Assembly: GCA_010093745.1 (NCBI GenBank)
Contig: MU005969.1
Coordinates: forward strand, 186,001 to 242,698
Direction of reading: 5' to 3'
Source: Piedraia hortae CBS 480.64
Lineage: Eukaryota
DNA length: 56,698 nucleotides
Position numbers and translations under genes: made by a program. Positions 1-56,698 of this stretch are shown one piece after another. The notes under the pieces are model-generated. The model saw only the letters and a program-made list of their open reading frames with translations. It searched no databases and was not told where the DNA came from. Numbering within the stretch: the first letter of the stretch is position 1; the number at the start of each line of letters is the position of its first letter.

Positions 1-402
1 GATTGCGGCAGTGGCACAAGGCCGAAGTTGAACGCCGAAAAAAGCTTGCAAAGCAATAGGAGGTTACGTTCAAGAGCACCAGTGATGACAAGGCCAAAGC
101 AAAGATGTTACTGGCCACTTTGAAGCACGATGCGTTGAGGCTGTACACAATAGTGTTTGTCGTGCAACAAGCGAAGTCCTCGACACAGTACCAGCCCAGA
201 GAGGCGTTTACACGAATGACAGGCGCATGCCTGATGTATTGAGGAAGCAGCGCAACTCCTCCGCTCGGCAACGAAGGACCATGAGCTACATGCATAGGTG
301 GAGGCTCAAGTCTCTCATAATACCTTTGCAACATCCAAAGGCAAGGAAGTGAAGTCTCCTCAAGCGTAGACTAAAAAGAAAAGAGAGTGCATCTGTGGTA
401 AG

Positions 403-1230
403 ATGCCCCTATGGCAGTCCTTCTCGTATTTAGATAAGCTTCTCCACCCAGCAGGGCCCTCGGGCCTTGATGCTGTCATCGTTAGTCTTGTGCGAGAAAA
501 GTACCAAACAATGCCACAGGATAGGGTGGAAGGTGTCAAGAATAAGATGCGAGACAAACCTAGTCTAAGTGGACCCACGGTGGAGCGAGATGCGGAAAAA
601 CCTCAAACGTTCGTCGTGCTCTCAAGAGACTCTGGCCCGCTCATAAGTGACGAAGAGTTCGAAGCGAGTGTGATCCTCGATCAGGGGGCAGAAGTAAATA
701 TTGCTAACAGTATGAATCGCTTTGTTGGTACCCTTGAACCCGTCGATGAAGGTTCGATCATGATTTCGGAAAACCAGGGCGTTCTCGGTATCGGGTCCTC
801 AAAGATCAATCTAACTGTATCGAATGAGCAGTCGCTCGAAATAGCTTTACAAAACACGTTGTATGTTCCAGACATGCCAACGGACATCGTGTCGAAGCAC
901 TGCCTTGAGGTGAGGAACGTGTGGGAAGATCCAAACCAGCGTATTCTAAATTTGCAAAGAGGAGATATCCGCAAAAACATTCTTCAAGGTCAAGCTCACC
1001 TTGTTAACAGTAGCGAACCTAGCGGGTTGTTGGCAATTTCTGACAACAGCAACACCGGTGAAGCCTCAAACTGACTGGCACACCAGAATGGGCCACATAG
1101 GACGCGAAGCTCTTGCCCAGCTACAGGCATCGTAACAGGATGTTAAATTTGTCAAGCAAGCCCACAACGGACTGGGTGCAATCCATGTGTCGAATCAAAG
1201 ATGCACAAAATCGTCCGCAGAGATTCCAAG
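403..1230 (+). mobile_element. Degenerate Ty1/copia retrotransposon pol fragment (protease/beta-barrel region plus GAG-pre-integrase HHCC zinc motif)
   Basis: ORF 403-1074 has VILDQGAEVNI (copia ILDSGA-like) and LQNTLYVPDMPTDIVS (copia L.NVLYVP.L..NLIS-like). After a frameshift, 1076-1102 reads WHTRMGHIG, followed by an in-frame stop; after a second frameshift it reads CNPCVESKMHK (~1177-1209). Protease-then-integrase order is copia-type. Confidence 0.8.
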
Positions 1231-1683
1231 AGCCATGTACCAGGGGCCTTTGCTGTTACGGTATTCAGAGGAAAAGGTTCAATAAGTCCCAAAAACGAGG
1301 ACAATCCAAACTGCTATCTACTGGGAAGCTGGGATACTATAAACCAATCCAAACAAGTTCAAACATTTATAGGAAACAACTTGAACATTTTTCGATCACC
1401 CTCGCATGTTACCTCCATTGAGCAACCCAAACCGTCACGCTACATTCTCATCCAATCCCACAGTCCATACAAACTCGATCCCAGTGCAGTAAGTCTTCAA
1501 CCTGCTTCGAATTCTCAGTCGGCGCCATTAAGATATTCCCTTTCCTGCGTTTGCAGGCACGCAACACACCACAGCGATAGTAGTCTAGACCGAGTCAACA
1601 CATCTCCGTTCTAGTATTACAAGGTACAGAGAAATCAAATGGGTATCCCACCCAATTACACCCAACACCTATAATACAGCCTC

Positions 1684-2694
1684 TTAAACCTCATGCCTCT
1701 CAACAAGTTCATACCCCTGCCCTCTTCTCCACAATCCCGAAGATCTCTTCTTCTTCCTCCCGTCCGAACCAGCAAAACGCCTATATAGCGAGTACACACA
1801 CGCGCAGACGCAGGAAAATGCCACAAACCCCAGAATCGTAACAAGAAGCCAATGCCTCCCCAACTTATCATCAATTAGCACCAACTTAACCCTCGGAATG
1901 GGAATACTCACCCAAAAAATCACACCCACATCCCAAGAATGCCACGAATCACCTTTACTCCCCCAAAACCAACTCCACGTCTGGCCCGTATACTCGGTTG
2001 GAAAAAGCACCCACACCCTCCCATCCCCTTCATTCCGTCCCTCCATACTCCAGTGCCTCCACACCACACTCAAAAACAACGGCCCCGTCGACGCCATCAC
2101 AGTAATGTACGGCAGCACCCACGCCCTATCGTACGCCCCAATAATGCCCACCACGCGCTCAAAGAACGGATGATGCGGGACAGAGCCCATAACATCATTG
2201 CTTATCCCAGTCGGGATCGTTTTCCGCACGAAAGCGGGGTAGACGAGTAATGGGTCGAGGGGGCGGGCACATCCATCGTCGAGGTCGATGTATACGCCGC
2301 CGTGGTGCGCGAGCACGAAGTAGCGGATTGCGTCGGCGCGTTGGATCGCGTAGGGGTAATTGTCGAAGGTGGGGAGGAAGGTGGGGTAGTGGGTTGATAT
2401 GAAGGCGCGTGCGGTGGTGTCGGTCCAGAGGTTGTAGGTCCATCCTGGATGGAGGGCGATGCAGGAGTTTTGGGCGGCTTGCCAGACTGCTGGGATGGAG
2501 GTGTTTTTGTAGGTTTGGTGGAGGATTTTGGGGATGAGAAGGGGGGCGGTGGGGGGGGTGCGCGGGATGGAGTCTTGGATGCGGGTTACGAAGAGGAGGG
2601 TTATGAGCGCCCAGAGGTGGTTTATGATTAGGAGGAGGAGGAGCAGGAGGAGGAGGAGGAGGAGGAGGGGGGCGAGGAGGGTGGAGCGGCGCAT
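1684..2694 (-). CDS. SUR1: Mannosyl phosphorylinositol ceramide synthase (GT32, Sur1/Csh1 family)
   Basis: IPKILHQTYK, RADAIRYFVL, GGVYIDLDDGC (DxD) and YITVMASTGPLFLS motifs, with an N-terminal poly-Leu anchor. ATG at 2694; probable 48-nt intron 1911-1864 (GTGAGT...GCTAAT...AAG). Confidence 0.9.
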   Translation of the reverse strand: MRRSTLLAPLLLLLLLLLLLLLIINHLWALITLLFVTRIQDSIPRTPPTAPLLIPKILHQTYKNTSIPAVWQAAQNSCIALHPGWTYNLWTDTTARAFISTHYPTFLPTFDNYPYAIQRADAIRYFVLAHHGGVYIDLDDGCARPLDPLLVYPAFVRKTIPTGISNDVMGSVPHHPFFERVVGIIGAYDRAWVLPYITVMASTGPLFLSVVWRHWSMEGRNEGDGRVWVLFPTEYTGQTWSWFWGSKGDSWHSWDVGVIFWVSIPIPRVKLVLIDDKLGRHWLLVTILGFVAFSCVCACVYSLYRRFAGSDGRKKKRSSGLWRRGQGYELVERHEV

Positions 2695-2852
2695 GGTCAC
2701 GATGAGATGTGCGCGAGGAGGTGAGGTGGTGTGGCGCGTTAGCGTTGTGGCACAGGAGTTCCTGTGGCGTATATCCCTATATCTGTAGCTGTATCGATGT
2801 CATGTGTATGTACTACTACAATCCAACGTATATACTAGGTGCATTATCATCA

Positions 2853-4289
2853 TCAGATTTGGGCTGCTCGCGCAGGCTGGTCGAGGAAGGTTCGCACGTT
2901 TTGTGGCAGTAGTTTAAACGGCCACATGGCCTTTTCGTCCGAGAAGCCTCCTACAAAGGCTTGGATGATGAACGCCAGTACGAGGACAATAACGGCGAGG
3001 ATGGTGAGATAGCTCATGTCCAGCCACAGATCGGTATGCATGAGTACGTGTCGACTGGTCTTGTCTGATGCGTTTGATTGCACCAGAGGGAGTCGGTGTA
3101 TGACAACCGTCTGGCCGTAGCTGACCGAGGCAAGGCGGATGGAACTGTCCGACTGAGATTTGAATGGAGAGAAGCAAAGTTTCGTGATCTGCTGCTCGTG
3201 AACGTTCCGCAGCGTGGTGTAGTGCTTCAACGGCGAAAAGGTCTCAGTCCGTTCGTGGTAGTCGGTCACGAAAACGTCGATGCTAACGTCTTGACTGGAA
3301 ATGGCAATGACCACCTGCTGATTGCGAGACTTGTCAGAGTCAAGGGAGCAAACGTCCATGCAGTAGGCTTGCTTGATGCGTGATGGAAGCGCTTTTTCAG
3401 ACAACAATGCAGCCGGACCAGTAGGATAGAGATGGATTATTCGCAGCTCAGCTCCAGTCCTGTTCGGTCTATTGCCTAATATCAGAATGTTCTGCGAGTT
3501 CAGAAACCGAACCGCCCGGAAACGAGACTGGGACAATGTCCTTTCTGTGACGGGCGCTTGGTAAACTCGCCTAGGGCCCTTGGGCAACTTCTCGACTCGC
3601 TTGGTGTCAAAGTGGTATTTGTACGTCTGCTCGCAAATGTCTTTGGACGTGCAGTATGTCAGGCTGAAGACTGTGGATTCTGTCTGGATCAGGTCAAGGT
3701 CTACAGCCTCTTCATTCCTTGCCAAGCTGATGCGTGTAATGACCGATGGGCTCCCACGGGGGTCAAACACAACCACTTCGTTTTGACTTGACATGCTGCT
3801 TGCAATTGCGCCGATAGACAACGAATGTCGTAGTCTCTCCTGTGGAAAGCGAATCAGTCTCTGAAAAGCCTCCTTTTTCGAAGCAGACGAGGGATTGAAC
3901 AGGGAGCATTTCCCAGTCATTTTGGCTCCAGCCTCAGTCTTCTTTTCCTCGTGCAACGGTAACTGGACCTCGAAGCTGCGCAAGTGCTCGTTCCGACCAG
4001 CATTCTGTTCGCTTTGAGAAGAATTGATTCCGGCAAATAATAGCAGCCCTTCATCCGTTGCCAGTCCAGCTAGCGATTGAACAGAGTCTTCCTCCCTTGA
4101 CAGTTCGATATCGGCAACATTTTGGCACGTGTTCGCATCCAGTACGGCAATCTGGTTCTTGACTCCGGCCTTGACTTCCCCTCCGCCGCCTCCAACGACC
4201 AGAAATCCTCGAGACTCGGGGTCAAAATCGGCAGAGTAGATTGGAAATGACAGTCTTGTCTTCGCCGTCGACGCTTTTCGCGAGTACAT
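2853..4289 (-). CDS. SEC12: Sec12/PREB-like guanine nucleotide exchange factor for Sar1 (beta-propeller plus C-terminal TM helix)
   Basis: N-terminal LSFPIYSADFD...LVVGGGGG..KAGVKNQI motif, a VHEQQITKLCF WD-like repeat and a single C-terminal TM segment. First ATG at 4289 (478 aa). Confidence 0.8.
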   Translation of the reverse strand: MYSRKASTAKTRLSFPIYSADFDPESRGFLVVGGGGGEVKAGVKNQIAVLDANTCQNVADIELSREEDSVQSLAGLATDEGLLLFAGINSSQSEQNAGRNEHLRSFEVQLPLHEEKKTEAGAKMTGKCSLFNPSSASKKEAFQRLIRFPQERLRHSLSIGAIASSMSSQNEVVVFDPRGSPSVITRISLARNEEAVDLDLIQTESTVFSLTYCTSKDICEQTYKYHFDTKRVEKLPKGPRRVYQAPVTERTLSQSRFRAVRFLNSQNILILGNRPNRTGAELRIIHLYPTGPAALLSEKALPSRIKQAYCMDVCSLDSDKSRNQQVVIAISSQDVSIDVFVTDYHERTETFSPLKHYTTLRNVHEQQITKLCFSPFKSQSDSSIRLASVSYGQTVVIHRLPLVQSNASDKTSRHVLMHTDLWLDMSYLTILAVIVLVLAFIIQAFVGGFSDEKAMWPFKLLPQNVRTFLDQPARAAQI

Positions 4290-4439
4290 CGTTCTCTTGG
4301 ACCGTCGTCGCAATGACGATGATCCAACGATGGCCGTTCGTTGTTCGGCATTGCAGCCAATCAGATCGATGCGGGACTTGCCGCTGCGGGACTGTCCGGG
4401 TCCACCACAATTTTTCAAAACCCCTGAGACATCACAGCC

Positions 4440-5255
4440 ATGGCATTAGCAGCACCCACGAATGGCTTAAGCGATGAGGAGATTCGGCAAATCTTCCAGG
4501 ACGTCCAAAGGTCCGGCTGGCTTCCAAAGCTGGAAACGAAATCGCTCCCGAAGCCGTACATTTCGTTTGGCAAGGGAGGCGTCTCCAAGCTGGACAGACG
4601 ACGCATGCACCAGGAACGCACAGCGCCGCAGATGCGACAAATGGAGCGAGTCAAAGTCGAGGATCCTATTGTCGTCAAAAAGAGAGCTGCTCAGGTAAGT
4701 CCAGAAACTGCACAAACCCAGGCTGTGATGAAGACTATACGCATCTTCGTTGAGCAGCTGTAGGCGCCGTACTGGCTGTCCTTGCTGTTTCGTGAGACCC
4801 CTTTTATCATAGTTACTCTGAGCCCTAACCAAATCTTGTGCTGCATACTTCTGGGAAGGTCGCTAACCATATGATAGGAAAAGGAAGCGACGGCAGGTCC
4901 AGATTGGCACAATATGCCGCGCACGGTCGACACTCCCCAGCTAAAGCGGGATTGGCAGTTGATCAAGATGCGTGATGTATTAGATCCCAAGCGTCATTAC
5001 AAAAAAGACGGCAAAAAGGATCTGCCAGAGTACAGTCAGGTCGGCACAGTCATCGAAGGCCCGGCCGACTTCTTCTCTGGGCGAATAGAGACGAAGAAGA
5101 GGAAGAGGACGTTCGTGGAAGAGGTTCTGGCCGGTGAGCATGAGACGGGCCGCTTCAAGCGGAAATACAACGAGCTTCAGCAGAAGAAGTCGAGCGGGAA
5201 GAAGGCGTACTACAAGGCGCTCAAGGCGAAGAGGAGCGGCGGGATCAGGAAGTGA
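4440..5255 (+). CDS. FCF2: rRNA-processing protein Fcf2 (2 exons: 4440-4694, 4878-5255)
   Basis: TAGPDWHNMP...LKRDWQLIKMRDVLDPKRHYKK...QVGTVIEGPADFFSGRI is the Fcf2 domain. Intron 4695-4877 (GTAAGT...GCTAAC...TAG) joins the two ORFs in frame. Confidence 0.92.
4721..4824 (+). ncRNA. Intronic box C/D snoRNA, snR63/SNORD46(U46)-like, predicted guide for LSU rRNA Am (yeast A2256 equivalent)
   Basis: Box C GTGATGA at 4725-4731, box D CTGA at 4818-4821 and terminal stem GGC/GCC. The guide TCATAGTTACT before box D is complementary to the conserved LSU sequence AGUAACUAUGA; the D+5 rule points to the second A of GUAAC. Confidence 0.88.
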
Positions 5256-5345
5256 TGAACTAATGAATGGAATGACTGCATGAAGAACGATTGCCCGCTG
5301 TCGATGCCTCTTATCTTACATTGCCACGGGTACCCGTACAGCCCA

Positions 5346-6405
5346 TCACAGCTCCGACACAAGCCTCAGCACCAGATCCTGCATGTCCAAGGCGGCCAGA
5401 CGACCAGCCTCGAGCACTTCTTCATGATCGGCCCGTCCTTGTCTCAGGAAGGTGTCCAGTTCAGCCGGGGAAAGGCCCTTGAGCTTCGGATCGTCAGCGC
5501 GTTGAGTCGGCTCCTGGTTGGCAATGTTTGTAACGAGACTAAAGGCCAGGACCCTCATTCCTCCATGTCTCGCCACGATTATCTCAGGTACGGTGGACAT
5601 GCCCACCACGTCTGCGCCCAGCGTCCTCAACATGCGACATTCGGCTCTCGTCTCGTACGTAGGTCCAGCAGCAAAGGCATACACGCCCTCATGCAAGCGT
5701 CGGTTGCTCGGCTTCTCGCTGCGCAGTCGATTCCAAACGTCGTGGGCGAGCATGCGGAGTGAAAGGTCATAAGCATCGCTCAGCGGAGGGAATCTTGGGC
5801 CCAGTTCATCGTCATTAGGCCCGCGTAGAGGATGGAACCCGGCCAAGCCAGCGAGGTTGATGTGGTCGTTTAAGAGCACAATATCACCAACCGAATACGA
5901 AGGATCCAACCCTCCTGCCGCGTTGGTGAGGACAAGAGTCTTCACCCCGATGGCGCAACAGATGCGCGTGGCAAAGGTGATAACTGCGAGGTCGTGGCCT
6001 TCGTAGAAACTGGGACATTGGGCATTAGAAATCAGTTGATAATGGTTAAGAGCTACATACTGTACGCGACCAACAAACAGGACAACTGGGACTTTTTGCG
6101 TGCCCATGGTTCCGAACAAGAGCTTTCCCTGATGTCCAGAGACTGGATTCGTAGTTAGTTTTGTCCGTTCTTAAAGCAGTGAGATGTATACCGCTAGATA
6201 CGGGAAAGTTGGGGATAGAACTATATGGCCAGGATTGTCCCTCGGGCTCCATATCCAGGACATCTGCGAGGCCGCCCAGTCCCGAGCCGCAGACTACAGC
6301 AACACGGGGCCGGGCGAGTCGTTCGGGGAGATGGGAGCGTAGGAAATCGACCGTTTCTTGCACTTTGTAGGCTTGAACATTGCTTTCCTGGTGGGCATCG
6401 TCCAT
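5346..6405 (-). CDS. PNP1: Purine nucleoside phosphorylase (3 exons: 6405-6192, 6142-6061, 6009-5346)
   Basis: VVCGSGLGGL, IPNFPVS, GRVHFYEGH (after splicing), LTNAAGG, GPTYET and DVVGMSTVPE motifs. Introns 6191-6143 (49 nt) and 6060-6010 (51 nt) have GT/AG ends and CTAAC/CTAAT branch sites. Confidence 0.95.
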
Positions 6406-6577
6406 TGCGTGGGATAAATGGGAGAAGGAATGGTACAGGCTGGTCAGGTGGTGGAGTATTTCCAGCATTGTGACAGTGACTGAATGGTCGTGTCACGTTC
6501 AACAGCCAATCAGTGACGACACCTTCTCAAAGCGGCTAGCGGCAGGCCTACCTCGCACCAGACACTCGAACGCGACA

Positions 6578-7291
6578 ATGGCCACCCTGGTGCGGTCGCT
6601 GGGCTGCTTAACCAGACACAGCCTCCCAAAAACCACCAGCATTACTCTGGCCCCCCGCCGATGGCAGAGCACAACCCCCTCACCCTCCGAGATCCGCCTC
6701 CCCCGCGCCATCCAAGCAACCTATCTCGACCCCCTCCGCCGCCGTCCTGAAGGCTACCACACCCTCCCCGTAACCTGCGACCTCCAAATCCGCTCCTACA
6801 GCGTGCGCAATCTAGAAGTCTACTCCGACTTTGCCATGCGGGCGGCCTATTACCTCAACCTCGTCGCCATCGGACCCCTACCCCTTCCCAAACTCCGCAC
6901 CCTCACAACCGTAATCCGCGGTCCATTCGTCCACAAAAAAAGCCAAGAGAATTTTGAGCGTATAACTCGTCGACGACGGATAGAAATACGCGGCGGTCAT
7001 CCAGATGCGGTAGCTGCTTGGTTGGCATTTGTTAAGAAGCACAGGTACTACGGCATCGGGATGAAAGCAAATGTGTTCGAGTACAGCGGGTTGGACGTAG
7101 GAAAAGATATGGATGCTGAATCCGTGAGGATCAGCGAGCGTCTAGGTGATGAGTTCGACCTCGTGGGAGGGAAGATGTCAGATGAAGAGATGGAGAGGCA
7201 GCTCAAACAGCATATGCAGAATGCCCAGGCGGGGAAGTATGGTGCCATGAGCGAGCTGTCGAACCGGATCGAGAAATATGTTGTACAGTAG
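6578..7291 (+). CDS. RSM10: Mitochondrial ribosomal protein S10 (uS10m)
   Basis: CDLQIRSYSVRNLE...AAYYLNL..GPLPLP...TVIRGPFVHKKSQENFERIT S10 signature, with an Arg/Ser/Thr-rich presequence starting at ATG 6578. Confidence 0.92.
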   Translation: MATLVRSLGCLTRHSLPKTTSITLAPRRWQSTTPSPSEIRLPRAIQATYLDPLRRRPEGYHTLPVTCDLQIRSYSVRNLEVYSDFAMRAAYYLNLVAIGPLPLPKLRTLTTVIRGPFVHKKSQENFERITRRRRIEIRGGHPDAVAAWLAFVKKHRYYGIGMKANVFEYSGLDVGKDMDAESVRISERLGDEFDLVGGKMSDEEMERQLKQHMQNAQAGKYGAMSELSNRIEKYVVQ

Positions 7292-7443
7292 AATAGCGAT
7301 CACTTTCCTCCCCCTATATTCCCCCCACATCCTCCCCCTTTTCGTCCGCGAGCGATTCTTACCCCTGCCTTCATCCCGTGCCCACACATTTCACAGAGGA
7401 GTATCGCAGAAAATCCACCTATCTCAAATTAAAAAGTGGTAGG

Positions 7444-7820
7444 TTATCTCTTCTTCTTTCCCCCCTTCGCCCTCGATTCTACACCTCATTAGCCTCCCCA
7501 CCCCCAATCATCACTGATAGATACTCACCAGCCCCACTCCTCTTCTTCCGCGGATTCCCCTTCCCCCTCTTCTTCCGCGCCTCTAAATCCTCTAATCTCG
7601 TCTCCTCTTTCTCATCATACAAATCATAATTAGGATACAGCCCTTTCAACTCCCTAAAAGTCGCCACGCGGCGGGGGTAATACGCTGAGAGTAACGCCCC
7701 GCGAAGCGGCTGCTTTAGAATCTTATTGCCCAAGCGGAGGGCGGAAGGGTTGAAGATTGTGTTGAAGACTTTGCTTTGAATCTGCTGGAGAGTAAGGATT
7801 AGGGGGCGAGGGACGGACAT
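7444..7820 (-). CDS. RSM27: Mitochondrial ribosomal protein S27/mS33 (exons 7820-7529, 7478-7444)
   Basis: VFNTIFNPSALRLGNKILKQPLRG...YYP...RKKRGKGNPRKK. The 50-nt intron 7528-7479 (GTGAGT...GCTAAT...TAG) gives the C-terminus ESRAKGGKKKR*. Confidence 0.88.
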
Positions 7821-7876
7821 GTCTGACTGGATATCTTTCACCTAAAGGTGAGGTCGCCCAGCTTACGGGTTTGAAA

Positions 7877-8097
7877 TTAGGGTTAGGATGACTTAAAGGT
7901 AGGGTTAGCATTGGATTGACCTCTGAGTTCCGCGTAAATTCTCCCGCACATGTTGCGAGCAGGCCACGACCATTGTGGGCTTACAGTTGATTTCGTGACT
8001 TTCAGTGGCGCAGGAGCGGAAGAGGGAGGGCGATTACCAGGGCGGCGAGAAGAGGCAGTCGAGCGTGAGGTGGCCCAACCACGGGTTAGGGTTAGAA
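7877..8097. promoter_or_regulatory. Clustered TTAGGG motifs in the divergent RSM27 / RNase III promoter (possible Tbf1-type sites)
   Basis: TTAGGGTTAGG at ~7877, TAGGGTTAG at ~7900 and GGGTTAGGGTTAG at ~8083 lie within a 350-bp divergent intergenic region. Confidence 0.45.
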
Positions 8098-8169
8098 TTG
8101 GGGTAGTCCGTGGGGAGGGTTTCGCACAAAATTCTTCCGCTCTCCCCACAGGCTTTTTTTTCGTGGGAG

Positions 8170-9282
8170 ATGGCGCAGAAGCGGAAGAGAGATAGTGATA
8201 ACCCCCACGACGGTAGCGATGCAAATCGGGGGGCGAAATCAATGGGTCGCGTGCCGCCTTACCGCCCTCTCAACACACAGGGTGGCTTCCCCCCCGTGAA
8301 ATATTTCCCGCCAGAACTTCCTACTATTCAAGATCCAGACCTGGCCGTCCTTCCGTTTCGTCATAAGAGTCTCACACAAGACTATAACCGCTCCATCCCA
8401 ACGGGTCAAACCTACGATGATCTTGAGTTCCTTGGTGACGCGCAGATTGAACTTATGGCTTCACGACTGCTAGTCGCGCGCTACCCGAATGTGCTTGCGG
8501 GACACAAATCCCAGCTGAGAGAATTACTCGTCAAGAACGAAACACTTGCCGAATTTGCGAAGATGTATAACTTCGATTCTCGCATTCCTGCTCTTAATCA
8601 AGGCAAGGCATTTGCCGGGGTTTCGAAGGGTGGTAAAGGGAATAAGGGCTTTTTAAAGGTGATGGCGGACATGTTCGAAGCGTATGTCGCCGCCGTGGTG
8701 CTTGATGGGGGGGATGAGGGGTTTGAGATTGCGGAAAGGTGGCTTACGGAGTTGTGGGGGAGAAAGTTGTGTCGGGTTATGGGGGACTATCCGGGCCTTA
8801 CTCCGGTGGGGAGGGATAACTGCTCTGCTGCGGTGGAGCATACCTTTTCCGCTGCGGTTGGGGAAGATTCGTGCCCTGCTGCGGTGGAGCATACCAACCC
8901 TACTGCGCTGAGTGATCATCCCTGCAGTAATGACAGTCCCCTAAGGACATTTGATCATAAAGCAAAGCAGACTCTGCAGCGTCGAATCCTCTCTGGACCT
9001 GGCGTGAGGCTGGTTTACAAACCTTATAAACCAGCTGAGGAACTCAAGGGGGACAGAATCGGACAGAATCGCCATTTCATTGGGGTTTATTTGACGGGGT
9101 TTGGTTATACTGATTTTGAGCTGGGGAGAGGGGAGGGAAGGAATAAAACCGAGGCGGGGTGTTGGGCTGCCATCAGAGCGATGTGGGGGGAACATAAACA
9201 TGTTGTGGATGCATGTGCGGCAAAGGTTGAGGGGTATAGGGAACGGTTGAGGAGGGAGAGGGAGGGTGACGGGACAGGATAA
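8170..9282 (+). CDS. Ribonuclease III (Rnt1/Pac1-like; RNase III domain plus degenerate dsRBD)
   Basis: YDDLEFLGDA and ADMFEAYVAAV carry the four acidic catalytic residues; LVKNETLAEFA is present; the C-terminal AKQTLQ...LGRGEGRNKTEAG..AA is dsRBD-like. Confidence 0.9.
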   Translation: MAQKRKRDSDNPHDGSDANRGAKSMGRVPPYRPLNTQGGFPPVKYFPPELPTIQDPDLAVLPFRHKSLTQDYNRSIPTGQTYDDLEFLGDAQIELMASRLLVARYPNVLAGHKSQLRELLVKNETLAEFAKMYNFDSRIPALNQGKAFAGVSKGGKGNKGFLKVMADMFEAYVAAVVLDGGDEGFEIAERWLTELWGRKLCRVMGDYPGLTPVGRDNCSAAVEHTFSAAVGEDSCPAAVEHTNPTALSDHPCSNDSPLRTFDHKAKQTLQRRILSGPGVRLVYKPYKPAEELKGDRIGQNRHFIGVYLTGFGYTDFELGRGEGRNKTEAGCWAAIRAMWGEHKHVVDACAAKVEGYRERLRREREGDGTG

Positions 9283-9354
9283 GAAAGAGTAAGTGACCGT
9301 TTCGATGTTTTCTTTACCTTTTTTTTTTTTTTTGTTTTTGTGTTTGGGAATACC

Positions 9355-9489
9355 CGCCCTCGTATATCTGCCCGGTCTGTATTTCTATTGCGGACGCGGT
9401 TCCTGGAAACGAGGGAGATTAATCAGAGTCATGTTGAGAAAATCGTTGCTTCGGCTGTGGGGCGATGGTGGTTTTTGGCTCTGACATAC
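9355..9489 (+). ncRNA. Box H/ACA snoRNA copy 1 (snR43/SNORA9-like; predicted LSU pseudouridylation guide)
   Basis: Hairpin 1 CCCTCGT(9357)/ACGAGGG(9409), H box AGATTA 9416-9421, hairpin 2 AGAGTCA/TGGCTCT, ACA 9484-9486. Pocket 1 (CTGC + TCCTG) fits LSU CAGGA-U-A-GCAG (yeast Psi966). Pocket 2 (TTGAGAA + GGTT, 14 nt from ACA) fits LSU RACC-U-A-UUCUCAA. Confidence 0.8.
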
Positions 9490-9605
9490 ATACATTTGTA
9501 GGTGGGTGTTTCCTTCGAATAAATGAATCTCCTCATCGATCAGTCTCTCAGGGAGATGTAAGGCTGACGGGACAGGAAATGGGTAAGTGACCGTTTCGAT
9601 GTCTT

Positions 9606-9650
9606 TTTTCTTTTCTTTTCTTTTCTTTTCTTTTCTTTTCTTTTCTTTTC

Positions 9651-9682
<32 letters not shown>
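9606..9682. repeat. (TTTTC)13 microsatellite plus poly-T
   Basis: Directly visible; it corresponds to the T-rich tract of the first copy of the duplicated unit. Confidence 0.95.
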
Positions 9683-9706
9683 GGTATTTCTCTCTCATTG
9701 CTGATC

Positions 9707-9842
9707 CACCCTCGTATATCTGCCCGGTCAGCATGCTAATTGCTGACGCGGTTCCTGGAAACGAGGGAGATGAACAGAGTCATGTTGAGAAAACCATTTC
9801 TTCGCTCCATGAAGATGATGGTGGTTTTTGGCTCTTACATAG
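9707..9842 (+). ncRNA. Box H/ACA snoRNA copy 2 (paralog of copy 1)
   Basis: CCCTCGT(9709)/ACGAGGG(9761), H box AGATGA 9768-9773, ACA 9837-9839. Pocket sequences are identical to copy 1. Upper stems differ but still pair (GTCAGCA/TGCTGAC vs GTCTGTA/TGCGGAC; ACCATT/GATGGT vs ATCGTT/GATGGT). Confidence 0.8.
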
Positions 9843-9985
9843 CTATCTCTACCACAACGAATCTCCCCATCAATCATCTCTCCCACCAACAATTACACCT
9901 CCTTTCCACATCTATAGTCTCACCTCCCCACTTCTAGTCAAACAAACGTAACCCCCCATCCATCAGTCTCCCCCCTCCCATTACT

Positions 9986-11164
9986 CTACTTTCCCCCCCT
10001 CCTCTTCCCACCGCTTTTCGGGAATACCAACGGTACCCTCAATCGCGCGACCCTCATCCCCAACCCCTGAGCCTTAGATAACCCGACCTCCCCCAACTCC
10101 TTCAACGTCGGCGCAGCAACCTTACACCCCAACTCCCTAAAAAACTTAGTAATCTCCTCGTCCGAAACCCTCAAATCGTCCCTCAACTCCCCCGTCCACA
10201 CAACAAACCCCTCAGCCCTCAACGCAAGCGCACAAATCCAAATCCTGAGTTTTTCAAAATTCCATTTCGGGAGTTCGCCTCCTACCGCGAAGCGGTTTCT
10301 CACCCCCTCGATCGCTTGTGGAGAGAATTCTTCCCCGAGTTTTTTGAGCAGGACTTCGCGTTTGGGGATTTTTTTCGGCATTCGGCCCGTGAGGGTATCG
10401 TGGAAGGAGAGTAAGAGGTGTAGATACCTCAACGCCAACAACCTCTCATCATCCCCACTCCGCACAACAGCGACGACATGCTTTGCTGGGTATCTATGGT
10501 GAAATTTTATCTCCTCACCCCCATGCACGCTTTTAACCCACTTCTCCGTCGAGAGCTGTTTCGCGACTTGAGGGGGGATCAGTTCCCCAAAGGGGTAGGC
10601 GTCTTCGACACGTGTGGCGGCTGGGTTTGGCTTTGGGATGGGTTTAGCGTTCAGTTGGATTTCTGCCTGGTTGGGAGGAGGGTCGAGTTCGTCGAGGGAG
10701 GCCAGGATTTCAGGTTGGGGGGCTGTGGAGGTTATTGCGTTGCGCGATTTGTCGAGTAAAGCTTTCTGCGCTTTTTTCGTGCCAAATTCGAGACCGAGGG
10801 CTTCACGTTGGGACTTGGGGTTGCGGGTGATGGCTGTTGGGAGGGATGCTTTGCGGGTGTGGGCACGGAGGGTTAATTTTTCGATGGGACGAATTTGGGT
10901 GGTGAGGGTTTTGGGGTTGTGGAGGACCATGTAGTGCTTGAGGTGCGGATCGGGGGTAGGGTGGGCGGTATAGTCTAGCCGAGGGTGCGAGGAGGTGTGC
11001 AAGATTCTGTCCGACTTTTTGGTGTAGGCTTGAAAGGTGATGTCGGTCGGGGCGACGATGCCGGGGGTGTTGAGTAGGATTGCATGCGGCCCGGGAGGTT
11101 CGGTGTACTTTGCGACAAGTTGGCTATCATCGCGCTTGCGCTTTTTGCTTTCTTTGGAGGACAT
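9986..11164 (-). CDS. RPA49: RNA polymerase I subunit A49
   Basis: LHTSSHPRLDYT, REALGLEFGTKKAQKAL, PIPKPNPAATRVEDAYP and LRDDLRV...FFRELGC...ARLRVPLVFP; single 392-aa ORF. Confidence 0.9.
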   Translation of the reverse strand: MSSKESKKRKRDDSQLVAKYTEPPGPHAILLNTPGIVAPTDITFQAYTKKSDRILHTSSHPRLDYTAHPTPDPHLKHYMVLHNPKTLTTQIRPIEKLTLRAHTRKASLPTAITRNPKSQREALGLEFGTKKAQKALLDKSRNAITSTAPQPEILASLDELDPPPNQAEIQLNAKPIPKPNPAATRVEDAYPFGELIPPQVAKQLSTEKWVKSVHGGEEIKFHHRYPAKHVVAVVRSGDDERLLALRYLHLLLSFHDTLTGRMPKKIPKREVLLKKLGEEFSPQAIEGVRNRFAVGGELPKWNFEKLRIWICALALRAEGFVVWTGELRDDLRVSDEEITKFFRELGCKVAAPTLKELGEVGLSKAQGLGMRVARLRVPLVFPKSGGKRRGGK

Positions 11165-11389
11165 GGTGATTGGTCTGCGGAGAAATTTTTGGTGCTGTAT
11201 GCGGAGATGCGGGTAGATCCGTAGATCCGTAGATCCGCTGCAGCTTCATCCATCCAGGGCTGGAAGGCTCATTTCCCACGGCAGGGCCAATCAAGACCAG
11301 GATGACGGACAAACCGGTTTCTGGCGTGACGTCAGTGTGCTACGGTATCCTGCCATTGCGCGTTTGCCTGAGCTTCTCCAAGCATCATC

Positions 11390-12261
11390 ATGGCCTCGAC
11401 TGAGATCCCTCGAGTTCCTACTACCGGCGCGACCAACGGCTCCGGCGCAGAGTGGCCGCAGCAGACGCAGACGCAGACGCAACAGCCTCCGGTTTACTCC
11501 GCGGCCATGTCCTCGTTGAACACTGAAGATGGCTCTGCAAACTCGGCCGCGCGGAGGCCTTACCATAACCTGACGGGCGCTTCGTCGCCGCAAATGGCCG
11601 AGTTTCGCGACCGCCAGGTTTCGCGCGGCATTCGTCGGCCCAACGAGGATGTGCTCTCAGGCAGCGATGTCACACGCATTCCCGTGCGGCGCACCAACGA
11701 AGAATACTCCTCTTCGGGCGATTACAACCGCGGAGTTGCGGCGTCAAGCGGTTCTGTTGCAAATGAACTGCGCAGTCGCTTGGAGAAACACGCCAACGAA
11801 ACGCTCACCAAGGGCCAGGAAACGCTCGACAGGTTCTTTCCACCGGAGCAGCGTGCCATGCGTCAGCGTCAGCTGCATGAATTCTCCCTGCGCAATCCCA
11901 AGCTCTCGGTATATCTATCCTTCCATCTCTGACTCGTGATCTGACTCAATGACAGGCTTTTCTCGGCACCAACCTCGCACTTACAGGCATCCCACTGGCT
12001 CTCTTCTTTCTCTTCGCCCTGGGAGTGACAGTCTTCTGCCTCGCCACAGGTGTCTGTCTCGGCCTCCTTGCCGCCCTTCCATTCATCGGCATGGCCGTCG
12101 GCGCCGCTCTACTTATCCTCCTACCCACCATCGCCATCACCACCCTAACAGCCTGCTTCTTCTGCTTCTGGGGCCTGGTCGGTGTCTACCTCCTGCGCTG
12201 GTTCAACGGCGAAGACAGCAGCAACAGCAGCAACCGCCGCGTCGTCTCCTACAAACATTAG
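11390..12261 (+). CDS. Promethin/LDAF1(Ldo)-like lipid-droplet membrane protein (exons 11390-11908, 11956-12261)
   Basis: LDRFFPPEQR...RNPKLS|AFLGTNLALTGIPLALFFLFA...LLPT long hydrophobic hairpins; the 47-nt intron 11909-11955 (GTATAT...CTGAC...CAG) restores the frame. Confidence 0.7.
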
Positions 12262-12347
12262 ACATGTGTCATAACTAAACACCTAATCCTCATGTAATTT
12301 CATTCCCCATGTAGCCGTACTCATCCTTACAATACACCACCTATGTC

Positions 12348-12884
12348 CTACCCCCTGTTCCTCTCCAAATTAACAACCATCCCCTCCATTCCCATCTCCC
12401 TCTCCAAAACCCCATACTCAACCAACTTCCTCTCCAACTTCCCCAGACTAAATCCACTCTGCTCCTCCCGCCCCCCTCCCAACCCCTCGAAACCCGTAAT
12501 CCTCGCAACGCTCTTCCCGCCCACAAATCCCATCACACACGGCAACACCCTCACCTTCAGTCTCTCAACGACCCACGGCGCCTCCGTAGCCTCTAACCTC
12601 ACAAACCTCGTCTCAACATGTCTCTTCGCTAGCTGCTCAAGTGCGGTATCCATCGTCCTGCACCTCGCGAACTCCTCTTTCGCGAAATGTACCACGCATC
12701 GCGCCTCGGTTGTAGTTAAAGTCAGGAGCTCGGATTCGGAGGTATATCTGTCGTAGGACCCGTGGCCCGGGAGGGAGAGGTAGTCCCTGTGTCGGGCGGC
12801 TTCGCGCGCGAGTTCTTCGCGACGGGCAGAGGTGAGGGAGTCGAGGGTGGGATCGGATTCGTCGTCAAATGTTGGGGAGGACAT
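12348..12884 (-). CDS. Phosducin-like / thioredoxin-domain protein (Plp1/TXNDC9-like)
   Basis: GHGSY...CVVHF...FARCRTMDTALEQLAKRHVETRF...APWVVERLKVRVLPCV...ITGFEGL; ATG at 12884. Confidence 0.85.
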   Translation of the reverse strand: MSSPTFDDESDPTLDSLTSARREELAREAARHRDYLSLPGHGSYDRYTSESELLTLTTTEARCVVHFAKEEFARCRTMDTALEQLAKRHVETRFVRLEATEAPWVVERLKVRVLPCVMGFVGGKSVARITGFEGLGGGREEQSGFSLGKLERKLVEYGVLEREMGMEGMVVNLERNRG

Positions 12885-13295
12885 GTTTGCGAAGAGGCGC
12901 TTTTCTGGGTTTGGAGGTTTTTCTGAGCGCGGGTCGGACCGGAAGGGGGATTCTTGGTTTGGAGCGGTGAGAGTTTGGAGAGTTAAATAAATGCAGCGGG
13001 ATTGTGCAGATGCAGGCAGGGATGCAGGCAAGCTGCAGATTTTTTGCTGCGAATATTTGCGCTCGGGATTAATGTCAAGGGGGCAGGAAGTACTGGTCTT
13101 GTAACTGTTACCGAGAGAAGCTATAGACTTGAATGACGTATGGGACGGAATGGTTCCGTGACAGTTAATCAGGTCGTGGGGGGCCAGCACAAACTTTTGA
13201 CTTTTGGCATATCATAGGGGTAAAAGTAGCTTGGAAGGACGCTGGTCGCATGCTTCTACGGTCGATAATGCTCTCACTGTGGGTTAAGTGTCAGC

Positions 13296-14376
13296 TTAAA
13301 ATGCATCTGGTTTGCATCGTTTGAGGCACGACGATTGCAATTCAGCAATGCAAAAAGCGGTAGCGTGGCCCATGAACACCAAGGGCGTAAGAAGGCAACG
13401 ACCTAACCCAGAGCAATCCTTCTCGTAGATGGGAAACCGGGCTGGCTCGTGTGAATAACCTCGTTTCAGCCGGCGGCCAATGACCAGGGTCGCAAGTCTA
13501 TTGGAGGGCTGGCGAAAAGCCTCCACTACCAGAGAAAGTACGGACATCGTGTGAAGTATAGTCGTTCGCCCGGCTGGGACCAAACAAATTGGTCGAGCGT
13601 GGTGAATTTTTTCGGCGAATGGGCCCGGCATCACACAACAGCCCACCCAAAAGTGACCTGAGGGAGAGACCACATTGACGGCAAAAAAGAGCCCCAAAGA
13701 CTCCTCTGCAGGCAAAAGTCAGCACATTCGATGAGGTATACTCGTCTAAACGTTCGCCTGGCTGAGACGAAACGCATCGACCAAGCATGGGTGTTATCTG
13801 AGGAAATGGGCAGGCGAGAGGTTGCAAAAGCCTCGGACAATAAATCCAACAGTCCAATAAGTTAGGGATATGCGGATGTCAAGCTTGAAATGCCGGAGAC
13901 TTTCAGCTTTCGACGGCAGTGCGGCTTGGCGAAGAATGCGTATCGTTCGGTTGGGGCGATGGCGGCTTGGATGCAATTGACTGCTGTCCCAGTGTCGACC
14001 AGAGCTTGGATCTCCTTTCCGTCGATAAGAACCGAAATGCGTTCCGCGCCTTGTACGTCGCTGTCGGCCACCGAGATGCGGTCGATGGCCTTGCTACCTT
14101 GTGTGGTCTTGGCATAACAATCCTTTGATTGATGTCCAAGTCGATGGCATCTTCTGCGCTTCTGCGAGCTGCCTTTACGCTTGCGATGACGGCGGTTGCA
14201 ACGGTGGGATGAAAACCACATCCCTCGGTCTATCGTGTTTTATGAAGAGTCCATGACAAGGTAAACAAATTTTCAATGCTCCGAGATCTTTTAACTAGGG
14301 GCACATGATTCGTGGAGGTCATTATGCTGATTGGCTGACATTCCGTTTCGACCCACTTGAAGATGTCACGGGTAGG
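13296..14376 (-). mobile_element. Degenerate Ty3/gypsy retrotransposon gag-pol (zinc knuckle, protease, eroded RT)
   Basis: CHRLGHQSKDC (CCHC knuckle remnant) and VLIDGKEIQALVDTGTAVNCI (retropepsin DTG), followed by frameshifted RT-like fragments (DLLSEAFA, CVMPGP). Many stops and frameshifts. Confidence 0.75.
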
Positions 14377-14476
14377 ACATAGACGCGGTGAATCCCGTCT
14401 GCCCCAGGCAGGCCGCCAACGTTGGCTCATATAAAGAGATCAGCACGAGCCTGGAGGGCCGAGAATGCCCCCCCCC

Positions 14477-14491
14477 NNNNNNNNNNNNNNN
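14477..14491. other. Assembly gap (15 N)
   Basis: Run of N. Confidence 1.
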
Positions 14492-14866
14492 CCAGGAGCT
14501 GGCCATCGGTTTTTCCTTCCAAGCCGCCAAAGGAAGTACGCCTCCGACGAAAAGCCCTTGGGCAACTCGTCGCGTGCAGAACGAAACACGGTGATCTTGC
14601 CGAGTACCATCAAAGGTTCCACCACCACGACATAGAGCTCCATTGCTCTTGCGAGAGCCTCAATACCCCAGTACACTTTTATTTCTGCCCGAAAGGCATA
14701 GCTGCCAGCAACGTGCTGCGCATTGGCTCGCCAGGCACTGCATTGGATCAGGTCCTAGGCACAGCGGCCAGGGCTATGCTGTTCGCCAAGTATACGGCAC
14801 AATCCAGGGAGAAGACAGGGAGCGAAAGAGTCGGTCCCGCGTGGGGGTATCGGCTTGCGCGGGGTG

Positions 14867-14963
14867 TGTTATAATTGTGAGTAGATGTGTACCAGTATGC
14901 ATACAAGTCTACAGAAAACTAGTTGACGCGTCAAGTCGAGAGCCAAGCGCCGGTTATTGATAA
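14867..14963 (+). repeat. Dispersed repeat, copy 1 (second copy at 56602-56698)
   Basis: TTATAATTGTGAG.AGATGTGTACC...GAAAACTAGTTGACGCGT.AAGTCGAGAGCC.AGCG.CGGTTA is shared with the window end. Confidence 0.9.
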
Positions 14964-15101
14964 TGCGCATGATATATACCGCATATTCACAGCAGGGTGC
15001 GCCGTCTAACGCCCATTAGGGTCCGGGCATAAGCTCATTAGGAGCTATGACCCATCCTTAAGACGTAAAATGAAAAACAAAACAACATAGACGCGGTGAA
15101 T

Positions 15102-15357
15102 TTGTCACTTGGAAAGCAAAGACATTTTGCCCATGCAACACTCCATTGCAATAGCTTTGATGTATCAATGTTCCCATCTCTCGCGATTTGTTGTACAGGA
15201 TCAACGTATCCGCGTGTGTTGGGCAGCCGGGGAGACTGTATGGTGCTAAGGGCGTTACTTTCCCTATATCCGATGATGGCCCTCCCGATCCCTTATGGAT
15301 CGGGGAGTATGCACGCTTATCTTTCTCTCTGTGTAACCTTGTGGCGTTACACAGCAT
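15102..15357 (-). mobile_element. Probable 5' continuation of the gypsy element upstream of the LINE insertion
   Basis: Removing the LINE and one TSD joins ...QVTNSPRLC to PTRDIFKWVETE in one frame. Confidence 0.5.
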
Positions 15358-15514
15358 GCCCCTCAGACGTCATTGCCAGGCTACACACAACGTACAAACC
15401 CATTCAAACATCTAGGCTGACCAACAAACGAAGAGGTACTTTCATAAAAGTCATTGACAAACTACAGTTTTATTTCCTACAACCCATCTTACAGACCGGG
15501 ATATAAGCTTTTTA

Positions 15515-16858
15515 TCACTTCCCGTAGTACGAGCCCAAGTAGTGACCTGGCGTGGTGTGCGAGGCCGGAGCGGTATGTGAGTTTGTGGGGGTAGAAGGTG
15601 CGTAAGCTGCCGTGGTGGGATTATACGACTGTGAGACCTGTGACGGGGTCTGACCTTGGGTTGCTGCGAGGAATTCGTCCCTCAATTGTGGATTTGCAGG
15701 CGCCTGAACGTTGTGGAGGCCGTAAATTTGGTCTGAGAGCTTGGGGTCAATGTCGTTGTTGAAGAGTTTTTGTCGAACGGCCCAGAAGACGGTACCGGTT
15801 AACCAGGCGTCGGAACCGCCGGTGTGTTGGATGCCGTGGCGTTTGCAGCCGAGCTCGTTGGCAAGGTCCTGGAGTCCGCTTTTGCTGCCTACGGCCTCTA
15901 CGATGTGTGTTGCATCGACGCCGAGCCGGCCGCATGTTTTTCGTCGTTGAATTTCTCGCCAGAGAGTCTTGACGTCCCATAGTTTGGGGAAGTAGATGGG
16001 CACGAGGGAGAAGAATTCTTCTTGCGTCTTGGGTAGTGGACTGGCTGAGAGGAGTTTTATAAGATAGGCGAAATCGTATCCGCTGTGGAAAGACAGCCAA
16101 TTGACGTCTTTGTTGAAGACAAAGCCCGAACTGGTCAGTGCAGCGCCGAAGTCATGCAGCGGAACACCGTGGGCTTCGTGCCGTTCAAACTGTACACCGG
16201 CCTCTTTGAGCATCTCAATAGACGGCTGCGAATGTAGATCGTCACTTAGGCTGAACTGGAAATTGAATACCCACGAACAGGGAAGAAAAGGGGGCCAGGA
16301 TTTTTTTGGATCACCGCCGAGCTCTTCTATGAGAGCGGGATCAAGCTGTGGAGGCGGTAAGTCGCCTTCTGGTGACCAAATGGTTATGCCAATCTGAATG
16401 GGCTTGAGGATGTCAACGTTGCAGCGCATCGTCTGGTAATGGTGTTCGGATTTTGTGCTGGCAAAGTTGCCCATTGGTCGGGCTATTACGCCGGGGAATT
16501 CGGCATCCATGGAGACATAGTTGTAGCGTGGTAGAAGAAGGCGTAATGTGGCCATTTCGGCTTGAAAGTTGTGTGCCCAGACATCGCGTATTCTGCTGTT
16601 CGGCGCGCCAACGCCCAGGTCGGCAGTGTTTTCCAACTCTACGCCCCGTGCAAAGCCTTGTTGTGCGGCTATAGAGCCCAGACCCTGGCCACCCATGGTA
16701 TTGTTAAAGCCGGCAAAGTTGTATGGTTGGAACGACGCAATGCCACCATTTAGCTGGCCGTGCAGGTTATGCTGGTAGTTTGAATGCATTGCCAGCTGCG
16801 GATTGGAATTCGCAAACGGGTTGGAAGGTTGCGACGCGTGCATTCGTGCTGGCGGCAT
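15515..16858 (-). CDS. POP2: CCR4-NOT deadenylase subunit Caf1/Pop2
   Basis: IRDVWAHN, SMDAEFPGVIARP, YQTMRCNVD, WLSFHSGYDF, GLQDLA and HTGGSDA DEDD motifs. Confidence 0.95.
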   Translation of the reverse strand: MPPARMHASQPSNPFANSNPQLAMHSNYQHNLHGQLNGGIASFQPYNFAGFNNTMGGQGLGSIAAQQGFARGVELENTADLGVGAPNSRIRDVWAHNFQAEMATLRLLLPRYNYVSMDAEFPGVIARPMGNFASTKSEHHYQTMRCNVDILKPIQIGITIWSPEGDLPPPQLDPALIEELGGDPKKSWPPFLPCSWVFNFQFSLSDDLHSQPSIEMLKEAGVQFERHEAHGVPLHDFGAALTSSGFVFNKDVNWLSFHSGYDFAYLIKLLSASPLPKTQEEFFSLVPIYFPKLWDVKTLWREIQRRKTCGRLGVDATHIVEAVGSKSGLQDLANELGCKRHGIQHTGGSDAWLTGTVFWAVRQKLFNNDIDPKLSDQIYGLHNVQAPANPQLRDEFLAATQGQTPSQVSQSYNPTTAAYAPSTPTNSHTAPASHTTPGHYLGSYYGK

Positions 16859-17031
16859 TGCAGTCGGAGTCGGAGGTTGGATGGATGCTGGAGAGTGTCA
16901 ACGCGCTTGCACGGCGCTAGCAGGCCTGGCGTGCGGTGGGGTAATGTCGCCGTAATGTGGGGTAATGATTGTCACGGAGATAACCGACCTTGACACCTGC
17001 CAGACACAACCCCCGACTTGAACGTCAGACA

Positions 17032-17324
17032 ATGCCTCCGCGACCCGATCTTACCGGCTTCGATCCGCAAAAGCTCGCTGCCTCGTCGGGCTTTACTGAA
17101 CGTGACCCATGGAAACGAGCGTACGTTTGGGAAGTCAGCATCAGCACTCACTAATACATTTGACCAGTGAAGCTTGGCGGTACACCGGCCCATTTACACG
17201 AATGAACCGCTTCCGGGGCCTCTTCCCCGGATTTGGCATCGCATCAGTCGCCTTTGCTGGCTATCTCGTCTACGAGGGATTATACATGGACGATCCCCAC
17301 GAGCACGGAAAAGACCATCACTAG
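17032..17324 (+). CDS. NADH:ubiquinone oxidoreductase B12 subunit (NDUFB3-like; exons 17032-17120, 17168-17324; 81 aa)
   Basis: TGFDP...RDPWKRA|EAWRYTGPFTRMNRFRGLFPGFGIASVAFAGY; 47-nt intron GTACGT...CTAAT...CAG. Confidence 0.9.
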
Positions 17325-17339
17325 AAGACGTGGAAGCGT

Positions 17340-18191
17340 TCAACGCAAGACATGTAAATAATATCTGGTGTTCTCATACACCAAGAAGGTCACACAAGTC
17401 GAAGGCAGCACCCTCACAAACGACGGCACGAGGCCGGCATAGAAGCCTCTCAATCCTCTTTGCCTCCACACCTTTCTCACCACTTCACCCATGGTAGTAT
17501 AGTGTCTCTCTGCATCATACGCCTGCAATCTAGCCCTGATGACCTGGTAGGGATACGTCGCCGCACTCGCAAAAATCTTACTCGCAGCACTGGCCGTCAA
17601 TATCTCCATATTCCCCAACACCTCCCCATGCCTTGCCATAAACTCCTTAAACCGCTCGTAAAGCACAAACTGCACCGCGCCATGCGCAACCCCAAACAAA
17701 GACGGCACCAGTCCACGATAGAAACCTCTAACTCCCTCCCTCGAGTAAATCACCCGAGCGCCCTGCATCATCGACGCGTACGCCCCGGGCGTATCTCTCG
17801 AGGTAGACAGAATCCTCGTCTTGAGCACCCAAATCGGATTCGTAAGCGCGGATGTAAGCAGTCCCGCCACAGCAGACGAAACAAAAAAATCCCCCGTCGT
17901 CAGCCTGCCATGACGATAACTTGCCAACCCATCCTTCACCCGCGCGTAGAAGAGAAAATACAAACCCCAGCTGACACTGTTTCCAAGCAGATTCGGCGCG
18001 ATGCCCCGGTATAAGTTCCGCACAACGTTGCCGAGGCCGTGCGATTCGGTGAGGATATCCCGTGTCGTGGTCCAGGTATTAGGGTTATGGCCGAGTTGCA
18101 TGCGGGTTTTAATCACGTCAAAGGGGTGCACGGCGAGGGTGGAGACCAGGCCCGCGGTGAGGCCGGAGAGGGGTTCTATTAGTTGGGTCAT
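17340..18191 (-). CDS. FLX1: Mitochondrial FAD/folate carrier
   Basis: Three carrier repeats (HPFDVIKTRMQ, TNPIWVLKTRI, TYPYQVIRARLQ), plus GNSVSWGLYF and GVAHGAVQF typical of SLC25A32/Flx1. Confidence 0.85.
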   Translation of the reverse strand: MTQLIEPLSGLTAGLVSTLAVHPFDVIKTRMQLGHNPNTWTTTRDILTESHGLGNVVRNLYRGIAPNLLGNSVSWGLYFLFYARVKDGLASYRHGRLTTGDFFVSSAVAGLLTSALTNPIWVLKTRILSTSRDTPGAYASMMQGARVIYSREGVRGFYRGLVPSLFGVAHGAVQFVLYERFKEFMARHGEVLGNMEILTASAASKIFASAATYPYQVIRARLQAYDAERHYTTMGEVVRKVWRQRGLRGFYAGLVPSFVRVLPSTCVTFLVYENTRYYLHVLR

Positions 18192-18307
18192 GGTAGACTG
18201 CAGTGTAGTTGGGGTGTTCCGCCTACCAACCAGATAAATCACCCAACAGCAGTAATCCCACAGTAACAATACCATCCAGCACCAGACAACGTAATCCTAC
18301 AGTAACA

Positions 18308-19000
18308 ATGTCCAAGACCAAACAACGAATAATCCCACCCAAACAGTCCCTCTACACAACAATCCATCCCCTTATCCTCCCCATCCCACTAATAGCGCTC
18401 TTCCCCACCCTCGTCGCGGACCCAATAAGAGGAATGACGCTCCTCGCACCCATCACAGCCCTCTTACAAGGAGCATATTGCTTGACCCTTCCCGCGAAGC
18501 ATCACTCCTCAAAGCGACCCTCAGCGGAGCGACCTTCCGCGAAGCGGACCCCTGTGAAGCGACTCTCAGCGAGACATCCCTCCAGGCTAGAATCCACCCT
18601 CACCCCCCTCCTCTTCTCCCTGACGCTCACCCCCCTCGTCCTCCTCACTCTAATATTATTCGGCGCCCCGCTAACAACCCACCACCCGCACACCCTCCTC
18701 CTCGCCCTCCATCTGAGCGTGCTGTCCACCCCGCAGCTGTTCAGTGTTCTTGGACTGGAGGGGGATGCGTGGCGAGAGGAGTTACTGGAGGGTGATGGAA
18801 TGGCAGGAGGGATGACAAGTCAAGCAATAGGGACATTTGTGGGCGCGTGGCTAGGCGCGGTGCCGATCCCGCTGGATTGGGATAGGGAGTGGCAGGTTTG
18901 GCCTGTTAGTGTGCTTGTGGGGGGGTATGTAGGGGGGGCTGTGGGGGGGTTGGTCGGGCGGATTGGGGGGCGGTGGGGGTGGGATCAGAGGGGGGGATGA
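18308..19000 (+). CDS. GPI11: GPI anchor biosynthesis protein Gpi11/PIG-F
   Basis: LILFGAPLTTHHPHTLLLALHLS and GAWLGAVPIPLDWDREWQVWP signature. Confidence 0.93.
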   Translation: MSKTKQRIIPPKQSLYTTIHPLILPIPLIALFPTLVADPIRGMTLLAPITALLQGAYCLTLPAKHHSSKRPSAERPSAKRTPVKRLSARHPSRLESTLTPLLFSLTLTPLVLLTLILFGAPLTTHHPHTLLLALHLSVLSTPQLFSVLGLEGDAWREELLEGDGMAGGMTSQAIGTFVGAWLGAVPIPLDWDREWQVWPVSVLVGGYVGGAVGGLVGRIGGRWGWDQRGG

Positions 19001-19876
19001 ATGACAGGGGAGGATTTCAGCTAGGATGGATTGGGCTCTGACGGTGGAGGGGAGGCTGCGGCGAAGAGGGATTGTTGCTCGACACGAACCATCAGAGCTC
19101 TCAACAACATAGCCTATCTCATTGTAGGAAAAGCCCTAAAACAAGGAGAAGGTAGCGAAAAAAAAAAAGGGCTTCAATGGATGCATAAAATTGCAAGGCT
19201 GGAAAAACTAAAGCACAGCCTCCATTCGCAGCGTATTCAACGACAAACAAGAATATCCATCATCGAACCTGCAGAACAACAAACAGCATTCCTAGTCAGC
19301 AATTCTCCACCGTAAAGCATCTCAACAAGTCAAATATCCATATTTCCCGTTCCCCGTTCTCATACCAATACCAACATTTCCATCACAAGAAGCATACCAT
19401 TCCTCTTCCGCTCTACATGTTTCAATTCAACGCAAACAGCATCCCCAAAGTAACCAACAGTTCCCTACAAGCATCTCAGCTTACCCCTCACGGTCCATAT
19501 CCTTCCAGTGCACTAGGGATACCAACCTTACCTTACAACCAAAGAAAACATAATCAAGAACCGAACGTAGAAACAGCGAAATGGGTGCATACATACACGA
19601 GCCCTACGCGGGGGAATGGGGGGGAGGGGGGGAGGGAGTGAAGATGATCACAAAATACAAGACCATCACTACAGTACCGCCTCAGCATGAATTCAGTCAA
19701 CTCACAAAATGAGTAATTGCGGCTTCCACTCCAACGAAACGCACCATCCCATCAAAAATCTTCTACATAACGCAATAGTTGCCATCACAGACCCCACAAA
19801 TCTCTACAGTAAACCTAGGATCGAGTTTCAAAAAAAAAAAAAAAAAAACATCCACATATGTACCCCTACAGTTACA

Positions 19877-22800
19877 CTACTGGCCCCTCATCCTCTTTTC
19901 CCCGCCATACTCCCCAGTAGAATCATACCCCCTTTTACGTCCCTGCATGGGAGTCCTCCTCTCCTCCTCCCTTCGAGGCTGAAATCCCCTCCTATTCTCA
20001 TACTCAAACTGCGAAGCAGAATGCTGCGCAGCAGGCCTCCTCTGCTGACTCTGATTTTGATTCTGATAATCCCGCCTCTCCCACCCCCCTCTCCTCTCAT
20101 CACCCCACTCCTCCTCCCTCCTCCTCTGCGTGGGATTATGATACCCCCTTTGCTCACGATCGCGATATCCTCTCGAAAACAAATCCTCCCTCTGTCTCCC
20201 CCGCGCCGGCTCCATCGGCGAAGCGATCGATTGAGGCTGGGACCAATTATTCGATGCGCCGCGGAACCCATAGTCTCCTCCTGGGCCGTTTCCGCGGGGA
20301 CTGGACGCGTTGGGACGCTGTTGGCGACGTTGCCAGTCGCTTGATGAGGGGCCGGCGGGTGGGAGGGGGTTTGTAGGTGAAGGACCCGTTGGAGCGCCGG
20401 CGGGGGGACGGTTGGATGTCCTTGGACCTGAGGGCGTAGTTTGTAGAGGAAGGATGCGTGCTCTTGAAGGGTGGATGCTTGGTCCTCCACCGCCGCCGGT
20501 GGGACGGTTTCCGAAATCGTCACGGTTGTTGGTGGAGGTGCGGTTGTAGTCGCGTGGGTTGGGGGGTAGATCTGGGGGAGCTTTGAGACGGCCGTAGGAT
20601 GTATCGCGGTTCATGTCCAGATCCGCGACGGGTCGTCTAGGGCCTGAGGGGGGAAGGGGCATGCCTTGTTCGCGGCGATGGTCTGGTTTTGGTGGTATCC
20701 GACTATTTGGTCGGGAATCGGAGTACACGTCGTCTTTGGAGTCCCAGTCTCTGCGACGGTCTCCGCCTGGTCGACCGTGTCTAATGTCAAAGGAACGGCT
20801 GGGTTGACCGGAGTTGGATGCAACAGACGGAACAAAACCAGATTGCTCATCTCGTCGAGGCGGTGAATGTGCTCGATTGTTATGGCTGGGTGACGGCTCA
20901 CGCGAGGCTGCAGGACGCGAATCCCCAGGGCGGTCGAGTCTACCGTACCGCTCATCGTTGCGAGGCGCAAACCGTCGTCCGGCCCGAGCGACGGGTGGAG
21001 GAGGCAGTGGCTTGTTATGCCGTGACGAGACCAGATCGTGCGCAGAGCCTGTTCCATTCGCAGCTGGCGTCGGTTCCCTGGTGGCCACAGCAGACCTCGG
21101 CGGATCCATCGACGAAGCAGCCACGGGAACTTCAATCTCCACCCGTTCCGGCGGCTTGGGCGTAGCCGTCCGCTCCTTCTTGGCCTCATCCTCCAGCTCT
21201 CCGTCCTCTGGCCCGTCTGGAGCCGGAGTCGCCGGCTTGAACTCTGTAGCCGAAGGATCCAGCTTGGTTCCCGAGGGTTCATCCGTCTTGCTGAGCGTGG
21301 TCCTCTTGTTCTCCTTGGACGCATCATTAAGACGAAAGGCCTGTGGCATGATCCACTTGGGGAGCCCACGCCTCAGAGGACCAAGAATCGACATGGCCAT
21401 GGCCTTGATGTCGGCTCGAGAATCGTTTGACAACTTCTCCATTGCCTCAACCAAGTGCTTACCGTGGTAGGTCAACTGGGGAAAATTGTTCACCATTGCC
21501 TTGAGCACCAGGATGCCGTTCCTAATGTGACAATGTTCGGTCGAATCAAAGCACCAGATGAGGGCATTTCGGAGAAAAGTGTGGCAGTTGCACACCATGC
21601 GGCGATAATGCTCATAGTCCATAAACTTCCAGCTGCTGGAGTCGTTGTAGTCAATCGGCCCAATCACAAACCCAGGCAGAGGCTGAGCCGTTTGGCCCGT
21701 GGCTTCCCTTTCAAACGTCTCTTTGCTGGCGTGCCACTGTGTAAGCAGCCAGACAATGTCGTTGAGGAAGCGGCCGAAATTGCTGGCTTCGTCGGCCGTG
21801 CACTGGCAGATGATGGGAGCCAGCTGCTGCTTGCAGAACAAATGGTTGATGAAGTGCGTCATGCTGAACCCAGGCACGCCGCGGTCGTGTAGGGCTTTAA
21901 CCATGAGGAAGCAGTAGTGGGCATCCAGCGGAGACGCCATGGCGCGTGGAAGCAGACAGTCCTGCAGCAGGGCCGCGTGGAGAGGATCGATGCGGTCACG
22001 GTCCCTCGACCGATCAAACCAATGCACTGATTCTTGGTTAAGACGTGCAGTCACCGCCTTGAGACGGTTCTGCAGACCGCGTCCCTCCGCGTACAGCTTC
22101 AGTCTGTGCGCGTCTTCCTCCAGATGCTTCTGCTTGTGCGCCATCAACAGATTTGGGTGCATAGACGTCAGACTCTTGGAGCGTTTCTCCTTTTCCGCTG
22201 CCGACAGAGCCTTGGTGGCGGGATAACGGCCTTCTGGCGCGTGAAGGTCGCAGGGCAGAAGCGTCCAAAAGGTGACAAAGAATGCGACGCTGATGCCGTT
22301 CTGTCGGTCCTCCACAACGCTAGGCAAACGCTCAACAATTGGTTCCAGCACTGGGTGGCACCGGGCCGTCTCTTCGCTGGTCTCTGCCATGATTACATCC
22401 CCCGTATCGTCCTTTGGTACTTCGCCATCTGCATTTGTGACGACTTCCTCAGTCTTTGGTTCCTCCGTCTTCGCTTCATCTTCTGCTGCGTCTGGCTCGG
22501 CCTTTGCCTTCTCCGTCGTCTCGTCGACAGCCTTCGCTTTAGCGATGGTCTTGGCAGAGCTGTCATGCTCCTGCATCCGCTGCGAGATTGCCTTCCGCCA
22601 AATGGCAAACGCAGCACTGGGACGGAGCCCAAACTCGCCAATCAACTCGATAACGCCCGGCACACTCTGCTCAAACTCATCCACCGACATGGTAATCCTG
22701 AGCACCTCGAGGTATTGCGTAAACACCTGGCCCACCATGTCCATGTTGTTGCTCAACACTTTCAACGGCATCGTGCGGGAGAATTCACGAAAGGGATACA

Positions 22801-25800
22801 TTTGCCATTCCTGGGCGAGGGCGATGAGGATCTGCCCGGCCAGATGACCGTCGGAGAGCGATTGGACGAGACGCTTGGCCGAGTCCTTGCACAAATGCCG
22901 CTTGTCGCCAACCTGCTGCAGGAGTTCACTGACCAACAGCTCGCCCGTCGTCATGGTCAGCAGCTGGTGCTCGTTGAACTCCATGTCGAGACGCACGCCC
23001 GCCATTTGCGCCAGGATCTGCTGCAGGATCTCAAGGTTGGTTGAGTCGCCGTTGCGCAGCTCATGGGCGACGTAGCGCAGCACCGGGGCGGGATTGTAGC
23101 TGGGATACCGCTGGATGAGAGCCGCCACAAACTGCGACAGCGCCTGCAGCCACTGGCTGGTCAACATCCCGTCGGCCTGTTGCCGGTCACGGCCGCTGCC
23201 GCTGCCGTTCAGAGAATGCACCAGACACCAGGTGAGCACGTCAAAGGCCAGCGGTGGGAAATGGCGCATGCAGCCGACGAGGGCATTGGTCATGTTGCTG
23301 TAGCTCTCGATCTGGCTGATCATGTACAGGATGAGCACGCCGGACGCCGAATAGGCCACTTTGCCCAGAGCCCGCGCCTGGCTGTCGACGTTGTCGTTGG
23401 AGATGCGCCGCATGATGTTCTTGACCTCTGCCCGGATGTAGTCAAACGCCGTCTTGACCTGCGGCAGACGCGAGGTGCGGCCAGTGAACCACTCGGCATA
23501 CATCGAAAACCGCGTGGCCAGCGGGTACAGCTGCAGCAGGCTGAACAGTTCGTCCGTCAGCCCTGGATTGTGTCTCGTAAAGCTCGAGGCCGGCACCAGC
23601 AGACGAGTCATCAGGTCCAGCCACCGTTTGCGGTTGGACTCTGAGCCGTCTTTGGTCAAATCTTCGCGGGCAAGACGTAGCATGGTGCCATAGACGACCA
23701 CATCCTGGCCTATCTGCGGCCCTACAAAGGTCATGAGAGAGTTGCAGAGCAAAAGAACGTCGTCGAGCGAGTGGCACTGCGGTAGGATATCGCTCCAGGC
23801 AGCGTAGTAGTAACGGCCCTCGTTGCCCTCCTTGTTCATGCCCTCAAGCTGTAGCCACTTGATTAACGACCGCTGCGGCCGCTGCTGATCGCGAGGAAGA
23901 CGCCCGTCTTCACCAGCCGTGGTGTCAGACACGCCAGGAGAGCTCTGGCTGAGCCCCGAGTGATTGCCCGAGTTCACCGAGTCAATGACCGGCGCCAGCA
24001 TGAACTTGATAACGCGATGCAGGTATGGAGGCAGAGTTGGATCAACGTCCATGAACCAGGGATAGCGGCCGAGGATGAATAGAGCCTCGGGAATGGCCCC
24101 AATGGCTAGGAGAGCCTTGAGCAGATACAGCTTCTGGTTTTCCGGCAGCGGAAGGTCTTCTTCTTCTTCTTTCTTTTCTTCTTCCTCCTCCTTCTTGTCA
24201 GGCCGCGGAGTGGTGGCAGCACTGCGTTCGGAACGGAGGAGGCGATTATTAGGCACCGTGTCGTCGGTAAGAGAGCCAGCAAGAGCCAGAGCGTTCAGAC
24301 CGCCGCCTGGCCTCTCCCTGGCTTCTCTCTCTGCCTTTTCCCGCTCCAGCCGCGTGCGTTCTTCGCCCATCTCGTCGTCGGCCGGGTACAGATGCGGCCA
24401 GAGATCCCGCAGCGAGATGAAGCCGATTTTGATCAGCAACGCGGTGAAATGGACCAGGTTTTCCGGTAGAACGTCCTGAACGGTGCGGGCGGCAGATGCG
24501 TAGAACCTCAGCTTGAAGCCCAATAACTGAGCCGCTTCCGGGTTCCCCGACGGCGGCAGCTGCTTCGTCTCCCGTGCGTATTTGTGATACGCAGCTGCTC
24601 TCTTACGCCGGTCGTCGCCCTGTGTCTTTGTGTCCGCCACGGGCTCGTCTTCAACCGTCATCTCCATTAGAGCGTCTTCATCTACGATCTTGCGTGCGCC
24701 CAAGTCCAGAAACGCCTGAATTCCTTTCTCTTTACACTCGTTCCAGAACTGCACGTCTCTCTCCATCTTCTGCTCCTCGCTCATCTGGTCGAATCCGACA
24801 TGTTCCGAAGCATCCGGCAGAGCCCAGCTGGGGAAATTGCTGACCGGAGGCTCCTTGACTTTCAAATGGTCCAGCGGCTGGGCACTCGGCCACCACGAAC
24901 TACAGCGGTAGAAGCGGATGATAAATGCAAACGCCCTGACGACCGCATTGGCCCCGATATCCATGGTGATATCCAGTGTGCGGCCCACATCGAGGTCAAA
25001 CGCCCCCACGAGGGCCTTTACGCGCTGGAAAGCAGCATCGGCAACAGAGACATCGACGCCCTGATGGCCGCTGCTGGCGTCCACCATGTCAAAGTACTCG
25101 GTCATTAGTTTTGCATAGCCTTCAGACTCTTCTCGCAGCAGGTTGAAGTTGGCCTGGCGGTAGAGGAGATTTGTCGTTTTGCGGATGCGCATCCGCTCAA
25201 ACGTGCTCTGAACAAGGCCGATGCTCTGCAGCTGTGAGACGTCCAGTACGCGACGCATCACGTCGGGATCAATGTCTGTTGATGCCAGCATCATGCGCAG
25301 GGCCGCGCTCTTGTGGTCGGCATCGGGCAGCAGCGAGACCACGTCCAGGAACAGCGATTGCACATCCATGTCAGGCCGATCGAAGATGGCCTGCCGAACC
25401 AGCTTCCCCGCTGCCACCGCGCTCATTCGTCCGTCCAGCGCAGAGCGCAACAGCTCCTGCAGTACTATGGCGACAACTGTCTGATCGGCCGCCTGTAGCT
25501 CCGCCGCCAACGCCTTCTTCCCGTCGTTTTCCCATGACGCCACGTTCTTGTCTGTTACATAGTCGTACAGGTAGCGCGGCGGCTGTGCTGTCTGCTTCTG
25601 TGCCGGAGTACCTGCTGGGCTGTGTGACTGGGCAGCCTTGGAATCAGCCAGCTGCTGCGCGGCAGGACTTTCGGGCGCCATCTTGGGGGTAGCGACCAGC
25701 TGCTCTGTATGGCTGTCCACTTCGCGCTGGGCCAGCGCCAGGTCCTCCGGCCGGTGCGGAGACTGGCGCTCTATGTCTGGCTCATCTGATCTCTTGCGTT

Positions 25801-25822
25801 TGCCTACGCTGGTGATGTCCAT
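19877..25822 (-). CDS. THO2: THO complex subunit 2
   Basis: LYRQANFNLLREESEGYAKL, GAFDLDVGR, AAQLLGFKL, QIESYSN, WLQALSQF and HIRNGILVL motifs; 1981-aa single ORF with an R/D/P-rich tail. Confidence 0.95.
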   Translation of the reverse strand: MDITSVGKRKRSDEPDIERQSPHRPEDLALAQREVDSHTEQLVATPKMAPESPAAQQLADSKAAQSHSPAGTPAQKQTAQPPRYLYDYVTDKNVASWENDGKKALAAELQAADQTVVAIVLQELLRSALDGRMSAVAAGKLVRQAIFDRPDMDVQSLFLDVVSLLPDADHKSAALRMMLASTDIDPDVMRRVLDVSQLQSIGLVQSTFERMRIRKTTNLLYRQANFNLLREESEGYAKLMTEYFDMVDASSGHQGVDVSVADAAFQRVKALVGAFDLDVGRTLDITMDIGANAVVRAFAFIIRFYRCSSWWPSAQPLDHLKVKEPPVSNFPSWALPDASEHVGFDQMSEEQKMERDVQFWNECKEKGIQAFLDLGARKIVDEDALMEMTVEDEPVADTKTQGDDRRKRAAAYHKYARETKQLPPSGNPEAAQLLGFKLRFYASAARTVQDVLPENLVHFTALLIKIGFISLRDLWPHLYPADDEMGEERTRLEREKAEREARERPGGGLNALALAGSLTDDTVPNNRLLRSERSAATTPRPDKKEEEEEKKEEEEDLPLPENQKLYLLKALLAIGAIPEALFILGRYPWFMDVDPTLPPYLHRVIKFMLAPVIDSVNSGNHSGLSQSSPGVSDTTAGEDGRLPRDQQRPQRSLIKWLQLEGMNKEGNEGRYYYAAWSDILPQCHSLDDVLLLCNSLMTFVGPQIGQDVVVYGTMLRLAREDLTKDGSESNRKRWLDLMTRLLVPASSFTRHNPGLTDELFSLLQLYPLATRFSMYAEWFTGRTSRLPQVKTAFDYIRAEVKNIMRRISNDNVDSQARALGKVAYSASGVLILYMISQIESYSNMTNALVGCMRHFPPLAFDVLTWCLVHSLNGSGSGRDRQQADGMLTSQWLQALSQFVAALIQRYPSYNPAPVLRYVAHELRNGDSTNLEILQQILAQMAGVRLDMEFNEHQLLTMTTGELLVSELLQQVGDKRHLCKDSAKRLVQSLSDGHLAGQILIALAQEWQMYPFREFSRTMPLKVLSNNMDMVGQVFTQYLEVLRITMSVDEFEQSVPGVIELIGEFGLRPSAAFAIWRKAISQRMQEHDSSAKTIAKAKAVDETTEKAKAEPDAAEDEAKTEEPKTEEVVTNADGEVPKDDTGDVIMAETSEETARCHPVLEPIVERLPSVVEDRQNGISVAFFVTFWTLLPCDLHAPEGRYPATKALSAAEKEKRSKSLTSMHPNLLMAHKQKHLEEDAHRLKLYAEGRGLQNRLKAVTARLNQESVHWFDRSRDRDRIDPLHAALLQDCLLPRAMASPLDAHYCFLMVKALHDRGVPGFSMTHFINHLFCKQQLAPIICQCTADEASNFGRFLNDIVWLLTQWHASKETFEREATGQTAQPLPGFVIGPIDYNDSSSWKFMDYEHYRRMVCNCHTFLRNALIWCFDSTEHCHIRNGILVLKAMVNNFPQLTYHGKHLVEAMEKLSNDSRADIKAMAMSILGPLRRGLPKWIMPQAFRLNDASKENKRTTLSKTDEPSGTKLDPSATEFKPATPAPDGPEDGELEDEAKKERTATPKPPERVEIEVPVAASSMDPPRSAVATREPTPAANGTGSAHDLVSSRHNKPLPPPPVARAGRRFAPRNDERYGRLDRPGDSRPAASREPSPSHNNRAHSPPRRDEQSGFVPSVASNSGQPSRSFDIRHGRPGGDRRRDWDSKDDVYSDSRPNSRIPPKPDHRREQGMPLPPSGPRRPVADLDMNRDTSYGRLKAPPDLPPNPRDYNRTSTNNRDDFGNRPTGGGGGPSIHPSRARILPLQTTPSGPRTSNRPPAGAPTGPSPTNPLPPAGPSSSDWQRRQQRPNASSPRGNGPGGDYGFRGASNNWSQPQSIASPMEPARGRQREDLFSRGYRDREQRGYHNPTQRRREEEWGDERRGGWERRDYQNQNQSQQRRPAAQHSASQFEYENRRGFQPRREEERRTPMQGRKRGYDSTGEYGGEKRMRGQ

Positions 25823-26737
25823 TCTGCGTGTCTGACTTGATCACAACGGGGAAAACAATAAAAAAAAATAAAATAAAATAAAAAGGCCAGAGTGTGCGGG
25901 TCAGTTGTCAACGAGTGTCGCGCTGTCCGTTGGCAGCCGTGACAGGAGTCTCTTGTGCTGCTGTTCACGCGACGCCCGAAGTTTGCCCGTGAGCCGGACG
26001 TCACCCAAGTCAACAGTCCAGTAACAGAATGTTCACTCGGGTCAACAGAGCTGACTCTAGGATATCTTTATTCAATAGAATGTAACTGGCCCCGTCAGGC
26101 TGAGTTCAAGGATGTGTCACGTGATGACCATGTACAACGTCCCCTCATGTATGCAGCATACATAACCATATTATTTTTTTCGTCTTAGTGTACTCACACC
26201 ATCAGTTCGTCCCCTTTAACTGGCCGCAATACTTGAAGTCACAGAAAAATCATCTCCACAGATCACGTCACCCAGCCGCACATCAACCCAACTCTCAGCC
26301 CCAACTGTCAATTCTACTCCCTCATACTTCAAGGTAAATAGAACGCAAGCGATGAGGTCCTCTTCGTACAAAGTATCCAAAACACTCTTCGTCCACTGGA
26401 TATCCAATCACCATGACATATCCATCTCCCACAGACCTTCTGATCCCCCTCGAACGCCCCTGTAGCCCTACCCTCGCAATAGCAGAGCCCGTAAATCCCC
26501 TAACACATTCGTACCCTTCCCTTCCACATTCCACCCACTCACCTCCCCTGAACGATGTTCACACATCCCACCCAGTGATCTCATAAAACACGTCCTATGT
26601 CGATCCCAACCACGAAAATCACCATCCGCAAACTCTGCCAATCCCACCCCATCAACGTCAAAAGATAAAAACTTCAATATCCTAAACCCATGGTATCAAC
26701 CCGTCCCGTCCCCCAACTCCCCTTTCCAGTAAAAATC

Positions 26738-28290
26738 TCAAAACATCTTTCTCATCTCATAATCCACATTCGTGGTCCTCACAACCGCAATCGTCTCCGG
26801 TTTGTGCAGTCTTTCATCCTCACCCTCATCATCGGCTTGATCAACGCACGTCGTCGGTGCGCTTCGATGGTTCGATCGCAGGGTCCCTTCTTGTGGAGCG
26901 TAGCTTTGACATTCGTATGATGAGCTTTTGCGTGTTAGTGATGTTGTGCGGCGGAGCACGATGGCGAATTCGGGAATGCAGGCTGCTATTATTGCTGTTT
27001 AATCAGTTAGCATGGAATAAAGAGAGGAGGTGGGTGGACTGGGATTAGGGGGAGGGGGGGNNNNNNNNNNNNNNNNNNNNNNNNNNNNNNNNNNNNNNNN
27101 NNNNNNNNNNNNNNNNNNNNNNNNNNNNNNNNNNNNNNNNNNNNNNNNNNNNNNNNNNNNNNNNNNNNNNNNNNNNNNNNNNNNNNNNNNNNNNNNNNNN
27201 NNNNNNNNNNNNNNNNNNNNNNNNNNNNNNNNNNNNNNNNNNNNNNNNNNNNNNNNNNNNNNNNNNNNNNNNNNNNNNNNNNNNNNNNNNNNNNNNNNNN
27301 NNNNNNNNNNNNNNNNNNNNNNNNNNNNNNNNNNNNNNNNNNNNNNNNNNNNNNNNNNNNNNNNNNNNNNNNNNNNNNNNNNNNNNNNNNNNNNNNNNNN
27401 NNNNNNNNNNNNNNNNNNNNNNNNNNNNNNNNNNNNNNNNNNNNNNNNNNNNNNNNNNNNNNNNNNNNNNNNNNNNNNNNNNNNNNNNNNNNNNNNNNNN
27501 NNNNNNNNNNNNNNNNNNNNNNNNNNNNNNNNNNNNNNNNNNNNNNNNNNNNNNNNNNNNNNNNNNNNNNNNNNNNNNNNNNNNNNNNNNNNNNNNNNNN
27601 NNNNNNNNNNNNNNNNNNNNNNNNNNNNNNNNNNNNNNNNNNNNNNNNNNNNNNNNNNNNNNNNNNNNNNNNNNNNNNNNNNNNNTGGGAGACAAACCAT
27701 TAGAGCTGTTCCAGTGGTACATGTTCTCGCAGGAGACGAAATTACTCACGACTGCGACGATCCATGACTGTTTCGTCGTTAGCGGAGTGCGATGTAGGAG
27801 GAGGTTGGGGGCTTTTGGGGAGGGGAACTTCGGGGGAAATACGATTGGGGAGACATACCAGCAAGCAAAACACAAAAACAGCCCACCACCACCGAATATA
27901 ATGCGGCAGTCTGATCATAAGTTTCCTGTAGAGAAACAAAAACGAAAACTTGACCGCCCAAAGAATCGCCCAAAGCAGTTCCGTCGTCGCCAGCATTACC
28001 GGAACCGTAATATGCACATCCTCAATAATCCCCTCATAAGGAGCCATGGACCCGACTTCGACAGCTGAGATTTTGTACATTTTCCGTACGATGACGAGAT
28101 AGCATATGCACATCCCTAAAAAGAAGATGTAGGCGATTGAGATGAAGACGTCTTCGGGTTGAAGTCTGGGTTGTTTGGAGCTTAGACGGCCACAGAAACG
28201 GCCGAAGAAGGAGATGGTGGTTAGGATGATCATGGCGATCGCCGCGGCGCGGACGGTGCCTTGCGTACTGAAGTTTTCGGCGGAGCCCAT
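26738..28290 (-). CDS. PTH11-like integral membrane protein (fungal rhodopsin domain), interrupted by the assembly gap
   Basis: R..GR...LQPEDVFISIA, LWAVKFSFLFLYRKL; intron 27858-27768; exon SWIVAVVSNFVSC. The last exon, after CTAAC...CAG (26995), begins IIAACIP, the family's TM7 motif. Confidence 0.8.
27061..27685. other. Assembly gap (625 N)
   Basis: Run of N. Confidence 1.
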
Positions 28291-30475
28291 TGTGAGTTTG
28301 AGGGAGGATGGATGTGGGAAGAAAGGGTTTAGAGCATGCCAGATGCGTCGGTCCCTTGCGGACAACAGAATTTTTGGTGGTGAGTCTAGGTGCAGAGGGG
28401 TTCAGTCCTGAGACGGCGTGGCGGTCGAGTCAAAGGCGCGTTGAGTTTAGGCGACTTAAGGGGATGGGAAGAAGTAGAAAGTTTGAATGACGGTTCTGAA
28501 AGGCGACAGTTTTGAAAGGGAAATGGGCAAATTATGACTTGCCTACATAATTGCCTCGACAAGATGAGCACTTCAACGTTCGACAAAAGGACCCAAGTTC
28601 CGGTTCCCTGGCCCGGGAACCGAATAACAACAACTGGGGGTCCCTCTTTTGGTTGGAGGGAACGGACTAAATTCCTTTTTTGGTCTAGAGCATCAGCATC
28701 ACGTGTGGCTTTTTACGGCGAATTCCGCTGCTAACATGTCGGATGTTCAAAGCCTGGCTGTGACGCCCCAATGCGTTTTCCGTCGCGGGTTTTTCTGCTG
28801 TGCAGATGCTGCAACATTGCTGACGTGATGGTTCATGTTCTCCCCGCAGAGTTTTCGACTTTTGTGAAACACATCATGCACGGGGTAGAGACGATCCCGG
28901 TGACAATCACCTTTGATCGTCTCAGAAACAACGCTAGCGGCATATCCCCCGACATTTTCAATACTGTCCCTGTCGCTGTCCACGTCATCAAGATGACTCT
29001 GCTGTAACACTCGCCTGCGCCAGAAAAGGAACACCCCCCCCCCCCCCCCTTCCCGTGTGACCCCGCCGTGCATGTATACGTCCCCCAACGGAGTTGCGTT
29101 ATCTTTTCCAGCCACCATCTGTGCTTCACGCCTGCGCCGCTTTGGCTCCCTTTTCGTTTCCGTTACATCCAGGGGCTGTCTGAGCACAACTGTCTGTACC
29201 ACGGACTGTTCTAGGTCTGCACAATAGAAATTCTCTCAATTTTGCTGCAGCAGTCTATTTATTCCCAAGCTGCAACAATCCTTCTCTCTATTTCTGTCAA
29301 GGGTATGCTGTACTCTAGTAGTGCATGCAGAAGCGTATTTACCTTTACCGGCCGACGCCCAACAAACGGCTACGGGTACGCTCTCTCGCTTCCTGCCGTT
29401 TAGACCCATCCCATTCACCGTTATTCCCCCTTGAAGGCTTGAGCGTGGCTGCGTGTCAGAATTGTCTCTCCTTTAACGTCACCATATCTCTCTCTCACCC
29501 GCTTTTTAACCGTCCTTATCAATCTAGATCGATAGATCAGTCTCTCAGGTTCGCTCGCCGAGGGATAGGCAGGTCCCTAAGGTTTGTCCGCGAGGGAGCG
29601 TCCCGGTCGGGATCCACGTCCAAACCAGGATCGATCAATCCATGCCGTCGATCACGTTTGTACATTCCCCGACAAGTCGGGTTAACAGCAGATCATTCGT
29701 AAAAAGAACTCGGGTGAGCCACGTGTATTTGCCCTACCCGAGCCTTTCCCTGTTCTGTCTATTTCTCCCGGAAGCGTGTAAATCGGATGAGTTCCCCGGT
29801 CCGAAGAGTCGTTCCCTGTCCTTTCTCTCCCCCCTTAGGAGTGTAGGTCAGATCAGTCCCCAGTCTGGAGGATCTCTCCCTATCTTATCCTGCCTTGTTC
29901 ATTCACCGGACGAGTTTGTTCTCGAGGGTGAAGCCCCTAAACCTTATAAACCGGACGACCTGTCTTCCGAGGGAATCTCCCCTACCCCCGGAGGAATGAC
30001 TATCCGCGACTTGCACTCACGGAAGACAAAAGCTGAAGTTACAACCAATCATACAGGGATTGCGGAACGAGTTTTACTCCCACGTGTAAAAAGTTTGTTC
30101 GATATTGCCCTCCCACGTGGTTATACGGAACGTTGGCCCAGATTATTGCGGATGCCGTTAATGGAAAAACAATCCGAGGGGAGCAGAGACCCTGGGGGAT
30201 AAAACTTCCAACGAGACTAAATTCTCAGATAGACAAAACTCATGGGACAAATTCACCCGAGAATGTCGCTGAGCCCTCACAGAACCACTACATAACTCTT
30301 CACAGAAACCCACCGTGGATACCCGACCTCACAGAAGTAGTGAACTCTTTCTACCAACCTACTCAAAACACCTTCTCCCCCCACAAAACCCTCGCCAAGA
30401 AAAACCCATTGAACCCCATATGGTCTCTAGTATCATACACCCCAAACCCCCACCCTCATCTTCCATATCGTCCCC

Positions 30476-33010
30476 CTAATTCCCCCTAAAAAGAAACTGC
30501 ATATCCTGCGGCGTAAGCCTCTCCATCGCGCCCAGGTCAGCATTCATAGTCCCCTGGATCATATTCGCCTTCTTCTCCTGTAACATTACAATCCTACTCT
30601 CTACCGAATCTTCGATTGTAAGTCTTGTGATGACACAGGGACGACGTTGGCCGATTCGATGGCATCGGTCTGCTGATTGCCATTCCGCTGCTGGATCTGG
30701 AAAATGTTAGTAGGTTGGGTGGGTGGGAGGGTTATCTTTGGGAGGATTGTTCGGGGAGGGGAGGGGAATTGCTCGGGATTGTTGGGACCTACTCCACCAC
30801 GGATCAACGATAAACACCCTCGACGCCTCGGTGAGATTAAGCGCAACACCCCCCGCTTTGAGCGAGACGAGAAAAACCTCACAATCCGCTCGTTTCATAA
30901 AATGGTCAATACTATTCTGTCTCTGGGTCGGCGTCATCGTTCCATCAAGCATAACGGTATTGAATCCCGCGCGGCGAAGTCTCCACTCGATTAATTGGAG
31001 CATGGAGGTGAATTGTGAGAAAACAATCGATTTCAACGTCTGCTTGCTTGATCGCAATCTGTAGAGTTCGTAGACTAGCATTTCGATTTTGGTGGATGAG
31101 GTCCAGTTTGACATGTCTAGACGATTGACGATGGAACTGCGCTGCGCGCCTTCGACATCTTGGCTTAGTTCTTCCTGTTCGAGATCGATGGCTAGACGGA
31201 GGTGACATTTCGGACATTCGGGCTCTTCGTTTTGGCTTTTGACGCTTTCGATCATGGTGCGGACACAGGTGCGACAGAAGACGTGTTTGCATTGAGAGCG
31301 GATCGCGTCCTCGGCGACTTCGTCGCAGATCTCGCAGACGAGGACGTGGCTGTTTTGGTCTTGAATGTTTTTGCGTAGGAGGAGGTCGGGGTGGTTGGCT
31401 ACTTGGCGCATTTGCATGATTAGACCAAAGATGTTGGCGTAGTTGTTTAGCATCACGCCGCGCGCGACGTAGGTGTCGAATTCGCGGCGGGTGTCGGTCA
31501 TGATGCTTGTGGAGAGATCGCGCTCGGGAGGGCTGAAGAATTCGCGGCGGATGATGATTTCTTTGGAGGGAAGCTCCATGCTGGAGGTGTGGTCGGCTTT
31601 GATGCGACGAAGCATGATGCGAGAGGTGATCAGGTAGAGACGGTCCATGGCTCGCTTGCGATCGCGCGCATCTTCGGCGCGGGTTAAGGGATTGAGAATT
31701 TCCTGGTTGAATAGCGAGACGTGGGCCATGCCGGCATGGTTGCATTCGAGACATTTGTAGTCGGGGCCCATCTGCCACTGGATCAGAGTGCATTTGCAGT
31801 CTTTGCAGAAGTAATCTGCGTACGGCCGCACCTGGAGGAAGCGCATCAGTGAAAAAAACTCGCCAATGCGATTCTGCACCGGCGTGCCGGACAGACACCA
31901 GCGGTAGGTGCCTTCGAGGGCAAAGCATGCTCTGGCTACGCCCGTCGTGCGCGTCTTGATGCAATGGGCCTCGTCCAGAATCAGACGGTGGTAGCTGAGA
32001 GCGTGGACTGGCGAATCCTCCTTCACCAGGCGGCCACCACGCGTCCAGCCCTTCTCCTGCTTGCGATGGAGACTCTCGAGTGAATTGTAGGAGATGATGA
32101 TGACATCGAACGCACGCAGAGCAGCCACCGTCATCTTCTTGGCCTTGCCAACCTGGCCGTGGTAGACAAGCACCTTGAGCTGGCCGTTGGTGTACTCTGA
32201 AATCTCGTTTGACCACTGCATCAGCGCCACGGGCGGCAGTACCACCAGCGTCGGCTTGGGCTGCGGATAGTCTGACATGATCAGCGACACGGCCTGGATC
32301 GTCTTGCCCATGCCCATCTCGTCGCCGAGCAGGCCGCCGCGGTACTTTGTTTTCTCTTGCTTTACCATCCAGTCGAGGCCCTGGAGCTGGAACGACTTCA
32401 AGCGACGTGAAATAGACGGCGGCTGGAGAGCTTCCACGGGCTTGATAACGGGCACCTTCTTGAGATCGCTCCACATGGTGACAATCTCCGGATGCGACCT
32501 CTCCAGCCGCTCCCGTTCTCGTTGCTGACGCTTGCCCTGCCGGCTCATCCGACTCGGACGCATAATGTGGTCAAGGTCGTCTTCCGAGTCGCTTCTGGGT
32601 GCAGACTGCCCTTCCTCTGCTTCGTCTGAACCTTCTATGGACAGCGGATACTCCAAGCTGGACGGCGGCACAGCTGTGCGTCGTCTGACAGCTAGGGGTT
32701 GAGCATCAGATTCGCCATCCGATTCATCGACCACATCGTTGTAATCTTCATCGTCATCTGATGATATCTCCACTACAGGCGCGCGTCGAGCCCGCTTCAC
32801 GCTCGGTCCTGGCTGCGCTCCTCCTTCCGCCGACACCTCGTCGTCTGTAGAGTCTTTGCGCTTGCGCTTCGCAGAGGGTCCCACAGACGGGGCCGGGGTA
32901 GTGGCCGGAGTGCTGGCGGCTGACAGGGTGGTGGCATCAGTTGGAGTCGTCGACACTGCGGCTGCAGCCATGCGCGTAGACAGTCTGGTTCTTAGACTAC
33001 GGCGAACCAT
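30476..33010 (-). CDS. RAD16: DNA repair protein Rad16 (SNF2 helicase with RING finger; exons 33010-30793, 30696-30476; 812 aa)
   Basis: [42 protein letters not shown]...CKHVFCRTC...CPKC and SSTKIE. The 96-nt intron 30792-30697 restores [21 protein letters not shown]. Confidence 0.95.
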
Positions 33011-34244
33011 GTTGGATTGTCAGAGAAGGAGAGCCACACCAGTCCCTGGCAAAACTCTGACGGCGGCAATATAACGGCCAATGATACACGTCACTACCCA
33101 AAGCCCTTGGTCTGGCATACAATCAGATGCTTTATTTCCTCTTGACGCGTTGCAACGAGCGCGTTACTGGTCCATCCACCTTTGATCCTCTAAATGCACC
33201 ATGTCACGTTCCTGCATAGCGGCAATGCGCGGGGATTGACGGTGTATGTACGTACTATGCTCTAAAATAGACGTGCTGTGCGAGCGACAAGCTGCCACGG
33301 CTGCATCTCGTCTCTTAGGAATTGACATGACTATGATTGTAGCTCATCTAGATGACTTGCCCATGCCAACCATACCCCGTTTGACATCTCCCCGATCAGA
33401 TCAGAGCAACTGCCACGACGCTGCCATCCTCTGCAAGCAAACGCGGTTGAATGGATGGAGCAATGCCACATGCACCTGGACGGACAGAAGCAATTAATGG
33501 GAGCTGAAGGGATGGAGCGGATCAACGACAGGAGAATTTCCGGCTTCGCTGACGTGATGGTGCATGACTCTAACATCCGATTGGACAGCACGTCAACGGT
33601 GCTGCACGTGTCAGTTGTGGCGGATCTGACAAGCTCTGACTCGTTAAGGTCGATTACACCGACGAGATTTGGAGGCAGTTTTGGCCAAAAAGGGTGTCAG
33701 ATCTCGTAGCATTAGGACATGTTTACGTTTATTAGCTCCCTCCAGCTGCGCGACCTGTTCGTTACCTAGGCTGCCATCTCGTTCCAGGTATGCAATTCCG
33801 TACAGCCAACGCATTAGCCACCCCCGAATGTCGTTACCTGACAGTCGGGCCGTGCCGCCCCCGACTTTCACCAAGAGATTAGCTCTTTTGGTGCAAAAGA
33901 CTTAGTTTCGTTGGACAGAGGAACGGTGAAAGCGTTGTGCTGTTTCACTTGTGAGCGGAAGGCTTCCATGATGGGCTCTCGTTTGGTACTAGCGCTGTAA
34001 CCCCTCGGGGCGCCTGCTGTAAAGATCCCTGTCGGTCCCCACTGCCCTGGATTTCGGAACCTGAACTGCAGCAACTGCCGTCACCTTTCTACATCGCTGA
34101 CTACTGCTGCGCAACTGAGCCCGTACTTTGGCAGCGTCCTGCCCGACGCTGGCAGAGAAATCACTGATCACCAAAGTTTTGCCGGCGCCGTTCCTTGCGC
34201 CGGCCAATATCACTTAACCGCTGATCATTCGAATCGGCGACAAC

Positions 34245-37200
34245 ATGTCGCGTTATACTCCTCAAGAATTCCGCGGCAACCGCCGCACGCCACCGCGGCT
34301 TCCCGATCGGAGAGCGTTGTCCACGGCTGGTTTTGACCAAAGATCTTTGCCGCCGCCAAGACCCGGCCAAGACGCCCCACGCGGGCCGCGGTCGCACTTT
34401 GACAACCCAAGACACTCGGTGTCCGCAAACGCCGGAGACTCCTTTGCTCCCCGTGGTTACTCCTCCAACAGAGACTTGCAGTCTTCAACCAATGAATGCG
34501 GTAGACCTTTCGACGATCGAGGCCCAGTGCATGACCGAAACAGATCTCGGTTTCCATCTGCCGACTACTCTCGCGACTCCGAAGGAGGCAGGCCCCGTCG
34601 TAGATCTCGCGATGGCCAATTATCTGAAAATCCTACCTTTCGTGGCGGAGGATTTGGACGTGGACGGGGCAATCGTAGGGGAAACGCCCATTCTCCCCCT
34701 AATCTGGGGCGACCCTTAGGGCAGAGGTTTGACGACAGAAGGCCTGTAGAAAGGCGAGATGATGATCGCCGAGCCAGTTGGACCAGTCGCGACCGCGATT
34801 TAGATCGCTGGACCGCCCCGCGATCTTCATCTCACGCACCCGGCCACATGGCCCCGTCGCCGTCTACGCACATTGCAATCGATCCGGGGCGTCGTCAACT
34901 TTTAGAAGAATTTGGTGCCCCTGTCAACGCTGCAGGTTCATCATCCTTCAGACAGGAAGCGCATCGTGACGAGTCCAGGGAAAATTCGTCCTTTCGCGGT
35001 CCGCGAGCCGATGATGGCGCCCATCGCCGAGCTCCGTCCCCGCCTATTCACGCACCAGCTGTGCCTGCATTTACCCTGTCTTTTGCGAAGCCTGCTCCAA
35101 AAGCGGGGACCGAGAGCGCTCGCCCACTAACCCCGCCGACTGCGCCTAGGGCTGACTTTGCAGAACCCCCTCCCGCTGCTCCTAAGGGCCCGCGTGCTTT
35201 GGAAGGGGATGCAAACTCCCGGGCAGGCAACCGGCTCCATGGGCCTCCCAATATGGCTGGGCCCAGGCCGGGTCATTTTGCCAATGCACAGCAAGCATCA
35301 GCTGCCTCGATTGCATCTGCATCCACGGCTGCTTCCCTTGGTGCTCCTACTGGCCCTCGCGCCAGTCGTCAGCAATCATGGGCTTCGGACATGCCACCGA
35401 TGAGTGCCAATTGGTCGTTTGGAAACACCCCAACAGCCCCGATAGCTCCTCGTGGCAACTCCTTTAGCGTCTCCCCGAAGATCCCCATGGCGCCTGCTAT
35501 TCCAACCGCACCTAAGTATAAATGGCCATCGCGTATGCCGTCAATGGCAAGCCGCCATGGACAGTGGAATCAGTGGAAACGACCAACTGGGCCCGTCAAG
35601 CGAGACGCTGCGGGTGAAGAAAGGTCGCAGTCTGAGCAGAGGGCAGTAGCGCCAATCCATCCAACGGCCATGGGCCACACAGATGCAAAGGTCCTCGTTG
35701 GGGAGGATGAGCCTATCGTTGCTGAGGACGAACCCACTGTCGGTGAAGACGAGCCAGTCGTCGGTGAGGGTGAGCCAGTCGTCGACCAAGATGAGCCAAT
35801 GGAGGAGGAGGAGGAGGAGGAAGAGGAGGAGGAAGAGGAGGAAGAGGAAGAGGAAGAGGTGGCTGTTTCTGATGCCGTCGCCGAGTTCCAGTCGAGCAGC
35901 GAAGAAGAATCAGACGATGATAGCAATCCCCAGGAAGAGCTGGCGCTTCTAAATGCCCGGTTCGAGAGGGAAAAGAGGCAGTCAGAGTCTGAGCTGTTTG
36001 ACCTGAGTTCACAGGAGAGTCGTGCCCTGGACATTCGAGCCTACTTCTACCTATCAGGAGCCACCATATCCGGGTCTGCGGAGCGTGGCTACCAATGTGT
36101 CCGCGAGGAACGTCGAAAGCCTCGACACAGTCAGACTGAAGAAGAAGTTGGCGTACCGCCGCCTGCTCCCTCGGCCAGCGAAGATGGGCACGAGGTTTTA
36201 ACACCTCAAGATGCTCCCGATGAGCCGACCGTTGCTGTGCACGATAACGACGATGAGGTCACGTCCAACTTCGTAGAGCTCCAACAGCCCATTCCGAGCC
36301 AAGTCCTCGAGCTGCCTTATCTCAACAAGGAGCGGATGAATGCTGACTTTGAATTTCCCGATTTAACGCCCCTGGAAGTGCGTTCAAACCGCTCACGCTG
36401 GGTAAGGCATGCCGTGGATCAGCGTCAAGTGACCGAGGATCAGTTGGCCGAGACATTCTCCAACTTATGTCGTGATTGGAAGCGGGAGTGGGAAGAGCTA
36501 GATCGCGGTCGTGAAGACATGGCACCGCCTAGCCTCGCCGAACCAGGGCTTGATTCAGATGGCGGAGATGGGATCTCCATGGTGGAGAGCCGACGACAGC
36601 ATAAATTCAGCTCGGAGTACGAATTCGAGCTGGTAATCAAGCAGTCAAAGGAGACGGCAATGGCGGAGCGAGAGAGACAGGAACGAGAGTCCCGAGACAC
36701 GCAGCACCTCTTGGCAAAGGAAGCCACGATACCCGATCAGCAAGTGTCTGTCCTCGATCGCCTGCCTGGCTTTATCGACATGAACCGACGTAGGAGCCCT
36801 GAAAAACTGACATCCCTCTTGACCTTTTATCCGCCTGTTTATGAGCTTAGTGACGAACAGCGCAAAGTCTTCGTGGCGGCTTTCAAAGACACGCCCAAGA
36901 AATGGGGAGAGATCGCCTCACTTCTGAACTGTGAACCAGAGGAGTGCATCTCCTACTATTATGCCAACAAGTGGGACAATGCATTCCGTGATGCTCGTGG
37001 CAAACGCAAGGGAGGGAGAGGTCGTGGTAGGAATACCAAGGGAGCTCGTGGCCGCGGATTTTGCATGGCCGATTTGGCACAGCACGATGCCCTGGCTGCA
37101 CCCGTGGTGATGACTGAAAACGGTAGACCCAAACGAGCTGCTGCACCGACAACATTTGGTGAGAAGGAACAGGAGAGTAAGATGGCCCAGCAGACGGCGC

Positions 37201-38978
37201 CGAAGAGACAAGCTTCTAAACCTGATGTCGGTAGTGAGGCTGTGCCGGAGAAGACAACGGGCAAACGTAGGAGGACGGTGAACAGCGGACGTAAAGCCAA
37301 GGCTCCGTTGTCCAACGCTCTCATGATGGGCCCTACGCCAGAGCTGCAAGAACAAGTCCGGGAAAGTGCTCCCATAGCGCAGCCGTACGCATCGAGTAGC
37401 CACCAAGACGTCTACAGCGTCCAGGGCCCTTCACAAGGCAGCCGGGTGGCCCCCCTTGGCTCTCTTAACTTCTGGAATATTGCCGACCAGACAGAAGTTC
37501 GGCGTCCGGTCGAGGAACAAAGGGTTGAGCATGGCAATGCTCCGTGGCCCGGAGTAGAACGAGAGACGCGGTTGCGCTCTTATCGCGAGGAGCAGGAGTC
37601 TCAGGCCAGACATCATGGCAACGAAGACCAGCGTTATCCGCACCGCATATCCACCACAGCCCACGTTGAAGACTTGTCACACTACCACTATCCGTACAGC
37701 ATTTCAGCCGCTGGCCACCGCAGCAGTGCGGCCTCGTCTCCTGTCAAGGCGCGCACACCAGGGCCAGCTCCTTCTCCGTCTCGATTAGCACCTCAACATT
37801 CACTAGGGCCGCCTGTGAGCTTCTTAACTGACATGCAGCAAGAGTCGCGGCCGGGACCATTGTACCCAATTGGTCAGGATGGACATTACCTGCCGAGTGT
37901 CAGTGGTGGTTATACTCGAGAGGCTGAGCGAGAGCCGGCTCCAGCCTACCATATAGGGCAGCCGTACGCCGGTAGGCATCAAAGCTCCTTGTCATATGCT
38001 CAGGGAACTGGGTCAGCGCACTCAAGACTACGTACGGCGTCGGGAGAGCGCGTGGCATCTCCCCCCGCTGCTTTGATCAGCTCTTCCCGTTCCATCTTTG
38101 CTACGGAGCCAGGGAGGTCGGTTCCAACGCCGATACCCGGACAGATGGAAGCTAGAAGAGCGCGTTCGGCTACGCCAGCCTCTACAGCCGCCGGTCCAAT
38201 GGGTCCGCCGGTCGAGCAGCAGCCTAAACAATCGAATTTAAGGTCAATCCTTAACGACGAACCTGAAGACACGAAACCTGCAACCCAGCCAGCCCATGCA
38301 GCCCCTTCCCCGAGTGAACCCGAGCCAACTAGACATGACGCTTACATGCCGCCATACCAATCACACCTTCCGTCACGCAGCCAGACGCCTTCCCTTCGCC
38401 ATGAGGTCGCTATGCCTCTGAGTTCACACTCCCCAGCGCTTCAATCAGACTGGCCATCGCGGGGAACGGGAATCAGCCACTCACGCTCCCCGTCTCTTAC
38501 CCAGCAAAACCGCGCCATGTTCGGCACGCCTCGTCTGGGCAACTCACTATCGACCCTCCCGCCTCTCCCATTCCCCTCAGCCATCTCGCAACCACAAGCA
38601 CCATACCCCTCCCTCTCAGCGCAGACACAGCAGCCTCGTACCCACCTCGGTAATATACCCCATCACGCGCAAGAAGATCATCTGCGCCACCTCAACCGTT
38701 TACAGCATCACCATCACCATCATCATCACCATCACCATCATCAGCAACCGCAGCAACAGCAACAGGAATCCTATCATCCACGACCCTCTTTACCACCGCC
38801 TCACTCACACGCTCACTCCCATTCATACGACGGACATGTTGCCTACGGGGAACGAAGATTCTGGAGAGAGGGAAATAGCGGTAATGAATACACGAGAGAA
38901 GGACAGGGTCAGCAGAGCCAACAAGGTCAGGGCCCTTATCCGCGGTTCTTTCCACGGGGGTCGTTGGGGGGTTTGTGA
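34245..38978 (+). CDS. SNT1: SANT/Myb-domain protein Snt1 (Set3C/NCoR-like)
   Basis: Low-complexity PPTAPRA/PTGPRA N-terminus; SANT domain LSDEQRKVFVAAFKDTPKKWGEIASLL...ECISYYYANKW; followed by TENGRPKRAAAPTTFGE. Confidence 0.75.
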   Translation: MSRYTPQEFRGNRRTPPRLPDRRALSTAGFDQRSLPPPRPGQDAPRGPRSHFDNPRHSVSANAGDSFAPRGYSSNRDLQSSTNECGRPFDDRGPVHDRNRSRFPSADYSRDSEGGRPRRRSRDGQLSENPTFRGGGFGRGRGNRRGNAHSPPNLGRPLGQRFDDRRPVERRDDDRRASWTSRDRDLDRWTAPRSSSHAPGHMAPSPSTHIAIDPGRRQLLEEFGAPVNAAGSSSFRQEAHRDESRENSSFRGPRADDGAHRRAPSPPIHAPAVPAFTLSFAKPAPKAGTESARPLTPPTAPRADFAEPPPAAPKGPRALEGDANSRAGNRLHGPPNMAGPRPGHFANAQQASAASIASASTAASLGAPTGPRASRQQSWASDMPPMSANWSFGNTPTAPIAPRGNSFSVSPKIPMAPAIPTAPKYKWPSRMPSMASRHGQWNQWKRPTGPVKRDAAGEERSQSEQRAVAPIHPTAMGHTDAKVLVGEDEPIVAEDEPTVGEDEPVVGEGEPVVDQDEPMEEEEEEEEEEEEEEEEEEEVAVSDAVAEFQSSSEEESDDDSNPQEELALLNARFEREKRQSESELFDLSSQESRALDIRAYFYLSGATISGSAERGYQCVREERRKPRHSQTEEEVGVPPPAPSASEDGHEVLTPQDAPDEPTVAVHDNDDEVTSNFVELQQPIPSQVLELPYLNKERMNADFEFPDLTPLEVRSNRSRWVRHAVDQRQVTEDQLAETFSNLCRDWKREWEELDRGREDMAPPSLAEPGLDSDGGDGISMVESRRQHKFSSEYEFELVIKQSKETAMAERERQERESRDTQHLLAKEATIPDQQVSVLDRLPGFIDMNRRRSPEKLTSLLTFYPPVYELSDEQRKVFVAAFKDTPKKWGEIASLLNCEPEECISYYYANKWDNAFRDARGKRKGGRGRGRNTKGARGRGFCMADLAQHDALAAPVVMTENGRPKRAAAPTTFGEKEQESKMAQQTAPKRQASKPDVGSEAVPEKTTGKRRRTVNSGRKAKAPLSNALMMGPTPELQEQVRESAPIAQPYASSSHQDVYSVQGPSQGSRVAPLGSLNFWNIADQTEVRRPVEEQRVEHGNAPWPGVERETRLRSYREEQESQARHHGNEDQRYPHRISTTAHVEDLSHYHYPYSISAAGHRSSAASSPVKARTPGPAPSPSRLAPQHSLGPPVSFLTDMQQESRPGPLYPIGQDGHYLPSVSGGYTREAEREPAPAYHIGQPYAGRHQSSLSYAQGTGSAHSRLRTASGERVASPPAALISSSRSIFATEPGRSVPTPIPGQMEARRARSATPASTAAGPMGPPVEQQPKQSNLRSILNDEPEDTKPATQPAHAAPSPSEPEPTRHDAYMPPYQSHLPSRSQTPSLRHEVAMPLSSHSPALQSDWPSRGTGISHSRSPSLTQQNRAMFGTPRLGNSLSTLPPLPFPSAISQPQAPYPSLSAQTQQPRTHLGNIPHHAQEDHLRHLNRLQHHHHHHHHHHHHQQPQQQQQESYHPRPSLPPPHSHAHSHSYDGHVAYGERRFWREGNSGNEYTREGQGQQSQQGQGPYPRFFPRGSLGGL

Positions 38979-39739
38979 GCGTATAAACGAATGGGGGATT
39001 ATGTGTTGAAAAGGTTGGATGGGTTTTGGGTGTATGGTCTATGAAAAGTCTTGGTCTTCCACGCGAGCAAGACGCTTTTTCTAGCAAGGAAAAAAATTGT
39101 ATCAGTCAGTTTGATATGTCACGCCCACGCAACTGTTCGTTGGCATCCAGATGTTGCCAAGGGGTGTGCCGAGCCGTGCCGAAGCGAGGCTTGGCGCACA
39201 AGTCTGCCTCATATTCTTATACAAACACGAACTCAAACACTCATCCAGTTGTGCACCCATTCTTCACGTTAGCCAGGACACCCTCCGCCAAGCAAACCCC
39301 TTCCGTCAACCCGCAAAGCGTGAGCCAAACCCAAGTTGACTTTTTGCCCCGATCGAATGACTCATGGGAAAGTCAGACTAAAACCAGAAATTACTGACGC
39401 GGAAAGATTGGCAATGGGGTGATTGGTTTACGGCGCTGTCTCGCGACGTTGTGATGAGTGGAGCGTGGGGAGGGAGGCTCTGAAAGAGGGGGGACAAGAC
39501 CAGATATCCTATGAGGAACTCCAGGTTTGGAGACAGCATGGAGGCACGGTAGTCTCCGCGTTCACTATAACCTCAGCTATTAGAACCAAATATATTTTTA
39601 CGAGACCGCAGTTCCTAGCAGCGGAGATGAGCGTCACACCGGCAGATCGACTCCACCGACGAAGGGAATCACCGCGCCCGCGCTTTCGGCGAAAAGTAGC
39701 CGGAGGGTTTTGCTGCTCGCTTGGATAGATATATCACCT

Positions 39740-39741
<2 letters not shown>

Positions 39742-39794
<53 letters not shown>
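39742..39794. repeat. (CA)26 microsatellite
   Basis: Directly visible. Confidence 0.98.
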
Positions 39795-39796
<2 letters not shown>

Positions 39797-41651
39797 CACG
39801 CTTCAAAGGCGACTGCGCGTCGCAATATCATTCCTCTTGCTCTCTTTGGACATCTTCGAGCCAGTTCCTTGCCGGAAATTGTGGAGGATATGCCATCGTG
39901 TTTGTCCTGGTTATGCCCTTCTCCAATTCTCCAACAATAATACAGCACTTGATTTCGTTTCCTCTTTTTGAACACAACTTCAACAACATATTTTCCTGCA
40001 CTATCACAGTTACAGACAGACCAAATTGAAAGGTGCCTGGTGGATGGTCCCATGTTTGGATACTGTATCTTCGATGCAGAGTTTGGATGGTGGTGGGACA
40101 GAGACGCCGATTAGCGGGATGAACTCGGTCGCTAGTGTTCATGATAGGGGTTGGGTTTGATTTGTGAAATCTTTTAGTGAATAATCATCACAACATCGTT
40201 GACAGGAACTGAGGATTCTTCACCACCACCTACGAACATACAGAATAGTTCTCGTCTATCGACGACTTTGGGCGAAAAGCGCCCTGCCATGACCGATCCC
40301 CCCCTGAACGCCGCACCAGACAGCGACGAGAAGATAAAAGGAAATTCCGCCCCAAGAACAAACGCAGACCTGACAGGGATGCTTGGACCCGCAAGGGCAT
40401 CGCAGAGTGGTCCCGTGCCTTCCGGCGCCGCAAAGAAGGTGCCTCTTAACATCGGCTACACGGGAGCTGCGGCCACCACTGGGATTTATAGCAGGTTTTC
40501 TACGCCCTACGGGCTTTCGCGCTTCATCAGGACCATCTATAGACGTAAAACATCAAGTCAAATCAATTGGTTGGATGGAACATTCATCTCCCTGGTGGAG
40601 TGCAAGGCATCGTGGGGGGATGGTTTAACCGTGGTGAAGGCTGGCAAAGCTTATACAGAGATATGCATCCTGAAAACCAATCGGGTGTATAATCCAATCG
40701 GCACAACATCTAACCGAACACCTCACAAGTAACGACACAACACAACACGGAAACATAGCATAAAGTTATAAAGTAGTCCCTAGTGATAGAACTAGCCGAT
40801 GCCGTAGAGATTCGCAGTATGTCCTTTCTACGGGTGTTTGTCTCATTGATTTAGCAATGCTGGGTGGCTCCATCGATAACCTCAAACTTTGGTCCGCGAT
40901 TGTGCAGCAACGCGACATGATATACGCTTGAAACTACAGAATGTAGTACAGTAGCTACGGTCGTAAAAAATTGAATGGACTCAATCTTGAGTCGTTAGTG
41001 TGATCGCGCTCGATGTCAATGGCCGGTGTCAAGCCGCTCACATCATTGAGTCGTGCGACGCCACCGAAATAGGCAGACAAGTGACAGAAAGGTCGATGCA
41101 CTAATCCGAAGCACGGGAAAGTTGAACACTCATCGTAAATCTTAGTAAATGTCAGCTTCGCAGTTGAATAACATCGCAACCACACATTCAAATTAGAAAA
41201 ATAGACATGCGCGATGGATCGCTGATGCTCCTGGCTAAAGTTTGGTCTAATTTCTGGATTGTTTCGAGCCCGTTGAAAGTTGAGTATTCAATTTCGGGGT
41301 GTGCTCAGGTTCCCCAGGCTTCGGGCTTAGCAAGACGCCAATTGGCGGGATAACCTCGGGCACTAGGCCCCGTAATAGGGGTTGGGTCTTAGGGGTGAAT
41401 TTTTTTCAATCCAGGTAAACACACAAAACTTTTTACAGACTGTGACTCCGACGAGACAGGGGACCTTGTTGACGGTATGCTATGCTCCTCACTGAGCCAG
41501 ATGGGAGATTTGGGGTAGCAAGCTGATGTGTGACTGCAAAGCTGGCCCACACAACAACCTCACCCATGCAATGAATTTCAAAAGAGAAATACAAATAAAC
41601 TCACACGCGCCATCTTCCTAGAATAAGAAAAAGAAGAAAAAAAAAAAAGTC

Positions 41652-44600
41652 TCACTCCATAACAGTGGCCGTACCGTTTACGCCAGCTTCAGCCCCGTTA
41701 TGAATCCTGTTCTCAAACCCATCCCATTTCTCCTCTTCCCCATCCATTTGCTGCTGGAGGACGGCCTGATGCGAAACAATCTCCGCCAACCTCTTCAGTC
41801 TCGGCGTTTGCAGCCAGCTTGGTGTGTAGGTTTCCAGTGCGGTAATGACTCTCGGTTCAGCGATTTCATAGGGACCCGAGTCTTCCATATCAACTGCCTG
41901 TAGGAGGAGGACGTCGGTTTTGGGGTCGGTGACGCGCGAGGCTACGGCTTTCATGATTTCGCCATTGATGGGCTGCTCGTAGTCTGCTACGAGGTATTGG
42001 TTTAGAAGTTTTTGGATTTGGTTGGGTGTTAACCTAAGATGTTAGTGGAGAGATGGAAGGGTGATGATGAACTTACATCCAGCAGATGTCTTGTATGATT
42101 TCGATGTCGTTCAGTGTCGCCTTCTTGAGCTGGAGGAGTTTTGTGGCCTGCATAAGGTGTTCGAGCTGCAGGATGCCTTCGGTCATGTCGTGTGATTTGC
42201 ACCATTCCTCGATACGCGTAATATTGTAGTTGATTTGTAGGCCGCGTTTCCAGGAGAGGAAATTCCGTCGCATGAGGAGGTCGTTGAAGGCGGTTACGCC
42301 GACGAGACGTAGCAACTCGTTCACGGCTTGCTTGATGATCGAGTCTTCCAAATGATAAGTCTTCATGGCGCGGAAGACGTTATTCAAAACCTTGAGCAGG
42401 TCGTCCATGTTGAAAACGGGCGCGTTGGTAGACTGCAGCAGCTTGCCGAGGAAACGATTGCTCTCTGTCGTGACAAAGCCCGGCAGCGCCTGCGACTCAA
42501 TAATGGCCGGAACGATCATCTTGTGCAGCTTCTTCTTGAGAACTTTCATCCAGGTGTGGTAGATGTTGAACTCGAGGCTCTCAAGATCGTGCTTGACAAT
42601 CTCTAGCAGACGGTCATACTCGTAGTTGTCCGTCTTTTGCGATTCGTACCAGTCTTCTGCCAAAAAGACAAACGACAGCATTTCGTGCACGTTGGACAGC
42701 CAAAAGGCGCCAGGGTTAACTGCCTCGTCGCCATCGTGCTGCATGACCTCTTTCTGGATTGACTGCATGACATTTGCGAGGAAGCGCTCAGACTCCTTGA
42801 CGAAGCCGTTGTTCCACATCTCCGAAGTCACCAAATTGATGAGATAGGCAGGGAAAAGCACTTCCTTTTCTGATGGCGGCTGGGACTCTGGCGTCGGGAT
42901 CATGAGGTTCTTGATGAGACCCATTGTGACCTCGTCGTTGAGTCCGTTTTCGTCTGCGAGCAGACTTTCCAGCTCGGCTTCGACATCTTCCAGGCCGGGC
43001 GTAAAGGTGGAGCCCGAGAGGTTTTGTGCATGACCAGCACCGGGCCCATGGGCGACTGACGCCGGCCGCGGGTTGAAGGAGCCGCTGTAGCGTTCGGAGA
43101 GCTCGGGCCCAATGCTCCGCCGCTTGGGTTTCTTGTTTGAAACGAGATTGATGAGGCCCGGAGTGGATGTAGGTACAGCACTTCCGCCAACGCCATTGGT
43201 GATGGGAGCGGCGCGTTTGGCAAGCTCCAGCTGATCCTGCAGCTCGGCTAGCTGCTGGCGGAGGGACAACTTCTCCGTCTCCGACACCGTCTTGCCTTGG
43301 CGGCTGGACTCGAGCTCTTGCGTCGTCAGCTTGAGGCTGTCCCGCAGCTTCTGCTCTTCGGCCTCGAGTTTCTTCATGCTGGCCTGGCTCTCTTCGTAAG
43401 CGGCTTGTAGTCGGCGCATGTCGTCTTCCATGGCAGCAATGCGAGCGGCGTGCATCCCGGCCTGGTTGGCCTCTCGCTGCAGCTCGTTGGCCCGCGACTC
43501 GAGAGCGTTGTGGCGCTCACGCATGCTACGGATCTGGCTCTCGTAGCTCTGCACCTGGCCCTTAAGCGTGCGATTTTCCGTCTTGTACACGCCCAGGCTC
43601 TGCGTCAACTCAACCACCTTGTTCTCCAGCTTGTAGGAAATCTGCCGCAGATCGCGTGCCTCCTCGCGCAGCGTCTTGTAGCCCCTTCGAGCTTGGCGGC
43701 CCCTCCACAGCGACTGCACCAACACCACTTTTCGTCGCTTATCGCGCCATTGCTTGAGCTGGTGGTGGCGCTTCCAGTTGCGCTGGATGCAGCGGGCAGC
43801 GTCGCCGAGCCGCTGATCTAGGAGCCTCTTTCGGCAGAGCCAAGCCCGCGCCGCTGCTTCATAGAGGATGATATCGTTGCGGATCTGTAGGAACCCTTTC
43901 CGCTCCTTCTGCCCTCGCCAGACGCGCTGAATTGCGGTGGCCCCTTTTTGGCGACGGGCCTCCTGGGCGCGATGCCGGGCCATGGACCCTCTTGTGAGGG
44001 CCTGAAAAGAACGAATGGCGGCAAGTGTCTGGAGATACTGCCGCCGGTAATACTTGGCCCTTAGGTTCTTCTGGATCATGATCGCCGCGCTGTTGAGCCG
44101 GTTTGTGCGCAGGTTCTCCAAAAACGCCAGCATGCCGGCGCGGAAGAAGATCTTGGTGAGGCCCAGCTGGTACTTGTCGGTGCCGGGGCCCTCGCCCAGC
44201 GCGGTGCTGAGGATGCGGTCGGCCATATCCCGCACCTCGACAGTCCACTGCGACGATGGCACCAGCATATAGTAGCGCATGGCAAAGTCCTCGTATGTCC
44301 AGCGCGTCGGATATCCGGCGCACGAGATGCGCACCGTCTCCAGCACACCGCAGGCCCGAAGCTGGCTGAGGACCATGGGGCCTTCGAATTTCCACGCCTC
44401 CTTTGCCTCGTTTGGCTTGATGCAGCGGATATAGTGCACCTCGGTCGAGCCGATTGTGTTCATCAGTTCAATGAGGCTGCTCTTGAAGATGCCGCCCAGC
44501 GTCGGCTTACGCGCAGCAGCCTTGCTGCGAGCCCCGACAGCAGCCTTGGGCGCAGACGCTGCCGTATCACGCTCCCGGACGGCCGCCGACGTGTCCAGCA

Positions 44601-46478
44601 CCTCTTGCAGGAACGGGTTAGTGGTGGCCCGCAGCACATCGAGGTGGCCATCAGGTACGGTATCACGGTTCTTCTCGATGAAGCCGTCGCTCTCGTACGT
44701 AACATCTACAGCATAATGACAGACGGCGAAAGCTGTCTTGCCAAACCGCGGCTTCTTGTAAAACTTGTGTTTGTCAAAGTAGTTTGCGTGCAGCTTGGTC
44801 AAGAACGACTCGTCAGAGCCCATGGGCAACCGCGATTCCTCGTCCAGCAGGGCCAAAACACCCAACTTGCCCTCGATGAGGTCGATGCACGGCTGGTTGT
44901 CGGAGAAATCAATAAACGACCACTGGATCTGCTCACGCACATATTCCTCCTGCTCAAGCTTGAAGACGTGCTGGTTGAACTCCTGCTGCAGTTTCTCGTT
45001 GGCGTAGTTGATGCAAAACTGCTCAAAGCTGTTCCGGGCAAAGTGTTCGAAGCCGTAGATGTCGAGCACACCAATGAAGCGTTTGGCCGTTGCCAGCGTG
45101 GCTTCCGACGCCAGGAAGCCGTTCATCGTCTCAACCAGCCAATCGAACAATGACGAATACACGTACTTGGCCACCGAATCACGCACGACCGTCGCCTGAC
45201 TCTGGTTCAGCTTCGACACAATCGTCTCGCCGCGCGTTACCAGCGCCTTTTTCACCGTCCACTTGGCAAACGCCGTTGCATCGATGCCGAGCAGCGCACA
45301 GGCCTTAACGAGCGACGGCTCTGTGTCGGCCAGGTGGGCTTCATCACGGGATGCTGAGATCTGGACGTTGCCCATGTGCAAAAGACCGGCCAAGATGCGC
45401 CATAGCGCCGCCTGCTGATCCTCCGTCACCCCAAGCCGCACGAGCGAAGCCTGTGTCTCGGCAAAGTCTTTGGCGTCGTCTACGCCATCGATTGTCGGCG
45501 CATTGCCCTGATTTAGGTAGGCAAAATCGTCCGCAGCCAGCAAATCGAGCTCGGCACGCTGAGCATCGGTGGCCCCGGCCACGAGCTGGTAGAAAATGTG
45601 GTAGTTGCGCTCCTTGAGTGGCTGGAAAACTAGTCGTGACCGCTCTAACAGATATGTGCGGATCCTTGCGCCAATGATGTCGTACGAGTTGCTGAACAGG
45701 ATTTCGATATACTTGCCAAACCGGGACGAGTTGTCGTTTCGCGTGGTCTTGGCGTTGCCAAAGGCCTCCATGATTGGGTTAGTGGCCAGGATTTGCTCCT
45801 CAGTCTCACTCATCGTGTCTGCGCGCGGCTTGGACCGCGACTGGTCGGGCGACTCGCGCGTTGCAAAGTAGCGCATAATGTACTTTGCGCTGACCGTCTT
45901 GCCGGCGCCCGACTCGCCGGACACGACGATCGTCTGGTTCTTGTCGTCGCGCAGCATATCGGCAAAGGCCTCCTCCGCTATCGCAAATAGATGCGGCGCC
46001 TGCGACGCCCGCTGCTTGCCCGCGTACACCTGCACCATACCTGGCACGTAGAGCGAGTCGACGCGTGCAAACGGATTCGTCGCAATCAGCACGATGCCAG
46101 AGTACGTGTAAATCTCCTTTTGCGCGTACCGCAGCCGGATGGCCTGCAGCACGGCCGGCTCGTTGAGGTGCGAGAGGTTTGTGAGGTCGTCGCTGGCCTC
46201 GAGTATTGCCGGATTCATCAGCGGCGGTAGAGTGCTGGATGAGGCACCGCGCTCGCCCTGAAGGGCTGCCAGCGTCGTCTCAATCGTCTTGGACTGGCCA
46301 TATCGTCAGCAAAGTATCATGGCCGGGTCCGCCTGATCCTTACCTCGCCATTCTCCAACTCAAACACGAGTGTCACTTTTTCCCCATCCACCTTCTTCTG
46401 CTTCACCTCCGACGCGACCCAGCCCTCGGTTGCGTCAGGTTGCCACGCCTTGGTACCAACATCGTAGAGGTGCGCCAT
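41652..46478 (-). CDS. MYO2: Class V myosin (exons 46478-46344, 46293-42077, 42033-41652)
   Basis: GESGAGKT P-loop, NDNSSRFGK and DIYGFE motifs, IQ motifs, coiled coil and DIL domain (WKRGLQINYNITRIEEW). Introns 46343-46294 (50 nt) and 42076-42034 (43 nt) have canonical signals. Confidence 0.97.
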
Positions 46479-49400
46479 CTTGGCCGCAGTCCGTTGCGGC
46501 CGGCCGCTGCTTTGGCTGGAGGTTTACTGTGGGAGCTCCCTGAGTACTCGGTAGTAATGGCGGCTCATTCCATACCCTCTTTAGCGAGGTTCGGGTCGTA
46601 AGGGTGCTGTTTGGATGTGTCTGTCGTATCTCCCTGAACAGCGACTAGCGCCGGCACCGGCCGCCCCCGCTGCAGGGGCCAGCCAATCACGCGTCACGTG
46701 AACCGCTAAGGGAAATACCCGTCAGCGAGCATGCACGTGGATGCAGTGAAAGGTATGCATACCTTATATGATAGATACGATTATGAGGGGAAGACCAAAC
46801 TCTCCGAACATCCCATAACAGGGCTACATGGTAATCGTGCAAGACCGCAACAGTTTTTAAAGACCCATCCTTCCACAAGGCCACAAGCATGTGGTAAACT
46901 TCAACCTCGAAAAGGGCTTTGTTGTGCTTGGGTTACCGCAAGGCGCGGCTGGCACTCGGATGCATGAAATAAATGGCCTGTTGAAAGGCCTGGGGGAGTG
47001 TTTTGCTCTCAGACTTCATGTTCTGGTTTGAAAAAGAACACGTGGGTGAGAATGCGGCGAAGAGATAGGGGTGGAAATGCTTCGCCAGTTGAGATCCCAT
47101 TGTGAGTAAGGTCGATGATGAGGATACCGGTGTGGATAGATAACGAGCATTTGTCGAGGAGGCGTTCCTTGGATTGATGAATTAACAAAACCGACAAATA
47201 GTGATATCGGATTGATGACATACGAGAAGACGGTCTGTAACAAATTCACCTTGGAGCATAGTTCTAAAGACGATATCCAACCGCAAATTTTACATTATCG
47301 CCCGTCACAGTCGTTCCTCAATTTTGTATCTACTTGCGTAGGTCTTGGAGTGCATCATTTAGATAAAGTTTGTGCTGCGAAAACAGATGCTAGTCAGTCT
47401 ATGTAGCGCGAAGCAATAGCATAATCTCATATGATTTACATACCCTAGCGAGGAACCCCAATGGACCTCCATGCATGGCACCCAACATAGTCAATGAGAC
47501 CCCAGCATAAACCAATAAAGGTATATGGTAACTATTCATTCGAACCAGGGTGTGAGGTCGTGGGAGCGAGACGACCGAATGGGAGGCGTTGCGGAGGACC
47601 ATTGGCTAGAGATTGGGACAGAACAACGCATGAAGAAGGCGACAAGAAAAGAAATGGCACAGAATCTTAGGAGCGTCCGAAGGCCTGAATATTCCGGCCC
47701 TCGCTGGTGAGTGGTCCATCAACTCCATTTCAGATATGCTTAAAGTTTTCAAGGTTCAACACCTCTGTGGTACAGATTGCGGGAAGATTCGTGGGCCATC
47801 TGCATATCTTGCAGAGCGAGAGAGAATGACGGGTAATCTGTCGAGGCACGCGGCTGATGACGAAACATCCCGTTACACTTGGGACTTTCAAAGCTGCGGG
47901 GTATCTTACCCTGGGATTATATAACTTGGGGTAAGCCCCAATTTGGACTAGTTTTGTCACATTTGAGGTAGGATTTGTCATATTTGTCGCAGAAGCCTGA
48001 GTTATCTTACCCCAGGGCAAGATACCCCCCAGCTTTGGAAAACTCCCACCGTGAACAATCATATGTTGAGAACGCATATATGGAAATGACGCGAGGACCC
48101 CGCCCGTTCTTTTTTCTACTCTTGTTATCTCTCTATCGACGGTAATATTCTGATAATATCCTAACAATATCTAAATAATATCGTGATCATGCTCTTCGAT
48201 ATGACGAACATTTCCAAGATTCTTGTTTTTCAGCCGCCCCGCTGCTTGTAGCGCTCATCTTGTCTTGTCCTCATCAACATGTGCTTTGATTTTGCTTTCT
48301 TTCGCGTGGTGGTTTTACTTGATATGACGAGAATACGATAACACTTCGGCGATATCTCGCAGTTTGCACGTCAGTGTGAATATCACTTGGAAATCTCATA
48401 ATCAAGTCCCTTCTCCACGCGGAAATGTTGGTCTTCATGATTGTGGTCTTTAATCTACTTTTTGCCGCGGCTTGCAATTTTTGGTCTTACAATATTATGA
48501 AACATCATATAAGATGATAATGTTACCACGGTATAGTCGTGATATCCTAGTAATATTCCGCAGGACTGGCTGGTGAAGTCAGTTTACCTGAGACCGGTGT
48601 GGAGATCTGTGGGGAAAGTTAACAGATCTTTCGATATATACACCACTTTGATATTTATCCCGGTCCGCTGCGAATGATCTTAGGGAGGCGTTCCTCGCTC
48701 TCACGGCCTCACAAGTGGTGTTTGATCAAAACGGAACGATTGTGATGTATTGAATTTAACTTTCAAGCCTTACAAGGCAGTACACAAAGCTAAAAACTAT
48801 AACTTCACTAGCAGAGAAACAACCTAACAGCCAATCGGTCTCAGCTGGTGATACAGAGTGAGATTTTGATCGTAATCAGGTAGAGTTGTTAGGAAGCCAT
48901 CTCTTTTTCATAGTCATGGCGACCAGAACACCCTTGGTGGTCTTGTATCCTTCTCCCAACGCTTGTGCATTGACGTGCAGCCCGTGGTCATGCATAAACC
49001 CAAATACGTTGTGTGTAAGCAACGGTTTAACGTGAACTTAAATCTCTTCGGCCTCAGAGGTTCCCTCCGCCCCGTCAGGTGAAATCACGTGACCCGACTA
49101 ATTCCCGGCTAACCACAGAGCGCCTCCGTCTGTATATATACCCCCACTCCCCGACATCATACTGGGCCAGTAGTGCGGGTGGAGTAGGTGGATCACTGCT
49201 CATTCAAAAGCCTCGGGGAGGCCCCGGATTCGATTGCTGCAAGGCCAGTCTGTCAATGCCCAAGCTACGCTGCCTGATCCCACTGCATTAGCCGCACTTC
49301 TCATAATTCATCCCGAGCTATACAAAGGCAACTTACCCGTGGAATATGAACGGCAGTAAGGGGAGATGGACAAACGGCGGCTTGGAAGGTTACATTTTTC

Positions 49401-50545
49401 TTATTGTTCTTTTTTTTTTGGCCAGTTGACGGAGCCTCATTGGATTGTCCTACGTCTTGTGTATTACCTATCAGGTTGAGGGAACAGCTGTTGGAAGCAC
49501 AGTAAAGTTTATATAGATCAACACAGCCAACTCTATGCCGACTGTGTCCAAGGTAGAATGTCGTTCTTTGGCCGATAGGCTTACATATGGGTCATCTCTT
49601 CCTCTGCCAATTAAGTTGGTATTGTCATACTTCCTCCCCTTACAGTGGACATAAACTCTGTACACAATTCGATCCGCTATATCCAGTATCAGATACCTTG
49701 ATCCATTACCCACATCTTCCACTTGTACCCTCGACATCATCGTCATTGGGAACGAAAAAGGTGGACTTAAAAACTGGGGATGACGGCGTAGTTTTTGATT
49801 CAGACCGGATTGCAAGTGATGACTTTCATCTGGGACGAAGAGCCAAATACTTCCATGAGAACACCCCCAGATTCCCGTTTCTATGTCGTTGTAAGGGGTG
49901 GGAAGTCAAGGTTGGAAGGCTCAAAATCTGTCTGCTTCGTAGGTCCTGCGTCACGTCAAAGTCATGGAGCTTGGCCTCTTCGGCAGCCCCCGAGCCTTGA
50001 CCACTTCGTCGCTGTTGCCTCTTAGCATGGACTCCATGGTGGTGTGTTGATGCTGATGCTGACGCTGATGCGGAGGATGACAGGCGGACCCAGCAAGGCC
50101 TGGTGCAGACGACGGCCCGTCATTGCGGATCCATCCATCTTGGTCTCACGAACACCCATGGTAAGCTCGTTGAAGGCTGGATGGAATGGGCATTGCTCGT
50201 ACGGCTGGTAGTGCACAGACCTTCGTAGCATCATTAGTCGCCTCGAGCGTCCAGACGTCCCCAACGGCAGCGTCAAGCGCAGAGTCAACAGAGTCCAGTC
50301 CAACAACACTGTTGTCCGTCCAATCTCATGACCGTAACCCTTACAACCCCCATGGTCAGACACCCTAACTTTGCAGAGCCATGTCCTCCCTCGTCAACGA
50401 ACCGCCTTGGCCTCCTCCCTGACGACGTGCCTTGTGGCGGGGATCGACCCAGATCCCAGTTGAGTCGTAATGCATCGAAATTCCGTCATAACATGCAGAA
50501 TTTTCGTCGATCAAGCGCTGGACATGGTGGAGGATGCCTCTGTGA

Positions 50546-52514
50546 TCTCGCAAGCAGACATACAGAGACATCAAACGAGAGAGTGTGTGCGTTCTCATGC
50601 TTCGTCCGCCGGCCCGTTTGCCTGGGCTTGCGACGGCTGCAAGGAATCCACCCCCGGGTTCAAGACCCTGCGGTTTGCCCTGTGAACACCACCGTCGGTG
50701 GCTTCTTCGCCCTGGGGCAAGACGGTCCGCCAGACCGTCGCTGACCATTCGACGCTGCTGCAGAAGAATCCACCGGCTGAGATTGAAGGGTCAGACGCAA
50801 CCTCCAGGCGATATTTTGCGGGAATGGACTCTAGACGCTTGCCGTCGATTTCTTGCCGCACTGGCTGGAAGCTGCATTCTAGTACCATGGCCGTCACCGC
50901 TCATGGTATGTCGAACACTCAGGAAACAGTGTTGGCCCGAAGTATATATATACCCGTTAGATTGAGGCGCCAAAAAGCGAACACGAATGCCTGTGTATAT
51001 ATATATCGCAGTGTTTCCATGCCCAAAAGCACGGCCTTGTATGTCTTATGAGTGCTGCAGTCTATCGCGCAGATCAGTGATGGTCGAATCGAGCGCTGAC
51101 GGTGTATCATAGAGCCCATAGTATCTCTCGCCGAGCTAGCCGTGTAGATACATATCCAACGCCCCCTTGAACACGTTGGGCAAGGCACTGGCTGTGGTGC
51201 ATTGCTGTCACGGAACCATATCGCAGCCACGTGACCCGACATCTCATCTCCAGCCCATAGCGTAGTTAGCTCTTCCGTATGGCACAACAAAGTTATAAGG
51301 ATAGCATAGTCCGCGATGTGACAATTGCAATCAATGTCGACATGCACATCGCATCAGTAGGGCACTGAACGGCACCGGCATTAGTAAAGTTGATAGTACC
51401 GTACCCGCGGTGTTGAAGTCCAAAGTTTATGTGGAGGGGAAGTTGAATCAGCACGAAATTTTGCGCTTGAATCAACGCTGACAACACGGACCATGTGTGG
51501 CAAAATGGACCGTGCACCTTTCCCCGGCAAAACATGTATTGCACGAGGTTCGTGCAGCATTGCCAAGAAGTGTGCACGGTCCAAGCGTTGCAAAATGATT
51601 TGTGCGGTCCGTATTCATTCAAATTCCCACTCTGCCAACTTCGATTCCTGCTCTACGACAACTATTGACTTCAGCGCCGAGTCCGAAAAGCCGGGCCTGG
51701 GCTGTGTGTAACGCAACCCACAGAGATCAAGGCTTCGTTGTTGTCAAGCACCGCATTCATGCCCTGCTAGCGGTGAAAACCTGCGCGAACCTATGCACGG
51801 ACCATTTCGCAACACATGGTCCGTACGGTCAGCTTTTAATTCGTCCGTGCTGGTTCAATTCTCTCCTACAACAACTTCAGACTTGAACACTGCGGAATTG
51901 GTACCAGGCACTCCCACCCTACGGATGTGAGGTGCATGGCGGCAAAGACAGCACAGCCTCTTGGCAGTCGCTTCGATGAGCGCACGCGAGGATTCGTCGA
52001 GCCTGTACACAGCTGACTCGGCGAGGGGTACCAAGCACCCGGATGAGTTCGGCCACCGCTTGTTGCTTCCTGAACCACAACGTTTTGGATACAATACACA
52101 TGCAGGCAACTTTTTTCGACAAGTCCAATGGGTTTCCGGTCGCCACAGGCACCAGATGCCTCCATAACTATGTACATGCACCCGTACCGTACCACATCGG
52201 CAACTGCAAAGGCGGTAGAGGCAATTACAGCGATCCATTGCTTCAAGACATGCTGTAAATGGTGCCCCAGGGGCCAGCTCTCAAGCGCTATCAACGCAAG
52301 CAACCGCGTTTACTTTGACGCTATCCAAGTGAGGGGTATATATAAACCTTGAATTTTTGCACCAACACTGTTTCTTGAGTGTTCGCGATTACCATGAGCG
52401 ATGATAGCCATGGTACATGGATTCAACTTCCAATAAGATAAAATCCAGCTGAGTGCGGAGCATGAAAACATACAATCTCCCTCGCTCGAAGCCTCTGTAT
52501 GTCTGCTTGCGAGA
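50546..52514. repeat. Long diverged inverted duplication (arms ~50546-50990 and ~52295-52514), probable decayed transposon
   Basis: A 22-bp exact inverted match at 50546-50567/52493-52514 and a second block at 50882-50935/52362-52416. Confidence 0.7.
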
Positions 52515-55137
52515 CTATGGGGCGTTTTCCATAAAAGCTGTAAGAGAGGAGGTAACCTCTACCCGCTTTGCTTTCGCTACCAACTGAATTGCAAACCGTG
52601 CACAATGCAACACAGGAGGAGTGCTCGCAGCTGGACAACACATGGCATAGAATCAATATGGCAGAAAACGTGGTAAACAGTTGTGGCGTGGTGCTTGCTC
52701 TATCCAGGCCATCTGAAACTGGGTTTCGCGTGAGTGTTATCAAGAACTGGAGCTGGCCGGCGCGCCCATGATCGCCCAACGGCCTCCTATGCCAATTATA
52801 CAGTCCCCACCCACAACGAGACTCAAGACATTCATAAGATGCGGAACAAGACCTTTCTGAAGGTCAAGATCCACCGTCAGAGCTAAGGTGGTCAGTCAGC
52901 CATCATGACTAAAGAAGACGAACCACCCCATCAGGAAGACTTTGGCGAGCTTGACAATGTTGTTCAATCAATCGAGCGTTACAACCCGTACGAGAAGGAA
53001 GCCAATGACATGGACAATGTCACGGACAAGCGGATCCGCAGAGATATGGCAATCCTGAAGAAGACACGGATGTCTTGTGTCGAGAGAAGAAGGTCTTGAA
53101 CATTGTCGAATGACGTTCCAAGTGGATTGGGCCGGTACCAGCTGGGAGGTGACATGATGTCAGACGCCCGCTGGAGGAGGTAGATAGAGCACCGGACTTC
53201 CAATGGTTTTTACCTCACTGAGGTTGCTTTCCCTGGGACGTGGTCACGTCACAGGATGTCGTCACGGCGAATGTGCTTCGGACTGTGACAGATCCTGGGG
53301 CAGTCTTGACACACGTCTTCTCCATCATCCGGACGACATCGATAGTTATAGACATGAGTCACCGACATCCACCATTCACCGATCCACTATTCACAGATAT
53401 CGGAGTGAGGTGAGTAGATTCCCCTCTTACGATAGCTTTGAGCCAGGAGAGCCTCTCCTCCATTACACCCTCCTCTCAGCCTCGTAACTAGACACTTCAA
53501 CATAGTGACAACATCATCATACCCACCTCATTATTCATCCACAAACGCGATCGTGAACGCAAAAGCCTACGGTAGCCTCGGAGGAATTCAGATCGCGCGT
53601 TTAGGTGAGGACATGTGTCTGCAGACTCCCGTTTGTTGAACAACATGTTGACAAACTTGGTTTCCTAAGGCCGCGTGTCTTTTTATTTCGCATGCTTGTG
53701 CATTCGCATACGTTGAAGCAAGATATGATAAGAGGAACGAGATAACTCCCCATGGGACAGCATGTTTCTCTTTCCACGCATGGTAATGTAAACCACCTGC
53801 TCCATCTCAAAAATCGCGTATTGCCCACTGTTCGGATCCGTTACAAACCTTCCGAAATTTCGTAACTCCATGCCTCGAAGAATTTCCTCCCTGTGGGAAA
53901 AGGATTTTGCGGGGAAACATCAAAAAGTCTGGTTGGGCTTCCTACTACGGAATTCTGTATTGAATGGGAAAGCTGGAACGATGGGATGAGGACCAGACCT
54001 AGAGGCTAGGAAAGACTTTGCGGAGAAATTTCGCTCTTCCTATTACACACGATTGTCGCGAAAAAAACGAGATATGGTTTAGTTATTCCTTGTGTTTGTA
54101 ACTTGTGTATCTTGGAGGCGTCGTGGGCACATGTTTCGGAGTCTTTCACAGCGGCTTTTGGATTTCTTTGAAGTCATGGCAATGAGAATAAGCTTCTCTC
54201 TCCGTACTTGTATATGTCTGCATTCCGTAGACTACACAGGGATTTATTGCTTTCTAAGGCCCGAAATCATTGTGTTGTTACATCTGACTCCTTTGTGGTT
54301 CTAAAAACTACCTAAAACTCCGCACCAGGTCAAAAGTAAGCTCGTGAAAGTACCATTCCTCTCTTCCCATCTTTACGTGTTGAGGAAGAGAAAAATAGTG
54401 AGAAAGACTTCACTACTGAATTCGAGACCCCGTCATGTCGATATCGCCAAAGCCATCCCCGCTCCCAGCACTTTTGCTTCTCCTAAACCGTGAGATCGCC
54501 AATCACTACAAATTTTCGCCGCAAGCACAAGCCTTTTTTCCAGGAAATGAAACGTGCCAATAACCATCCACGCTGTAGAGCAAGCTTTCGTGCCCCTACA
54601 ATACGCGTAGACTAAGATTTGTGGTTGGCTTGGGCACCAAAGTCGCCAAGATAATTGTCCTTAGACATACATCATCTTCTGGGACCTTATAATGCTCCAC
54701 GTCATGCACAGTGTTTGTTATTGGACAGGTTTCGGGCATGTAAAAATTTGCATTTGAGCGAAATAGAGTTACAAGATTGTGCATTTGGCCTGGAACGTCA
54801 GACGAACGGATGGATGGTATTTCTAGACCGTAACGCGTCTATAATATGGATGTCTATTAAGCAACTGCGTTTTCATACGCCTGTTGCGCGAGTGAAGTAT
54901 ATGTTTACCTGCAATGTATGATACGCTTCAGTTTCGCGTTCAACCTGTAGCTAATTTTCTTAGGACGTCTAATTGGCCCAGCAACGTCACCCAACTTCAC
55001 TCAGGTGGAGTTGCGTGTTATCATTTAAGCACTCTCCCTCCAGCACTTTCTCTCCTTTACAAAATCGCTGGTCTGACTATCCTCAGCTCCTGCACAGACA
55101 GCTTCTCAAACGCAACTTCCAACACGATATACACATC

Positions 55138-56179
55138 ATGTCCTCCTCAGATATCAACTCCAATACCACCACTTAAGACAACAGCCCTTCTGGCGCGGCC
55201 ACCTCCAGCGGTGCCACCGCACCTTCAAAACCCGTCAAGCCGCCCAAGACCACAATCGTCAAGGCGGTGGTCGCTCGGCGCATACCGGACTTTCTCGACT
55301 ATCCAAAACGTTCGGCCAATCCCGTCCCAGAGCCAGCTAGGCCATCCGAAGCCGCCAAGGCGGCCCTTGAAAAAGGCCGTGACGAGGCCAAGGCGGCCAG
55401 GCCCACCGTCCGGTACGTCTACATGGTATTGCCTGGCGGTGACGAGGGCCGGAAGAAGTTTGTTCGCAAAGGCCATGTAAAGCCATGCCACAAGCAGCGC
55501 GACATCCCTCGGCGAAAGCTGAATGCGGCTCTGAAGGAGCAAGGCCGCAGCGTGGCGAGGGTCGCACCGGGCACCGTCGCCGGTAACGGCTTTTTTAAGT
55601 CGTTGCCTGGCTACTCCAGCCAAAACACTCGTTCGCGTAACCAACCAAGAAGACCTAGAGGCAATCCGTCAAGGCGCGCATGGCCTCGAAGTCCTGAAGG
55701 CGGTTGAGGCGGAGAGACGTGTGTCCGGTCGCCCGAACCCTGCTGCCAAGCTTGCTCCCTCTGCTGCTCCCACTCCGCCTTCTGCGCCGGACCACAGGCC
55801 CGCCGACTCCTCTCTCAACCCCGTCCCATCCTCTCCAAAGCTTCCTCCCCCGCCATCCCCGCCGCCGCTACCGCTCCGCTTCGGCTCCGTCCAAGACCAC
55901 GCCTGCCGCCAAGCCAACGACCACACCGGCTCGCACGCCCGCATCCGCCCCCGCCCCGCCGCCATCAAAAAGCCCGCCGCCGGACAGCTAACCTTTTTTC
56001 AGTACCTCTGCGGCGAGGTGTCGGGGACGTCGCACAAGCGTGGCGCAACGACGGAAGACGAGACTGCCCCCGCTGCGAAGAAGCCACGCTGAAGCGAGGC
56101 CACGCGCGCGTCCCGAAAGCGCCGCGCTGATGATAACGGTGACGAAGCTCCTGCCGCTAAGAAATTGCGGGTTGTATGA
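55138..56179 (+). pseudogene. Disrupted gene for a Pro/Ala/Lys-rich protein of unknown family
   Basis: The ATG 55138 frame is interrupted by TAA at 55174 and continues to ~55650. It then shifts frame into the 55721-56092 ORF; TGA at 56090 is followed by a second APAAKK.R motif ending at 56179. GC-rich, coding-like composition. Confidence 0.55.
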
Positions 56180-56601
56180 AGTTGAATGGTTCGGGCCAAC
56201 CAGGCAGTATAGCTAGACTTTTCAACTCTTCTTTTGCTTTTGTACAAGCCTCATATTCCTTGGCTTCTGCTCAAGCGAGATTTATTGTTCATGGGCTTGG
56301 TCATTGCGACCGGATGTGTTTGCCAGTAATTACATGTTTGAATACGTAGAAACATGCATGTGCATGGGGTTTAAGGTGGATGAGGCGACTATTCTGCAAT
56401 CTTGATGTTGGATATAAACTCTCCATAAGCATGTACCAACAGGCTTCGTTCCAAAATGCACAAGGCTTTTCGTCTCATCTTTTATTATATGGTTTTGGAT
56501 AGGGTGCATAATTAACTTTTCTCGCTCTATCACTCCAGCCAAAGACCTGTGAAGTTTTGGGTTCGATTATATCCCGCAGTCACCGTGATCGATTGTGGAT
56601 A

Positions 56602-56698
56602 TGTATTATAATTGTGAGCAGATGTGTACCTGCATACAAATCTCTACGGAAAACTAGTTGACGCGTGAAGTCGAGAGCCGAGCGACGGTTACTAATAA
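56602..56698 (+). repeat. Dispersed repeat, copy 2 (truncated by window end)
   Basis: High similarity to 14867-14963. Confidence 0.9.

Follow-up and report, generated by a model that had tools for sequence, protein, structure and literature searches.

The DNA analysed here is a stretch of 56,698 nucleotides (the window) from contig MU005969.1 of Piedraia hortae CBS 480.64, within a 16.9-Mb fungal assembly. It carries a gene for RNase III, directly followed on the same strand by a tandem pair of H/ACA snoRNA elements, and the convergent gene for Rpa49. The features to which we refer are listed below in window coordinates, with the evidence for each.

8170..9282, + strand: RNase III coding sequence (CDS), intronless, Rnt1/Pac1-type, 370 aa, the presumed host (open reading frame, PF00636, alignment with relatives)
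9253..9549, + strand: duplication unit 1, with the last CDS codons, stop, donor, snoRNA 1 and spacer (local alignments of both ends)
9289..9294, + strand: GTAAGT 1, a 5' splice-site consensus 66 nt 5' of snoRNA 1, putative donor (alignment)
9355..9489, + strand: H/ACA snoRNA copy 1, two-hairpin form of snR43/Nc ACA9 (Rfam, fold, nhmmer E 3.5e-13)
9363..9405, + strand: hairpin-1 pocket of copy 1, with 9363-9371 as its 5' strand and a 3' strand that begins at 9400; predicted to guide 25S U966 and 5.8S U73 (pocket pairing)
9416..9421, + strand: copy 1 H box; the 3' pocket strand starts 16 nt away (motif)
9434..9473, + strand: last-hairpin pocket of copy 1, with 9434-9440 as its 5' strand and a 3' strand that begins at 9470; predicted to guide U1039 of the LSU in yeast numbering (pocket pairing)
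9484..9486, + strand: copy 1 ACA box; 14 nt separate it from the 3' pocket (motif)
9550..9882, + strand: duplication unit 2 (local alignments)
9563..9575, + strand: predicted branch site GCTGAC and acceptor CAG, end of putative intron 1 (sequence, alignment)
9576..9582, + strand: predicted 7-nt non-coding exon (from the flanking signals)
9583..9588, + strand: GTAAGT 2, a 5' splice-site consensus 124 nt 5' of snoRNA 2 (alignment)
9707..9842, + strand: H/ACA snoRNA copy 2 (H box 9768-9773, ACA 9837-9839), pockets as in copy 1 (fold, nhmmer E 6.4e-15)
9918..9937, + strand: weak candidate branch site TCTCAC and acceptor TAG of putative intron 2 (sequence)
9986..11167, - strand: Rpa49 (Pol I A49) gene, convergent on RNase III (protein domain match, RNA contig)

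The nearest named relatives of the RNase III are those of dothideomycete black fungi, at ~47% identity, and its C-terminal tail is among the shortest across 15 aligned relatives. The gene has no intron: one RNA contig spans 7529-9262 unspliced. The same contig links RNase III to the divergent MRP-S33 gene through a common upstream region of 330 nt, reflecting either overlapping 5' ends or an assembly join; this region holds several GGGTTAG/TTAGGG repeats (7879-7908, 8084-8096). Within the CDS, at 8800-8930, lies an in-frame, lineage-specific insert with two imperfect repeats (SAAVEHT/PAAVEHT) that is found in none of 14 aligned relatives. Elsewhere in the window, a 1-kb tract at 27001-28000 has 19% G+C, compared with ~54% for the window as a whole.

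An earlier note on this DNA had described a unit that starts in the last RNase III codons and recurs just downstream, each copy carrying a splice donor, a T-rich tract and a hairpin-H box-hairpin-ACA element. Alignment agrees with this description: GACGGGACAGGA occurs at 9268 and again at 9566, GTAAGT stands at 9289 (with 6 nt between stop and donor) and at 9583, T-rich tracts are present in each copy, and the two elements lie at 9355-9489 and 9707-9842. There are indeed two copies of the unit, each longer than had been claimed (~9253-9549 and ~9550-9882). Identity between them is distributed very unevenly. The donor 20-mer is identical at 20/20 positions, the hairpin-1 lower stem at 21/21, the hairpin-1 pocket at 28/30 and the last-hairpin pockets at 18/18 and 20/21, as against 8/14 and 15/26 for the upper stems; in sum, pockets, boxes and donor block reach 93-100% and the upper stems 57-58%, with substitutions in the latter that keep the pairing. 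The flanks were said to have diverged, which is true of the spacers adjoining the snoRNAs (14/31 on the 5' side and 10/35 beyond the ACA, or 29-45%) and untrue of a distal spacer piece that is still identical at 24/28 positions (86%). Conserved pockets and boxes, set against diverged and still paired upper stems, suggest that both copies are apparently under selection, as had been proposed. The identity between copies also runs 14 nt past the donor hexamer (9289-9308 and 9583-9602), a stretch with no evident pairing partner in the folds.

Both copies adopt the hairpin-hinge-hairpin-tail fold of box H/ACA snoRNAs (z -3.2 and -3.6; equally stable shuffles, 0/200), with an ANANNA H box in the hinge and an ACA near the 3' end, spaced 16 and 14 nt from the pockets. 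DNA and pattern searches of the assembly found no copies beyond these two. Of the families that had been put forward as candidates, snR43 is borne out by the best Rfam match, by motifs shared with Nc ACA9 and by an independent profile. The Rfam result holds in part: snR43 (RF01256) is the best match for copy 1, at 24.9 bits against a gathering score of 60 bits, and copy 2 is unlisted. The model, which has three hairpins over 207 positions, seems to miss filamentous-fungal members in general, since only 1/8 homologs tested receives an snR43 match (33.3 bits for a full-length homolog) and 7/8 are unlisted. An nhmmer profile of 39 homologs, from which the window copies were excluded, finds both in 477 kb of their own genome (E 3.5e-13 and 6.4e-15), and the hairpin-1 base pairs covary across these 39 sequences, with 31 cells changed on both sides and 0/500 shuffles doing as well.

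The closest characterized relative is Nc ACA9 of Neurospora crassa (EU780988), an intronic 'orphan' of 201 nt that has been cloned and detected on northern blots, and for which the table and supplement that describe it name neither a host gene nor a target (PMC2780460, Table 2 and supplement 2). Compared by eye, it agrees with the window copies in the stems and both pocket strands of hairpin 1, in the context of the H box and in the 3' pocket of the last hairpin. It differs in its length and in having a middle hairpin, whereas the window copies are ~135 nt long, tandem and outside coding introns. The snoStrip family HACA_9 has been linked to snR43 (PMC5824354) and, judging by its numbering, probably includes Nc ACA9. 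The window copies share with this family a homologous hairpin 1 carrying the U966/5.8S U73 pocket and lack its three-hairpin architecture. Saccharomyces cerevisiae snR43 (RF01256; in HACA_9 with Schizosaccharomyces pombe AJ632018) is likewise their best Rfam match, and their hairpin-1 pocket fits its sites, 25S U966 and 5.8S U73; the yeast RNA differs in the three-hairpin model that describes it, to which copy 1 scores so low, and in being independently transcribed and Rnt1-processed (PMC5934358). The best explanation, which we hold with moderate confidence as a whole, is that both elements are functional guides of the snR43 (Nc ACA9) family for rRNA pseudouridylation, and as such would be expressed.

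A pattern search of metagenomes for hairpin 1 yielded at least 117 loci, with long flanks for 80. Among the listed loci, 90 passed a filter on stem and H box, representing 66 distinct ones, and 27 were set aside, at least two of which are real homologs. No tandem pair occurs among the 117 loci listed, each of which gave one match. The earlier note had looked to synteny of the snoRNA with RNase III in related fungi, and this expectation fails: ten RNase III queries that do match the window match 0/117 of the listed loci, where 21/66 distinct loci have at least 2.5 kb upstream and the exon directly upstream is still identifiable. What flanks the snoRNA instead are exons of derlin (Pfam DER1), in 61/66 distinct listed loci by peptide motif, 61/66 by tblastn and 64/66 by either. 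The usual host of the family in other filamentous ascomycetes is a derlin intron, with a single three-hairpin copy. All complete homologs listed (60/60) measure 189-231 nt, the other 6 of the 66 being cut by contig ends, and the middle hairpin follows the H box at its expected position in 88/90 listed loci; the remaining two represent one divergent form of 231 nt. This hairpin is missing from both window copies, so its loss may well have preceded the duplication, and no three-hairpin copy was found elsewhere in the incomplete assembly by pattern or DNA search.

The P. hortae genome has two derlins. The ortholog, on contig C60, keeps an intron at the same place, which is 72 nt long and contains no snoRNA, and the protein groups with the snoRNA-bearing, LYS9-flanked derlins (support 89 in a quick tree without bootstrap, made from 49 rows of at least 110 residues). 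A snoRNA remnant in the emptied intron was sought and rejected, as local similarity was no better than in shuffles (782 and 147 of 1000). LYS9 lies upstream of derlin in this genome and in 12/68 loci, where 28 of the 68 have at least 1.5 kb upstream, and Rpa49 lies downstream of the derlin-hosted snoRNA in 3/68 loci, in a sister clade, with at least 2.5 kb downstream available in 22 of the 68; LYS9, derlin and Rpa49 are not found together at any single locus. The P. hortae derlin (C60 ~75200-76700, L197) faces a convergent gene for succinyl-CoA ligase alpha, and neither this gene nor a PIG-X-like gene proved to be a conserved downstream neighbour (0/68 loci). Scans of viral contigs gave chance matches only.

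Neither two patterns nor an LSU model recovered rDNA from the P. hortae assembly, and guide targets were therefore tested on fungal rDNA contaminating other assemblies. On these rRNAs of other fungi, bipartite antisense pairing is found around both U966 and U1039. Hairpin 1 pairs with 6+4 bp around LSU U966, tied first among 1366 uridines in one rDNA unit and 1167 in another, and with 3+5 bp around 5.8S U73, where three sites score higher. We predict from this complementarity that it guides 25S U966 and 5.8S U73, the sites of yeast snR43 (tables of PMC8307265 and PMC5699541). The last hairpin pairs with 3-4+7 bp around LSU U1039 (yeast numbering taken from yeast-like contigs), which is the top site in 28/61 sequences, both window copies among them, and ranks first by summed score on each of the two rRNA sets, in a ranking that sets pocket edges by a crude rule, drops one sequence and includes a subgroup of 9-10 with a different 5' pocket. 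If the pocket offsets are relaxed, U1039 (24-26) is outscored by an 18S uridine whose pairs are mostly G-U (28). The last hairpin probably guides U1039, which would then be modified in P. hortae; the tables of yeast modification sites in PMC8307265 and PMC5699541 do not contain it.

A SNORA9-type double guide, for which the earlier note had left room, was dropped because pocket geometry and ranking place the best site of the last pocket at U1039 and not at U1042. Human SNORA9 and yeast snR33 (clan CL00027), together with human SNORA47, do resemble the window copies in having two hairpins, the second of which addresses the A-site finger, and the first guide of SNORA9 presumably addresses the U966-equivalent site. 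Yeast snR33 nevertheless guides U1042, whereas the second pocket here closes on U1039, 3 nt earlier. By numbering, we take U1039 to be human 28S Psi1779. The latter modification is guided by SNORA47 (PMC9941101).

Among the homologs, the 5' pocket of the last hairpin varies by clade. About 10 loci (L036, L039, L080, L085, L090, L110, L111, L139 and others) carry GGAUG, a group that ranks another LSU uridine first, and L082 and L131 carry AUAGGU, which can pair with the stretch immediately 5' of U1039. Retargeting through such clade-specific 5' pockets is possible.

That the RNase III transcript carries the snoRNAs, as the earlier note proposed, is most likely in view of spacing and splice signals, with splicing itself predicted. 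GTAAGT occurs at 0.116 per kb in 457 kb of the genome, and consensus and spacing place donor, branch site and acceptor at the workable distances expected around an intron-encoded snoRNA, the last acceptor being weak. From donor to snoRNA there are 66 and 124 nt, compared with 31-106 in the 43/60 homologs for which it could be resolved, so that donor 2 falls outside the range; from ACA to AG there are 89 and 98 nt, compared with 44-128 (58/60 resolved). Only 72 nt separate the stop from snoRNA 1, which leaves little room for a promoter 5' of it. The duplicated end of the CDS can be read, in copy 2, as a branch site (9563-9568), a CAG ending at 9575, a 7-nt exon and a donor; 9563-9575 is homologous to the last CDS codons, where the hexamer is GGTGAC. 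The branch-to-AG distance at 9575 is 8 nt, compared with 10-15 in five RNA-supported introns, and such short spacing is nonetheless enriched in the same 457 kb (6 seen vs 2.3 expected), the 4-nt branch-to-YAG spacer of copy 2 falling near the lower limit of the lengths that are enriched. For putative intron 2, the pentamer CTCAC is a minor branch sequence in this genome and the acceptor at 9937 is weak. Taken together, these signals make it rather likely that both snoRNAs are housed in introns of the RNase III 3' UTR.

Competing signals exist, namely a GTAGGT at 9498 and a TAG at 9501 whose branch hexamer lies on the ACA box of copy 1. The latter was rejected as the productive 3' site of intron 1, being 15 nt from the ACA, compared with 44-128 in homologs, with its branch on the ACA box. 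The GTAGGT at 9498 would form an ordinary 78-nt intron with the branch site and acceptor at 9563-9575, and the TAG at 9501 abuts the GT at 9502; alternative or recursive splicing routes for intron 1 are possible.

RNA coverage came from a single run over 4000-13500, in the form of assembled contigs only, with the repeats at 9306-9353 and 9597-9696 skipped and two loose ends dropped. The record does not name it as RNA, and it behaves as spliced RNA because five introns are skipped: the listed pieces (8 of 24) contain five spliced joints in neighbouring genes. Among the same 8 of 24 pieces of this contig-only, repeat-skipped run, no joint starts from 9289 or 9583. An unspliced contig at 9709-11154 crosses the predicted last acceptor and runs from Rpa49 into copy 2; contigs can establish neither strand nor ends nor absence, and this one is most simply the Rpa49 3' UTR. 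A fall in summed contig depth after 9262 was discarded as not usable for judging expression.

The same signals and contigs bear on other routes to the snoRNAs. They might be cut from unspliced read-through of the RNase III 3' UTR, or freed by a first-step-only spliceosomal cut at the donors, and then trimmed, such that polyadenylated mRNA and snoRNA would be alternative products. The lack of a junction among the listed pieces, the presence of contigs over all 30 bins of the region, acceptors weaker than the donors and two N. crassa H/ACA RNAs reported in 3' UTRs (PMC2780460) would all fit this route, which we nevertheless consider improbable, if deserving of some weight, given that a perfect donor with intron-like spacing is kept in both copies and that a consensus branch hexamer is present in copy 2 and missing at the corresponding place in copy 1. 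It also seems quite unlikely that the pair belongs to a non-coding spliced host transcript of its own, with its start in the 3' portion of the RNase III CDS and independent of the RNase III mRNA. Promoter evidence is absent, and the family rides in a protein gene in 64/66 homologs listed. Such non-coding hosts are common in filamentous fungi (PMC2780460), and a branch-like hexamer is found together with a CAG at the CDS end; the RNA contig that covers the CDS does stop at 9262, but a contig end cannot show a transcript start. Least credible of all is a single active copy, with the other a recent redundant duplicate or silenced, copy 2 by antisense Rpa49 3'-UTR RNA or copy 1 by branching on its ACA box. 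The unspliced contig joining Rpa49 to copy 2 and the branch-like hexamer overlapping the copy 1 ACA box, 15 nt before a TAG, could be read this way. Against this, pockets and boxes are near-identical while the upper stems differ at ~40% of sites with pairing kept in both, a pattern that requires selection on both copies.

The earlier note had gone further and proposed that this arrangement feeds back on RNase III through autoregulation or NMD. In such a circuit, RNase III would free the snoRNAs by cleaving its own pre-mRNA, or NMD would be provoked by the introns in the 3' UTR, coupling enzyme level and snoRNA output. The idea is kept alive by the Rnt1 dependence of yeast snR43 (PMC5934358), the EJC acts in N. 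crassa NMD (PMC6173133), and RNase III and Rpa49 are both rRNA-biogenesis genes. The predicted junctions, however, lie 6 and 13 nt after the stop, too near to trigger EJC-type NMD, which is elicited by junctions at least 50 nt downstream (PMC6173133). Nor did general folds of the flanks give any sign of an RNase III site, showing only short irregular stems and no long regular one, and the RNase III arrangement is absent at 117/117 loci listed. We therefore regard a feedback circuit as very unlikely. Equally little credence attaches to its most elaborate form, in which the RNase III gene captured a snoRNA that is an RNase III substrate in yeast, made 3'-UTR introns for it by duplicating the end of the CDS and at present releases it by cleaving or splicing the RNase III pre-mRNA, tying enzyme level to snoRNA output, the lost middle hairpin having been a dispensable chaperone module of fungal snR43. 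Autoregulation of RNase III is not demonstrated by the present evidence. The RNase III link is lineage-specific, and the snoRNA is probably a passenger of this gene and not its regulator; a ride in a gene for ribosome biogenesis is enough to account for the data.

The interpretation that we favour overall, and think probable, is that relocated passengers of the snR43 family now ride in 3'-UTR introns of RNase III. On the simplest reading, an ancestral block LYS9-derlin(snoRNA)-Rpa49 would have split after local copying of the intron segment, parting the snoRNA from derlin, with LYS9-derlin now on contig C60 and snoRNA-Rpa49 here. The snoRNA would have lost its middle hairpin and ended up downstream of a donor that lies 6 nt past the stop of RNase III. 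Duplication in tandem, starting inside the last codons, may then have created the second copy, and the copied CDS end could have supplied a branch site, an acceptor and a 7-nt exon, giving each snoRNA its own 3'-UTR intron. Release would proceed by ordinary splicing, debranching and trimming, with the snoRNAs as passengers. Changes of snoRNA host are known (PMC3511168, PMC13736004, PMC8476143). The present case resembles the 'constrained drift' form of host switching (PMC3511168; PMC13736004), in which an intronic snoRNA leaves its old host for another broadly expressed or ribosome-related gene. It differs in that the move was seemingly a local rearrangement beside an old neighbour gene that emptied the old intron, and in that the new introns lie in a 3' UTR, with an acceptor drawn from a duplicated CDS end.

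At the level of literature listings and abstracts, we found no report of a derlin-hosted or RNase III-hosted snoRNA, of the U1039 site or of such an arrangement; the supplements of PMC5824354 may already hold U1039. The family itself is already known, with expression in N. crassa, and its host arrangement in P. hortae is new. The locus offers a clean, synteny-dated change of host for a fungal snoRNA, in which the old intron was emptied and one hairpin lost, and new 3'-UTR introns were apparently made from a duplicated CDS end. For the 'orphan' Nc ACA9 family, the analysis provides derlin as host, U966 and 5.8S U73 as predicted targets and, within the A-site finger, U1039 as a new site that can be tested. 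The window copies also constitute a natural deletion for probing the role of the conserved middle hairpin.

In the three-hairpin homologs, the loop of the middle hairpin is itself conserved, with a TCGC core in 56/60 (e.g. L074:4855-5057(-), L035:4855-5062(-)). By raw pairing count, it can form at least 8 Watson-Crick pairs with LSU over U1004, between the two guided sites, in 46/56, and it pairs with 18S near nt 88-96 in 42/56, a segment that we take to be the one bound by U14 domain A.
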